This document shows, piece by piece, positions 1 to 64,000 of a DNA stretch of 64,000 nt. The position numbers and the translations under genes are program-made. Every line of letters begins with the position of its first letter. Within the stretch, counting starts at the first letter, position 1. The notes under the pieces are model-generated. The model ran no database searches. It had not been told where the DNA came from and was given only the letters and a program-made list of their open reading frames with translations. The DNA is from an uncultured Nitrospiraceae bacterium (GTDB lineage Bacteria > Nitrospirota > Thermodesulfovibrionia > Thermodesulfovibrionales > SM23-35): NCBI GenBank assembly GCA_963727775.1, contig CAVSHB010000001.1:512001-576000 (forward strand), written 5' to 3'.

Positions 1-58
1 CCTTTTATATCAAGACTTGGCCCTACGAAATCATCAAAAAAGCAACTAAAAAGAAAAT

Positions 59-672
59 CTATTTCGTGATAAATACCTTATGTTTTCCCAGTATCTTTCT
101 GAACTCAGGGTGTTTCCGGGCATTATTAAGGTCAGTGTCGAGCCTGAGAGCATCATAATCATTGAGACCTTTTCTAAGGGCTGCATCAATTTCATCGAGT
201 GCAAGGTCCACATCGCCTTTCAATGAATAGAAGCAGGCATAGTTATACCGTATTGTGAAGCGCTGTCGGGATTGAGTTCTTTCGCCTTCTTAAGGTCTTC
301 CGATGCTTTATTGAACTTTTTCTGCTGCATGTAAGCAACTGCCCTGATAGAGTAGGCATCGGCATAACCGGGGTCTTTTTGAATAGCTAACGAGAACTCC
401 TTTATTGCGTTATCGATATTCTCTTCAAATATGACCTTGCCGCGCGCATTTTTTGCATTGCTGACGTATGAGAGGCCCTGTTTGATATGGCTTTTCACTT
501 CCAGGCTGGGTCCCGATTCAGGTTTTGCACCCTGAGCAGGCTGGGCCGGTTGTGTTCCAGTAGCCGCCTTGGGTGTTTCGGCCTGTTTTGGTTGTGGTTT
601 CTCACAGCCGGAAAGAAGTAATCCAAGAAAAACTATACCTGTTATAAGAACTATTACTGACTTGTTGGTCAT
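59..672 (-). CDS. TPR-repeat lipoprotein, frameshifted near 250
   Basis: Lipobox LLLSGC and TPR-like helices; SD AGGAGGGG upstream. Another frame continues YNYACFYSLKGDVDLALDEIDAALRKG...DTDLNNARKHPEFRKIL to TAG at 59-61. Confidence 0.8.
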
Positions 673-811
673 TGATACCCCTCCTTTTTTATTTTTTATC
701 TGGTCATCTTTTGTGACAGACGCATATTCCAGTCTTGAGTAGTTGCTATCACCTGCGGGTTCTGATCAATATCAGCCTGACCTCGGATGTCAATAGTGGA
801 CACCAAACCTT

Positions 812-1672
812 TCATGCTGCCAGCTCTCGTGCATAGAATTGATACTCATAAGCAACTGGGGATAGATATCCAAGTCTTGCCTGTCGGCGCTGCCTGTTGT
901 AGAAGATCTCGATATATTCCGTGATATCCTGCACTGCCTCTTGTCTGTTCCTGTAGCGTCTGTGATGGACAAGCTCCTGCTTCAGCGTGCCCCAGAAACT
1001 CTCCATCGGGGCATTGTCATAGCAATTCCCTTTTCTACTCATTGATGCCGTCATGCCGAACTGATTAAGAAGCTTCCGATAATCATGAGCACAATATTGG
1101 CTCCCGCGATCCGAGTGATGAATCAGCCCCTTCCCTGGACGCTTCGCTGCAACGGCACGGAATAAAGACTGACTTACAAGGCTCTTCGTTATCCGTTCTC
1201 CCATTGCGTATCCGACTATCTCACCGTTAAAAAGATCCTTGTGCGCGGCAAGGTACAGCCATCCTTCATCGGTCCAAACATATGTTATATCGCTCAACCA
1301 TGCCATGTTCGGCCTGGATACTTCAAACTGCTGGTCCAGTAGGTTCTCAGCCACCGGAAGCGTATGTTTTGAGTCAGTTGTAGTTTTGAATTTCTTCGTC
1401 TGCTTACAGCGTATACCGAGCTTCTTCCTGAGTCGCTTGATCCGGCAAACACCCACTGCAATACCGTTGTCTGCCAAATCCTTCTGTAATCTCTCAGCGC
1501 CGCATACCCGCCGTGTCCTCTTATGTGCAGCCTTAATCTCAACCTCCAAGCGGGCGTCTTCCTGCCCCCGCTTAGAAAGCGGCCTTGTCACGTGTGCATA
1601 GTATCCGCTTGCCGATACGTTATATATCCGGCACATCAGCGGCACTGAATATTGAAGTCGCATTTCTTTCAT
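812..1672 (-). CDS. IS3-family transposase OrfB (DDE/rve domain)
   Basis: WLSDITY, HHSDRGSQY and CYDNAPMESFWGTLKQE motifs. Confidence 0.95.
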   Translation of the reverse strand: MKEMRLQYSVPLMCRIYNVSASGYYAHVTRPLSKRGQEDARLEVEIKAAHKRTRRVCGAERLQKDLADNGIAVGVCRIKRLRKKLGIRCKQTKKFKTTTDSKHTLPVAENLLDQQFEVSRPNMAWLSDITYVWTDEGWLYLAAHKDLFNGEIVGYAMGERITKSLVSQSLFRAVAAKRPGKGLIHHSDRGSQYCAHDYRKLLNQFGMTASMSRKGNCYDNAPMESFWGTLKQELVHHRRYRNRQEAVQDITEYIEIFYNRQRRQARLGYLSPVAYEYQFYARELAA

Positions 1673-1986
1673 TAGCGCGTACCGGGCAGCGACTCCTTCG
1701 CAAAGTACGCGGCAGCTTTTTTTAGCAGATCACGCTCCATTCTCGTCTCTACCAGCTCTTTCTTTACCCTTGCCAGTTCCATCTCTAGCTCCGTCAGTGG
1801 CTTCTGTGTCTTGCCTATATCTTCCAGCTTGCCAGCTTTATGCGCCTTGACCCAGTTCCCTAACGTCGAGGGCGGCAATGACAGCCGGTGAGCTGCCTCC
1901 AGCAACGATATACCCCCGGCTAACACCATCTTCACTGCCTCCCCACGAAACTCCTTCGTGTAACGTCCCTGCGGAATCCCTTTCAT
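1672..1986 (-). CDS. IS3-family transposase OrfA (HTH)
   Basis: RYTKEFR...AAHRLSLPPSTLGNWV HTH followed by a leucine-zipper-like tail; SD GGAGGTG before ATG 1986; TAATG overlap with orfB. Confidence 0.92.
   Translation of the reverse strand: MKGIPQGRYTKEFRGEAVKMVLAGGISLLEAAHRLSLPPSTLGNWVKAHKAGKLEDIGKTQKPLTELEMELARVKKELVETRMERDLLKKAAAYFAKESLPGTR
1676..1723 (-). promoter_or_regulatory. -1 programmed ribosomal frameshift signal of the IS3 element
   Basis: AAAAAAAG at 1723-1716 followed by a GCGTAC...GTACGC stem; the -1 frame is open into orfB. Confidence 0.8.
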
Positions 1987-2658
1987 TCTGACACCTCCGT
2001 CTTTCATTTATTTTATCTGACTTTGGTGTCCACTTTTTCCATCCTACATCAGCCCCTTTTTCCTGTTTCACCCTCTGTGGGACCAATGGCTTTGCATAGT
2101 AGAACGCATTCTGAACTGAACCGTTATTCCTGTTCAATCCATGGAGGAAATAATAAGTGAATATGCTGTTATTAAGCGAATCAGATTCCCATGATTGCTC
2201 CCCGGGGCCGCTTGCACCTATAAGAACCTTCCCGCAACTTTCGCTCCGGGAATCAACTGCAGATTTTGGCTTTGCCTTTGGTTTTGAGGGTGCTTCTTCA
2301 AGGACTATGTCCTTTGCACCGAGCAGCCTTTTCCCATATTCTTTAGATATTCCATACCCCTCGGCATCGCTTGCTCCAAGTGACTTCCCTCCGGGGGGAA
2401 GGAATCCGGGAACTTTCCTGTAAGCGCCGTTGCTGTAACAGGCATCAAGTATCATCACCAACCTTCTGGCACGAAGACCTTCAATAAAATCCTTAAGCAT
2501 CGTTTCGGTAATGGAAGTGTGCCAGATCCGCTCACGGGGTTTAACCTCTGAATCATAGGTGACGATAAAGACCCCGCCGAATTTTTCCGGTGGAGTGCCA
2601 TGGCTGCTCATGTAGACAGTGACAAGGTCATCCGGTTCCGCCATGCTCTCCTTAAAAC

Positions 2659-2940
2659 TTAATTTTCTGCCAGGAGCCATATCGACTGCGCATCATGGAT
2701 ACGCGGACCAAAGGCATAACCTTTCTTGACTGTTAAATCCTTTGTTACCTGGTCTTCCTTTCCTTGCGAGGCTACCTTCAGCGTTACCTGATAGCGGCCT
2801 TCCGGGACATCTTTCGGGATATCAAAATTTCCTTCAGCTTTTCTTGTACCAAGAGCAGAGGTTATTTCATTGTCAACGGAACCGAGTTCTTTCCATTCCT
2901 TTGCTTTCGGGTCATAGTAATGGAGGGTACTTGTCTCAGT
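2659..2940 (-). pseudogene. 3' fragment of a gene, possibly a beta-sandwich domain
   Basis: Stop-free stretch YYDPKAKEWKELGSVDNEIT...FDIPKDVPEGRYQVTLKV...LLAEN* with no start codon at its 5' end; it begins abruptly at an AT-rich block. Confidence 0.5.
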
Positions 2941-3111
2941 TTACTAAATATTTTTATAAAAGAATAATATTTTTTATTAAATTTATTATAAAAAATATAT
3001 AATGATTTAATAATCTAATAACTCTATTTTTACCATATGTGAAACCCACAGGAAACTACTTCATGTAGTTGCTATAATATTGACTGAAATGACCGGGATG
3101 ATTACTCAAGA

Positions 3112-4359
3112 ATGAAATTTGATATTGCTCCTTATCTTCAGGTATTCCGCAGCCGCAGAATTGCAGTTATAACTTTCCTCGGATTTTCCTCCGGCCTGCC
3201 TTTTGCATTGACCGGTGGCACTTTACAGGCATGGATGGCTGTATCAGGCATAAATTTGCATACTATCGGCATATTCACCCTGGTAGGATTACCATATGCA
3301 TTGAAATTCTTCTGGTCGCCTTTGATGGACCGGTTTGTCCCCCCATGGCTCGGAAGGCGAAGGGGGTGGATAATTATAACCCAGCTCAGCCTCGTCGCGG
3401 GAATTACAGCTATGGCTTTTAGCTCTCCACATAATGCGCTTCCTTTTTTAGCAGGGCTTGCACTAATGGTTGCTTTTACCTCGGCCTCTCAAGATATTGT
3501 GGTTGATGCATACCGTACCGATGTCTTGGCTGAACAGGAGCGCGGGGTCGGGGCAGCCGTGTTTGTTATGGGGTATCGCATAGCGCTGCTTGTTTCCGGC
3601 GCATTGGCCCTTATCCTGTCTGATCATATAGGATGGCGAAATACCTATCTGTTAATGGCCGGCGTTATGGGGATAGGGATAATCTCGACTATCTTAGGCC
3701 CCGAGCCTGATGGAAAAATCATTCCGCCAAAAAGCATGAAAGAAGCAATATGGGGCCCCATGAAAGATTATTTTTCAAGAACATCCGCCCTGCCGCTCTT
3801 ATTGGTAATAGTCCTTTATAAACTGGGGGATGCATATGCGAGCGCCTTGACTACGCCGTTTCTAATCAAAGGGTTGGGCTTTTCCGCCGGTGAAGTAGGC
3901 GCTATAAATAAAGGGCTCGGCTTTGCATCGCTGATTGTGGGTGCAATGTTCGGCGGCACTTTGATGGTCAAGCTCAGGCTTTTCCGGTCTCTAATGGTAT
4001 TTGGAATCCTCCAAGCAATATCCATCCTTTCATTTATGGCCCTCGCATGGACAGGAAAAAATTACGGGATGCTGATCTTTGCAGTGGCCTTCGAAAACAT
4101 GGCGGGCGGCATGGGGACCGCGGCCTTTGTCTCACTTCTCATGGCAATGTGTAACCATCGTTATACTGCGACACAATACGCCTTCTTGTCGTCACTCGCC
4201 GCCCTCGGCAGGATTTTTATCTCTCCAACATCCGGGTTTCTTGTTGAGTCCATAGGCTGGGCCGGTTTCTTTTTCGTGACCTTTCTTACGGCCCTTCCGG
4301 GATTGGGGCTTTTATGGTGGCTGAGGAATGTTATTTCGGATTTGGGAAGCGCGGCCTGA
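3112..4359 (+). CDS. ampG: AmpG family muropeptide MFS transporter
   Basis: LGFSSGLP, LKFFWSPLMD, SASQDIVVDAYR and YTATQYA motifs; TGcTATAAT upstream at 3070-3078. Confidence 0.93.
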   Translation: MKFDIAPYLQVFRSRRIAVITFLGFSSGLPFALTGGTLQAWMAVSGINLHTIGIFTLVGLPYALKFFWSPLMDRFVPPWLGRRRGWIIITQLSLVAGITAMAFSSPHNALPFLAGLALMVAFTSASQDIVVDAYRTDVLAEQERGVGAAVFVMGYRIALLVSGALALILSDHIGWRNTYLLMAGVMGIGIISTILGPEPDGKIIPPKSMKEAIWGPMKDYFSRTSALPLLLVIVLYKLGDAYASALTTPFLIKGLGFSAGEVGAINKGLGFASLIVGAMFGGTLMVKLRLFRSLMVFGILQAISILSFMALAWTGKNYGMLIFAVAFENMAGGMGTAAFVSLLMAMCNHRYTATQYAFLSSLAALGRIFISPTSGFLVESIGWAGFFFVTFLTALPGLGLLWWLRNVISDLGSAA

Positions 4360-5074
4360 ATACGATAATGCCTGGTTTATTGACTATATAGCTTATAAAA
4401 TCCTGGTCGACCACTTTACGTATTTCTTTGCGGGACGAAGCATGTCTGAGATAAACAGTATTTGCAGCTTTGATTATTATTCCGACATGCGAAACATCCA
4501 ATCCTTTCAGGCCGGAATATATCCCGATATAATCACCAGTCATCAGTTTCTCTAAGATTGGGCTGGCGACTGCAACTGACGGTATGTATTTAATTTCTTT
4601 CCGTACAGTAGGAATACCGGGCAGAAAATATCCCCCATCTTCTTTCTCGTTGACAATTTTTTGCGTACTTATTGTATTTTCTCCGCCAATGTCAGCTGTA
4701 ACATCAGCAATAAATTCCGCATTAAATTCTTTCCAGTCCGTAAAGAAATGGTTTCTGCTCATAAAGTCAACGATGCCGGACCTGTACCTGATTATTTTCA
4801 CATTAGATTCGAAGCCGGAGTAAGAACTTGAAAGTCTCATAGCTTCCACATATTCGACTAAGGTCAAGCAATCCACCCCTTCGAGATTTACAACAAAAAC
4901 CTCCGGCGTATTCTTGTCACCGATTAATGTTGATTCGGCATAATCTATTCCGAGGAATTGCCTGGACAAAAAATCTATTCGTTCTCCGATGTCACGCATT
5001 TTCGAGCCATTGCTTATTAGATGTTCCAGCTGTTCCCGGTAAAATTTGCCCAAAATAATTTGGCTACAGTGCAT
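4331..5074 (-). CDS. DUF1460 / AmiA-type N-acetylmuramoyl-L-alanine amidase (NlpC/P60 fold)
   Basis: VDCLTLVEYV, RNHFFTDW, GLDVSHVGI and LRHASS motifs; context next to ampG and nagA. Confidence 0.85.
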   Translation of the reverse strand: MHCSQIILGKFYREQLEHLISNGSKMRDIGERIDFLSRQFLGIDYAESTLIGDKNTPEVFVVNLEGVDCLTLVEYVEAMRLSSSYSGFESNVKIIRYRSGIVDFMSRNHFFTDWKEFNAEFIADVTADIGGENTISTQKIVNEKEDGGYFLPGIPTVRKEIKYIPSVAVASPILEKLMTGDYIGIYSGLKGLDVSHVGIIIKAANTVYLRHASSRKEIRKVVDQDFISYIVNKPGIIVFRPRFPNPK

Positions 5075-5118
5075 AGTCAATTATAATAAACTTACGCCGC
5101 TTAATAAAATTTGTGGGC

Positions 5119-5225
5119 GCCGACAGATACAGTATTTGCGCTCATTCTCGTCCGCCGCAGCGGACTCCGAGATAAATTCTTTCTTTGAAAGAATTTAAAA
5201 CCGCGCAAATACGGTATCTGTCGGC
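5119..5225 (-). repeat. Structured palindromic element, copy 1
   Basis: 23-nt outer IR with one mismatch enclosing hairpins TCCGC/GCGGA and AAATTCTTTC/GAAAGAATTT; shares CGCTCATTCTCG and CTCCGAG with copy 2. Confidence 0.8.
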
Positions 5226-5297
5226 AATTTTAATCGTGCAAATTAACTGGAAATAATTCTTTAACCCCTGAAAGTCTATATTATCTACAAAATGTGG

Positions 5298-5427
5298 TTG
5301 CAGCGGGGACGGCGTATTCGAGCGGATTCTTTTACCGATAGTCGAAGATATATTAAAAATAAGGAGGTAAAAGCCTCGGAGGTCGGAATGACCGAGAATG
5401 AGCGAGTGTACTCTGTCCCCGGTGCAA
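5298..5427 (+). repeat. Structured palindromic element, copy 2 (opposite orientation)
   Basis: Outer IR TTGCAGCGGGGAC/GTCCCCGGTGCAA, inner stems CTTTTACC/GGTAAAAG and GTC/GAC, and conserved CTCGGAG and CGAGAATGAGCG. Confidence 0.75.
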
Positions 5428-5449
5428 TGCCTGTGCTATCATAGCAATA

Positions 5450-6337
5450 ATGAAAATTATAGATATTCATACCCACGGGATAGGCGGCTATGACACACGG
5501 ACAACAGACGTGGACCAACTCCTCAAAATAGCCGAGATCCACGGTTCATATGGGGTATCTGAAATCCTGCTGTCCATATACTCCGCTACCATCAGAGTAA
5601 TGAGGGAGAATATGGGGATCGTCAAAAGGGGAATGGAAATCCAGGCTGTATTTGTGAACCGGCATAATGAACCTGAAACTCAGAATCCATCTTCAAAAAT
5701 AATCGGCGTTCACCTCGAAGGCCCTTTCCTGAACCCTGCAAAATGCGGCGCTATGAATGCGATAACATTTATCGAACCGGCAGAATCAAGATTTCAGGAA
5801 CTGATAGAGGGTTTTGAAAGTATTGTTAAGATAATTACTATTGCGCCAGAGATGAAGGGCGCCGTCGGGCTGATCAAAAAAATCTCCGATATGGGGATTA
5901 CTGTCAGCCTGGGACATTCCGACGCAACTTATGATGAAGCAGAAGCCGGCTTTCATGCGGGCGCAAAAGGCATTACACATCTCTTCAATGCGATGCGTGG
6001 TTTCCACCACAGGGAGCCCGGTATTGCCGGGTTCGGACTATTAAACCGGGATATCTACATTGAAATCGTTGCCGATCCCTATCATTTGCATGAAGAAACT
6101 CTTGAACTGGTATTTAAAGCAAAGGACCATAAGAAAATAATTATAGTCTCCGATACGGGGAAAGAGAGCAAGACCTTCCTGGAGGAGCGGGGCGTCATTG
6201 GTGCACATGGTAAACTTCTTGGAGGAAGTATGACAATCCCTGAATCGGCACAAATGTTAATTCAGAAGGGATATGATCGAAATGTTGTAATGGATTGTAT
6301 AACGAAAAATCCAGAAAAATATATCCGGAGGTGTTAG
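5450..6337 (+). CDS. nagA: N-acetylglucosamine-6-phosphate deacetylase (compact form)
   Basis: DIHTHG, GVHLEGPFL, SLGHSDA and THLFNAM motifs. Confidence 0.9.
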   Translation: MKIIDIHTHGIGGYDTRTTDVDQLLKIAEIHGSYGVSEILLSIYSATIRVMRENMGIVKRGMEIQAVFVNRHNEPETQNPSSKIIGVHLEGPFLNPAKCGAMNAITFIEPAESRFQELIEGFESIVKIITIAPEMKGAVGLIKKISDMGITVSLGHSDATYDEAEAGFHAGAKGITHLFNAMRGFHHREPGIAGFGLLNRDIYIEIVADPYHLHEETLELVFKAKDHKKIIIVSDTGKESKTFLEERGVIGAHGKLLGGSMTIPESAQMLIQKGYDRNVVMDCITKNPEKYIRRC

Positions 6338-6338
6338 T

Positions 6339-6554
6339 ATGGAAGAGAAGATTATTATCTACGGCAAGGAAGGTTGACCCTTCACGGAAAAAGCCAGGTC
6401 GGCTTATGGAAAAACTGCTGCATACTTCGATGTTAAGACAGACGCCGCAAAATTAGAGGAGATGTTGAAACATTCCGGGGGAATCCGGAAAGTGCCGGTT
6501 ATTATCGAAAAAGGAAAAGTGACCATCGGTTACGGGGGCGCCTGAGGCGTATAA
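6339..6554 (+). CDS. Glutaredoxin-like selenoprotein with two Sec (UXX-star type), 71 aa
   Basis: SD GGAGGTG. Reading TGA as Sec gives MEEKIIIYGKEGUPFTEKAR...GIRKVPVIIEKGKVTIGYGGAUGV*. TGA at 6375 and 6543, each followed by a SECIS-like hairpin. Confidence 0.85.
6391..6405 (+). promoter_or_regulatory. Putative bacterial SECIS 1
   Basis: AAGCC-AGGTC-GGCTT hairpin 13 nt after TGA 6375-6377. Confidence 0.65.
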
Positions 6555-6557
6555 ATC

Positions 6558-6572
6558 CCGATAGTTTATCGG
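6558..6572 (+). promoter_or_regulatory. Putative SECIS 2 (in the 3' UTR)
   Basis: CCGATA-GTT-TATCGG hairpin 12 nt after TGA 6543-6545. Confidence 0.5.
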
Positions 6573-6745
6573 CAACAAAGTCAAGAAACCTTAACATGAA
6601 GGATGGATGCCTGGGTGTCTCTATATTACTTTAGGCGTATTACTTAGGTTAGTGAATTAGCGAGAAAGAACCCGCCATAGAAAAGCATTGCAAAACCGCA
6701 TAATAAACTGAATAATAACATAAAAATTTATTATAATAGTTATAT

Positions 6746-7225
6746 ATGTGGTATGTGGTATACACAAAACCGAGGCAGGAAGATTCAGTTGCCTCATTGC
6801 TTCAAAGCATCGGGATTGAGGTCCTTAACCCGAAACTCAAGTCAAAGAAGTATAAACGTAACAGAATTTTTGAGGTCATAGAACCTTTGTTCCCGTGTTA
6901 TATCTTCGCTAATTTCGAAAAAGAGAAATATTCCCATCTCATAACGTATACAAGGGGGGTAAGGTATATTGTCGGCAAAAGCAAGCCTATTACAGTGCAT
7001 GACGAAATTATCGACGCTATAAAGGAAGGAATGGAAGGCAATCTTGTTATTGTTAAGTCCCGGCGGTTTATGAGTGGTGATAAAGTTATCATAAAAGACG
7101 GGCCTTTTAAAGAGTTTTATGGGATTTTTGAACGGGAGATTAAAGGCGTTGAAAGGGTAATGATTTTCCTTAATACAATTCAATGCAGACTCGAACTCGA
7201 TAGCTATTTTCTGGCTGCGGCATGA
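6746..7225 (+). CDS. rfaH: RfaH-like NusG-paralogue transcription antiterminator
   Basis: WYVVYTKPRQE, PLFPCYIF, TRGVRYIV and KOW-like GDKVIIKDGPF; heads the polysaccharide locus. Confidence 0.85.
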   Translation: MWYVVYTKPRQEDSVASLLQSIGIEVLNPKLKSKKYKRNRIFEVIEPLFPCYIFANFEKEKYSHLITYTRGVRYIVGKSKPITVHDEIIDAIKEGMEGNLVIVKSRRFMSGDKVIIKDGPFKEFYGIFEREIKGVERVMIFLNTIQCRLELDSYFLAAA

Positions 7226-7351
7226 AGGTAAAGTAAAGCAAGTGAAGATAAATAAGGAATTTGCTCTTCTGTTTCAGTGATTGTAATTGGTTCGTCCCTT
7301 GTATAACAGACTGAAAGCTTTTTTAAGAACATGCCCCAAAAGGACATGAAT

Positions 7352-7363
7352 GGCGGTAGCCTG
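7352..7363 (+). promoter_or_regulatory. ops element (RfaH loading site)
   Basis: GGCGGTAGCCTG matches GGCGGTAGnnTG and lies in the leader between the rfaH-like gene and rmlA. Confidence 0.85.
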
Positions 7364-7447
7364 TCTTGAAAATGTACATGGAGCGGTTTTGCGCTAAATA
7401 CTAACCTGTGGAAACCATTGTACCAAATGAATTAAAATAGGCGTGTT

Positions 7448-8320
7448 ATGAAAGGGATAATATTAGCAGGAGGCAGCGGAACAAGGCTTTATCCGGTTAC
7501 AAAGGGGATTTGTAAACAGTTGCTGCCCATTTACGATAAGCCCATGATTTATTACCCACTGTCTGTCCTGATGCTGTCGGGTATTAAAGACATACTGATC
7601 ATTTCTACCCAGCAGGATCTGCCCCGCTTTGTCAATATATTCGGTGACGGCTCTCATTTAGGACTGAGGTTTTCGTATAAGGAACAGCTCCATCCCGGAG
7701 GCATCGCAGAAGCCTTTATTTTGGGTGAAGAATTTATTGGCGGGGGCAACGTCTGTCTTGTCCTGGGTGACAATATTTTCTACGGGCATGGGCTTACAGG
7801 GATGCTGAAGAAGGCAATGAGCGACGTGGAAGCGAAAGGGGGGGCCACAATATTCGGCTATTACGTGAATGACTCAGAAAGGTACGGAGTTGTAGAGTTC
7901 GACGCGAAAGGTACCGTCCTGTCAATTGAGGAAAAACCTAAAGACCCTAAATCAAAGTATGCTGTAACAGGGTTATATTTCTATGACAATGAGGTTATAG
8001 AAATTTCAAAAACTATAAAGCCGTCACGAAGAGGCGAGCTTGAGATTACCGATGTTAACAAGGAATATTTGAAACAAAAAAAACTCAGGGCTGAATTGAT
8101 GGGCAGGGGATATGCCTGGCTTGATACGGGGACCCATGAAAGTCTTTTGGAGGCCGGGGAATTTATAGCAACAATAGAGAGGAGGCAGGGCTTGAAAATA
8201 GCCTGCGTGGAAGAAATCGCTTATAAATTAGGCTATATTGACAAGGACCAACTGTCAAGACTTGCCCAGCATTTGAACCATAATGAATACGGGAAATACC
8301 TATTGAGGCTTATAAAATAG
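7448..8320 (+). CDS. rmlA: Glucose-1-phosphate thymidylyltransferase
   Basis: [30 protein letters not shown] and WLDTGT motifs. Confidence 0.97.
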
Positions 8321-8368
8321 CCTGAATGCTTTTTGCAATCTCCATCATCTGCATTAATTTAGAGAACG

Positions 8369-8968
8369 ATGCCTTTTCATTTTAAGAATCTCGAAATTCC
8401 CGAGATTATCCTTATTGATCCCAGGATATTCAGGGATGAAAGAGGGTTTTTTATGGAGATGTACAAGCATTCGGAGTTTGCCCGCAACGGAATTGAAGAA
8501 CATTTTGTCCAGGATAATTATTCGAGGTCTTTATGCGGGGTATTGAGAGGGTTGCATTATCAGAAGAATCCGAACGCTCAGGGTAAGTTAGTCCAGTGCG
8601 TAAAAGGCAAAATCTTTGATGTGGCGGTAGATATAAGGAAAAGTTCCCCTACTTATGGGCGATGGGCTGGAGTTGAGTTGTCTGAAGATAACAGGCTTAT
8701 GCTCTATGTGCCTCCTGCATTTGCGCATGGTTTTGTTGTGCTGAGCGAATCAGCCGATATAATGTATAAGTGCACGAGAGAGTATTCACCCGCGGACGAC
8801 AGGGGTATTATCTGGAATGATCCCGATATTAATATAAAGTGGCCGGTCAGCAGCCCTGTTCTTTCTGAGAAGGACGGAGGCCATCCGGCATTGAAGGACG
8901 CCGAGAATAATTTCGAATACCTATCTGTATCCCCCCTTGCCAAGCGCGGAATTAAAGGGTGGGCATGA
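8369..8968 (+). CDS. rmlC: dTDP-4-dehydrorhamnose 3,5-epimerase
   Basis: DERGFF, VLRGLHYQ and FAHGF motifs. Confidence 0.96.
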   Translation: MPFHFKNLEIPEIILIDPRIFRDERGFFMEMYKHSEFARNGIEEHFVQDNYSRSLCGVLRGLHYQKNPNAQGKLVQCVKGKIFDVAVDIRKSSPTYGRWAGVELSEDNRLMLYVPPAFAHGFVVLSESADIMYKCTREYSPADDRGIIWNDPDINIKWPVSSPVLSEKDGGHPALKDAENNFEYLSVSPLAKRGIKGWA

Positions 8969-8974
8969 ATTGAA

Positions 8975-9832
8975 ATGAAAATTCTGATTACCGGTGCAAA
9001 CGGACAGCTCGCCGGAGAGTTTAGGCGAGCGTTAGAAGAACGCAAACATGAGGTGGCTGCCTTTGATAAGAACAGCGTCGACATATCTGATCTGCGCAGC
9101 GTCACAGAGATTGTCGAACAATATAAGCCTGAAATTATTTTAAACTGCGCTGCATATAATTATGTGGATAGGGCTGAAGAGGATTTTGAGACCGCATATA
9201 GTGTGAACGCAACAGGGGTAAAAAACCTGTCCACTGTATGCAAAGAGAATGATGTCCTTTTGGTACATTACAGCAGCGATTACGTGTTTGACGGGAAAAA
9301 GGAGGATTTTTATACCGAGGAGGATGAGCCGAATCCGATTAACCGCTATGGAGAAAGCAAATTGGCCGGTGAAAAATTTTTACAGGCAGAGTCGGATAAT
9401 TTTTTGCTGTTCAGAGTGAGCTGGGTTTTTGGTGAAGGCAAACAGAATTTCCTTTATAAGTTGTTGGAGTGGGCAAAAAAGAACAAGGTGTTGAAAGTCG
9501 TTTCCGACCAGATAGCTGTCCCGACTTTTACTAAGGATATTGTGAATTTGACGATGTTTGCGATAGACAAAGGATTGAGAGGGGTTTACCATCTTACAAA
9601 CAGCGGATACGCTTCAAGGTATGAAGTGGCCCGATTTTTTATCGAAAGGCTCGGCATGGATGTCCTGATATTGCCTGTGAGTTCGGATTATTTCCCTTCA
9701 CCTGCCAAAAGGCCGTACTTTTCCGCGATGTCCAGTTTCAAGCTTTCAAATGACTTGAATGTGAGTGTTCCCGACTGGAAATTCGGCATCGAGAGATATG
9801 TAGAAACAATGTTTGAGACAATGGAGATCTGA
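8975..9832 (+). CDS. rmlD: dTDP-4-dehydrorhamnose reductase
   Basis: GANGQL, SSDYVFDG and YGESKLAGE motifs. Confidence 0.96.
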   Translation: MKILITGANGQLAGEFRRALEERKHEVAAFDKNSVDISDLRSVTEIVEQYKPEIILNCAAYNYVDRAEEDFETAYSVNATGVKNLSTVCKENDVLLVHYSSDYVFDGKKEDFYTEEDEPNPINRYGESKLAGEKFLQAESDNFLLFRVSWVFGEGKQNFLYKLLEWAKKNKVLKVVSDQIAVPTFTKDIVNLTMFAIDKGLRGVYHLTNSGYASRYEVARFFIERLGMDVLILPVSSDYFPSPAKRPYFSAMSSFKLSNDLNVSVPDWKFGIERYVETMFETMEI

Positions 9833-10791
9833 TGAAGCTTTTGGTAACAGGCGGCGCAGGGTTTATCGGGAGCGAGTTTGTAAGACAGGGGGTAAGCAAA
9901 GGTCACAGGATAACAGTTATCGATAAACTTAGTTATGCCGGTGATTTGGATAGACTGAAGGAAGTAGAAGGGAAAATCACTTTTTTAAATATAGATATAA
10001 CCGACGGCAAAGCTGTCGGAGATGTCTTCAGATCAGAGAGGCCCGATTCCATCGTGCACTGGGCGGCGGAAAGCCATGTTGACAGAAGCATAGCAGATGC
10101 CTCTCCTTTTATTGATACAAACATCAAAGGGACACAGGTCCTCCTCGACGCTGCAAAAAACTCCGGTATCGGAAAGTTTATTAATATTTCTACTGATGAG
10201 GTATACGGCGATCTTACAGAGGAAGGGCAGTTTTATGAAACAACACCTCTCAACCCCAGCTCTCCTTATTCTGTAAGCAAGGCGTCTGCCGATATGCTTG
10301 GAAGGGCATATTACAGGACATACGGCTTGCCTGTAATAACCGTCAGGCCGTCGAACAATTATGGCCCCTGGCAATATCCCGAGAAGCTGATCCCGGTGGT
10401 CATATTGAAAGCCCTGAAGAATGAAAAGGTGCCTGTTTATGCAAAAGGAGAGAACATAAGGGAGTGGCTGTTTGTCTCGGATTGCGCGGATGCGGTATTC
10501 GCAATACTCGAAAAAGGCAATGCCGGCGAGATTTATAATTTGGGAAGCGGTGAAGAAAAGAGGAATATAGATGTCGTTAAAACCATATTGCATATACTGG
10601 GGAAACCGGAAGATTTGATAGAATTCGTAAAAGACAGATTAGGGCATGACTTTAGATATTCCTTAAATTCGGATAAAATAAGCGGGCAGGTAGGCCGGAA
10701 AAAGAAAACACTTTTTCCCGAGGGCATAGAGAAGACGGTAGGATGGTATGTGGACCATATGGATTGGGTGACCAAGAAGCTTATTTCTTAA
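9832..10791 (+). CDS. rmlB: dTDP-glucose 4,6-dehydratase
   Basis: GGAGFIG, AAESHVDRSI, STDEVYG, YSVSK and EKLIP motifs. Confidence 0.96.
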   Translation: MKLLVTGGAGFIGSEFVRQGVSKGHRITVIDKLSYAGDLDRLKEVEGKITFLNIDITDGKAVGDVFRSERPDSIVHWAAESHVDRSIADASPFIDTNIKGTQVLLDAAKNSGIGKFINISTDEVYGDLTEEGQFYETTPLNPSSPYSVSKASADMLGRAYYRTYGLPVITVRPSNNYGPWQYPEKLIPVVILKALKNEKVPVYAKGENIREWLFVSDCADAVFAILEKGNAGEIYNLGSGEEKRNIDVVKTILHILGKPEDLIEFVKDRLGHDFRYSLNSDKISGQVGRKKKTLFPEGIEKTVGWYVDHMDWVTKKLIS

Positions 10792-10909
10792 CCCCGAATA
10801 ATGCAGATATTGTTCCAAAATTTATTTAAATTGATGAATACAGATTGTTCCTGGAAAAAAAGCTTGAAACAGCTATAAAAGAAAAGGAACAGGTTTGGGG
10901 AGGTCGATA

Positions 10910-12382
10910 ATGAAGGCACTTATTCTTGCCGGCGGTTCCGGAACAAGGCTTTGGCCCTTAAGCAGAAAGAACTATCCAAAGCAGTTTCTGAAGCTTAATA
11001 CTCAAAGGTCTTTGTTACAGGAGACCGCCGAAAGGCTCTTGAAAGTCGCCCCTGCTGAAAACATTATTGTGATGACGAACAACGAATACAAGTTCCATGT
11101 TTTGTCCGACCTGCGCGCACTCTCTCTCAGCCAGGCTCCTATAAATAACATAATCCTTGAGCCGGTGGCCAGAAATACGGCGCCGGCTATAGCTCTCGGC
11201 ATAAAGTACTGTATGGAAAAACTTGGGTCTGCTGAGAATGAAGTATTGTTCATTTCTCCTTCGGACCATATTATCAGACCCCCTGAAAGGTTTGTCGACT
11301 ATGTAAAACTCGCAGAGGAAATAGCCCAAAAGGGCCACATCGTGACATTCGGCATCAAACCGACAAGAGCCGAGACAGGGTATGGATATATCAAAGCAAG
11401 AAAACAGGCAATGGCTGACAGTAAGCAGGAAGGGACAAAGCTCCCTATAAAAAAGGGAGAGGGAGTATTTACAGGCGGGAATTTTTATGGAGAATACTTT
11501 AAAGCGGAAAAATTTATGGAAAAACCGGATGCAGAGACTGCTAAGCAGTATCTGCATGAGGGTAATTATTACTGGAACTCCGGTATGTTTGCCTTCAGCA
11601 TAGGGACTATGCTTGAAGAATTTGGAAGGCATGCGCCTGAGATCAGGAAGATGCTTGATATGAATTTTGACGACCTGTCCGCAAACTTCAGCGAGATGCC
11701 TGATATCTCCATAGACTACGCGGTAGCTGAAAAATCCGACAAGATAGTAATAATGCCCCTTGATGTATACTGGAATGATATCGGCTCATGGGACTCTCTC
11801 TACGAGGTCATTGACAAGGACGATTCAGGGAATATCAAGATGGGGGACACCATTACAATAGATACGAAGGACACCCTCATAATGAGCAATAAGAGGCTTA
11901 TTTCGACAATTGGGTTGGAGGACTGTCTCATTGTCGACACTGACGATGCGGTCCTCATCGCGAAGAAAGGGGAGACCCAAAAAGTCAGAGAAGTAGTGTG
12001 CAGGCTGAATAAAGAGAACCGGAAAGAGGCGACGGAACATCTTACAACATATCGCCCATGGGGCAGCTATTCCGTGCTTGAAGAAGGTGAACGGTATAAA
12101 ATCAAGAGGATCGTGGTAAATCCCGGGGAAAGGCTGAGCCTTCAGATGCACTATCACAGGTCGGAGCATTGGGTTGTTGTGAGAGGCGCCGCGAAAGTTA
12201 CAATCGGAGAAAAGGATATATATATCCATGAGAATGAATCTGCGTATGTCCCGAAATCAACTCATCACAGACTCGAAAATCCGGGCAAGGTACCGCTGGA
12301 AATAATTGAAGTTCAGAACGGCGAATATGTCGGTGAGGACGATATAGTGAGAATGGATGATAAGTACGGTAGAAATAAGTAA
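10910..12382 (+). CDS. manC: Mannose-1-phosphate guanylyltransferase / mannose-6-phosphate isomerase
   Basis: [29 protein letters not shown] and a cupin C-terminus (LSLQMHYHRSEHW); SD GGAGG before ATG 10910. Confidence 0.96.
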   Translation: MKALILAGGSGTRLWPLSRKNYPKQFLKLNTQRSLLQETAERLLKVAPAENIIVMTNNEYKFHVLSDLRALSLSQAPINNIILEPVARNTAPAIALGIKYCMEKLGSAENEVLFISPSDHIIRPPERFVDYVKLAEEIAQKGHIVTFGIKPTRAETGYGYIKARKQAMADSKQEGTKLPIKKGEGVFTGGNFYGEYFKAEKFMEKPDAETAKQYLHEGNYYWNSGMFAFSIGTMLEEFGRHAPEIRKMLDMNFDDLSANFSEMPDISIDYAVAEKSDKIVIMPLDVYWNDIGSWDSLYEVIDKDDSGNIKMGDTITIDTKDTLIMSNKRLISTIGLEDCLIVDTDDAVLIAKKGETQKVREVVCRLNKENRKEATEHLTTYRPWGSYSVLEEGERYKIKRIVVNPGERLSLQMHYHRSEHWVVVRGAAKVTIGEKDIYIHENESAYVPKSTHHRLENPGKVPLEIIEVQNGEYVGEDDIVRMDDKYGRNK

Positions 12383-12403
12383 AAAGGCAAGGAAGAGGTT
12401 GAT

Positions 12404-13561
12404 ATGAAAAAGGCTTTGATAACCGGCATCACAGGGCAGGACGGCTCTTACCTGACCGAATTGCTTTTGTCAAAAGGGTATGAAGTGCATGGGTTGGTCC
12501 GCCGGGCAAGTACATTCAACACCCACAGAATTGATCATCTGTACCAGGACCCGCACATACCGAATACAAGGCTTTTCCTGCAGTTTGGAGACTTGTCCGA
12601 TTCGGGACAATTGACCAATATTATTTACAACATCAAACCCGATGAAATCTATCACCTCGGGGCGCAGAGCCATGTCAGGGTCAGCTTTGACCTGCCGGAA
12701 TATACCGGGGATGTCACGGGGTTAGGCACGATAAGGATATTGGAGGCGGTCAGAAGGAGCGGGATCAAAACAAAGTTTTATCAGGCGTCGAGCAGCGAGA
12801 TGTTCGGGGCTGCCGGACCGCCCCAGAATGAAAAAACACCTTTTTGTCCGAGAAGCCCCTATGCTGCCGCGAAGGTTTATGCATACTGGATCACCGTGAA
12901 TTACAGGGAGGGTTATAAGCTTTTCAATTGCAACGGCATACTCTTCAACCACGAATCCCCCCGCAGGGGTGAGACGTTTGTTACGAGGAAGATTACAAGG
13001 GCAATTGCGAATATTACCGCAGGAAAGCAAAGGAGATTGTATCTCGGGAATCTCGACGCAAAGAGAGACTGGGGGTTCGCTCCTGAATATGTAGAGTGCC
13101 AGTGGCTGATACTCCAGCAGGATGAACCGGATGATTATGCGATCGGGACCGGCGAAAGCCATTCGGTAAGGGAATTTGTAGAAAAGGCGTTCAATTACGC
13201 GGGCATAGAGATAGAGTGGGTAGGCGAAGGGGCCGCCCAAAAAGGAAAAGTCCGTTCCCTGACTTCAAACTTGACCATCCCAACTTTAAAAACGGGAGAT
13301 ATTATCATCGAGATCGACCCGAAGTATTTCCGACCGACCGAGGTCGATTTCCTGCAGGCCGATATAAGCAAGGCAAGACAGAAACTCGGCTGGGAGCCAA
13401 GGACGACTTTCGATGAGCTTATTAAGATAATGGTCGACTATGACCTTAAACTGATAGGCCTGAAACCGGTCGGTGAAGGGATAGAAGCAAGCCTTAAAAA
13501 GGGTTTTACCTATACCAACCATGACTTTGCATTACATGAAAAAATACGTGAGAGATGCTGA
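12404..13561 (+). CDS. gmd: GDP-mannose 4,6-dehydratase
   Basis: [12 protein letters not shown] and [20 protein letters not shown] motifs. Confidence 0.97.
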
Positions 13562-13658
13562 TAAAGACTTGCAGCCCCTTCTCAACTCCTAAGGTAAAGG
13601 GAACGAAGGAGGGGTTATGCTTTAGAACCTTGTTACAGCGGGTAACGTTTATTTATAG

Positions 13659-14722
13659 ATGAGCAAGGATTCCAGGATATACATTGCAGGTCATCGGGGC
13701 CTTGTCGGCTCGGCAATCCTGAGAAAACTGCGTGGAATGGAATTCACGGACCTTGTAACAAGGACGAGCGGAGAGCTTGACCTCAGAAGGCAGAATGATA
13801 CGGAAAATTTCTTTGCAAAAGAAAAACCTGACTATGTCTTTCTTGCAGCTGCAAAGGTAGGAGGTATCCTTGCGAATGATACATACAGGGCCGAGTTTAT
13901 TTATAACAATATAATTATCGCAGCCAACGCAATACATTCTTCGTACACATGCGGAGTAAAAAAACTGCTTAATCTCGGTTCTTCATGCATATATCCAAAA
14001 CTCGCGCCTCAGCCGATGAAAGAGGAGTATTTATTGACCGGACCCCTGGAGCCTACCAACGAACCATATGCAATAGCCAAGATATCCGCCATAAAACTCT
14101 GCAGGTACTACAATGAGCAGTACGGCACTAATTTTATTTCAGTAATGCCTACAAACTTATACGGTCCTAATGACAACTTCAACCTTCAGACCTCACATGT
14201 GCTCCCTGCATTGATCAGGAAGATGCACCTGGGGAAATGTTTGCATGAAGGCGACTTCGATATGATTAGAAAAGATTTGATAAAATATCCGCCGGGCGGC
14301 TGTGACGTATCTCAGATGGCAAGGGCGGATATTACTGAATGTCTCGCGACGTATGGTATTAAGACCGATCATTCCTCACGCTCGACGGTAGTGAATCTAT
14401 GGGGCAGCGGGAAGCCGTACAGAGAGTTTTTGTATGTTGATGACCTTGCCGAGGCCTGTATTTTCCTTATGGAAAACTATGACGCCGGGTCAGGCGAATT
14501 CATAAACATCGGTACAGGAGAAGATTTGACGATCAAACAGCTTGCAGAATTAGTGAAGGAAATAGTCGGCTTCCTGGCCAAATACAATGGGACCCGACAA
14601 AACCCGATGGAACACCGAGAAAGCTCCTCGATGTTTCGAAACTGCAATCGCTCGGATGGCGGCCAAAGATATCTCTAAAAGAAGGGATAAGAAGAACATA
14701 CGAATGGTATGCCGCGAATTAG
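13659..14722 (+). CDS. fcl: GDP-L-fucose synthase, frameshifted near 14575
   Basis: [10 protein letters not shown] and LGSSCIYPK; the conserved tail [17 protein letters not shown]...YEWY is in another frame ending at TAG 14720-14722. Confidence 0.92.
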
Positions 14723-14790
14723 TCTAAGAAAACGTTCAATATTCTATGGTGGAGAAAAGAACAGTAAGAAAATAACCCGGAACATCGAAC

Positions 14791-14943
14791 ATGAATTATA
14801 AAGGTAAATTGAATTTAGAGGAATTGAAGAAAAGATACTGGAAATTGATCGTTTTATCCGGCGATAGGAACTGGGAGATCTGGCTGGCGGTTGCGGCAGC
14901 ACTGATCGTGGGTGTAATTATAATTTTGACGATATTACGTTAA
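14791..14943 (+). CDS. Small 50-aa single-pass membrane protein
   Basis: MNYKGKLNLEELKKRYWKLIVLSGDRNWEIWLAVAAALIVGVIIILTILR*: basic N-terminus and a hydrophobic C-terminal helix; no clear SD. Confidence 0.5.
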   Translation: MNYKGKLNLEELKKRYWKLIVLSGDRNWEIWLAVAAALIVGVIIILTILR

Positions 14944-15013
14944 ATGGTAGCAAAGCAACTATGGACCTATCAGAAATATTAAACTTGAGGCCGCTCATTA
15001 AGGAAAATAAAGC

Positions 15014-15964
15014 ATGAAGAATATATCAGGCAAGCGTATTCTCGTTACCGGGGGAGCAGGTTTTCTCGGTTCTCATCTTTGTGAACAACTGCTCAGTAAA
15101 GGGCATGAAGTTATCTGCGTGGATAATTTCTACACCGGGCGAAGGGCGAATATTGCCCATCTCATCAGGGACCCTTATTTTGAAGTATTGAGGCATGACA
15201 TTTGTTTCCCGTTATATGTAGAGGTCGACGAAATCTATAACCTTGCCTGTCCCGCTTCTCCGATTCATTACCAGTTCGATCCCGTGCAGACCACAAAGAC
15301 CTCTGTCCATGGAAGCATCAATATGCTCGGGCTTGCAAAACGGGTGAAAGCCAGGATATTGCAGGCGTCGACAAGTGAAGTATACGGAGACCCTTTGGTC
15401 CATCCGCAGACTGAAAATTACTGGGGCAATGTAAATCCCGTAGGCTTAAGATCATGCTACGATGAAGGAAAACGCTGTGCGGAGACACTATTCTTTGATT
15501 ATCACCGGCAGCACAAATTGCAGATAAAAGTCGCAAGAATTTTCAATACCTACGGCCCGAGGATGCATCCCAACGACGGGCGTGTCGTGAGCAATTTTAT
15601 AATGCAGGCGTTGAAAGGAGAAGATATAACCGTTTTCGGTGAAGGTAAACAGACGAGGAGTTTCTGCTATGTGGATGACTTGGTAGACGGCTTGATCAAA
15701 CTTATGAACAGCCCTGATGATTTTACCGGCCCTGTAAATTTAGGGAACCCCGTTGAATTCACTATACTTGAACTTGCCGGGAAGGTCATTAAAATGACAG
15801 GTTCCCGATCTCAAATAGTCTTTCAACCTCTCCCGCCCGATGACCCAACTCAGCGGCAGCCGGATATATCAACAGCAAAGAGCATCCTTAATTGGGAGCC
15901 AAAGATACAGCTGCAAAAAGGTTTAAAAAAGACCATTGATTATTTTCGAGTTCTTATAAAATGA
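15014..15964 (+). CDS. uxs: UDP-glucuronate decarboxylase (UDP-xylose synthase)
   Basis: LACPASP, YWGNVNP, CYDEGKR and DGRVVSNFI motifs. Confidence 0.94.
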
Positions 15965-16066
15965 AAAGGCCTGAATTTACTAATCTTTCACCTAAATCTG
16001 ATGCCTTGACAATCTCCTGTTTAGCGCATTTCCACCCCGAGAGTAAAATTTAAATGAAGGAAATGA

Positions 16067-17047
<981 letters not shown>

Positions 17048-17051
<4 letters not shown>

Positions 17052-18268
17052 AAGTTGTCCCTTACAGCAGACAAGGCATTGATAAGGGAGATATTCAAGA
17101 AGTTGTAAAGGTCTTAAGAAGTGATTTCATTACGCAGGGGCCCAAAATACCTGAATTTGAAAAAGCGCTTGCAAAATACTGTGGTTCTAAATATGCAGTT
17201 GTTTTTAATTCAGGGACGTCGGCGTTGCACGGTGCATATTTTGCCGCCGGACTCAAAAAAGGGAATGAGTTCATTACATCTCCGATTACGTTTGTTGCCA
17301 CTTCCAACGCGGGGTTGTATCTGGGAGCAAAGCCGGTTTTTGTTGACGTTGAAAGGGACACAGGCAATATAGATGTAAACAAGATCGCGGCAAAGATCAC
17401 GGAAAAGACAAGGCTTTTGGTTCCGGTCCATTACGCAGGGCATTCGGTTGACCTGAACAAAATCAACGCCCTTGCAAAAAAGCACAACCTCACCGTTATT
17501 GAAGACGCCTGCCATGCACTGGGCGCTAAATATGAAGGAGAAAAGATAGGAAGCTGCAAGTATTCCGATATGACTGTCCTAAGCTTTCATCCTGTAAAGC
17601 ATATTACCACAGGAGAAGGCGGCGCGGTCCTCACGAATAAAAAAGATTATTATGAAAAGCTTTTGATGTTCAGAAATCACGGTATTACTAAAGACAGATC
17701 ACGATTCACGGTTCACGATTCACAATTCACAGGCGACTGGTATTACGAAATGCAGCTGCTGGGCTATAACTACAGGATGACGGACATACAGGCTGCACTC
17801 GGGATTTCACAGCTCAAAAAACTTGATTCATTCGTTGAAAAAAGAAGAGCCATAGCAGACTTTTATAACAAAGCTTTCAAAAACAATCCTTATTTCGAAA
17901 TCCCTACCGAAAAGGATTATGCTTATTCATCATACCATCTCTATCCGATAAGACTAAAAGATAAATATAAAGGCAAAAAAAATATGCTTTTTGCTGACTT
18001 GCGGGGAAATGGCCTCGGTGTCCAGGTGCATTACATACCTGTATACCGGCAACCCTATTACAAGGCCTTGGGATACAAGAAGGGTTTATGTCCTGCTGCA
18101 GAAGATTTTTACCATGGAGAGATAAGCATCCCTATCTATCCGGGGATGAAAGAAGAAGATATGAGATATGTAATAGGAAAGTTGAAACATGCATTTGATT
18201 TGACGGACAAACATATTTCAAAAAAATCAGAGATGCAAGGCATGTCCCTTGCGAAACTCTTAAGCTAA
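17048..18268 (+). CDS. pseC: UDP-4-amino-4,6-dideoxy-HexNAc aminotransferase (DegT family)
   Basis: VPYSRQ, IEDACHALG, SFHPVKHITTGEGG and QVHYIPV motifs. Confidence 0.92.
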
Positions 18269-18386
18269 AAATTTCCCCGAGTTCTTTTGCATTTATTTAT
18301 GCACGTCTTTTCTTGATTGAAGAAGAAATTAAATATGCAATAAAAACTATCCGAGAACAATTTGATCAATTAATTCTTAAAATTTT

Positions 18387-19040
18387 ATGACAGAACAAAT
18401 CAACAAATGGAAAAGCGAATTTGGTGATGAATATATACAAAGGAATCTTTTCAAGCCGGAAGAAATTGATAATTTATATCTAAGCAGATACGGGATTTCC
18501 CGGATCTCAATGAACGAGATGTTTTTAAATTTCTTAGATAGAAACGTAAAAATATTAGAAGTTGGAACAAATATCGGCCTGCAATTAAATTTGCTTTCAA
18601 AGGTGGGCTTCCAAAATTTATACGGGATCGAGGTAAATCCTTTTGCGATTAAAACTTCACAAGGACTTAATGAAGGGTTGCCTATATATATAATCGAAGC
18701 TTCTGCCTTTGATATACCGTTTAAGGATAATTGGTTCGATTTAGTTTTCACATCGGGTGTACTGATCCATATTCATCCAAAAGATATATCCAATGCTATG
18801 AGCGAAATCTATAGATGCACTAACAATTATATCTGGTGTTTTGAAGATTTTGAAGAAGAAGGGTACAGGGAGATTATGTACAAAGGGAAATCTAATTTGC
18901 TATGGAAAGCTAATTTCAAAAAATTATTTTTGGACCATTTCTCTGATCTTAGAGTAATTAAAGAAAGTTTTTATCCTTATATAAAGGAGCCCAAATTAGT
19001 TGACCATATGTTTTTACTTAAAAAGGTAAGAAGCGAATGA
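18387..19040 (+). CDS. Pseudaminic-acid-biosynthesis-associated SAM methyltransferase
   Basis: WKSEFGDEYIQRN, LEVGTNIG and FTSGVLIHIHP motifs; pse context. Confidence 0.85.
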   Translation: MTEQINKWKSEFGDEYIQRNLFKPEEIDNLYLSRYGISRISMNEMFLNFLDRNVKILEVGTNIGLQLNLLSKVGFQNLYGIEVNPFAIKTSQGLNEGLPIYIIEASAFDIPFKDNWFDLVFTSGVLIHIHPKDISNAMSEIYRCTNNYIWCFEDFEEEGYREIMYKGKSNLLWKANFKKLFLDHFSDLRVIKESFYPYIKEPKLVDHMFLLKKVRSE

Positions 19041-19894
19041 AAATTGGAGCAATTATTCAGGCAAGAACATCATCAACGAGATTGCCGAATAAGGTCTTAA
19101 AAGAATTGCCTTACGGAAGCAAAGTAAGTGTTTTACAGCAGGTCATCAGAAGACTCAAAAAATCAGAAAAAATAAAGCATATTATTATTGCTACTACACC
19201 TGATAAGCAAGATCAGGAAATTGTAAAGAAAGCCAGAAAAGAAAGTGTCAAATGGTTCATCGGCAGTAAAGAAGATGTTTTAAGCAGATACTATCTGGCG
19301 GCAAAAGAAAACAAATTAGATATTGTTGTAAGAGTCACAAGCGATTGTCCATGCATTGACCCGAAAATAGTTGATCTTGTTATATCAAGACATCTGAAAA
19401 CTAATGCAGATTATACGTCAAATAGTTTAAAAAGAACCTTTCCACACGGTTTAGATACCGAGGTCATGAATTTTTCCACTTTAGAAAGAGCATACCATGA
19501 AGCTAATCAGGATTTTGAAAGGGAGCATGTTACCCCATTTATATATAAAACCAAAGCGGATGTATTTAGGATAACTTCAATAGAAGCACCTAAAAATATA
19601 TATTATCCTGACATCAGAATAACCCTTGATACAGAGGAAGATTATGCACTGCTTTGCGCTGTTTTTGACTATCTGTATCCTGGAAATGAACTTTTTGACA
19701 CAAAAGATATCATAAGGCTATTCAAAGAAAAACCCTGGCTTAAATTAATCAATAAGCATGTTGTCCAGAAGAAATTATTCGATTCCTTGGAAGATGAAAT
19801 TAAAGAGGCTATAAAAATATGTGATTTGCAGGACTTAAAAAGAGCGAGAGAGGTATTCGAATCCCGATTAAATGAAGATAATTTTAGTAACTGA
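19037..19894 (+). CDS. spsF: SpsF-type cytidylyltransferase (PseF role)
   Basis: IIQARTSSTRLPNKVL, GSKEDVLSRY, VRVTSDCP, REHVTPFI and RITLDTEED motifs. Confidence 0.88.
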   Translation: MKIGAIIQARTSSTRLPNKVLKELPYGSKVSVLQQVIRRLKKSEKIKHIIIATTPDKQDQEIVKKARKESVKWFIGSKEDVLSRYYLAAKENKLDIVVRVTSDCPCIDPKIVDLVISRHLKTNADYTSNSLKRTFPHGLDTEVMNFSTLERAYHEANQDFEREHVTPFIYKTKADVFRITSIEAPKNIYYPDIRITLDTEEDYALLCAVFDYLYPGNELFDTKDIIRLFKEKPWLKLINKHVVQKKLFDSLEDEIKEAIKICDLQDLKRAREVFESRLNEDNFSN

Positions 19895-20105
19895 GGGAAG
19901 TCAAAACATGGGTTTGGTTATGCAACAAGGTGTAGTGCTTTGTATCAGGCTTTTGAAGAAGAAATGATAAGAATATATCTCATAAGATCTTATATAATTT
20001 GGATAAATTAAGCAGCTTCAAAATGAGAGTGGAGAGGTCTCAAAAAGGCAAGAATTTCGTCGATGATTGTAGTGTTATTAGAATTGTTAATATTTTGAAA
20101 AGGAG
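19872..20105 (+). pseudogene. Internally deleted pseG/spsG remnant
   Basis: N-terminal MKIILVTEGSQNMG.GYATRCSALYQAF (frameshifted) joined to C-terminal RSQKGKNFVDDCSVIRIVNIL, both resembling the ends of the PseG at 21686. Confidence 0.65.
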
Positions 20106-20111
20106 CATATC

Positions 20112-20798
20112 TTGTTAATCACGGAACTCGAGGGATTAAAATTCCCTGATGAATATGTTACCAGATTTTATTTTAAAGAAGGGTTGGATAAAACAAATGG
20201 AAAAGTCTTAGAACTTGGATGTGGCAATGGTAATAATTTGCTGATGTTTTATCAATATGGCTGGGAAGTAGTTGGTATAGATATTAGCAAGCACTTTATT
20301 AAACAGGCTGAGAGAAATTTTAGATTGTCTGAAAAATATTATGGGCTTTCAAATAGATTTACATTTTTTGCACAAGATATGCTTAATTTTGTTAGAAATT
20401 ACAATGGCCAATCTTTTGATGTTCTCCTTTTACCTAATGTTATCTGTTATTTAAGGTATACACAGATACTAAAATTATTTTCTGAGATAAGAGAAAATAA
20501 GGTTATTGACAATAATTCATTCATATTTATTAGAACAAGGAGTCCACAGGATTATAGATATAGAAGAGGAAAAAAGTGCGGAGATAAAACCTTCAAGTTG
20601 CAAATAGAAGAGACGGGGGAGAAAGGATGCTTGAATACTTTTCTCTTGGAATCCGAGCTTGAAGCCATTATAGAGAATGAATTTTGTCTTGACTTTAAAC
20701 GGATATTTCAATGCAGATTTGATAATTATCAAAGCGGTTGCTTCATTGCAAATTCTGATATTATTTTTTGGGGTAAGGTAAGAGAATTCAAGAAATAG
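20112..20798 (+). CDS. Class I SAM-dependent methyltransferase
   Basis: KFPDEYV and VLELGCGNGNN motifs; SD AGGAG with a TTG start. Confidence 0.85.
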   Translation: MLITELEGLKFPDEYVTRFYFKEGLDKTNGKVLELGCGNGNNLLMFYQYGWEVVGIDISKHFIKQAERNFRLSEKYYGLSNRFTFFAQDMLNFVRNYNGQSFDVLLLPNVICYLRYTQILKLFSEIRENKVIDNNSFIFIRTRSPQDYRYRRGKKCGDKTFKLQIEETGEKGCLNTFLLESELEAIIENEFCLDFKRIFQCRFDNYQSGCFIANSDIIFWGKVREFKK

Positions 20799-20801
20799 CA
20801 A

Positions 20802-21524
20802 ATGAAATGTGCAATAATGCAGCCCACTTATATCCCTTGGCTTGGTTATTTTGATCTCATTGATCAGGTTGATATCTTCGTATTTTTAGATATTGTTCAG
20901 TTGGTAAGAAGAAGTTGGCAGGTAAGGAATAGGATCAAAACGAAACAAGGAGAGCTATACTTAACAATACCTGTAAAAAAAACAAAAAGCAGAAATGATA
21001 CAATTCTTTATGAATCATTCATAGACGATGACCAGCCGTGGAGGCAAAAACACTTAAAGAGTATTATAACAGCTTACAGTAAAGCACATTTTTTTAAGGA
21101 AGTATATCCTGTCATAGAAGATATTATACAGAATGATCAGATAGTCCTCTCAAAGTTTACTGTAAAGTTAATCAAAACCATTTGTCAAAAGATGGGGATA
21201 GACAAGGAATTTATTGAGACATCAAATCTGCAAAATATTCATGGTCGAAAGGACACTTTATTAGTCAATATCTGCAAAGCTGAAAATTGCGATGAATACA
21301 TTTCACCGAGAGGATCGGCAGTTTATATTGAAAGAGAGTCCCCTAGTGGCGAATTCACCGAGAATAAAATTCATCTGTATTATCACGACTATGAACATCC
21401 GCATTACAGCCAGCTTCACGGAGAATTTATTCCACACATGAGCATTATCGACTTGCTTTTTAATCATGGATTTAATGAAAGCTTGCAGATCATAAGAAAA
21501 GGAAGAAATAATAGAGTTATTTAA
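20802..21524 (+). CDS. WbqC-like protein
   Basis: AIMQPTYIPWLGYFD, WQVRNRIKT and MSIIDLLFNHG motifs. Confidence 0.9.
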   Translation: MKCAIMQPTYIPWLGYFDLIDQVDIFVFLDIVQLVRRSWQVRNRIKTKQGELYLTIPVKKTKSRNDTILYESFIDDDQPWRQKHLKSIITAYSKAHFFKEVYPVIEDIIQNDQIVLSKFTVKLIKTICQKMGIDKEFIETSNLQNIHGRKDTLLVNICKAENCDEYISPRGSAVYIERESPSGEFTENKIHLYYHDYEHPHYSQLHGEFIPHMSIIDLLFNHGFNESLQIIRKGRNNRVI

Positions 21525-21708
21525 GAATAAACCGTGGCTTAAATACATTAATGGTAAGGTGGCACAAAAAAAAGTGTTCAGAACCTTGACAGAAGAACTG
21601 GAGCAAACTGTAAGAATACTGGATCTTCAAAATCTTAAGAGGGCATGGAATTACATCAGAGAAATCTATTTCGCAGGAAAGTGTATTGAAGATATTATTC
21701 CGTGTTGA
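21505..21708 (+). pseudogene. 3' remnant of a second spsF-type gene
   Basis: EIIELFKNKPWLKYINGKVAQKKVFRTLTEE...LDLQNLKRA aligns with DIIRLFKEKPWLKLINKHVVQKKLFDSLEDE...CDLQDLKRA of 19037..19894. Confidence 0.8.
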
Positions 21709-22687
21709 GGCAAATAAGGCGATAGGACTCGGTCATCTCTCCAGGTGCCGCTCTCTTGCCCTTGAAATTTTCAATAAATTTGGCCATGAGAGTATTTTTG
21801 CAGTTCAGCAGAAAAATCTCGCAGAAAACTTTCTGGCAGGATTGAGAGCGCAGATCGTCCATCCTGATGAAATTTATGCAAACATGAAGTTTGATGTCGC
21901 CATCACCGATATCCCTTCTCTGAGCCTGCCGGATGAGGAGAAGATAACACGGCTTGCATTATTTAATGTCGGTATTAACGACGATGGTACCGGCCCGTTT
22001 TCCTATGACATTCTTGTCAGACCGAATTTGCTGAACACGCCTACCCCTATTGGATTAAAATCCCACTTTGAATGCTGGAAGGGCAGGGAATATATAATAC
22101 TGCACCCTGATTTTGCTGAACGGCATACATCCTTTACAGTAAGATCTGCGATAAGGAAGATAATCGTATGCTTTGGAGGTAGCGACCCTTCCCAGCTCAC
22201 CCTTCGTGCTATCCACGCGCTCGATCGGAATGCCGGCGATGCTGAAGTGGTTTTCATTCTTGGCCCTGCTTTCGATCACAGGGAGGCATTAGAAGAAATG
22301 ATCAGAGGGCACATAAAAATGAAACTGAAGGTAAACTGTCCAACCATGGCTGAGGAATTCGCAAGCGCTGACATCGCTGTTATCAGCGGCGGAACATTGC
22401 TCTATGAGGCATGTGCAATAGGAGTTCCTTCGATAGTGATCTGCCAGAACGAGGAGCAGTATCAGGAAGCGAAGATATTCCATAAAGCAGGAGCGATTAT
22501 AAATTTGGGAGGGCAAAGTAAGATTGACGATACCAATATTTTTCCAGCCATGGCGGCAATTCTCGATAAAAGAATCCGGCAAAAGATGTCTGAGATTGCT
22601 CGGGAAATGGTATATCCCGACGGTACCCGGCGAATTGTGAGTAAAATAATGGGATCTAAGCTGTTAAAGTCATACCCTGGTTTGTAA
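21686..22687 (+). CDS. pseG: PseG/SpsG family UDP-sugar hydrolase (GT-B fold)
   Basis: IGLGHLSRC, CFGGSDP, GGTLLYE and DGTRRIV motifs. Confidence 0.85.
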   Translation: MKILFRVEANKAIGLGHLSRCRSLALEIFNKFGHESIFAVQQKNLAENFLAGLRAQIVHPDEIYANMKFDVAITDIPSLSLPDEEKITRLALFNVGINDDGTGPFSYDILVRPNLLNTPTPIGLKSHFECWKGREYIILHPDFAERHTSFTVRSAIRKIIVCFGGSDPSQLTLRAIHALDRNAGDAEVVFILGPAFDHREALEEMIRGHIKMKLKVNCPTMAEEFASADIAVISGGTLLYEACAIGVPSIVICQNEEQYQEAKIFHKAGAIINLGGQSKIDDTNIFPAMAAILDKRIRQKMSEIAREMVYPDGTRRIVSKIMGSKLLKSYPGL

Positions 22688-22734
22688 AAAACCTATTTTG
22701 GTTTTGAATCCTTAGTCAGAATAGGAGAAGTAAA

Positions 22735-25089
22735 ATGAATTTATATGGCAAACGAGTACTCCACCTTGGCGGAGCACTTTTCCAAATACCCTCTTTGGCC
22801 TGTGCCAAGAAATTGGGCTGCCACGTTATCCTAGTCGATCAGAATCCCGAAGTCCCCGGCAGGACTTGCGCAGATTCATTTGAGCAGGTCTCGACAAGAG
22901 ATATAGAGAATGTGCTGAATGTTGCGAAGGAATACAAAATAGACGGTGTTATGACGTATGCTTCCGATTCTTCTGTTATAACTGTAGCACATGTTGCGCA
23001 GCAAATGGGGTTGCCTGGAAATCCGGTAAAAGCTGCTGAGTCACTTCGACGTAAGGATTTGTTTCGAGAGTTCCAAGAGGAGATTGAGTTGCCCCACCCT
23101 TTCTTCTTTGCTACAGACTCACTTGGGGAGGCCATTGAGCGTGTGGATACCCTTGAGTTTCCGCTGGTAGTGAAGCCTGTTGATGCCTCTGGGACCAAGG
23201 GACAAACAATTATTTATGGAAAAAGAGAGGTGGCACGTGCCTTTGAGGATTCAAGCAGGCAATCGCTTGTGAAAAGGGTAATATTTGAAAACTTTATCAG
23301 AACAGACATGATGGAACTGGACGGTGATGTTTGGTTCAAGAATCGAAAACTGGCGTTCCGACATTATGGACATAATCATTTCCTGGAGAATCGTATTTCT
23401 AACGTGCCGTCCGGGGAGATTTTCCCCGGCTTTTTTGGCGATGAATTAGCAATGCAAATAGACCGTCAGTTTCAAAAGATAATAGAAGGGTTAGCCCTGA
23501 ACTCGGGATGCATGAATTTCGATGCACTGGCTTCAGACGGCAAGGTATACATTGTCGACATTGGACTGAGAAACGGTGGAAACTTTGTGCCTGACCTGAT
23601 CAAGCTTTCGACTGGGTTCGATCTCACAGAAGCTGCAATTTACAGTGCACTAGGTATTGATTACCCAGATTCCGGGCTCTATTGCAAAGCCCCCGAACCA
23701 GTTGCATCGTATCTGATAGGAAGCAGGTTTAGGGGACGCTTTGAGGGACTTGATGTCAATCAGGAGATAAAGGAATATGTCGTTGAAACCAAATTATTCT
23801 CAGAGATTGGATCAGAGGTAAAACCTTTTACCAAGGCTGATTTCGCTGTAGGAATAATGTTCCTTCGTTTCCCTGATATGGACATGCTGAAGGAGAAAAT
23901 ATCTGTTATAGAAGACATGGTAAAACTCCGAATAGTGCCCATTCGTCTGCCGCAGAAACAATATACCGAAAACAGCCAAGAGAGGAGTCCGAAGCCTGGC
24001 ACAAGCATTCTCGGAAATTTTAAGGAGTTCCCCGAGTTGATTTCACCTTTCTTACGCAACAAGCTTGCTAAAGCTGAAGAAGAGAATAATCAAACTATTC
24101 TGCGTGTAATATCCAGACAGTATATTGAATCTCTAGAAGAGCAAAGTTATGATGCTGAAGACGAACTGAAGCATTATGAGGCAGGCGAAACGTTACACTG
24201 GCAGGGCGAAAGGTTGTATGGTGTAGAGAGGCTCTATCGACGAGTTATTGTATTCGAACCGCTATATCAGTGCGTTACTCATTGCAGGTACTGTCTGAGA
24301 CGCAACTATGAGCCCTTCCATCAGACGCAGAAAGATATAAAGCGTATTGCTAATTACATCGGCAAGGGCCGGGGTCATGAGGAATTGCGGGAAGTTCTCG
24401 TTACAGGGGGAGATCCCTTTTTAGTACCACACAAGGTAGAGCAGTTCCTGAATGACCTTGCAGAGGAATCTCCACAGATAAGGGTTGTCAGGATTGCATC
24501 TCGGCTGCCGATCCAACAACCTGATAGGATCAACGAAAGGATCTTGTCGATTATAGGGGGGGAATATCCTTTTAGAGTTGAAGTGGCGACTCAGATTAAC
24601 CATGCTGCAGAATTATTCCCAGAAGTTGAAGACGCATACAGGAAAATACTTGATGTTGTAAGGATTGTTTATAATCAGACTGTCTTACTGAGGGGAGTGA
24701 ACGATACGATAGATGAATTGGTAGAACTGTTTGACAGGACTCGTCTGCTGGGGATCGAAAGCCATTATATTTTTCATTGCGTACCTATAGGCGGGCTCGA
24801 TTTACTACGGACGACATTAGACCAGTTTGTTACACTTGCGCATCACCTTACGTCGTGTGGAAGGATTTCAGGAAGATCGAAGCCTCAGTTTGCCGTTATG
24901 ACATCGATAGGAAAGATTACACTGTATGAGGGATCAATAATAGAACACAAGGATAATAAGTATCTGCTAAAGTCATACTATACCTTGAAGGACCGTATGG
25001 AATGGAATCCGACTTGGCAATTGCCGAAGAATGGTATCGTGGGTAACGATGGAAAACTCTATGTATGGTATGAAGATGTCGTTTCCTGA
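22735..25089 (+). CDS. ATP-grasp ligase fused to a KamA/lysine 2,3-aminomutase-like radical SAM domain
   Basis: N-terminal ATP-grasp motifs (KDLFREF, VVKPVDASGTKG, DIGLRNGG); C-terminal CVTHCRYCLRR, VLVTGGDPF, QINHAAEL and NQTVLLRGVND. Confidence 0.88.
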   Translation: MNLYGKRVLHLGGALFQIPSLACAKKLGCHVILVDQNPEVPGRTCADSFEQVSTRDIENVLNVAKEYKIDGVMTYASDSSVITVAHVAQQMGLPGNPVKAAESLRRKDLFREFQEEIELPHPFFFATDSLGEAIERVDTLEFPLVVKPVDASGTKGQTIIYGKREVARAFEDSSRQSLVKRVIFENFIRTDMMELDGDVWFKNRKLAFRHYGHNHFLENRISNVPSGEIFPGFFGDELAMQIDRQFQKIIEGLALNSGCMNFDALASDGKVYIVDIGLRNGGNFVPDLIKLSTGFDLTEAAIYSALGIDYPDSGLYCKAPEPVASYLIGSRFRGRFEGLDVNQEIKEYVVETKLFSEIGSEVKPFTKADFAVGIMFLRFPDMDMLKEKISVIEDMVKLRIVPIRLPQKQYTENSQERSPKPGTSILGNFKEFPELISPFLRNKLAKAEEENNQTILRVISRQYIESLEEQSYDAEDELKHYEAGETLHWQGERLYGVERLYRRVIVFEPLYQCVTHCRYCLRRNYEPFHQTQKDIKRIANYIGKGRGHEELREVLVTGGDPFLVPHKVEQFLNDLAEESPQIRVVRIASRLPIQQPDRINERILSIIGGEYPFRVEVATQINHAAELFPEVEDAYRKILDVVRIVYNQTVLLRGVNDTIDELVELFDRTRLLGIESHYIFHCVPIGGLDLLRTTLDQFVTLAHHLTSCGRISGRSKPQFAVMTSIGKITLYEGSIIEHKDNKYLLKSYYTLKDRMEWNPTWQLPKNGIVGNDGKLYVWYEDVVS

Positions 25090-25182
25090 GATGGTCTGCG
25101 TATTCTGCTGGATCAGCAGGCGGTTACTTTTTTTGATCATTAAGAACTCATAGGAAAAGGGACTTTGTCGGGAGATGAGATT

Positions 25183-26238
25183 ATGGAAATCATGATAGAA
25201 AACAGGAAAATATGTAGAGAATCTCCAGCCTTCATAATTGCTGAGATGTCCGGCAATCATCTGCAGGATTTTAAGCTTGCAGTAAGTACCATCAAAGCCA
25301 TGAAGGAAGCAGGCGCAGATGCCGTCAAGCTTCAGACCTATACGCCTGATACCATTACCATTGATTCTGACAACGAATACTTTCAGATAAAACAGGGGAC
25401 TATATGGGACGGTAAAACCCTGTATCAATTATATCAGGAAGCATATACTCCATGGGAATGGCAGCCGAAGCTGAAAGAGATCGCAGAAGATTTGGGGCTT
25501 ATATGTTTTTCATCCCCGTTTGACAAAACCGCTGTGGATTTTCTTGAAGCAATGAATGTCCCGGCATATAAAGTTGCTTCTTTTGAAATAACAGATATTC
25601 CACTTATAGAATATATCGCTTCAAAAGGCAAGCCCGTTATAATTTCAACAGGTATAGCAACATTGTGTGATATAGAAGAAGCTTTGAATGCATGTAAAAA
25701 AGTGGGAAATGAACAGATTGCATTATTTAAATGTACATCAGCCTATCCAACCCCATTAGAACAAGTAAATTTGAAAACAATCCCTAATTTAGCTGAAACT
25801 TTCAAAACAATAGTAGGACTCTCGGACCATACATTAGGCATTTCCGTTCCGGTAGCAGCAGTGGCGCTTGGAGCAAAAATCATAGAGAAGCACTTTATCC
25901 TCGACAGAAAGCTCGGCGGCCCGGACGCGGCCTTTTCACTTGAGCCTGAAGAGTTTAAAGCAATGGTGACTGCAGTGAGAGAAGTTGAAAAAGCTTTGGG
26001 CGAAGTCAGCTATGAATTGACAGACAATACAAAGAAAAGCAGGGAGTTTGCGCGCTCGTTGTTTGTCGTGAAAGATATGAAAGCAGGAGATGTATTTAAC
26101 GAGGAGAATATTCGCTCCATCAGGCCTGGATATGGAATGCCCCCGAAATATTTTTATGCTCTCCTCGGACAGAAGGCATCACGGGATATTCCTCGTGGGA
26201 CTCCCTTAGATTGGGGAGATATTGCTCAAAAGAAATAA
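25183..26238 (+). CDS. pseI: Pseudaminic acid synthase (NeuB family, SAF domain)
   Basis: IIAEMSGNH, KLQTYTPDTIT, GLSDHTLG, IEKHF and SIRPGYG motifs. Confidence 0.93.
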   Translation: MEIMIENRKICRESPAFIIAEMSGNHLQDFKLAVSTIKAMKEAGADAVKLQTYTPDTITIDSDNEYFQIKQGTIWDGKTLYQLYQEAYTPWEWQPKLKEIAEDLGLICFSSPFDKTAVDFLEAMNVPAYKVASFEITDIPLIEYIASKGKPVIISTGIATLCDIEEALNACKKVGNEQIALFKCTSAYPTPLEQVNLKTIPNLAETFKTIVGLSDHTLGISVPVAAVALGAKIIEKHFILDRKLGGPDAAFSLEPEEFKAMVTAVREVEKALGEVSYELTDNTKKSREFARSLFVVKDMKAGDVFNEENIRSIRPGYGMPPKYFYALLGQKASRDIPRGTPLDWGDIAQKK

Positions 26239-26250
26239 ACCTGTAAATTT

Positions 26251-27084
26251 ATGATCGACACGAATCAAACTGAATTAATTATCGAAGCTGGACGCACAGA
26301 GGGGCAATATTGGAAGGACATCTGGTATTATCGGGAGCTGTTTTACTTTATGGCATGGCGGGATGTCATGGTCCGTTATAAACAGACAGTTATCGGTATT
26401 GCCTGGAGCCTGATACGCCCCATACTGACAATGATTGTTTTTACGGTAGTATTCGGCAAATTGGCCAAGCTTCCGTCTGACGGAGTGCCGTATCCGATAC
26501 TTGTATATACCGCGATGCTACCATGGCAATTTTTTTCGAATTCATTAAGCGAAAGCAGCAATTCACTCATTGCTAATTCAAACCTTCTCTCCAAGATATA
26601 TTTCCCCCGTCTGATCTTGCCTGCAAGCGCAGTCATAGTCGGCATAGTAGATTTTCTGATTTCCTTAGTGATTCTTATCGGGTTAATGATTTGGTTCCAA
26701 TTTATACCTCAGTGGCGCATCATTGTGCTGCCGTTGTTTCTTTTATTGGCTTTAGTCTCGTCATTAGGATTCGGTCTTTGGCTTGCAGCGCTGAATGTAA
26801 AGTACCGGGATTTCCGCTACATTGTACCCTTTATAGTGCAGTTCGGACTGTACATTTCTCCTGTCGGTTTCAGCAGCAATATTGTGCCGGAGAAATGGAG
26901 ATTATTATATTCAATCAATCCTATGGTCGGCGTAATCGACGGATTCAGATGGGCGGTTTTGGGAAGCAATATGAAGTTATATTGGCCCGGCTTTATTCTA
27001 TCCATTGTGCTGACTGCCGGCGTATTCTTAACCGGACTCTGGTATTTCCGCAAAACAGAACGGGTGTTTGCGGATGTGATCTAA
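26251..27084 (+). CDS. wzm: Polysaccharide ABC transporter permease
   Basis: VRYKQTVIGIAW, KIYFPR, YRDFRY and NPMVGVIDGFRW motifs. Confidence 0.93.
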   Translation: MIDTNQTELIIEAGRTEGQYWKDIWYYRELFYFMAWRDVMVRYKQTVIGIAWSLIRPILTMIVFTVVFGKLAKLPSDGVPYPILVYTAMLPWQFFSNSLSESSNSLIANSNLLSKIYFPRLILPASAVIVGIVDFLISLVILIGLMIWFQFIPQWRIIVLPLFLLLALVSSLGFGLWLAALNVKYRDFRYIVPFIVQFGLYISPVGFSSNIVPEKWRLLYSINPMVGVIDGFRWAVLGSNMKLYWPGFILSIVLTAGVFLTGLWYFRKTERVFADVI

Positions 27085-27266
27085 GCAGCCTTAAAATGTG
27101 TTTTAAGTATTAAGAGTAAAACACATAAACCCTGAAACCGAAACTTACCAAGAAGTTCATAGTATGACGACATTTGAATTAAATAACGCCCCCAACCTCC
27201 TCTTAATCTAAGGGGGAGTTACGAGGCATTTTCTGATATAATGAAACAACGAGCGAGTGGGTTTAG

Positions 27267-27719
27267 ATGAGGGAAAACGATAGCAGAAATACAGACAGGA
27301 GAAAATGCCCCCGGCAGAGAAGCATCGATGATATGGCGGCGAAACTCAAAGAATGTTTATCGATGTATGATGATATCGCCTTTGCTTTTCTCTTCGGTTC
27401 TTCTGCACGAGGGGAAATGACTGCGTTTAGTGACGTGGATATAGCTATATTTTTTATCGGAAGCATAAATTTCCACAGGATATACGACCTGCGGGAAGAC
27501 TTGTCGGAGGTGGCTGGTGTGGAGGCGGACGTTGTAGTTTTGAATGATGCCTCACCCGTCATCAGGATGCAGGTGTTGAAAAAAGGGAAGTTATTGTCCA
27601 ATAGGGACCGTCGCGCATATCATGAATTTTTTATGAACACTGTGAAAGAATATGACGACCTGAAGAGGAATAGAAAAGAAATTGAGGACAAAATATTGAG
27701 AGGAAGGATCTATGCCTGA
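27267..27719 (+). CDS. MntA-type minimal nucleotidyltransferase (antitoxin); start uncertain
   Basis: FLFGSSARG...SDVDIAI and DVVVLNDA motifs. Confidence 0.85.
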   Translation: MRENDSRNTDRRKCPRQRSIDDMAAKLKECLSMYDDIAFAFLFGSSARGEMTAFSDVDIAIFFIGSINFHRIYDLREDLSEVAGVEADVVVLNDASPVIRMQVLKKGKLLSNRDRRAYHEFFMNTVKEYDDLKRNRKEIEDKILRGRIYA

Positions 27720-27789
27720 TCGAGATGTCGTACTTGCTAAGGAATTTTACACGACTGTATTGCTTCACTTCAAGCTTGCAAATCAATAG
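27712..27789 (+). pseudogene. Collapsed HepT/DUF86-like toxin remnant
   Basis: Mini-ORF MPDRDVVLAKEFYTTVLLHFKLANQ* overlaps the MNT stop where the HEPN partner usually starts. Confidence 0.55.
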
Positions 27790-27844
27790 CCTCTCAATGA
27801 GTTTTTATTGTTCAATCAAAATCCTTTTAACAATTCAATGAATT

Positions 27845-29107
27845 ATGTCTGATACCGTTATTCGCGTAGAAAACCTCGGCAAAAAATATCTGATCCGTCA
27901 TGAGCAGCGCGAGCGCTATACCGCCCTCCGTGATGTTATGACAAACAACGTTAAGCGTTTCGGCAGAAAGCTTCTTTCGCCTTTTACTTTTCACCATTCA
28001 CCTTTCACTGAATCAAAAGAAGAATTCTGGGCTTTGAAGGATGTCTCTTTTGAAGTGAACCACGGGGACAAATTAGGTATTATTGGTCGCAACGGAGCCG
28101 GTAAGACTACATTGTTAAAACTCCTGAGCCGGATTACAGAGCCTACAACAGGACGAATTACCATTAAAGGACGTGTCGCAAGTCTCTTGGAAGTTGGGAC
28201 AGGTTTCCATCCCGAATTGACAGGCAGGGAGAATATTTTTTTGAACGGCGCTATTTTGGGAATGAGTAAGGCGGAGATTAAAAGAAAATTTGACGAAATC
28301 GTCGCTTTCTCTGAAGTTGAGAGATTTCTCGATACGCCGGTTAAACGATATTCTTCAGGGATGTACGTCCGGTTGGCTTTTGCTGTTGCCGCTCATTTAG
28401 AACCGGAAATATTAATTGTGGATGAAGTGCTTGCAGTAGGAGATGCTCAGTTTCAGAAAAAGTGTTTGGGAAAAATGGGGGATGTAGCAAAAGAGGGAAG
28501 GACGGTATTGTTTGTAAGCCATAATATGGCAGCTGTAAAACAACTTTGTACAAAAGCAGTTTTATTGACATCAGGTATCCTTTCCTATAGTGATTATTCT
28601 AATGAAACTATATCTCACTATATGCAGAATATTCTTAAAACAGATTTGACTAACTATGACAGTTATAAACATATCAACGGAGATAGAAGAGCGGAGATTG
28701 TTAGATTAAAGGTCAATGATTGCTTAAATACTGAAGCAGCCTTCTCTATATACGATAAAGTTAAAATATCAATTGAGTATAAAATAAATAGCAGTATAAA
28801 TGAATTGGAATTTTTTATTTTAATATATTCTATTGATGGGGATGTTCAACTTAGCTTTTTGCAAAAAGATTCAATCTCTCCTATAAACCCGAAAGGGCAA
28901 GAAGGTGAGATTGACCTATATTTTACTAATTATTTAGCCCCGGGTAAATATTTGGTTTCAGCTGGAATATTTGATAAAACAAGAGTATTTGTCGATTGGG
29001 TTGAGTATGTAAATTCTTTTGTTGTAGATCAAACTTTCAGCGATGGCAGACCATTTGACAATCGACTTGGAAAAGTCTTGTTCGTGGGTAAGTGGATAAG
29101 TCGATAA
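27845..29107 (+). CDS. wzt: Polysaccharide ABC transporter ATPase with C-terminal domain
   Basis: GRNGAGKTT, GFHPELTGREN, YSSGM and IVDEVLAVGD motifs. Confidence 0.94.
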   Translation: MSDTVIRVENLGKKYLIRHEQRERYTALRDVMTNNVKRFGRKLLSPFTFHHSPFTESKEEFWALKDVSFEVNHGDKLGIIGRNGAGKTTLLKLLSRITEPTTGRITIKGRVASLLEVGTGFHPELTGRENIFLNGAILGMSKAEIKRKFDEIVAFSEVERFLDTPVKRYSSGMYVRLAFAVAAHLEPEILIVDEVLAVGDAQFQKKCLGKMGDVAKEGRTVLFVSHNMAAVKQLCTKAVLLTSGILSYSDYSNETISHYMQNILKTDLTNYDSYKHINGDRRAEIVRLKVNDCLNTEAAFSIYDKVKISIEYKINSSINELEFFILIYSIDGDVQLSFLQKDSISPINPKGQEGEIDLYFTNYLAPGKYLVSAGIFDKTRVFVDWVEYVNSFVVDQTFSDGRPFDNRLGKVLFVGKWISR

Positions 29108-29110
29108 AAA

Positions 29111-29665
29111 ATGATAGAGAAAATTTTTTTAAAAATTAAAATGACGTTTAAAAGAATATTTTTAAGGTTGTTTTCGAGCATAGCTCACGATGTTTTAATC
29201 TCATTCAATCAATCACAGAAACAATATCTCATAAAACAATTGAAATTTAGTGGCAATAACATTTTTATTCAGATGCCTATATGTATTGACAGACCAGAGT
29301 GCGTAGAAATCGGTAACGATGTGTCGATTGCTGCTTTTGTCCACATGTGGGGCAAAGGGGGAATTAAAATAGGAAATCGGGTCATGATTGCTTCTCATAC
29401 TGCAATAACTTCGTTAACACATGATTATAATCAACAAAATATGTTTAATACCTTAGTAGAAGGCTCAGTGGAAATTCAGGATGATGTATGGATTGGAACG
29501 CATTCGATTATACTGCCTGGTGTAGTAATAGGCCGAGGCGCAGTAATTGGTGCTGGCTCAATCGTAACAAAGGACATTGAGCCATATTCAGTTGTTGTGG
29601 GTGCTCCGGCAAGGCTACATAAATATAGATCTATTAAGGATAAAGGGATACAAAAAATTGATTAA
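29111..29665 (+). CDS. Hexapeptide-repeat (LbH) acyltransferase
   Basis: IQDDVWIG, VVIGRGAVIGAGSIV and VVGAPAR repeats. Confidence 0.88.
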   Translation: MIEKIFLKIKMTFKRIFLRLFSSIAHDVLISFNQSQKQYLIKQLKFSGNNIFIQMPICIDRPECVEIGNDVSIAAFVHMWGKGGIKIGNRVMIASHTAITSLTHDYNQQNMFNTLVEGSVEIQDDVWIGTHSIILPGVVIGRGAVIGAGSIVTKDIEPYSVVVGAPARLHKYRSIKDKGIQKID

Positions 29666-29721
29666 AGGTTTAATAAAACTTCTACCTTTATCCATTCGTA
29701 TTCGATATCGCTCTGCAGTTA

Positions 29722-30330
29722 TTGAAACAAAAAAATTTGTTATATTCTAAACTTACCCACTGGCTTTTCCGTCCTTCAGTACCAAAATTAAAGAATGGAT
29801 CTGTCTATCTACATTTAGGATGTGGTGCTGTGAATCATCCAAATTTTATAAACATCGATGCAATGCCAGCACCACATATACACTATGTCCGATCTGTAGA
29901 TAATTTATCGATATTCAACAATAACAGCATAGATTTAATCTATGCTTCACATTGTCTTGAACATTTCAGCCATCAGGAAATATTTACAGTATTAATCGAA
30001 TGGCATCGAGTTTTAAAAAAAGGCGGCATTTTACGTTTATCGGTTCCAGACTTTGATCTGCTATTAAAAATGTACAAAAACAATAATAATGTTATTGATA
30101 CAATTATTAGTCCATTAATGGGTGGACAGGACTATAAGTACAATTTTCATAAAACAGTTTTTACTAAGTCAAGTTTAAGTTTACTTTTAAAAAAAGTGGG
30201 ATTTTTAGAAGTAAGAGAATGGACACCTGGTTCATCAGAACTAACTACCTTTGATGATTGGTCTACACGTAAGATCTCAATAAATGGAAAAGAGTATGCA
30301 ATAAGTTTGAATATTGAAGCAATAAAATGA
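29722..30330 (+). CDS. SAM methyltransferase-domain protein; true start may be TTG 29658 with a frameshift in an A-run
   Basis: LHLGCG, IYASHCLEHF, EWHRVLKKGG and SLNIEAIK motifs. Confidence 0.82.
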   Translation: MKQKNLLYSKLTHWLFRPSVPKLKNGSVYLHLGCGAVNHPNFINIDAMPAPHIHYVRSVDNLSIFNNNSIDLIYASHCLEHFSHQEIFTVLIEWHRVLKKGGILRLSVPDFDLLLKMYKNNNNVIDTIISPLMGGQDYKYNFHKTVFTKSSLSLLLKKVGFLEVREWTPGSSELTTFDDWSTRKISINGKEYAISLNIEAIK

Positions 30331-30363
30331 ATAAGGCGAAAATTTTTTTCTTTTTTCCGTAAG

Positions 30364-31197
30364 TTGTTGATCTTAAAATTATTAGCATTAAAAAAGATGA
30401 TTTCAAATAAATTTAAAATAGCATTAAAAGGCAATATCAAAGCGATGTTCAATTATTTTGGATTGGAAATAAGAAGAAAAATCAAAGATAAAGGTTTGTC
30501 TAAAGGGCAACTTTGCCATTTAGATGTTTATTCTGATCAAATAAACTTATTAAAAAATCGAGAAGTGAGAGTAATATTTGATATCGGAGCGAATATAGGT
30601 CAGACTGCGATGAAATATCAAAAAATATTCGAAACATCAATAATTTACTGTTTTGAGCCTTTTGGAGAATCATTTCTTGTTTTATCTGAGACTTTTAAAA
30701 ACATTGATTTCGTCAAACCTTACAAACTTGCAGTAAATAACCAAACTGGAACTAAGCGATTTTATTTTAATAAAACCAGTTTTACAAATTCTTTGCTTCG
30801 TGTAGCAAATGATTCGAGCAAATATGTTGATACGAACTTAACGGATAATGTTGGATGTCTCTATGTTGAGACGATAAAACTTGATGATTTTTGTAACAAT
30901 GAAAATATTAATCAAATACAAATTCTTAAAATGGATATTCAAGGAACGGAACTTATGGCTTTAAAGGGAGCCCCACATTTGTTAAAAAATCATTTCATTG
31001 ATTTGATCTATACTGAGGTGCTTTTCGCACACCTTTATCAAGGACAAGCATATTTTTTTGATTTGTGCGAGTTCTTAGCACAATATGGCTACATCCTTTA
31101 TGGCTTATACAATTTAAATTATGGGAAAAACAGTGTATTGGCGTGGGGAGATGCAATTTTTATTAGCCCAAAAATTGAGGAATCTCTCAATAGTTAA
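30364..31197 (+). CDS. FkbM-family methyltransferase; start uncertain
   Basis: FDIGANIGQ, CFEP and LKMDIQGTEL motifs. Confidence 0.88.
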   Translation: MLILKLLALKKMISNKFKIALKGNIKAMFNYFGLEIRRKIKDKGLSKGQLCHLDVYSDQINLLKNREVRVIFDIGANIGQTAMKYQKIFETSIIYCFEPFGESFLVLSETFKNIDFVKPYKLAVNNQTGTKRFYFNKTSFTNSLLRVANDSSKYVDTNLTDNVGCLYVETIKLDDFCNNENINQIQILKMDIQGTELMALKGAPHLLKNHFIDLIYTEVLFAHLYQGQAYFFDLCEFLAQYGYILYGLYNLNYGKNSVLAWGDAIFISPKIEESLNS

Positions 31198-31242
31198 TTA
31201 TTTTGAATTGAGATTTTAAAAGGTATTTATTCAGACTTTGGT

Positions 31243-32304
31243 ATGAATAACAGGCCAGCTTTATACTTATTACCTTCTGCACCTACTGATAAAACAGGGT
31301 GGCCATGGACAAAGGAAAGCCCACCTTTGCCGGATACTATGCCTGATGATAAAACATGGCCGAAAATCAGCATCGTAACTCCTTCGTATAATCAAGGAAG
31401 GTTCCTTGAAGAGACCATCCGTTCGGTATTGCTGCAGGGTTATCCCAATCTCGAATATATCATCATTGATGGCGGTTCCACAGATAACAGCGTTGAGGTT
31501 ATCAAGAAATATGAGCAAGGGCTTTCTTATTGGGTGAGCGAGCCGGATCAGGGCCAATCAGATGCCATTAATAAAGGGTGGAATCGTTCAAGCGGTGAGA
31601 TAATGGCGTATTTAAATTCAGATGACTTATATACTCCTGGTGCAGTTGCCGAGGCAGTAACATATTTTCAAAATTTTCCTGAATGTGCCGTTATCCACGG
31701 ACAGACAATGGTGACGGACGAAAACGGCAAAGATATGAAAATATTCGGCGCTCCTTTTGATTTGCAGTCATCCATCGATGGGTGCAACGATCCCGTTGCA
31801 CAACAGTCTGCCTTTATTAGAAAGGATGTGCTGCGAGATATCGGTTTTATGGATATAACACTCCATAAAGCGATGGATTATGACCTTTGGCTAAGGATTG
31901 CCGTCAAATATCCTTTCCATTTCGTGCCCCGGATATGGTCAAAATTCAGATCCCATTCAAGATCAAAGACCATGTTAAATATCACACTCCGGTCGGATTG
32001 TCTGGAAATTATGGAGAAAATATATGCATTGCCTTACTTGCCTGAAGAAATCATATATTTGAAAAAGAGGGCATTTGCCTGGGCCCATCTTTTTAAGGCG
32101 CAGGAATATATTGATATAAAGAAGCCTTGGTTTGCGCGATGGCATGCTTTTAAAGCACTCCTACTGAATAAAGACGTTTGCTTGAAACGAGGTGTAGAGT
32201 TGTTTATTCAAGCCGCATTAAACAAAACGATATTTGAACGAATGAGACTAATAAAAAAGTTGATAATGGGATGGCGAAAACCAAGCAAAGATAGTACGAC
32301 TTAG
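31243..32304 (+). CDS. GT2 glycosyltransferase
   Basis: ISIVTPSYNQG, IIDGGSTD and YLNSDD motifs. Confidence 0.92.
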   Translation: MNNRPALYLLPSAPTDKTGWPWTKESPPLPDTMPDDKTWPKISIVTPSYNQGRFLEETIRSVLLQGYPNLEYIIIDGGSTDNSVEVIKKYEQGLSYWVSEPDQGQSDAINKGWNRSSGEIMAYLNSDDLYTPGAVAEAVTYFQNFPECAVIHGQTMVTDENGKDMKIFGAPFDLQSSIDGCNDPVAQQSAFIRKDVLRDIGFMDITLHKAMDYDLWLRIAVKYPFHFVPRIWSKFRSHSRSKTMLNITLRSDCLEIMEKIYALPYLPEEIIYLKKRAFAWAHLFKAQEYIDIKKPWFARWHAFKALLLNKDVCLKRGVELFIQAALNKTIFERMRLIKKLIMGWRKPSKDSTT

Positions 32305-32365
32305 AATCTGGACTTATGTTTTACATTTAATGATCTTGCAAAGTTGCAGAACGTAACATGAAAAT

Positions 32366-33505
32366 ATGAAATTAGCTTACGTAACTACCTACGATTCATC
32401 TGACATACATATGTGGTCTGGATTAGGCTATCATATTCATAAGGCATTGCAGGAATGCGGATTTCAAACAGAATGCATTGGAAATCTTCGGGTTCCACGC
32501 AGTTTAATATTAAAGGTGAAGAGACTTTTCTATGCGAAAATATTATCTAAAACATATTTTCTTGATAGAGAACCAGCAATTCTTAAATCTTACGCTTCCC
32601 AAGTAGAGAATTCTCTTTTATTCACTAAGTGCGATATGATTTTTAGTCCTGGAACGATCCCCATTGCATATTTGTGTGCCAACAAGCCAATAATTTTTTG
32701 GACAGATGCAACCTTTGCTGGAATGATTAATTTTTATCCCAGCTTCAGTAATCTCTGTGCTGAAACTATCAAGAATGGAAACAAAATGGAACAATTAGCC
32801 TTATCAAAGTGCCGCCTTGCAATTTATAGTTCCGACTGGGCTGCTAATACAGCAATACAAAACTATGATGTCGATCCTGCAAAAGTAAAAGTAGTGCCAT
32901 TTGGCGCAAATATTGATTGCAAGCGCAATATTACCGATGTTCGGAGCATTATTGAAGGCAAAGAATTCAGCGTCTGCAAACTATTGTTTATTGGTGTTGA
33001 CTGGGTAAGGAAAGGTGGAAATCTGGCCTTAAAGATAGCCGAAAGACTTAATGCTCAAGGACTATACACCGAGTTGCACGTAGTTGGATGTGCTCCACCA
33101 TTTAATGTGCCTAATTTCGTTAGGCTCCACGGTTTCTTATCGAAAAGGACCGAACAGGGGAGGAAGCATCTATCGCAATTGTTTGCTCAATCTCACTTTC
33201 TTATTTTACCTTCTCGCGCAGACTGTGTTCCGGTAGTATTAGCAGAAGCATGCTCTTTTGGACTTCCTTCATTAGTCACAGATATAGGCGGTATTTCAAC
33301 TGCGATTAGGAATGGTATAAATGGAAAAATATTTGCAGTTGAAGAAGGCCCGGATAGATATTGTGAATATATTGCAGCACTGATGACTTCAAAACAAGAC
33401 TATCAACATTTGGCCTTATCTTCCTTCAAGGAATATAGTGATAGATTAAATTGGTCAGCGGCAGGGAAAAGGGTACAAGAATTGATTTATGAGTTTTGCA
33501 TTTAA
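32366..33505 (+). CDS. GT4 glycosyltransferase
   Basis: FIGVDWVRKGG and LPSRADCVPVVLAEACSFGLP motifs. Confidence 0.9.
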   Translation: MKLAYVTTYDSSDIHMWSGLGYHIHKALQECGFQTECIGNLRVPRSLILKVKRLFYAKILSKTYFLDREPAILKSYASQVENSLLFTKCDMIFSPGTIPIAYLCANKPIIFWTDATFAGMINFYPSFSNLCAETIKNGNKMEQLALSKCRLAIYSSDWAANTAIQNYDVDPAKVKVVPFGANIDCKRNITDVRSIIEGKEFSVCKLLFIGVDWVRKGGNLALKIAERLNAQGLYTELHVVGCAPPFNVPNFVRLHGFLSKRTEQGRKHLSQLFAQSHFLILPSRADCVPVVLAEACSFGLPSLVTDIGGISTAIRNGINGKIFAVEEGPDRYCEYIAALMTSKQDYQHLALSSFKEYSDRLNWSAAGKRVQELIYEFCI

Positions 33506-33577
33506 CACGGGAGTAATAGTGTTTTATTTTTAAAGTTTAGGAAGTTCTTATGGTTTATTAAATTTCTGTGTAGATCT

Positions 33578-34285
33578 ATGATGAGCAGCATAATTAGAAC
33601 GCTCAAGAGTATTTATCATGTCTTTGTACCTTTATCAATAAGACAATCAAGATTGGCCTTAAGGATCAACTGGTTCATTTGCAAATACCGCCTCGGGCAT
33701 AATGCAATCTATGACTCTGATTACTACTCGAGTATTATCGAAGGTCCAGCAGTGCGCAGTGCCGAAGCTATCTCGGAGTCAATTCTGTGCGACCTTCGGC
33801 CTAAGACTGTTGTGGATGTGGGCTGTGGCACGGGGGCACTTCTCGAAGCATTGCGAAGAAATGGCTGTCAGGTTTTTGGACTTGAGTATTCCGATACCGC
33901 CCTGCGATATTGCCACATGCGAGGACTTGATGTTCGGAAGTTTAATCTCGAAAAGGATACTCTTTCGACTGATCGGACGTTTGATGTCGTAATCAGCATG
34001 GAAGTCGCGGAGCATCTTCCCGAGAAGATAGCAGGGCGTTATGTGGATTTACTTGCTAGATTGTCAAGTGTGATCGTGTTCACAGCGGCGCCACCTGGCC
34101 AAGGAGGACGCGATCACGTTAACGAACAACCTCCGTCATATTGGATCTCTAAATTCCAGGCTTTAGGTTTCACATATGATAAAGGACTGTCAGAACAATG
34201 GCGTGAAAACTGGCGCGATAGGGCTGTTGTGGCCTTCTGGTATTACCAGAATCTGCTGATTTTTCGACGGATACAAGAGATTTAA
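33578..34285 (+). CDS. Class I SAM-dependent methyltransferase
   Basis: VDVGCGTG, SMEVAEHL and GQGGRDHVNEQ motifs. Confidence 0.88.
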   Translation: MMSSIIRTLKSIYHVFVPLSIRQSRLALRINWFICKYRLGHNAIYDSDYYSSIIEGPAVRSAEAISESILCDLRPKTVVDVGCGTGALLEALRRNGCQVFGLEYSDTALRYCHMRGLDVRKFNLEKDTLSTDRTFDVVISMEVAEHLPEKIAGRYVDLLARLSSVIVFTAAPPGQGGRDHVNEQPPSYWISKFQALGFTYDKGLSEQWRENWRDRAVVAFWYYQNLLIFRRIQEI

Positions 34286-34372
34286 TTTGATAAGGGACTG
34301 AGGTAAGAATGTTTTGTAAAGCAGTGTAGTAGACACGTTATTAAGTTTTAGTAATTCAACGTTGGGACAGTA

Positions 34373-35328
34373 ATGTATTCGTGTATGATTAAAATATACA
34401 GTAAAGCAATATTCGGAAGAGGTACGGGGCTTGGAAACAGGCTTTTCCCATGGGCTCGGTGCAGAATATTTTCCCATATACACAACACAAAGATGATTTC
34501 TCCCATTTGGTTCAGACTCGCAATAGGACAATTCTTTCGGGGGGGGATTGATTATAGAAGCTATTTGAGGCAGTTAGTATTACTGGGACTGTTCAAAAAA
34601 AAAGATGGAGACCTCGGTATAATTGAAGGCTCCTTAATTTCGAGGAGAGCAAAAATATTGGCTGAACCCGCAGATTTGTATTCAAAGGATTTTAAAACAG
34701 TAAATAATAGATATGGGATGAAAATAATATTTACAGGCTGGAAGAAGTTCTTTGAACCTCTGAATGGATGGCATGGTTTTCTCCTTAATGAACTTCGTGC
34801 AATCACCCGCAAGAAATATCTGGATTTGGTCGATTCAATAGAAAATATTCCTGTTGGTATATGCGTTAGATGCGGGAATGACTTTAAAGAACGGGCAATT
34901 ATAACTATGAACCAATTGGTCCTTTAGATAAAACTCCTGTTAAGTGGTTTAAGGAATCACTCGATCTTATACGACAAGCTGCTGGTTATCCTGCAAAGGC
35001 ATTTGTTGTTTCAGACGGAACCGAAGAACAATTAAAGGAATTGCTTGAAATGGACAAAGTGACTTTTGTCAGGCCTGGATCGGCTATAAGTGATTTACTC
35101 ATATTGTCGAAGTCAAAAGTGCTGCTTGCGCCTGGATCGAGTTCATTTGCAGCCTGGGGATGCTTTTTGGGACAGATGCCGAGCATATCGCATCCGGGAC
35201 AGCCGTTATCATCCATCTGGAGGATAAAAAATGAAAGCGGACAATTTATCGGGGAATTTAATCCATTAAACCCTTCCGAGGAGTTCCTGGGGCAGGCGGC
35301 AGTAGCATTAAAGAATGCTTACATATAA
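34373..35328 (+). CDS. GT11-like alpha-1,2-fucosyltransferase, frameshifted near 34895
   Basis: GLGNRLF and ICVRCGNDF, then in another frame TPVKWF, FVVSDG and SSFAAWGCFL; gmd/fcl in the locus could supply GDP-fucose. Confidence 0.7.
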
Positions 35329-35356
35329 GATGAGATTTTTGTACAGCTAAGAAAAA

Positions 35357-36460
35357 ATGACAATGCATAAGTCGCCAATAAAAATTCTATTTAATGTTTT
35401 TGCAAATGAAGACAGCGTTAATGCTCAGAGTCTGAATGCTCGCGAAATAGCCCTGAGATTAAATCCGGAACGATATGAGGGTACTTTTTTTTTGTCCAAA
35501 GGTATAGAACCTGATGCACGATTAAGAAATAAAAGCAATATCCATTTTGTAATATTGCCACGCAGACTCGGGTCTCTGGTCATTGCAATGGAAATGCTCT
35601 GGGGACAGCAAGATGTTCTTTTTTATCCTGAGGCGAATAATAGGGCAAGCCGCATATTCTGGGTGCTGAAAGCTATTGGAAGGAAGAAAAAAGTGATCGT
35701 GAATATTGAAGCTTCATTAGATCAGCTGCATTCGATACCTGAGTTTGAAGTAAAGCGTTATCTGAAGAATGTTCGTGCTGCCGATTATTGTTTTTCAATA
35801 ACACCCTTTATTTCAGACTCATTTAGAGATAAATACGGTATCAACAGCAGGATTATTCCTGTAGGGGTAAATTTGGATATCTTCAAAAACGTAGACCGGA
35901 CAAACCATGAATTACCAGTAAGGGTTTTATTCGTCGGATCAATTCAGCCTCGAAAGCAGACACACTTAATACTCGACCTGGCAGATAAATTGAGGAAAGA
36001 ACAAGTTGAATTTAACATAATCGGGCCTGTAATAAGTCAGCATTCATATAAGCAAAATTTATTGTTGGAAAAAGAACATAGAAAATTAGAGAATGTTTTT
36101 TTTCATGATGCAATGGTTCAGAAAGAGATATATGAATGGATGAGGAAAAGTGATGTATTTATTCTTCCTTCCCGGGCAGAAGGTTTTGGCAAAGTTACTC
36201 TGGAAGCCGCAGCAACCGGTTTGCCCTGCATAGTTTTCAATGACTATCACACTACCGCGGTAATTGACAATGTAACAGGATTTCAAGTGAAAACATTTGA
36301 TGAAATGACGGACCGTTTGAAATTGCTTATTGATGACAAAGACCTAAGGATAAAAATGGGTGCAGCGGCTGTGGAACATGCTAAGAAGTTCGACTGGGAT
36401 ATTATTGCAAAGAAATGGGAAGAAGTTTTTGAAGAGGCTGTTAAAATGAAAAACATATGA
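35357..36460 (+). CDS. GT4 glycosyltransferase
   Basis: LPSRAEGFGKVTLEAAATGLP motif. Confidence 0.9.
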   Translation: MTMHKSPIKILFNVFANEDSVNAQSLNAREIALRLNPERYEGTFFLSKGIEPDARLRNKSNIHFVILPRRLGSLVIAMEMLWGQQDVLFYPEANNRASRIFWVLKAIGRKKKVIVNIEASLDQLHSIPEFEVKRYLKNVRAADYCFSITPFISDSFRDKYGINSRIIPVGVNLDIFKNVDRTNHELPVRVLFVGSIQPRKQTHLILDLADKLRKEQVEFNIIGPVISQHSYKQNLLLEKEHRKLENVFFHDAMVQKEIYEWMRKSDVFILPSRAEGFGKVTLEAAATGLPCIVFNDYHTTAVIDNVTGFQVKTFDEMTDRLKLLIDDKDLRIKMGAAAVEHAKKFDWDIIAKKWEEVFEEAVKMKNI

Positions 36461-36496
36461 TTGTTCTCAGTTGTTTTGTGAGCTGACTAATAAAAA

Positions 36497-37414
36497 ATGG
36501 TATCTGTAGTAATTGTCAATTATAACCGGCGTGATGACTTGCGCGAAGCACTATTATCTGTCAAAAAACAAGATTGTGAAAACATAGAAATTATCGTAGT
36601 CGATAATGCCTCAAAGGATGGATCACGGGACATGCTGGTGGAAGAATTCCCGGAAGTTGCTGTGATGGCGCTTCAAGAAAACATCGGGATGGATGGATAC
36701 TCTGTTGGCTTTCGACAGGCGAAAGGGGAATTCGTTTTTCAGATGGATAATGATTCTCTAATGCCTGATAAGAATGTGATCACTGAGGTACTCAGGCGTT
36801 TCACGGAAGGTCCTGACGAACTTGCAGTAGTTGCAACCAGAGTCGAGGAATTCAATCATGAGAAAGACAATATAGAAATCCTTCGGCTCAAGGACAATAG
36901 GGTTGGTCCCATAAACACTGGCGGGTTTCACAGTGGTGGTGTTGGATTCCGCCGGAAACATCTTGATCAGGTCGGTTACTATAACCGTGATGTTTTTCTA
37001 TACGGCTCCGAGTTGTTTCTTCAAATGAAATTCCTTGCGGCAGGTTATAAGGTATTCTATTATCCGGAAATTCTGGTGCTGCATAAATCTTCCACGGTTT
37101 CCCGTTCTGCGCAGGGAGTCTATTATGAAGTAAGAAACAGATACTGGTTTCTGCGCTGCTTTGCGTTGCCACAGCAGCAGGCGCGGGTGTTACCGTTAAT
37201 GCTTCTGCGTGATTTCTTTTATGCGGCATATAAAAGATCATTGATAGTCTTTGTGAAAGCTGTCTTAGACGGGTTGGGGCGTCTTCCTGACTCCATTCGG
37301 CCAATTCATTCATCTTATGAGGACTTTAAGTCCAAATTGGATGAGTTCGGCGCTGGCTTCAGCATTCGCGCATTGACAAAGAGAATTACTGCTGCCATAA
37401 GAGAAAGAAACTAA
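36497..37414 (+). CDS. GT2 glycosyltransferase
   Basis: VSVVIVNYN, VVDNASKDGS and MDND motifs. Confidence 0.9.
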   Translation: MVSVVIVNYNRRDDLREALLSVKKQDCENIEIIVVDNASKDGSRDMLVEEFPEVAVMALQENIGMDGYSVGFRQAKGEFVFQMDNDSLMPDKNVITEVLRRFTEGPDELAVVATRVEEFNHEKDNIEILRLKDNRVGPINTGGFHSGGVGFRRKHLDQVGYYNRDVFLYGSELFLQMKFLAAGYKVFYYPEILVLHKSSTVSRSAQGVYYEVRNRYWFLRCFALPQQQARVLPLMLLRDFFYAAYKRSLIVFVKAVLDGLGRLPDSIRPIHSSYEDFKSKLDEFGAGFSIRALTKRITAAIRERN

Positions 37415-39273
37415 TGAGCATTAAGGTCTTGTTGCTGGACGAGAGTTGCGACATTAACACTCTGTTACCTGAAATCCATGTATGTTATAACATGGTAGTT
37501 TGCCTATTTTGGGCTGCCCCGGCTACTAAGGAGAAAGTTGAGAAATTGACAGGGGGCAAATGTGTATCTATGAAAGAAATCCTCAGAGATGCGGAACAAT
37601 ACGAACTGAAAGTGTATGCGATAGTTCGAAAGATATGCGAAGGTGGTCCAAAATATGAGGGATTACCATGGAGATTCGAGTTGGCCGGACAACTATATCA
37701 GGAATGTGAACAGGTAATTGCAATTGCATCGGCTCTTGATATTCTTTTTGCTGTTCATCAACAGCATCGTTTTGACAGAGTAGAAGTTGATTATGTTCTG
37801 AGGGCGCAGAATGAAATATTTCTGAAGATGTTATATGCAGCCTCTGGTGAACCGACTGCCATTGTTTTTCGAGTACTTGCCGGCGAGTATCACATCGCTG
37901 CGTTAAGTTCCGGCAAGCCCTCTCTGCTCAAAAGGATCATTCGTCAATTTAGCAATGCGCTTGTTACCGGTAACTGGTACGCTCAACTATGGTTTGTAAT
38001 TGAAAAGATTGACAGCAGATATGAGAAAAGATGTAAATGGAATGTCCCTCGACATTCAGTAAAAATATCCGCGGGTGGAGCAACCTTTTTCTCTTCCTAC
38101 CTCAATAACAGTCGTGTTTTACTGGGGTATGAGAAGGCGATGCCGTTTCGCGTGAGATGGCTTGTCAACAATTATTATGCTTATAAAGGTGTTTCGCCTG
38201 ATTCTAAAACTGCAATAGAATGGCTTTGGCAATATTCATCTAAGCTATTTACGCTGGTGGAGGACCAAGAGAATATATCTCAAGGAAAAGAAGGTGTGAG
38301 TGTGGAAGAGGTTTTTCGGGCATGGTTGGCTAAAAGCAGCATTTGGCATACGTGGAGGAAAGTACGCTTGCCTTCCATGTGTAACCTTACAGATTGCTGG
38401 GACCGTTATCTTGAACTGGTCAAACCCAAGATAATTGTGGTGGCTAATCAGTGGGGCGTCGAGGGATGGTTTACCCGGATCGCAAGAGGACGAGGGATGC
38501 CTGTTGTTCAGGTGATGCACGGCGTGCTTGGAGGTTACTTCCATACGAAGACACCGATCATTTCCGATTCATTTGTTGTTCCGGGCGAATTTTGGAAAAA
38601 CTTGTGGCCGGAAGACCAGAGGGGAAAAATCATTGTCTTTAATCCCGACGGCTTTATAAAGCAAATACGACGGGAGAGCAGCTATTCAAAACGGAGACTC
38701 ACATTTTTTTCATGGCCTTTAACTCAAACCCCTTTCTATAACTTCCCGGAATTCATAGATGGATTTATTCGAATTTTTCAAAAGATATTGTCTTCCAAGA
38801 ATTATGAAATATGTATTCGCGCTCATCCCCTTGAGAACCCATCTGATTTTGTCAATAGGTGGAAGAGATTATATGGCGCTTTGCCCCACGGATTATCTAT
38901 TGAAAGCGGCAAAAAAGGCTCTTTGGATGATGTTCTCAGAAGGACGGATATTGCTCTTATGTTCCGATCAACTGTGATGTTAAATTGCCTTTCCAACGGT
39001 ATCCCAACAATCATGCCCGGATGGATTGACTTCGGGTGGAGGAAAGAGTTGCTGCAGAATGTGCATGGACTTTATGTGGCAAGAGACTTTAAGGACCTTG
39101 AGGAAATTCTGATAGGATGGCTCGATTCTCCTCCAAAGATTGATAGTGATACTGCAAGGTTTTTTATCAGACCGGCAGGGGAGGGTGAAAGTGAGTTTCG
39201 CACCATGGTGAATGATCTGGCGGCGAGTGAACTGAGTGTCCGACAATGCTTTACCGGCACGGTCAGTGGATGA
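37414..39273 (+). CDS. Surface-carbohydrate biosynthesis protein with a GT-B-like C-terminus
   Basis: VMHG, IRAHPLE and STVML motifs resemble capsule/nonulosonate transferase-like proteins. Confidence 0.55.
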   Translation: MSIKVLLLDESCDINTLLPEIHVCYNMVVCLFWAAPATKEKVEKLTGGKCVSMKEILRDAEQYELKVYAIVRKICEGGPKYEGLPWRFELAGQLYQECEQVIAIASALDILFAVHQQHRFDRVEVDYVLRAQNEIFLKMLYAASGEPTAIVFRVLAGEYHIAALSSGKPSLLKRIIRQFSNALVTGNWYAQLWFVIEKIDSRYEKRCKWNVPRHSVKISAGGATFFSSYLNNSRVLLGYEKAMPFRVRWLVNNYYAYKGVSPDSKTAIEWLWQYSSKLFTLVEDQENISQGKEGVSVEEVFRAWLAKSSIWHTWRKVRLPSMCNLTDCWDRYLELVKPKIIVVANQWGVEGWFTRIARGRGMPVVQVMHGVLGGYFHTKTPIISDSFVVPGEFWKNLWPEDQRGKIIVFNPDGFIKQIRRESSYSKRRLTFFSWPLTQTPFYNFPEFIDGFIRIFQKILSSKNYEICIRAHPLENPSDFVNRWKRLYGALPHGLSIESGKKGSLDDVLRRTDIALMFRSTVMLNCLSNGIPTIMPGWIDFGWRKELLQNVHGLYVARDFKDLEEILIGWLDSPPKIDSDTARFFIRPAGEGESEFRTMVNDLAASELSVRQCFTGTVSG

Positions 39274-40489
39274 GAATTCTTGTTATAACGCCTGTCTATC
39301 CGCATTCCGGTAATGAGATCGAAGGTCTGTTTAACGAACAGCATGCACTTGCAATGAGGGAACTGGGAGTTAAAATAACCGTAGTTCTCTGTAAACCATG
39401 GATTCCAGGCTGGATGGCAGGTATGGTTGCCCGCTATAAAAATCTGAAAGGATTGCCTCGCAGGGATGAAAGGAACGGGATAGAGATCCTCTATGCAAGA
39501 TATCTCCATGTCCCTCAATATCGGTTTATCAGAAGTACTGTTTCTTCCTGCGCGCGTGCCATTTTGAAAACGCTCAGGCGTTATGGAAGAACAACATTTG
39601 ATATAATTCAGGTCCACAGTGTCTGGCCTGATGGTCTTTCCGCTCCAACTGTGTCGAGAATTTTGGGCATACCTTTCGTTGTGACAGCGCATATTGAAGA
39701 TGATTCCGAGCTTTATACCTCCCCGGTCGGACACAGACTTTACAAAGTAATGTTTGAACAGGCATCAAAGATTGTTGTGGTCGGCAGCCCACTTGAAAAA
39801 TTCATGCGTAAAATTGTGCCTTCTTTCCCCGCTAATAAACTTGTAACAATTCCAAATGGTATAGATATAAAGCTTATTGACAGGATGATCCATGAACACA
39901 CGCATCGTCCCAATGGAGTCGTCTCTCTAATAAGTGTATGCAATCTCTGGAAGGTAAAGGGGATAGATATGAACCTCCATGCTTTGGCCGATTATATAGA
40001 AAAGGGGTTCGTTCGTGGAATTATACGATCGTAGGAGATGGTCCGGAGAGACATGCGTTAGAACAATTAGCGGGAGAGCTTGGCATTGGAGAGAAAGTTC
40101 TTTTTTCAGGTCGACTATTGCATGAAGAAGCGCTTCAAAAAATCATAGAAGCGGATATTTTCAGTATGCCGTCGCGAAGTGAATCTTTTGGGCTCGTATT
40201 TCTGGAAGCGATGGCATGTGGAAAGCCGGTTATCGGGTGTTTCGAAACAGGCGCCGAGGATTTGATCTTGCATAACAAGACCGGTATCCTGGTTCCGAAA
40301 GAGGACATCGAAAGTCTGTCCGCTGCGCTCGAATGTCTGATGACAAATGTGTCATGGTCAAAAGACCTCGGTGAAGCCGGACGGAAACGTGCTGAGGAAT
40401 TTAGCTGGAAAATTTCAGCGTTCAAATATCTTGAACTTTATCGAACAATAATAGAATCGAAAAACAGGAATGGATTCCTCCCACACTGA
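39270..40489 (+). CDS. GT4 glycosyltransferase, frameshifted near 39990
   Basis: The N-half (MRILVITPVYP...KVKGID) and C-half (VGDGPER, ESFGLVFLEAMACGKP) are in overlapping frames. Confidence 0.85.
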
Positions 40490-40491
40490 AA

Positions 40492-41399
40492 ATGAGTAAC
40501 TCCCCGGAATCGATTGCTCAAGAATATTATGCTTTGCTGAGAAGAGAGATCATAGATGGGAATCCTTATCTTGATAATCAAGAGCAATCGATATTACAGA
40601 AATTTTATCCTGTAATGATGAACTCAAAACGATATGCCGTAAAGTCAGTTTCTGATATTTATGTTAATCGACGTTCACATGCCGTGCAAGCCATTTTAAA
40701 GACAGATACCCCGATTGTTTTTGATGCGGGATGCGGATTTGGGTCTGAAAGTTTTTTATTTGCAAGTTCAGGCGCAAAAGTTTTATCCGTTGACCGGTCG
40801 TCCGACCAAATTGCCATAGCGAAGAAGCGACAGCATTACTATGAGGAAATTTTCGGCAAAGAACTGGACATCTCTTTTGTGATCGCCGATCTTGAAGAGT
40901 ACGTCCCGGATACTAATAATATTTCCCTTACCTGGCTGGCATCCGTTCTGGCAGCGATCAGGGACCAGAATGATTTTCTCAAGCGCATTTATAAAGCAAC
41001 AAGGGAGGGCGGCAAAGTTATTATCACGGATATGAACCTTCTGAATCCCGCATTCCTCTGGAATGAATGGAGAAGGCGGAAGGAGTGCCAAAGGTTGATA
41101 GTTCGGAATTTGCCCGGCATGCAAACTTCTGGAAGATGTTCAGGCGAAAAGACAGGGTTGGTGCGAGGTATTTTATGCGCAACGGAGGAGGACATTTTGA
41201 TGATGTGCAATTTTTTTCAGAGTATACCTTATCAAGGCTTTTGAAAAATGCAGGGTTTAAACCTATACAAATATCATTTAGCGGGTTTATTCCTCCACTT
41301 TGTGTAACAAACGCAATCTCTTTTCTTGAGAAGACTTTTTCGAAGATGCCATTAATACAGTCATTCGGATATTTCTACCTCCTTGTCGGGATAAAGTAA
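40492..41399 (+). CDS. Class I SAM methyltransferase, frameshifted near 41080
   Basis: FDAGCGFG; C-terminus FSEYTLSRLLKNAGF lies in ORF 41067..41399. Confidence 0.78.
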
Positions 41400-41435
41400 T
41401 GATGAAGGTTAGGTAATGGACAAGGAATACAGAAG

Positions 41436-42747
41436 ATGATTCAACTGCTTGTATTGCTTATTATCGCATTGGTATGCTTTGTCATACCCATAAATCTTTT
41501 AATCATTTTTAGCGTAGTCGGCGTGATGCTGGCAGATACCAGGCTTGTCCCGGGAGATATCATTTATTATAGTCGTTTTGTACCGATCGGCATATTGGCT
41601 TCCAGAGTTTTATTGGCATTGTTTATGAAGAGGTCAGCGGAAAAAATTGATTTCAGCATGGTAAAGACATGGATACCTTTCCTGTTATTCGCGTCTGTCT
41701 CGGTAGTATATTCATTAGAACCGTCGATGAGCATCCAGCGCGTTTTCTCTGCATGGTTAGTTATGATCGGGTTTGGGATCGGAATACCATTATTCTTCCG
41801 GACTACAGAGGATTTGCATCGCATTGTTGTATTATTTTCTTTTTTCATGGGTGGCGCTATACTTTATTCCTATCACTCGATGCCTTCAGGACAATACGCG
41901 ATGCTTGGCGCACAGGAGTACGAGAGGTTTGCCGGTATTTTCAGGAATCCCAACACGATGGGGCTCCTGGCGATGCAGGCAATTTTCCCTTTGATGTATT
42001 TGTGGAAAAAAGAAAAGAAAAGGGCTATTCGGAATATTTTGTTTCTAATATCGATATTGGTCGGAGCTGCTATTATGATTTCGGGCTCGAGGGCAGCGGC
42101 ACTGGGATTTTTGACAGGTTTAATGGTTTTTTTATGGGGCAACAGCAAAATACAACATAAAACAATGTCTACATTTTTTATGGCGAATGTTTATTTTTGG
42201 CAAGCATATATGTGATAGTGGGATATTTTTTCCCGGAATATGCAGGCAGTCTTTTTCGGTCCGGCACAGCCGGTCGTACTGGGATAGTTGAGCATGAATG
42301 GGAGCTTGCGCAAGAAGTCTCCATTTTTGGGGGTTGGTTTTGGCGGGAGTGACGGATTATATATGAGGGACGCATGGAGAATGAGGATGCAGGGTATATA
42401 TGTTGCCGGGTTCTCATAACTCTTATATGCGATTGCTTGTAGAGTTGGGATTTGCAGGACTTTTGATGGCTTTGTTCTCTTTTGCAAAAGTAATCGGGCG
42501 TTCTATAAAATACCTTCGCCGGTTTGAAGACCCGGAAATGGGTATCTTTTTACTTGCTGTTGTTGTCGCAAGCCTTGTGAATTCGATATTCGAATCATGG
42601 CTTTTCGGTTTTGGAAACTCTTCCACTATACCTTTCTGGCTGTTTTTGTCGATGCTGTATTATCAGATAGATAAGGCAATAATGATAACACCTGATTTAA
42701 GCCTTTCAAGATCATCAATGCCGAATAACATCGGCAAGCCGTTTTAA
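41436..42747 (+). CDS. O-antigen ligase/polymerase-family membrane protein, split by frameshifts
   Basis: Multiple TM segments; RFAGIFRNPNTMG, SGSRAA, GVGFGG (middle frame) and SHNSYMRLLVELGFAG. Confidence 0.8.
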
Positions 42748-42819
42748 AAAGAGTCTCTAAATTATAGTTTATAAACAGACTCTCTATAGACACTAAATAT
42801 AAGATAAATTCCTCTGCGT

Positions 42820-43953
42820 ATGTTCAAAGTTGCATTGATAACTAATATACTGGCGCATTACCGTCTACCCTGTTTTATTCGGCTTTTTGAAAAGCAGGAG
42901 AAAAAAATTAATTTCTTTTTTCTTACAAAGGAAATGCCTCACAGGGATTATGTTTTCTCCAGTGAACAGCCGACTTTTCCCGCCTTTTGGCTTAAAGGAT
43001 GGCGATGGCGCATGCCTCCGTATGATGACAGGCATCTGAACGATATCAGACCATTCCTGAAAGGGAGGTATGACATAGTGATTATGGGCGGATGGGATGA
43101 GCCTACATATTTGTTGACCTGGTTAATATATAACATCACCGGGAAAAAGATTTTATTTTGGATAGAATCCACTGCCTATGAGAGCCTGCGCTCGGGAATT
43201 AGGGAAATATATAAGAAGTTTTTGCTAAAGCATGCAGCGGGCTGCATTGTGCCGGGGACGCGGTCTTATGAATATTGCCTGCAATTGGGGATGGCAAAAG
43301 AACGTATATTCATTGCTCCAAATGCGACAGACCGTGAATATTTCAGCCTTATGGCGAGACGGCTTGTCCCGACCAGACAAAATATTAGGGCAGAGCTTGG
43401 CTTGAAAGGACCGGTAATTCTTTTTGTAGGAAGGCTTGTTGAGGAGCATAAGAACGTATCCGTCTTGATCAAGTCATTCGGCAATCTTTCTCACGCTACA
43501 GCTGACATCAGCCTGTTGATAGCCGGTGAAGGACCGGACAGATTAAGATATGAATCATTTGTGAGAGGACAAGGCATTACCGGGGTCCGTTTCCTCGGGA
43601 AATTAGCGCACGATCAACTTTGCCGTATTTATACGTCCGCTGATATTTTGGTTTTGCCGAGTAAATGGGAACCGTGGGGTTTTGTATTAAACGAAGGAAT
43701 GGAATTCGGTTTGCCATTGGTTGTTTCAAATGCAGTCGGCGCCGGTCCTGACTTGGTCCGCGAGGGCAAAAACGGATTTGTTTTTCCTGCGGGGAATGTA
43801 GATGCATTGTCAGAAATACTCTCTATCCTAATCCGTGATGAACCTCTCCGCGCGCGGATGGGAAAATCATCTATGAAGATAATAGAGGAATATTCTCCGG
43901 AAAACTGGGCCGAAGGAGTTATGAAGGCCATAAGCACGGTCACAAAGACATGA
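42820..43953 (+). CDS. GT4 glycosyltransferase
   Basis: EPWGFVLNEGMEFGLP motif. Confidence 0.9.
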   Translation: MFKVALITNILAHYRLPCFIRLFEKQEKKINFFFLTKEMPHRDYVFSSEQPTFPAFWLKGWRWRMPPYDDRHLNDIRPFLKGRYDIVIMGGWDEPTYLLTWLIYNITGKKILFWIESTAYESLRSGIREIYKKFLLKHAAGCIVPGTRSYEYCLQLGMAKERIFIAPNATDREYFSLMARRLVPTRQNIRAELGLKGPVILFVGRLVEEHKNVSVLIKSFGNLSHATADISLLIAGEGPDRLRYESFVRGQGITGVRFLGKLAHDQLCRIYTSADILVLPSKWEPWGFVLNEGMEFGLPLVVSNAVGAGPDLVREGKNGFVFPAGNVDALSEILSILIRDEPLRARMGKSSMKIIEEYSPENWAEGVMKAISTVTKT

Positions 43954-43982
43954 TGTAGGCTTATGATAGCCTTAATTTTTTA

Positions 43983-45197
43983 ATGAAAGTACTTTTCCTC
44001 AATCCCTGGGACCGCCTGATAGGGCCGAACCGTTACCTTATTGAGATGTTGCGCTGTTTGCCGGAATTGGCAAGGCGATCAACTGTAGTGTTTCACGAGA
44101 AAAACGCTGCCATGGATGATTATGTAAGCGCAGGGTGCCGGGTTTTAATATGCCCGGAGATCACACAGATACGCGCCCGGTTTTCTTTAGATAATATAGG
44201 GGAATTAATCCTGAGACATTCCTTAGGGTTATCGAAGTTAATAAAATTAGTGCGCTATGTCAAGCCTGATCTTGTTGTAAGCAATACGGAGCAGCTTTTA
44301 ATGGGAGATATTGTATCCGGGATTTTCGGTATAAGACATATCAAAATATTTCATGCGATGACTTTTGCCTATCGATTAGGACACAGGCCTAAGATCATGA
44401 AGGCATACCTGAAAGCCTTGACATTCGGAAGTTATAAAGTCGTAGCAGTCTCGGATACCTTACGGAAGGCCCTGATTTCCGGAGGCGTCAAAGAAGAAAA
44501 AGTTGTGACTGTGCCGAATCCGATTCCAGTTGATGCATTAAGAACATTCTCAGGAGAAATTCCTCCAAACATCCGGCGCATACTCGATGATCACAATCCG
44601 GTACTTCTGAGCGCTGGACAATTCTTTCCAAAGAAAGGGCAGGACCAATTAATAGAGGCTTTGCCCAGCATGCGAAAGATTTTCCCGGACCTCGTCTGCA
44701 TTTTTGCAGGCAAGACAGGTGAAAGCAGCGGAGCGGAAAACACGGAGAAATACTATCATTCGTTATTGACTCGTGTTGACGAATTGGGATTGAAAGACGC
44801 CATTCTATTCGCCGGTGAGGTTGATTATCTGCCATTATTAATGGGGCGGGCTGATGTCTACGTCCAGACCTCATGGACAGAGTCATTTAATCGGGCGGCT
44901 GCGGAGGCGCTTGTCTGCGGTGCGCCTGTCGTAGCATATAATGCAGGCGCAACAGGAGAAGTCACCGGACTGGGCGCAATATTAGTGAAACCTGGAGACA
45001 AAGAAGGTCTTGCCGGCGCTGTTGTGGAGCTTTTGCAGCACCCGCAGTTAAGGAAACAGATGGCCGTCAGCGGTGCTGAACATGTAGCGGCCCGTTTCGA
45101 TGCCGCGAAGGTCGCGGGGCGCTTTGAAAAGCTGTTGGAAACAGAGTCAAATGCAGAAGATATAAACCGGTGCTCTTGCAAAATCAATAGGAACTAA
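43983..45197 (+). CDS. GT4 glycosyltransferase
   Basis: PKKGQD and ESFNRAAAEALVCGAP motifs. Confidence 0.88.
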   Translation: MKVLFLNPWDRLIGPNRYLIEMLRCLPELARRSTVVFHEKNAAMDDYVSAGCRVLICPEITQIRARFSLDNIGELILRHSLGLSKLIKLVRYVKPDLVVSNTEQLLMGDIVSGIFGIRHIKIFHAMTFAYRLGHRPKIMKAYLKALTFGSYKVVAVSDTLRKALISGGVKEEKVVTVPNPIPVDALRTFSGEIPPNIRRILDDHNPVLLSAGQFFPKKGQDQLIEALPSMRKIFPDLVCIFAGKTGESSGAENTEKYYHSLLTRVDELGLKDAILFAGEVDYLPLLMGRADVYVQTSWTESFNRAAAEALVCGAPVVAYNAGATGEVTGLGAILVKPGDKEGLAGAVVELLQHPQLRKQMAVSGAEHVAARFDAAKVAGRFEKLLETESNAEDINRCSCKINRN

Positions 45198-46222
45198 TGA
45201 TGAAACTACTTTACTTCGACACCTGGCGTCAAACACCGGACCCTCTGCCTTTTCCGGGGTGCATTACAGTACGGGTGATGAGCGCCTGTACTCCCGGCGA
45301 ACAGTCTTTTATGCGTTTGAAAGTATCGAAGACGGTACTCATCAATGATATTCTCAAACGCAGTAAAAGAGCTGTAAAACGCGCTTTTCAATATTCAAAG
45401 GCTATCGGCGCCTTAAGAACCATGGCCAAGGTCCGCTCGAATATCCTGGAATACCAAAGCCGGATGCTGGATACCATGGCCGCTGTATCCGGCATCGTTA
45501 CAGAGTCGCAAGATCCTTCAATCCCAATTGGTGCAAGGATTGCCGGGTTCCGAAAAGGCCACCCTTTATATGCAGATATCCTGCTGCTCCATCCTGAACA
45601 GATAGCTGACGTCCCGGACGGAATATCCTTTGAAGATGCGGCAACGGTAGTATATTATGCCTTTGCTTTTAATGCGCTCTGCCGTATTCAGAATGACTTC
45701 CCAACTGATGTGCCGATTATTATCTGTGGTGATTCACTTTCATGCCGCATCCTCAGGCAGTTATTACTGGACTCTCACAGGCAGATTGATTACATCGCCA
45801 AATATAAAGACAAACCGGCTCACATAGAGAATAAGACTCAAGAAGGTGCTGTGGCTGTGATAGGAAGCAAAGACTGGCTCAAATATTTAAGAGGAAAGAC
45901 AACCGGGAATCATGCATATTCTATGGGCTTGCACGCAGACAATTTGCGGACTGAAGAATGGCAGGAGTTGCAGCGTAACTGGATTGGTCTGCCACCTTCG
46001 TCATTGAAGAATCTCGATATCTTCAGCCGTATCCCACTTGAGCTGCCTGAGTATGTGAGCAGTAGGGGGCTTCATGATGCATTGGTCGATATGGGGAAGC
46101 GCGCCTGGTCCCCGAGTTCTTTCTTGATCCCCTGTGATCTTCAGATGCTAAAGAGAACACAACGTTGTTTTTGGAAAATGCTTATACCATCAAAGGCGGC
46201 AGAGCAGCACAAAATCCGTTAA
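45197..46222 (+). CDS. Degenerate MDR/ADH-like N-half of a bi-domain oxidoreductase
   Basis: SACTPGEQ, VSGIVTE...IGARIAG and VPDGISFEDAA parallel the N-terminus of 55429..57627; overlaps the next ORF. Confidence 0.6.
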   Translation: MMKLLYFDTWRQTPDPLPFPGCITVRVMSACTPGEQSFMRLKVSKTVLINDILKRSKRAVKRAFQYSKAIGALRTMAKVRSNILEYQSRMLDTMAAVSGIVTESQDPSIPIGARIAGFRKGHPLYADILLLHPEQIADVPDGISFEDAATVVYYAFAFNALCRIQNDFPTDVPIIICGDSLSCRILRQLLLDSHRQIDYIAKYKDKPAHIENKTQEGAVAVIGSKDWLKYLRGKTTGNHAYSMGLHADNLRTEEWQELQRNWIGLPPSSLKNLDIFSRIPLELPEYVSSRGLHDALVDMGKRAWSPSSFLIPCDLQMLKRTQRCFWKMLIPSKAAEQHKIR

Positions 46223-48135
46223 GTGTCGTCAGAAGAAAAGAGCCTGAAGCCGGTAATGAACAGTCCCTCCGGGTGGGCTTTGTGGGGCTTGGATTATGGG
46301 CAAGAGGCAATCTGATACCTTTTCTGCTGAAAGACAAACGTGTGAGAATTGCAATGGGCGCGGACAGGGACCCTATCAGGCTGCATCAGGCTGCGGATAT
46401 GTTTGACATCCCGCTGATTTGCAGTGATCCTGAAGAATTGTGCAACAGCAAAGAAGTCGACGCCGTATTTATTTCCACATGGCATGATGCGCATGCCGAG
46501 ATAGCATCCATGGCGCTGAGGGCGAAAAAGAAGGTCTTTGTGGAAAAACCGCCTGTTGTGGATTATAATCAACTTCGAAATCTCGTTTCCTCTCTCAAAG
46601 ATAATCCGGGGTCTTTTCTCGCGGTGGGCTACAATAGAATCCACTCCGCTCTCACGAAGGTTATGCGCCCCGAAATCTCCAAAGATAAAGGTCCGATTAC
46701 TTTCACGGCGATTGTTCGTGAACCCACGATTCCGCGCACACACTATTATTACTGGCCACATCAGGGTTCCCGCATAATCGGGAACAGTTGCCATTGGATC
46801 GATTATGCTTTTTATTTACTGCTGCCCAGAATACCGAAAGATATACAGGTGGTTTCAGCATTTTCAGAAAATGCCCAGGACAACAACGTAATAATCATGC
46901 GGTATGACGACGGGTCTTTGGTGAGTCTGACATTTACCGACCGAGGTGAGTCATTGATAAACGGTGATGAATATATAGACATAAAATTACAGGGTGCCCA
47001 GTACATGGTCCATGACTTTAAAACCTGTCACAGGTACAAAGAGGGAAATCTCGATAAAATCTGGCAAAGCAAGGCCGATCGCGGATGGGAACAGGAAATG
47101 CACGACGTTGTGGAGGGTATGTTTTCAGGAAAACCGCCGAGGGATTATTCCGAGATTATTACATCCGCTGTTCTTATACTTGAGGCGAAACACTCTTTTG
47201 AAAAAAGGGGAGAGAAAAGAGATCTTAGCTCCCGAAATTCTGAGGGAGTTTATTTAAACCGCATGAGTGACTTTATCTTGTCCCTTTCATTTCTCAAGCG
47301 TCTGTTTATGGACCAAAAGCATATCAGAGACTCTAAATGGAAAACTCTCTATAAAAACACACAGACTAATAAAGATATCCCGCTTTTTCGCGATAGAGAG
47401 ATTGAACTCACTGAATATTTCAGACTCTCAAAGAGAGAGCTTTGGAAAATATATCTCTCAAAAGGTTTTCCAAACACTAAGAAATATAAAAATTATGTCG
47501 CTTCTTTTTTTGAAGGCCGTACAAGGTATGGGGAATTAAAAACTGCTTATGAGGGAGCGGCATTATTTTATTCAATACGATTAATGCTTGCTTACGAACG
47601 CTATTCGATGGTGACGGCATATCTTGAAAAATTATTTGAACTTTTTGGGAAAGCAACTCATTCCCTGAATGGGATAATGATTTTGGAATATGGATGCGGG
47701 GTTTCTGATATTGGATTGCTTCTGTCTTTGCTTGGAGCAGATGTTACCATATGTGATCTTTCAGATAGGAAATTATCCTTTGCTGAATGGAGATATCGGG
47801 TAAGGAATAAAAAAGTAAAAGTTATAGCTATTGATGATGCCGAATATATACCTGATCTTGGCCGTAACAGATATAATCTTATAGTCACGACAGAAGTGTT
47901 CGAACACGTCAGAAATCCTCTGAAGCTTTTAGAGGAGATTACAAAAAGTCTCTGTCCAGGGGGATTGTTTTTTGATAGTATGGGGGGCGAATTTGAAAGA
48001 GAAGTTCAAGGGGACCACTTAGCGGAGGCTATTGAGATTGGGAACTCGGAGAGCTATCGTTATTTTTATCAAAGAAACTATCTCCCCATAAAAGTGGCCG
48101 GTGAATCAACTTTTCTTTTCCAGTATAAGGGATAA
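46165..48135 (+). CDS. Gfo/Idh/MocA oxidoreductase in frame with a SAM methyltransferase domain
   Basis: VGFVGLG, VFVEKP, VGYNR and CHWID, then from about 47308 LEYGCG and TEVFEHV. Confidence 0.75.
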   Translation: MFLENAYTIKGGRAAQNPLSVVRRKEPEAGNEQSLRVGFVGLGLWARGNLIPFLLKDKRVRIAMGADRDPIRLHQAADMFDIPLICSDPEELCNSKEVDAVFISTWHDAHAEIASMALRAKKKVFVEKPPVVDYNQLRNLVSSLKDNPGSFLAVGYNRIHSALTKVMRPEISKDKGPITFTAIVREPTIPRTHYYYWPHQGSRIIGNSCHWIDYAFYLLLPRIPKDIQVVSAFSENAQDNNVIIMRYDDGSLVSLTFTDRGESLINGDEYIDIKLQGAQYMVHDFKTCHRYKEGNLDKIWQSKADRGWEQEMHDVVEGMFSGKPPRDYSEIITSAVLILEAKHSFEKRGEKRDLSSRNSEGVYLNRMSDFILSLSFLKRLFMDQKHIRDSKWKTLYKNTQTNKDIPLFRDREIELTEYFRLSKRELWKIYLSKGFPNTKKYKNYVASFFEGRTRYGELKTAYEGAALFYSIRLMLAYERYSMVTAYLEKLFELFGKATHSLNGIMILEYGCGVSDIGLLLSLLGADVTICDLSDRKLSFAEWRYRVRNKKVKVIAIDDAEYIPDLGRNRYNLIVTTEVFEHVRNPLKLLEEITKSLCPGGLFFDSMGGEFEREVQGDHLAEAIEIGNSESYRYFYQRNYLPIKVAGESTFLFQYKG

Positions 48136-48138
48136 ATA

Positions 48139-49297
48139 ATGAAAGTTTGCATGCTTGCAGAAAAATTTCCTCCTGAATTTACCGGTTCAGGCCAGCAGGC
48201 GATGTACCTTTCGAAGGCTTTAAAAGATAGGGATATACAGGTGGTTGGTCTATGCTCATATCCTTCCAAAAAGACGGTTATCGATTATTCTGAGTTGTTT
48301 CCGATTGTTCGACTGAAGTCATCGCCGCACGAAAGGGTGCGTCCTTTTGAATTTGTCTTAAGATCCGTAGTCTGGCTATTTATGAATAGAAAAAAGTTCG
48401 ATATATTGCACGTGCATGGCTATTGCTTAGCGGCTATCCCTGCCATGCTGATAGCTAAATTATTCGGGAAAAAATCTGTTTACAAAATAACGCTTCCCGG
48501 TGAAGACGACCCCCGTGCTCTTTATCAGTCAAGATTCGGTCGAATAAAAAATATTTTTATAGATAAATTCGATGCATTTGTAGTTATCTCAACCAGAGTT
48601 TTGAAAGTCGTCAAAGATTTTGGGAAAATGCCGTCTAAGGTTGTGATGATTTCGAATGGTGTCGACAATAAATTTTGTGTCGATCAGCGTGCCTCTGCAG
48701 AAGCAAAACGGGTCTTTGTCAGAAAAATATAGACTTAATCCTGACTGTAGGATAATCTCATATGTGGGTTCTATAGAATACAGGAAAGGGACTGATGTTT
48801 TGGCTAAAGCCTGGCCTTTAATTATCGAGAAGGTACCTGAAGCACGTCTCTTTCTGGCGGGACCATGTTTCAAGAACACGGAATTTTACCGGCAGCTTGA
48901 GGGACTTCTTGACATGCATATTGGTAAAACAGTTTTTTTTGAGGGGAATGTCAGCAATCCTGAACTCTACTATCGCTCCTGTGATGTTTTTGTATTTCCG
49001 TCAAGAAATGAAGCTTTTGCAAACGTTCCTGTAGAGGCGATGGCTTGTGGAGCGGCATGTGTTTTAACAAGAATTGAAGGTTATACAGAAGATGTACTGA
49101 TAGATGGATATAATGGTCTGATCGTCGAGCAGGAGCATTATGGGGCTTTGGCGGATGCGGTCCTTTCCCTCCTCGGAAATTCGGAATGGAGGGACCGCAT
49201 TGCCGGTAATGCAAACAGGACGATTGAGGAGAAATTCCGTATTGAACGCGTGGCAGACAGGTATATTGAGTTGTATGACGGTTTACTCAATTCTTGA
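48139..49297 (+). CDS. GT4 glycosyltransferase, frameshifted near 48715
   Basis: N-half FPPEFTGSGQQA; C-half RKGTD and EAFANVPVEAMACG. Confidence 0.85.
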
Positions 49298-50289
49298 ATG
49301 GGCAAGAAAACAGTGCTGTTTTGGCTGAAAGCGAGGGAGATATGGTACCGCCTGTTTTGGCGATTGTTGTGCCTGCATATAATGAGGAAGCAGTCCTTGA
49401 GGAGACAGCTGCTAAGATCGTCTCAGCGCTTGATGAGCTGAAGGCTAAATCCACGGTTCATTCCTCCAGTTTCGTTTATTTTGTCGATGATGGAAGCAGG
49501 GACAGGACATGGGAGATCATCGCAAAACTCCATAAGGAGAAAAGCGTTGTCAAAGGTCTGAAATTATCACGGAATACAGGTCATCAAAATGCTCTCCTCG
49601 CCGGCTTGCTTCAGGTTAAAGACCGGATTGACTGTGTCATCAGCATGGATGCAGATCTGCAGGATGATGTATCAATAATAGAGACCATGGTGGACCGCTT
49701 CTCTGAAGGGTACGAAGTAGTATACGGAGTAAGGAAAGAACGTGACAACGACTCATTTTTTAAGAAATTTACTGCCCTTTTCTTTTATAAGCTGATGCAG
49801 TGGATGGGCGTTGAGTTGGTTTACAATCATGCCGACTGTCGGCTCGCGAGCAGAAGAGTTATAGACTCTTTGTCAGATTTCAGAGAGGTAAATCTCTTTC
49901 TCAGAGGGATTTTCCCTTTGATCGGTTTCAAATCGACGGAGGTTAACTACAACCGAAAAAAACGACTTGCAGGGCAGTCCAAATACCCCTTGGGAAAGAT
50001 GATCTCCTTTGCCCTGACCGGCATCACCTCCTTTAGCGTTGCCCCGCTGCGGATGGTGACGGTCATCGGCTTCATCATTTCCTTTTTGACTCTGCTAATG
50101 AGCATATGGGTGTTGTTCGGATATCTCCGTGGCAATGTTGTTCCCGGATGGGCATCGACAGTACTTCCCTTCTATCTTCTCGGAGGTTTTCAGATCCTCA
50201 GCATCGGATTAATCGGCGAATATATAGCGAAGATTTACAAAGAAGTGAAGGCGAGACCGCGCTTTATTAAAGACACGGAACTCTTTTGA
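49294..50289 (+). CDS. GtrB/YkoT-like polyprenyl-phosphate glycosyltransferase (GT2)
   Basis: VPAYNEE, VDDGSRD, SRNTGHQNAL, MDADLQD, two TM helices and IGEYIAKIY...RPRF. Confidence 0.9.
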   Translation: MNGQENSAVLAESEGDMVPPVLAIVVPAYNEEAVLEETAAKIVSALDELKAKSTVHSSSFVYFVDDGSRDRTWEIIAKLHKEKSVVKGLKLSRNTGHQNALLAGLLQVKDRIDCVISMDADLQDDVSIIETMVDRFSEGYEVVYGVRKERDNDSFFKKFTALFFYKLMQWMGVELVYNHADCRLASRRVIDSLSDFREVNLFLRGIFPLIGFKSTEVNYNRKKRLAGQSKYPLGKMISFALTGITSFSVAPLRMVTVIGFIISFLTLLMSIWVLFGYLRGNVVPGWASTVLPFYLLGGFQILSIGLIGEYIAKIYKEVKARPRFIKDTELF

Positions 50290-50290
50290 A

Positions 50291-50968
50291 ATGAAGAAAG
50301 TCGACTTCGATGAATACGCTGAGAAGTATGACACCCTTCTTCAAAACCAGTTGCATTTCTTTGATGAGGTCGACTATTTTGCTGAATATAAGGTAAAAAC
50401 CATTCGCAGTGCTATAAAGAAAAGCCCTCAGAAGATTCTCGAATACGGCTGCGGAATAGGCAGAAACCTACGGTTCCTACGCGCTTTGTTTCCTGAGGCA
50501 GAGATATATGGATGTGACACGTCGGAAAAGAGCATCGAGAGGACGGCAAAAGAGAACCCTTCTGTACACGTTTTCCTGCTTGGTAATGACCGATCAAGGC
50601 ATCATGAGAAATTCGATCTGATTGTCGTAGCGAATGTGCTACATCATATTCCGCCGGAAGACAGGGAGAATACCATGTCCCTGCTTTCCGAATGGCTTGA
50701 GAGAGACGGAAATCTCTTTATTTTTGAGCATAACCCTTATAACCCCGTTACCCGTCATTTGGTAAATACCTGTCCCTTTGACGAGGATGCTGTCCTTTTG
50801 AACCTTGGCGAGGTAAAATCGTTGCTTCTGAAATATGGACTCAGGATTATTTCGCAAAGCTATATCCTTTTCTTCCCGTCTTTCTTGAAGAGGCTGCGTT
50901 TTCTTGAAAAATATCTGGTTCACTTGCCGTTGGGAGGCCAATTCTTTGTTCACGCATCCAAGCCATAA
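50291..50968 (+). CDS. Class I SAM-dependent methyltransferase
   Basis: LEYGCGIG, VLHHI and FEHNPYNP motifs. Confidence 0.88.
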   Translation: MKKVDFDEYAEKYDTLLQNQLHFFDEVDYFAEYKVKTIRSAIKKSPQKILEYGCGIGRNLRFLRALFPEAEIYGCDTSEKSIERTAKENPSVHVFLLGNDRSRHHEKFDLIVVANVLHHIPPEDRENTMSLLSEWLERDGNLFIFEHNPYNPVTRHLVNTCPFDEDAVLLNLGEVKSLLLKYGLRIISQSYILFFPSFLKRLRFLEKYLVHLPLGGQFFVHASKP

Positions 50969-50987
50969 TCAGCATGGAGGCAGATCC

Positions 50988-52832
50988 ATGTTCTCCAGAG
51001 CATTCTTGAATAAGGTGTACATTGCGGTTCTCTCTCTCAGCATCCTTGCGATTTACGCCTATCCTTATGCCGCAACGTGGTCAAGCCTCGGTAAATCCAG
51101 CGTGCCCCCATCATTCTTCGCAGATCTTTATCTGTATATGAATTTATCAAACCTTCAAGAAACAGGTGATGCGGGTGATAAGAAAGTTATCAATCCTTGG
51201 TATAAGACTGAAGTCCCATCTGGGCAACTGGTTCATCTCAAATTTGGTGCAACCTATCGAATGTTCTCTGTTTTTAGAAAATTACTCGGCGGACACTGGG
51301 GGGTTACTTTGTTAGTCTGGAACCTTCTCTGGATGTTCCTGATCATAACTTCTGCATGTTTTTTTTTCAGAGCAGTCTGCGGACCGCAAAGCACGATCTT
51401 ATTATGTTTGGGCCTCTCTCTATTGCTGCTTTTCAATTTCCCTTATCTTAAACAAACCATCCTTGCGATCTCCTCAATTTGGGCAGGCAATTCCTCATTT
51501 TCACTGGAATTGCCTTATATTCGATCATTTTTTCCACAGGCAGTCATCCCTTTTATTCTGCTTTATCTCGGTGTTCAGCTCTATGCATTGAGAACTGATA
51601 AAGTCCGGTATTGGCTTGGCATGCTGATTATACAGTTTATCGCATTCTTCATCTTCCCTTTTGCCGTACCCCTGATGCTTGGGGCAACCTGCCTTGCATG
51701 CATAGGTCTTTACGGACGGAGGGGATTATTTCGCAGACTTATGAAATGCGCCGGATATTTATTTTGGACCGGCGTTATTTACTTTGTTTTTTTTCAGGGG
51801 AGCATGCCGAGTCATGGAATTGCGGGCGGAGAGGGCATGGGAAACCCCATCGCCTTTGATGTATCACGTTTTGAAAAGATTTTTCACGGTATCGGCGTCT
51901 ACTGGACATTTATGGTTTTGCTTGCGGTGATGGTTGCTCTTATGAGGGAGGAGGAAAGCCCTGAAGTGAAATGGACTGTCGTGGGCGCAGGGTTCGCTAA
52001 CAGTATTTTTCTCTTTAGTGATGTGGCTTTTTCACCTGTTTGGCTCATATCGGCTCATATGGAATACTTCATGCATTTCTCTACAACCCTCCTTGCGGTA
52101 TATGCTATCTCAAAGGCTTTCAAACGATCCTCCGCACTTTATGGAGTGTCTAAGTTGGCCGTCATTGTGATAATACTGATTACAGTTGCGCAGGGTATTT
52201 ATGCGGCGGACCAAACATATCGAAGACATTTGGCTTCTAATGAAGCCCAAGCTACCCTAGAAAGTTTTTTTGAGCGTGAGTCGCTGAATAGTCATGATCT
52301 TATCATCTGCGAGCCCTTTGCGCCGGCTGGATGGATCCCTCTGTTACACGAGAGCCAGGTTCTCTTCAGCCAGCAGGCATATCATATCTTGACAAGAGGA
52401 CAACGTGAGAATATCCAACGGTCTCGGGAGGCTTTATACTTGTATCTGACCGGGATGGACATAGAGTCATTGGAACAAAGACTATCGGACTATCACAGGA
52501 TTACAGAATTCCCGTATCTGTTAGCTTCAGAGAATAAGGCCTTTCTATGGTATGATTTGAAGGAGAGCAAAGAGATAGTGTCTAAAATTGTTACAGATCT
52601 TCGTCCCTTTTTCAAGAAGGTGAAGGAAAGAGATAAAGAAGTAGAAGGGTTCTTTCGCCAATTTAAGAGAATCTTTGTCGTTGAAAGTGTCGGCAAGCCG
52701 GTTTTTCAGAGAGAGAAGTTGGGTGTGTATATGAGTGTGGAGGAAAGTCGCAGTCTCCAGGGCTTTTCAATAAGGATTGCTAAACCGCTGAATCTGCAAT
52801 CCAATGTGCGTCACACGCCTTTAAGGGGATAA
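50988..52832 (+). CDS. Polytopic membrane protein (possible GT-C)
   Basis: Many hydrophobic segments and a soluble C-terminus; SD GGAGG before ATG 50988. Confidence 0.6.
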   Translation: MFSRAFLNKVYIAVLSLSILAIYAYPYAATWSSLGKSSVPPSFFADLYLYMNLSNLQETGDAGDKKVINPWYKTEVPSGQLVHLKFGATYRMFSVFRKLLGGHWGVTLLVWNLLWMFLIITSACFFFRAVCGPQSTILLCLGLSLLLLFNFPYLKQTILAISSIWAGNSSFSLELPYIRSFFPQAVIPFILLYLGVQLYALRTDKVRYWLGMLIIQFIAFFIFPFAVPLMLGATCLACIGLYGRRGLFRRLMKCAGYLFWTGVIYFVFFQGSMPSHGIAGGEGMGNPIAFDVSRFEKIFHGIGVYWTFMVLLAVMVALMREEESPEVKWTVVGAGFANSIFLFSDVAFSPVWLISAHMEYFMHFSTTLLAVYAISKAFKRSSALYGVSKLAVIVIILITVAQGIYAADQTYRRHLASNEAQATLESFFERESLNSHDLIICEPFAPAGWIPLLHESQVLFSQQAYHILTRGQRENIQRSREALYLYLTGMDIESLEQRLSDYHRITEFPYLLASENKAFLWYDLKESKEIVSKIVTDLRPFFKKVKERDKEVEGFFRQFKRIFVVESVGKPVFQREKLGVYMSVEESRSLQGFSIRIAKPLNLQSNVRHTPLRG

Positions 52833-52841
52833 TAGGCAGAG

Positions 52842-53594
52842 ATGCTATCATTCATAAAGAATTTGTTTCCAAACGTCATGGTTTGGCTGTTCCTCCTGAA
52901 TTTATTCTTTCTGTGGGCAGCAGTAAGAAGAAAACGCAATGTCTTGAAATGGAGAATTCTTTTTCTGGCGGATCTTGGGCTGATATGCATTAGACCGGTG
53001 GCTGAAACTTTTCTCAGGCCGCTGGAAGCGTTTTATGCAACCCCTTCGATCACCGAACTCAAAGGGAAAGGAATAAAACGGGTTGTGGTGTTGACCGGCG
53101 GAGGATACGACCTGCGTGGCGAAATGCTCTCATTTACCTTGCCCCATGCTTCCATGTATAGGTTCATGGGCGGACTGGAACTATGTAACAGACTGGGACC
53201 CGCATGCACAGTCGTTTTTTCTGGGACATCGGGCGGACAGAATGGGATAACGACTGCGTCTTATATGGAAGGACTTGTGCGCATCCTGTCACCCGGGCGA
53301 AAGGTCATTTCTGAGTCGCGGTCGGGAAGCACGTCCGAACATCCCATTAACGTCAAGCCTTTGGTTGGCAAGGAACCTTTTGTACTTGTAACCTCGGCAT
53401 ACCATATGCCGAGGAGTGTTAAAGCTTTCAGAAAGGCGGGACTGGACCCAATCCCTTATCCTGTTGATTTTTTTGTGATGGGACATTATGGTTGGAACGA
53501 CCTCCTCCCGTCAGCGGAAAGTCTCTGGAAGATTCAAATCGGCATTCATGAATATATCGGATTGTTATATTATGAAGTGAAAGGGTATATCTGA
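52842..53594 (+). CDS. YdcF/ElyC (DUF218) family protein
   Basis: VVVLTGG, ESRSGSTSEH, LVTSAYHMPRS and HEYIGL motifs. Confidence 0.88.
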   Translation: MLSFIKNLFPNVMVWLFLLNLFFLWAAVRRKRNVLKWRILFLADLGLICIRPVAETFLRPLEAFYATPSITELKGKGIKRVVVLTGGGYDLRGEMLSFTLPHASMYRFMGGLELCNRLGPACTVVFSGTSGGQNGITTASYMEGLVRILSPGRKVISESRSGSTSEHPINVKPLVGKEPFVLVTSAYHMPRSVKAFRKAGLDPIPYPVDFFVMGHYGWNDLLPSAESLWKIQIGIHEYIGLLYYEVKGYI

Positions 53595-53664
53595 TGAAGA
53601 CAGCTATACAATTGTCGTTCTTGCTACCTAATTCAGGCATGTTTAATATATTAACCATGGATTA

Positions 53665-55359
53665 ATGAGAAGAAACATGAAGAAGTATGCATTCCTGAAT
53701 TACAATTATTCTTTGGTTCTTATTCTATTCTGCGGTTTTTTGTTACGGATAATCGGGGTTAATTTCGGCCTGCCGTTTCTTTATTATCCTGATGAGTATC
53801 ACCTCATAGAACATGCTCTTCAGTTCGGCACCGGGGATCTCAATCCGCGTTTTTTTGACTGGCCAGCTAATGTCATTATGTATTTCTATTTCATCCTCTA
53901 CGGACTGTATTATGTTGTACTGAAGTTGACAGGCTCAATTCACTCTCCCACGGACTTTGCGTTAATGTTCTGGAAGGATCCGACGACCTTCTATTTAATT
54001 GCGCGCTCCCTTACCGCTGTCGTTAGCACATTCAGTATATATCTAACGTACAAAATCGGTGAGTTGGTATATGGGAAAAAGGCAGGAATAATTTCTGCCC
54101 TTTTTATAGCTTTGAGTTATCTCTACGTCCGGGACTCGCATTACGCAATGTGCGATATTTATTTGATTTTTTTTCTTTTACTTTCAGTATTCTTTTTTCT
54201 GAGATTTTCGCAAAGCTCAAAGTGGAAACACTTGATTATAGCCTCGGTGTTTTGGGGGCTGGCGACAGCTTCAAAATATGGTGGAAGCATGCTGTTTCTC
54301 ACTCTTGTCGTATCAGTTGGAGCCAATTATAGAGCGATCCAAAAAAGATTTGATGGAAGAGCGCTTGCCATAATCGTTGTTTGCAGTCTCATTGCGGTCG
54401 TGACCTTTTTTATAGTTACGCCTTATGCTTTGCTCGATTATGATAGATTTATCAAGACTTTTTTATTTATGAGAGAGTATATTCAAGGAAATTTTGGTGG
54501 ATACCAAGGTGTGAAATTAGGTTTTCACGTTGAATATAGCGGCTATCTTTGGTTATTTACACAAGTGATTCCTCAAGCGGTAGGAGTTTTTTCGGCAGTG
54601 TTTCTTATTGCCGGAACTCTGTATTCATTAGCCGAAAAAAGAGAAAGGAAATGGATATTGGCCTCATTTCCGATTGCGTTTTATCTTCTGGTGTTGGGCC
54701 CGATTAATATCTTTTTCCCCCGTTACGCATTTCCGTTGCTGCCATTTATGTCCATATGGGGTGCGACTTTTCTGTTGACCATGTTGGAAAAGATGCCGGT
54801 TAGTCGTGTAGTTAAGAGGGTCGTTCTCGTCGTTTTTTTAATGCTTCTCTTAGGAAATCCTCTCGTGCGAATTATCAGACTTGATATGGCGCTGTCTGGA
54901 ACTGATACCCGAACACAGGCACGCAACTGGATCTTAACGAATATTCCAGCAGGTAAAAAAATCGCGCTTGAATCATTTGAAAATTCGCCTCAGTTTGAAA
55001 GTAAGGGACAATATCTGCTCCGTTTCCTTGATCAAAATAATAAGTATATCAAGTACATGAAGGTAGATGCCCCAAGAACAAAATACGACTTTGATTATAT
55101 GTGGACTCATAATCAATGTCCGACTACCGACATATTGCGCAGGGATGGTGTGGATTATATTGTCCTAAGCTCTCATAATTATGGAAGATATTTTACCAAT
55201 TACGCAACGCTCAACTATCCAAATAAACCGGAACGAGTTTTTTACCAAGAAGTGATGAATAGTCTCCCGCTAATTAAGGAATTTAAGCAACCAGCTTCTT
55301 TGGATTCAGATAGGTTTCATTCTCCAAGTCCGACGATAAAGATATATGTGTTACATTAG
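53665..55359 (+). CDS. ArnT/PMT-like GT-C glycosyltransferase
   Basis: LR...FGLP...PDE, GLATASKY, PRYAFP and DTRTQARNWI motifs; multiple TM segments. Confidence 0.82.
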   Translation: MRRNMKKYAFLNYNYSLVLILFCGFLLRIIGVNFGLPFLYYPDEYHLIEHALQFGTGDLNPRFFDWPANVIMYFYFILYGLYYVVLKLTGSIHSPTDFALMFWKDPTTFYLIARSLTAVVSTFSIYLTYKIGELVYGKKAGIISALFIALSYLYVRDSHYAMCDIYLIFFLLLSVFFFLRFSQSSKWKHLIIASVFWGLATASKYGGSMLFLTLVVSVGANYRAIQKRFDGRALAIIVVCSLIAVVTFFIVTPYALLDYDRFIKTFLFMREYIQGNFGGYQGVKLGFHVEYSGYLWLFTQVIPQAVGVFSAVFLIAGTLYSLAEKRERKWILASFPIAFYLLVLGPINIFFPRYAFPLLPFMSIWGATFLLTMLEKMPVSRVVKRVVLVVFLMLLLGNPLVRIIRLDMALSGTDTRTQARNWILTNIPAGKKIALESFENSPQFESKGQYLLRFLDQNNKYIKYMKVDAPRTKYDFDYMWTHNQCPTTDILRRDGVDYIVLSSHNYGRYFTNYATLNYPNKPERVFYQEVMNSLPLIKEFKQPASLDSDRFHSPSPTIKIYVLH

Positions 55360-55428
55360 CTTCGGAGACAAGACTTTGAGGTGCATTTTTTTTATAGTCA
55401 AGAATGATGGGAAACGTTACAACTGAAC

Positions 55429-57627
55429 ATGAAATCTGTTATACAAAATTACCGCACAGGTGAATTAGTTGTGGCTGATGTGCCCGCTCCGGTTTTAAAG
55501 CCCGGCGGAATACTGGTCCATAATGCGATATCTCTCGTCAGCGCCGGTACAGAGAAATTGATGGTTGAGCTTGCACAAAAAAGCTTGCTGGGCAAGGCCC
55601 GGGAGCGTCCTGACCTCGTTCGTCAAGTCATACAGAAGGTTAAAAAAGACGGAATCCTGTCGACGTATGAGGCAGTTCAAAGCCGTCTTGACAGTCCTGT
55701 ACCATTGGGTTATTCGACAGTCGGCACTGTTGTTTCGGTTGGTGAAGGAGTGGACAATTTTCAGGCTGGAGACAGGGTGGCATGTGCAGGGGCGGGCTAC
55801 GCAAGCCATGCGGAAATAGTTTTCATTCCGAAGAATTTGGCGGTGAAACTTCTTGATGAAGTCGACTTTGAATCGGCAGTTTTTACCACTGTGGGTGCTA
55901 TCGCGTTGCAGGGACTTCGTCTTGCGGAAATACAAATAGGAGAGACCGTAGCTGTCATAGGTTTGGGACTGATCGGTCTGTTGACCGCTCAGCTGGCAAG
56001 GGCTGCCGGTTGCCGTGTGATAGGGATGGATACAAATCCGGAACGATGCTTTGTCGGACAGCGGATTGGAATATCTGAAGCTGTCACTGAAGCAAACGCA
56101 TTAATTGCTCTCTGTAATCGGATTACAGAGGGGCGAGGAGCAGATAAAGTCATCATCACAGCAGGGACAAAAACTAGCGGACCCGTTCATCTTGCCGGAG
56201 AGATAGCAAGGGACAGGGCAATAGTTGTCGCTGTAGGCGCTGTAGGCATGGAAATCCCCCGAAAGACGTATTACGGCAAGGAGCTTACCTTCAGAGTTTC
56301 ACGCTCTTACGGACCCGGCCGCTACGACAATGACTATGAAGAAAAGGGACATGATTATCCAATAGGATATGTGAGATGGACGGAAAACCGGAATATGCAG
56401 GCATTTGTGCAGATGATTGCCGAACATAAAATAGATGTACAGTCTCTCATAACTCACAAGTTCCCTATAGAGAATGCTGTGAAAGCATATGAACTCATCA
56501 CCGGAAAAGGAGCAGAGTCTTTTCTCGGAATTCTCCTTACTTATCCGGAGCAAGCCGACCTATCGAGAAGAATTGAGATAGGAAGTTTAAAGTTCAAAGT
56601 TCAAAGTTCAAAGTTCAAAAAAACGGAACGCGTTAAGATTGGTATGCTTGGTGCTGGCAGCTTCGCCACATCTATCCTGATCCCGGCAATGAAAAAAGTC
56701 GATAATATCGAATTAGCGGGCGTCTGTACTGCTACGGGAGTCAGCGCCAACCACGTTGCACGCAAATTCGGCTTTCGCTATGCAACTACAGATGAGGCCG
56801 AAATCTTGAAGGATCCCGATATCAACACCGTAGCCATTACAACGCGGCACAATCTTCATGCACGGCAAGTTATTGCAGCTCTTAAAGCAGGGAAGCACGT
56901 CTTTGTCGAAAAGCCCCTTTGCATGACTCAGGATGATTTAAAAGAAATAATTGCTGCTTACTCTTCACTTTTGACTCCTGACTTTTCTCCTGTTCTGATG
57001 GTCGGGTACAACCGACGTTTTGCGCCAATGGCTGTCAAAATGAAGGAATTCTTATCAAAAGTGAGCGAACCCCTTATCATGTCGTATCGCGTGAATGCCG
57101 GCTATATTCCGCTGGATCATTGGACTCAAGACCCGCAGCAAGGCGGAGGGCGCATCATCGGCGAAGTATGCCATTTTGTTGATTTCTTGACCTTTCTTTC
57201 AAGCTCACTGCCGAGGCAAGTTTATGCGAGGGCACTGCCGAATCAAAACCGTTACAGGGATGATAATCTTATTATTACAATCGAATTTGAAAACGGTTCA
57301 ATAGGTACAATTATTTATGTTGCTAATGCGGATAAATCGTTCCCGAAAGAACGGGTGGAGGTATTCGGAGGCGGGGCGGTTGCCGTTCTTGAGAACTATA
57401 CAAGGCTTGAGATGAAGAAAAGCGGAAGGGGTACTGTTGAAAGGTCGATACTTCAGCAGGACAAGGGTCATTATGGCGAGTGGAAGGCGTTTGTGAGCAC
57501 TGTCAGCGGCGGTGGACCCGCGCCCATCCCGTTCGAAGAAACAATAGCTGTAGCAAAGACGACATTTTGTATCGTGGATTCGCTCAAACAGTCGGTCCCT
57601 GTGAAAGTATCCTTCCCCACCGAATAA
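55429..57627 (+). CDS. Bi-domain oxidoreductase (MDR + Gfo/Idh/MocA)
   Basis: SLVSAGTE, PLGYS, SRSYGPGRYD, HVFVEKP and IIGEVCHFVD motifs. Confidence 0.92.
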   Translation: MKSVIQNYRTGELVVADVPAPVLKPGGILVHNAISLVSAGTEKLMVELAQKSLLGKARERPDLVRQVIQKVKKDGILSTYEAVQSRLDSPVPLGYSTVGTVVSVGEGVDNFQAGDRVACAGAGYASHAEIVFIPKNLAVKLLDEVDFESAVFTTVGAIALQGLRLAEIQIGETVAVIGLGLIGLLTAQLARAAGCRVIGMDTNPERCFVGQRIGISEAVTEANALIALCNRITEGRGADKVIITAGTKTSGPVHLAGEIARDRAIVVAVGAVGMEIPRKTYYGKELTFRVSRSYGPGRYDNDYEEKGHDYPIGYVRWTENRNMQAFVQMIAEHKIDVQSLITHKFPIENAVKAYELITGKGAESFLGILLTYPEQADLSRRIEIGSLKFKVQSSKFKKTERVKIGMLGAGSFATSILIPAMKKVDNIELAGVCTATGVSANHVARKFGFRYATTDEAEILKDPDINTVAITTRHNLHARQVIAALKAGKHVFVEKPLCMTQDDLKEIIAAYSSLLTPDFSPVLMVGYNRRFAPMAVKMKEFLSKVSEPLIMSYRVNAGYIPLDHWTQDPQQGGGRIIGEVCHFVDFLTFLSSSLPRQVYARALPNQNRYRDDNLIITIEFENGSIGTIIYVANADKSFPKERVEVFGGGAVAVLENYTRLEMKKSGRGTVERSILQQDKGHYGEWKAFVSTVSGGGPAPIPFEETIAVAKTTFCIVDSLKQSVPVKVSFPTE

Positions 57628-57646
57628 ATACCATTGTGAGAAAAGA

Positions 57647-59548
57647 GTGAAACTATATAATTTTATTGCCTATATTTGGACATTACTTCCTGAATCACTT
57701 CATAAGTTATATTATCGACTAAATTTTAAGCATTCACCATCTTCTTTGTTCTTTCCTAACAGTGTAAAAGAAGTGGAGATTAAAAGCGGATTTATTAAGG
57801 GGATGAAAATGTATCTCAATCCGAGTAAAGAAAGAGGATATTTTTTTGGAACCTATGAAGAGGAGGTGCAGTCTATTTTGTCCAGGCATGTTAAATCAGG
57901 CATGACCGCATTTAATATAGGGGCACACATAGGGTTTTTTACATTAGCGATATCTCGATTGGTTGGTCATGACGGAAAAGTTGTTGCATTTGAGCCTAAT
58001 CCGTCTGTCCGAAAAAGACTTAAGGAAAATTTAAAAATAAACGGAATTGAAAATACCGTAAAGGTGGAAGAGTATGCAGCTAATGATGTTGATGGCTCTG
58101 CAAAATTTTCTCTTGCCCTTAGTGGCTCACAAGGCAGATTTTCTGATCTCCCTTACGTTAAGCCCGGAAATGTTATAGAAGTGCCATGTATAAGTATCGA
58201 CACTTATGTTACAAAGAGCGGCGTCATCCCCGACTTTATTTTTATTGACGTTGAACATGCGGAAGGCCGCGTTCTTAAAGGCATGTCACATGTTATGGAA
58301 AAATACAGACCTCTAATGATTATAGAAATGCACGGAAAGGATTCAATAAAAAACGCATTTGATGAATTACGAAAACATGATTATCTAATCTCTGATTGTC
58401 ATGGAGAAATTATCTCTTCAGTCAATCGGGTTATCTATGGTAACTATTTTGCCGCTCATGTGAGTTATTTCAAAGAAAAAAGTCCTTTAGATAATGTCGG
58501 ATCGAGTTTGAAGGGAAAGCAAAGAAAAAGCACTTTAATGTCCAAGTCGAATTCGCCTATTCTCTTGACTAGCTTGCCTCGTTCAGGTGCTACATTACTC
58601 GGTGCAATACTTAACGCTCATCCAAATATTGCAATGTTTAACGAACCTTGGTTGTTTTTGATGAAGCAAAAATATGGGACACTTCGCAAACGATATAACA
58701 TTAATCTATTAGTTAATAATCTTTGTATTTCAACGGAAAGATTTGGATACAAAATAGATATTCAACTCAAGAAGCAAATATTAGATGATTTATTTGATCG
58801 AAGGGGAAGATTAACATATTTAGAGGCATTTGATATTTTCTTAAGAAACTTTTCAAAAAGTAAAGGGAAAGTTCGTTGGGGGATAAAGCAACCTTCGGAA
58901 CTTTATCATATTGCACTATTGAAAAAACAATTTCCTGATTTAAAGATTTTGCATATTGTGCGAGATCCTCGATCAACCGTTACTTACCGAATTGGGAAAA
59001 CCAGCTTAACCCCTGATGATTTAACACTTATATTGAAATATGCAAAATCTTGGAGAGCCTATATGAAATTCGCCAGAGAATCTTCAGTGTTAAATAGGAC
59101 CAATTATTTAGAAATAAAATATGAAGATTTAGTTTCGGATCCTGCCATATGGGTGGATCGAATTTGTGACTTCATCGGCGAAAAATATAATGCACAGATG
59201 CTTAATTACTATAGATTAAGCAACCCCTATGTACCACAAGATACTGAAGGTAATCCTTCGGTATCCCATAAGGACGTATTACTGCCAATACATACAAGCG
59301 GGATTAATGAATGGCGCAATCTCTTGTCTCCAGCCGAATTGGAAATAGTAGAGATGATATGTGGCGATGAAATGGTAAGGCGCGGATACGAGCGGCTTGG
59401 GACTACTGGGCACTTAACAAAAAAGCAATTTTTACAAACATATATAACTTATTATAAACAAAGAGTAATTCGTTATATGCGTACTGAAATATTTGAAATG
59501 ATGTTTCATAGGCTTCGGAAAGCATATATTTTTGTGAGTAAATCCTAA
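57647..59548 (+). CDS. FkbM-family methyltransferase fused to a sulfotransferase
   Basis: IGAHIG, AFEP and IDVE, then LPRSGATLL, WGIKQP, HIVRDPR and KYEDLV. Confidence 0.85.
   Translation: MKLYNFIAYIWTLLPESLHKLYYRLNFKHSPSSLFFPNSVKEVEIKSGFIKGMKMYLNPSKERGYFFGTYEEEVQSILSRHVKSGMTAFNIGAHIGFFTLAISRLVGHDGKVVAFEPNPSVRKRLKENLKINGIENTVKVEEYAANDVDGSAKFSLALSGSQGRFSDLPYVKPGNVIEVPCISIDTYVTKSGVIPDFIFIDVEHAEGRVLKGMSHVMEKYRPLMIIEMHGKDSIKNAFDELRKHDYLISDCHGEIISSVNRVIYGNYFAAHVSYFKEKSPLDNVGSSLKGKQRKSTLMSKSNSPILLTSLPRSGATLLGAILNAHPNIAMFNEPWLFLMKQKYGTLRKRYNINLLVNNLCISTERFGYKIDIQLKKQILDDLFDRRGRLTYLEAFDIFLRNFSKSKGKVRWGIKQPSELYHIALLKKQFPDLKILHIVRDPRSTVTYRIGKTSLTPDDLTLILKYAKSWRAYMKFARESSVLNRTNYLEIKYEDLVSDPAIWVDRICDFIGEKYNAQMLNYYRLSNPYVPQDTEGNPSVSHKDVLLPIHTSGINEWRNLLSPAELEIVEMICGDEMVRRGYERLGTTGHLTKKQFLQTYITYYKQRVIRYMRTEIFEMMFHRLRKAYIFVSKS
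58457..58509 (+). repeat. 53-bp direct repeat, copy 1
   Basis: 46 of 53 positions identical to 60283..60335 by manual alignment. Confidence 0.85.
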
Positions 59549-59575
59549 GCAATAATTTCTAATGGAGGATTATCT

Positions 59576-60262
59576 GTGAATCTAAAATATATAAATCAAG
59601 TGCGTAAATTTTTCATTAAGACAGAATTAAAAATAATTTTAAAGTTGAAGCTGATTGATACCTATCAACCAATTACAGGTTTCAAAAATCACGATGCATT
59701 AAGGCTGAAGGGTACAATTGATCGGTGGAATGCCATTGAAAAAGAACTGGGAGGGTTTGTAGGTAGTGCAATGGATATCGGTTCCAACAACGGATATTTT
59801 ACTTTTAAACTTGCCAGTATGGGTTATCTTTGCTTGGGGATAGAATCTTCTAAAGCACTTTGCTATATATGTAATTTGACAAAAGAAATAAATACTTTAG
59901 AAAATGCCATATTTTTGAATGCTAAACTTGAAGATGTTATTCATAGATTACCCAAATTTGAGGTTACTATATTTTTGTCGTTATTTCATCATATTGTCCG
60001 TGAGAAAGGATTTGAACATGCTTCTGATATTTTTTCACAACTGTTATCTAAGACAGATCGAGTAATGTTTTTTGAAACTGGACAATCTAACGAAATTAAT
60101 ACTACGTGGGCAAGGGATTTACCTGATATGGGCAAAGAACCAAAAGTATGGCTTCAAGATTATCTTATAAAAGCAGGTGCCACGCGAGTAAAGTGGTTAG
60201 GTGATTTTGAAAGCTTTCTTTCTCCTGTACCTCGATCTTTGTTTGCCGTTTATGCTAAGTGA
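59576..60262 (+). CDS. Class I SAM-dependent methyltransferase
   Basis: MDIGSNNGYF, LSLFHH and FFETGQ motifs. Confidence 0.82.
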   Translation: MNLKYINQVRKFFIKTELKIILKLKLIDTYQPITGFKNHDALRLKGTIDRWNAIEKELGGFVGSAMDIGSNNGYFTFKLASMGYLCLGIESSKALCYICNLTKEINTLENAIFLNAKLEDVIHRLPKFEVTIFLSLFHHIVREKGFEHASDIFSQLLSKTDRVMFFETGQSNEINTTWARDLPDMGKEPKVWLQDYLIKAGATRVKWLGDFESFLSPVPRSLFAVYAK

Positions 60263-60282
60263 TATAAGCTGTAATGTGCTGC

Positions 60283-60335
60283 CATGCAAGCTATTTCAAA
60301 CAAAAAAGTCCTTTAGATAAAGTCGGACCGGGTTT
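60283..60335 (+). repeat. 53-bp direct repeat, copy 2
   Basis: Matches 58457..58509; reads HASYFKQKSPLDKVGPGL and continues to TAG at 60352-60354. Confidence 0.85.
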
Positions 60336-60356
60336 ATCATCAGGCCCCACATAGAT

Positions 60357-62196
60357 TTGCTATCCCCGATTTTAAATACTGTTTTAACTCTCGGTGCATC
60401 GAGAATTAAAGTTCGTCTGATGCGGCATGTCAGATACCGATTTCTCTATCCATATCTTGGCCGTATGATCTTTCCTTTGAGTATTAGTAATAAATCAGTC
60501 TCATCAAAATCGGGGTTAAAGAATTTTCATGAAAGCGCAGCCGCTCAATATCTTAACCGACAAAAACTTTTAGTCGATGCGGATAATCTCTGCCATTACC
60601 GTTTCTCTTTTCTGAACCTCCCGCTGCAGGAACTCGGAAACCCTGTGAAATGGGATTTCATGCCGAATGGTGACCGTCTCTGGCAATACAATCTACACTA
60701 CGGTGAATGGGCGCTGACATTGTGCCATGCATATCTTGTTACAAAAGAAGAACGGTTTTTGATGTCCCTGATAAATCTTATCGACGATTGGATCGAGCAT
60801 AATCCCGTCGGTAAAGGCGCCGGCTGGGAGCCTTATCCTATTTCGAGGCGATTGCCGGTGTGGTCACGGGTCGGGCTTTCACTTATGAATAATGATAAGT
60901 TCAGGGAATTTTGGGAAAGCCGGCTTGAGCCGTCATTGCATCAGCAGACAAAGGTATTGGCGTCAAACCTTGAGTTTGACCTATCCAATAACCATCTTAT
61001 CGCCAACTATAAAGCCCTTGCGTGGATGGGCATGCTTTTCCCTCACTGGAACAAAGCTGAAAAATGGAAGAGCACAGGTCTTGACGGACTCTGGGCTGAG
61101 ATGCGGAGGCAGGTCCTCGCCGACGGCGTTCATAATGAACGGAGCATCAGCTATCATACAATCGTGCTTCAGGATATTCTTGAAACATGGATGCTCTGCA
61201 AAGCAACGGGCGATAGAATTCCTGACGACGTCCTGCCGACTCTGAAGCGAATGATACAGTTCCTTGCGGACATGCAGGCGCCTGACGGAAGTTATCCTAT
61301 GCTGAATGACACTGTACCCGGCTATCCCATAAATCCGAAAAGTCTTCTTCTTGCGGGTGGTTTGTTTTTTGGAGATCAAAAATGGATTGCAGCCGGGACT
61401 GGAGCGGATGTTTCCTATGCCGCCTGGCTGACCGGCTTGACTGACATTACATTTCCTGAAGATGGGGTTTCTTCTGCAGAGGGACCTATTGTTTATCCCG
61501 ATGCAGGGTATGCAGTCCTTAAGGATGATACAGGCTGCTGCCTATATTTTGATGCCGGTCCGATGGGGCCGGAACACCTTCCAGGACATGGACATGCCGA
61601 TGCCTTGAGCTTAACTTTGTACGGAAAAACCGGGCCATTGATTGTCGATCCCGGAGTATACAGTTACCATGACAGCGGCTGGCGGAATTATTTCCGCAGC
61701 ACGGCTGCTCATAATACGATAGCTGTCGATGGTCAGGACCAATGCGTGTTCTGGGGCAATTTCCGCGTGGCCTATGCGCCGAAGGCCCATCTGACGGGCT
61801 GGTCCTCGAACTTCGTTTCGGGTGTGCACGAAGGATATAAAAGACTAAAGAAATCTGTTTTTCATAGCCGCAGGATTGATATGAAAGGGAACGGGACCTG
61901 GGAAGTGAGCGACACCCTCGAAGGGAAAGGTGAACATGACTTTGTTTTTACTCTTCAGTTATCGCCAGGCGCCTCCGTCAAAATTCTGAACGATGAGGCT
62001 CTGGTAACTTGGCCCGACGGTACAAGGCTCAAGGTTATTCCATCCTTCATTCCCTGCGCATAGAACAGTATTTATAGAAGACGGCTGGGTATCTTATGGG
62101 TGGAACTTGAAAGAGAAAGCCCCAAGGTATGTCTTGAAATGGCGGTCGGCTCTCCCTGTCAGAACACATCTGATCTTGACAGTTTCAAACAACTGA
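60357..62196 (+). CDS. Heparinase II/III-family protein, frameshifted near 62060
   Basis: LWQYNLHY, NNHLIAN, GHGHADALS and RSTAAHNT; the tail EDGWVSYGWNLK ends at TGA 62194-62196. Confidence 0.85.
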
Positions 62197-63412
62197 ATGA
62201 GAATCATTATTCACACGCAGTATTACCCTCCTGAGATGGGTGCGCCGCAGGCGCGGCTTTCAGACTTGGCGAGGAGGCTGAAGCAACTGGGGCATGAAAT
62301 CGAGATTCTTACAGCCATGCCCAATTATCCTACGGGTAGGATATTTGCCAGGCTACCGGGGCTTTTATATGAAAAACTCGATTGATGACATAGACGTTCA
62401 TCGCTCATGGATCCTCCCATCGAACAAGCTGAGCATCATACATCGTCTGATAAGTTATTTATCTTTCTGCTTCAGTTCCCTGATCACCGGCCTGATAAAA
62501 ACGGGGAAAGCCGATGTCATCATTACTGAAAGCCCCCCTATTTTTCTCGCCGCCGCCGGATTGATGCTTGCAAAAGCAAAGGGCGCGAAATGGATAATGA
62601 ACGTCTCCGACCTTTGGCCGGACTCTGCAAAATACATCGGACTGCTTAGTGAGCAGGGGACCTCTTATCGAATATTGCGCGGGTTGGCGCACTTCCTTTA
62701 CAGAAGGGCTTCTATGGTCACAGGCCAGTCCGCTGAAATCGTTGCTGAGATCAAACGGCAGACGCCGGATGCAAAGGCATACCACCTTTCAAACGGAGTG
62801 GATACGGAGCGGTTCGCTCCCGATAAGATGAGTGAGTCAATAAGGAAACAATATCTCAAAGAAGGTGAGGTAGGGTTCGTTTATGCCGGCTTGCACGGTC
62901 TTTTCCAGGGACTTGACCAAATCCTCCTTGCAGCAGAAAAGGTAAAAGGCAAGCCTGTCCGCTTCATTCTTATAGGTGACGGTCCGGAGAAGCAATTACT
63001 ATTGAAAACGGCAAAGGATCTTCACCTTACGAATGTAGATTTTTATCCGCCGTTATCCCATGATCAAATACCATCGATTCTTGCATCCATGGATACTGCG
63101 GTAATTACACTTAAGTCAACAATAACGGGCGCTGTCCCGTCAAAAATTTATGAGGCAATGGCATCGGGTATTCCGGTACTGCTGGTCGCCAGTGGTGAGG
63201 CGGCAGATATCGTCTTAAAAGCAAAGGCAGGAATTGCGGTTGCGCCCGGAGATATCGACGGTTTTGCCCGCGCAGTTTTAGCCATGATTTCAATTCCTGA
63301 AAGGCGCAGGGAGATGGGCCGGGCCGGACGTTCTCAGGTAGTTGCTTTGTACGACCGCATGAAAATCGCGGAAAGGTTCTCTGAAGCTCTCACCGGATCT
63401 GTTTTGAAATGA
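62197..63412 (+). CDS. GT4 (WbuB-like) glycosyltransferase, frameshifted near 62345
   Basis: QYYPPEMGA and TAMPNYPTG, then VSDLWPDSA and PSKIYEAMASG. Confidence 0.87.
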
Positions 63413-64000
63413 ATATACAGGAGTATCATAAAGGGATTGAAAAGCTTCAGAAGGGTATGACAATTCAAAAGGTCGATGGAGAACTTCTTTTTGCCAGTAA
63501 AGGCTACACTTTGTTCAGGTCTTCAGACGCGGGCAATACATGGACGGAAGACGGGCGTATAAAGGCAGGGTTGTTGCAGCGGGTATTGAATCCATTTCCG
63601 GTGCTGAGACGAATCAGTCGCGGCGGTATTTACTATGCTCTGACTCCGGAGGATGGTTCAAGATTATGTATTGTCTCCGGTATGATTGTTCGCGCCGAAG
63701 CAGGCTCTCCAATCTATAAATGTGTTTTCCGGTTTTCCAGAGGGTCCCGTCCTTTAAACCTCTGCCGAGGCAGTGACGGAAAAATTTACTGGGGTGAGTA
63801 TTTTCTTAATCTTAGGAGGTCGGAGCCTGTCCGCATTTTCTGCTCGGAAGACGGAGGAAAAAACTGGAGTGTTATATATACCTTCCCCAAGGGAGAAATC
63901 TGCCACGTGCACAGGATAGTCTATGACCCTTATGATAAGGCTTTATTGGTATGTACCGGTGACAGGGACCATGAGGTAGCTATTCTGAAAACAACCGACG
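63409..64000 (+). CDS. BNR/Asp-box beta-propeller protein (partial, runs off the window)
   Basis: ATGA overlap with the GT4 gene; Asp-boxes RSSDAGNTW and SEDGGKNW; WGEY and HVHRIVYDPY. Confidence 0.75.
   Translation, partial: MNIQEYHKGIEKLQKGMTIQKVDGELLFASKGYTLFRSSDAGNTWTEDGRIKAGLLQRVLNPFPVLRRISRGGIYYALTPEDGSRLCIVSGMIVRAEAGSPIYKCVFRFSRGSRPLNLCRGSDGKIYWGEYFLNLRRSEPVRIFCSEDGGKNWSVIYTFPKGEICHVHRIVYDPYDKALLVCTGDRDHEVAILKTTD

Follow-up and report, generated by a model that had tools for sequence, protein, structure and literature searches.

Two elements in the window, the whole 64,000-nucleotide stretch of DNA analysed here, are probably old copies of a gene-less dispersed repeat that occurs 73 times in this genome (G000; covariance-model count). 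Its intact members are IS1380-ended and were likely moved in trans, and the two copies would have landed independently, outside the mRNAs of both neighbouring genes. The new part is the junction core of the repeat, which is undescribed in the sources searched.

The sequence-only reading had described two opposed copies with a common layout (outer stem, GCGGnTT, hairpin A, CTCGGAG, hairpin B, CGAGAATGAGCG, outer stem), and we found this layout in both (Table 1). Its junction words are common to the two copies, but the C of its 'CGTATT' and its 'TACT' sit in the variable outer stem; family-wide, only GCGG, CCTCGGAG and CGAGAATGAGCG are near-invariant. The outer stem of copy 1 is Watson-Crick at 13 of 14 pairs, and that of copy 2, also of 14 pairs, has 10 Watson-Crick and two G.T pairs. 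Compared with 200 shuffles, the folding z-scores were -9.9 on the motif strand and -10.0 on the other strand for copy 1, and -6.1 and -3.7 for copy 2. A model of 31 copies, both window copies included, matched the window only at copies 1 and 2. Neither has a terminal repeat over threshold: copy 1, a member of a shell-bearing subfamily, keeps by-eye remnants, and the recognisable terminal repeats of copy 2 are gone (end scores 1.4 and -2.4, under threshold), a right-hand repeat being present on copies resembling it in other organisms. Rfam gave no match (best 23.7 bits, gathering score 100), and 14 loci from other genomes gave 0 matches at E 0.5 with ribozyme families included.

Elsewhere in the window, an IS3-type element interrupts a caspase-domain (Peptidase_C14) gene (812-2007; matching copy at G000:C3, ~468,500-469,630), and at 6746-15964 a long rfb/gmd sugar-nucleotide cluster begins with a NusG-domain gene and is probably a polysaccharide operon carrying its own antiterminator.

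Table 1. Features of the two repeat copies and of the adjoining genes, in window positions.
Feature	Position	Strand	Remark
Copy 1, core and outer stem, main subfamily of this genome	5119..5225	-	model match 5119-5224, 72 bits
Copy 1 outer stem, 5' arm	5207..5225	-	partner is 5119-5137
Copy 1 junction word 1, GCGG invariant	5198..5206	-	
Copy 1 hairpin A, 11 bp, loop 3 nt	5174..5196	-	
Copy 1 junction word 2, CTCGGAG	5165..5172	-	
Copy 1 hairpin B	5150..5165	-	
Copy 1 junction word 3, CGAGAATGAGCG	5139..5150	-	
Copy 1 outer stem, 3' arm	5119..5137	-	
Copy 1 likely decayed left terminal inverted repeat, TTAA adjoining	5226..5246	-	by-eye match to intact subfamily copies; matrix score 1.4, threshold 4.4
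Copy 1 likely decayed right terminal inverted repeat	5092..5112	-	by-eye match; matrix score -6.0, under threshold
Copy 2, core and outer stem, long-hairpin-A subfamily	5299..5426	+	model match 5302-5424, 97 bits
Copy 2 junction word 1	5320..5328	+	
Copy 2 hairpin A, 8 bp, loop 29 nt	5329..5372	+	
Copy 2 junction word 2	5374..5381	+	
Copy 2 hairpin B	5381..5393	+	
Copy 2 junction word 3	5393..5404	+	
Extended -10-like box, predicted leaderless promoter, host feature	5434..5442	+	7 nt 5' of the nagA-like ATG
-10-like box, predicted leaderless promoter, host feature	5080..5085	-	5 nt 5' of the amidase ATG at 5074
AmiA-like N-acetylmuramoyl-L-alanine amidase gene, neighbour only	4331..5074	-	PF07313, E 5e-66
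NagA-like deacetylase gene, neighbour only	5450..6337	+	PF01979; TIGR00221 176 bits, under cut-off 226

The core folds on one strand into a three-way junction of 70-120 nt, in which words stay invariant and stems covary freely. A closing stem of about 20 bp and two hairpins, all free in sequence, surround a junction built from three invariant words, which supply two G-C pairs, tandem G.A positions and a CTC/GAG helix followed by a GGA bulge. In 31 diverse copies 93.7% of cells were paired, two-sided changes numbered 206 (shuffles, 62), and pairing fell to 34-49% when the partners were slid; in 39 stem representatives from 174 copies pairing was 90.8% against 53.8% with shuffled partners, and because the copies are related none of these figures is a probability. 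G.T exceeded A.C by 56:15 in the stem representatives, and ratios of 70:17 and 110:33, of 46:3 in G006 and of 24:7 in G073 were also obtained. The outer stem is consistent in length and ends at about 19-22 bp. Between phyla the stems and hairpins are wholly different, and about 26 junction bases are unchanged.

GNA triloops and tandem G.A pairs are specially stable in DNA. Among 205 distinct loops there were 11 GNA triloops, five GNRA loops and no UUCG loop. These sequences barely resolve whether the core would act as DNA or as RNA: a G.T excess would suit either, and the loop counts carry little weight. Outside the family of the window, a common GGAY-containing loop usually caps hairpins A and B (L034, L043, L051, L091, L097, L100, L106, L115, L138 and others); the loop also occurs in an unrelated two-hairpin repeat at L237, and a larger superfamily may exist.

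Mismatches to the majority were found at 18 of 799 positions in the core words and at 194 of 1,234 in the terminal repeats (the reference being one base off), in a comparison of 31 of the 34 copies that were found by shell sequence alone. The contrast was smaller for singletons, with 12 in 26 core columns and 31 in 40 terminal columns. G004 had no exact-pattern match, and in both of the copies read there the junction has decayed; retention by the host is thus not universal.

Besides the covariance-model count, a profile search (nhmmer) gave 79 non-overlapping matches in G000, 72 full and seven partial, and the exact two-word pattern occurred 59 times. By simple gene calls, 69 of the 72 copies overlap no called gene; the repeat is short, non-coding, multi-copy and intergenic, like a MITE. 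Eight close pairs were present, every one inverted and heterologous and six of them head-to-head, with a marginal clustering (3.8 expected, p 0.05). Since all eight are opposed, the head-to-head pair of the window is not special. A divergent partial match at G000:C3:68300-68417 has a variant third junction word and may belong to a sister family.

The intact copies are enclosed in a shell of about 158 bp, with 20-bp terminal inverted repeats like those of the four intact IS1380 elements of G000 (1.65 kb each; PF13701; NF033539 410 bits, cut-off 180) and a YTAR duplication. Using an end matrix made from the eight ends of these elements only, with a threshold of 4.4 (the 99th percentile of background), we found 40 left and 49 right ends above threshold among the 72 copies; 33 copies had both and 56 at least one. 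An exact 4-bp duplication flanked 12 of the 33 two-ended copies (shuffle mean 4.3; reached in 3 of 20,000 shuffles), and two of the four IS1380 elements themselves. The relative G056 contained 63 pattern matches, mostly of one young subfamily. From 30 loci taken there, 25 copies were readable, 21 of them with both ends, and 15 of these 21 were flanked by an exact duplication (5.6 on average in shuffles; reached in 0 of 20,000). Of 38 columns compared at the left end in G056, a stretch that continues into the outer stem, 32 agree with the IS1380 end. In the comparison of filled and empty sites, G004 is without the element at two sites that carry it in G056, the flanks, about 79% identical, being too diverged to place the junctions; contigs of relatives break at the copies, and the relatives of G073 are too distant.

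Terminal inverted repeats common with an autonomous IS and a target site duplication are MITE features, and we conclude with high confidence that the shell of the shell-bearing copies is an IS1380-type MITE. The IS1380 transposase of G000 likely mobilised the shell-bearing copies of that genome in trans. The core is absent from the intact IS1380 elements, so the repeat is not a simple internal deletion of one, and unlike the IS1380 family (NF033539, PF13701), with which it has the terminal 20 bp (to 38 columns in G056) and the 4-bp YTAR flank in common, it has no transposase of its own. Like the prokaryotic MITEs Correia, ERIC and QMITE2 in the accessible part of PMC10969869, which holds 0 occurrences of IS1380, the repeat is gene-less, about 160 bp long and intergenic, with a short target duplication, a stable stem-loop and terminal inverted repeats common with an IS of the same genome. 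It differs from them in an interior whose junction is conserved across phyla and shells with exchangeable stems, and in many copies without terminal repeats.

The MITE description does not extend to all core copies. Both IS1380 ends were found at 12 of 91 loci of the species-genome scan and in 0 of 30 G006 copies. A different stem, about 21-23 bp long, marks nearly every copy in G073, G226 and G006, where a shell was missing and direct repeats stayed at background level (20 G073 copies likewise had neither), and other conserved flanks occur in G075, G077 and G493. No IS1380 transposase was found in G056 (190 contigs), G073, G074, G077 or the single-contig G493; IS1380 therefore cannot explain the whole family. 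Close transposase homologues (at least 76% identity) were present in three of 40 relatives.

The three-word pattern occurred in 49 of 57 genomes of the family and in all 26 genera, with 0 matches of the reversed control. Model matches were found in at least 16 of 151 genomes of the phylum, 22 candidates being scored per genome. The species-genome scan gave at least 125 loci; among 126 pattern matches 95 passed the stem test, 25 failed, some of these being chance matches, and six were incomplete. By record labels the taxa include Planctomycetota, Gemmatimonadetes (Gemmatimonadota), Latescibacterota, Desulfobacterota, Saccharibacteria and Parcubacteria, with CPR among them, and five genomes of those taxa are multi-copy (100, 35, 9, 5 and 41 matches). 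Single matches on the tiny contigs L053 and L122 may be binning errors. The distribution is uneven: in the phylum of G075 the pattern was present in 10 of 301 genomes, and G073 had a burst of 101 matches with none in 60 relatives. Seven pattern matches on viral contigs included none with the full structure, and plasmids gave no match.

Searches by junction word and by topic found no description of the motif in the literature, the supplements of PMC11109978 and PMC11602168, which may list it, lying outside their coverage. It was not found in the accessible parts of PMC3733652, PMC11109978, PMC10969869, PMC9330008 and PMC11602168, and had no match in 12 of the 15 supplements of PMC2996986. One of the 250 mobile or repeat sequence candidates of PMC11109978, MRSC-65-2, is one long stem that carries a UYCCGG repeat. 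Such candidates are similarly multi-copy, multi-phylum and strongly covarying, with RNA or DNA function undecided; the single long stem sets MRSC-65-2 apart, this being the one candidate of the class compared.

The repeat is actively rearranged. The core is flipped within its shell in six G000 copies and one G056 copy, and hairpin inversions and mixed combinations of stems and hairpins occur among copies. At the pyrK-pyrD spacer the pattern gave a full core at six of 30 loci, and by eye a decayed or partial one at five more; the outer stems of these copies are related, the hairpins differ and either orientation occurs, and empty spacers are a few bases long. The pyrK-pyrD (L224-L253) and amidase-nagA (L195-L222) spacers also collect, in different genomes, several other palindromic families, of CGTC type and with C-run/G-run hairpins, which at some of these loci seem to replace part of the element.

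We also looked for a gene that accompanies the repeat. Of three sets of listed neighbours, 65 of 128, 32 of 80 and 57 of 130 went through Pfam or NCBIfam and gave housekeeping genes only, as did the top 40 clusters of 2,946 frames taken from 168 loci. A reverse transcriptase link was not supported: a copy lay at one of 21 RT loci, about 1.3 kb off, and six of 15 motif-bearing genomes had no RT match. The idea that target DNA was copied in inverted form to make the outer stem was rejected, the arms matching their own flanks at 7.77 and other flanks at 7.74; G predominates on the 5' side of the arms (21 of 22 and 29 of 29 informative copies), and the arms are more like one another than flanks are (0.45 vs 0.27). 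Insertion of the core into a hairpin at GCG was likewise rejected, with no empty hairpin and no core-less intact shell in G000. A link between CGTC repeats and GIY-YIG nucleases had 0 occurrences in the accessible part of PMC3733652.

The preferred reading, of a dispersed repeat with IS1380-type ends, has two tiers. The shell would move by DDE transposition in trans through the IS1380 transposase, and the core, since it is found in other phyla in other shells or in none, would be an older module captured by different transposon ends. The junction is probably kept because a single-stranded fold, most likely of DNA, is recognised during the element's own spread, and not for a regulatory job in the host. 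Stem variation and core flips may come partly from template switching between inverted arms. Several observations stand against this reading: the window copies have no above-threshold repeats, most copies elsewhere are without the IS1380 shell, five motif-rich genomes gave no IS1380 transposase, no clean pair of a filled and an empty site emerged, no enzyme for the core was found, DNA and RNA are barely told apart, and the singleton contrast is small.

MITE interiors normally drift freely. A more far-reaching reading, which we put forward only tentatively, takes the core as a self-contained mobile nucleic-acid module that spreads between phyla, reaches about 100 copies per genome without terminal repeats or duplications and is caught by several unrelated IS ends. 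Its invariant junction would then serve either catalysis, as the centre of a new ribozyme or natural DNA enzyme, or recognition by a mobilising enzyme of a kind not yet seen.

It is unlikely, judged from sequence comparison, that the core is a functional RNA, self-cleaving or nuclease-processed, that rides in MITE shells and acts when the motif strand is transcribed. The one-strand fold and the invariant, non-palindromic words kept across phyla with free stems would suit such an RNA. So would the strand bias: between co-directional genes of G000 the motif strand is antisense in 34 cases and sense in five (p 2e-6), a replication-strand effect being inseparable with the weak GC skew, and by crude gene calls the ratio is 12:2 in G006 and 12:2 in other Nitrospirota, against 5:8 in the young G056 burst, as if sense copies were costly and removed. 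However, any strong hairpin could produce this bias, which is missing outside Nitrospirota (5:7, crude gene calls). The failure to match Rfam, ribozyme families included, the few GNRA and missing UUCG loops and the decay of the G004 copies also speak against an RNA. Under the preferred reading, the strand bias may reflect a later loss of sense-oriented copies within transcripts, which would be likely over time.

Still less probable, in our view, is that the core is inert cargo, its constancy due to recent horizontal transfer and gene conversion and its covariation a by-product of palindrome correction. The rearrangements described above fit this, the singleton test is weak, and template switching homogenises the arms of inverted repeats and inverts spacers (PMC8604942, accessible part). 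But the junction bases stay constant where stems and hairpins are wholly different between phyla, the outer stem keeps its length and end point, and palindrome correction gives no one-strand excess of G.T over A.C such as we observed in every comparison above.

We consider it quite improbable that a dedicated, domesticated HUH transposase acts on the core as on a REP/REPIN-type substrate, with the IS1380 shell as a side branch. The repeat is, like REP, extragenic, palindromic and multi-copy, and persists long at some loci, one orthologous spacer (pyrK-pyrD, 11 of 30 loci full or partial) across genera; many copies lack a target duplication, and the close pairs of G000 resemble the REP dimers, which are inverted heterologous pairs in the accessible part of PMC3733652. 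However, its fold is branched and 110-150 nt long, no GTAG or CGTC tag is conserved at the stem ends, shell-bearing copies have target duplications, and the pair clustering is marginal. No motif-flanked RAYT was found: in five motif-rich genomes, two of them without a Y1_Tnp match, 0 of seven Y1_Tnp loci were flanked by the motif, and in G000 only two of eight such loci touch it, both IS200-like insertions into the right end of a copy.

These two insertions are near-identical and sit at the same point of the right terminal repeat (G000:C1:672605-672741 and G000:C3:134106-134234; L007, L012). G000 also has two RAYT-like Y1_Tnp genes (~290-310 aa; C3:395411-396355 and C2:791716-792573; L260, L261) with short inverted repeats of their own, unrelated to the element. 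A truncated HUH rolling-circle Rep-like gene (PF23343) at L256:1137-1583 (G000:C3) is cut by an IS3-type element, adjoins an intact repeat copy and a PIN/Phd toxin-antitoxin pair, and is probably a plasmid or phage remnant. As a partner of the repeat this HUH Rep was not reproduced: the motif was near two of 17 PF23343 loci, one being the original locus and the other a sub-threshold match, and the family occurred in none of five motif-rich genomes outside Nitrospirota.

The sequence-only reading had tied the elements to the amino-sugar genes. The covariation it saw and its REP/MITE-like option were borne out, as was its caution that -10-like hexamers lie between each copy and its ATG. With such a hexamer 5-7 nt before each ATG, the nagA-like and amidase genes are predicted to be leaderless, and the elements would lie upstream of both mRNAs. 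This type forms a class in G000, where 94 of 803 tested genes carry such a hexamer at that distance from the ATG and only two of the 94 also have a ribosome-binding word. A nagA-like match was present in 45 genomes of the family; 30 loci were taken, 29 of them outside G000, and none of the 29 had a core within 420 nt upstream of nagA, some loci ending sooner. The divergently adjacent amidase was kept at 18 of the 29, with gaps of -5 to 272 nt, and about 10 of these 18 have, by eye, a similar -10-like box just 5' of the start. Relatives about 94% identical appear to carry both copies, their contigs ending inside both, and a 240-bp deletion takes most of both copies in one contig 98% identical at nagA, a single and therefore weak case.

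The glmS ribozyme and other amino-sugar riboswitches resemble the repeat in their site near amino-sugar genes, at this one locus; the repeat differs in having no Rfam match and no conserved gene association. A role of the elements as amino-sugar riboswitches, or as cis-regulators of nagA and the amidase, has practically no probability left and is refuted on distribution, by the very test that the sequence-only reading had set, for although each copy points toward a peptidoglycan-recycling gene and the near relatives carry copies too, the genome-wide search and the tabulated flanking genes revealed 73 copies beside functionally unrelated genes, six head-to-head pairs at unrelated loci and no copy at the 29 other nagA loci, the predicted starts lie downstream of the elements, the motif strand is mostly antisense instead of sense in a 5' UTR, and one contig has lost most of both copies.

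At this locus, then, the outcome is an ordinary one under the preferred reading: two old repeat copies within a promoter gap, which likely landed independently between two predicted leaderless promoters. For the family, Nitrospirota, Desulfobacterota, Planctomycetota, Gemmatimonadota and CPR genomes agree at about 26 junction bases, while the stems change and the shell is swapped or missing. Something probably reads the junction, and its identity would explain the movement of the shell-less copies; given its small size, the element lends itself to direct assays of cleavage, structure probing and transposition.
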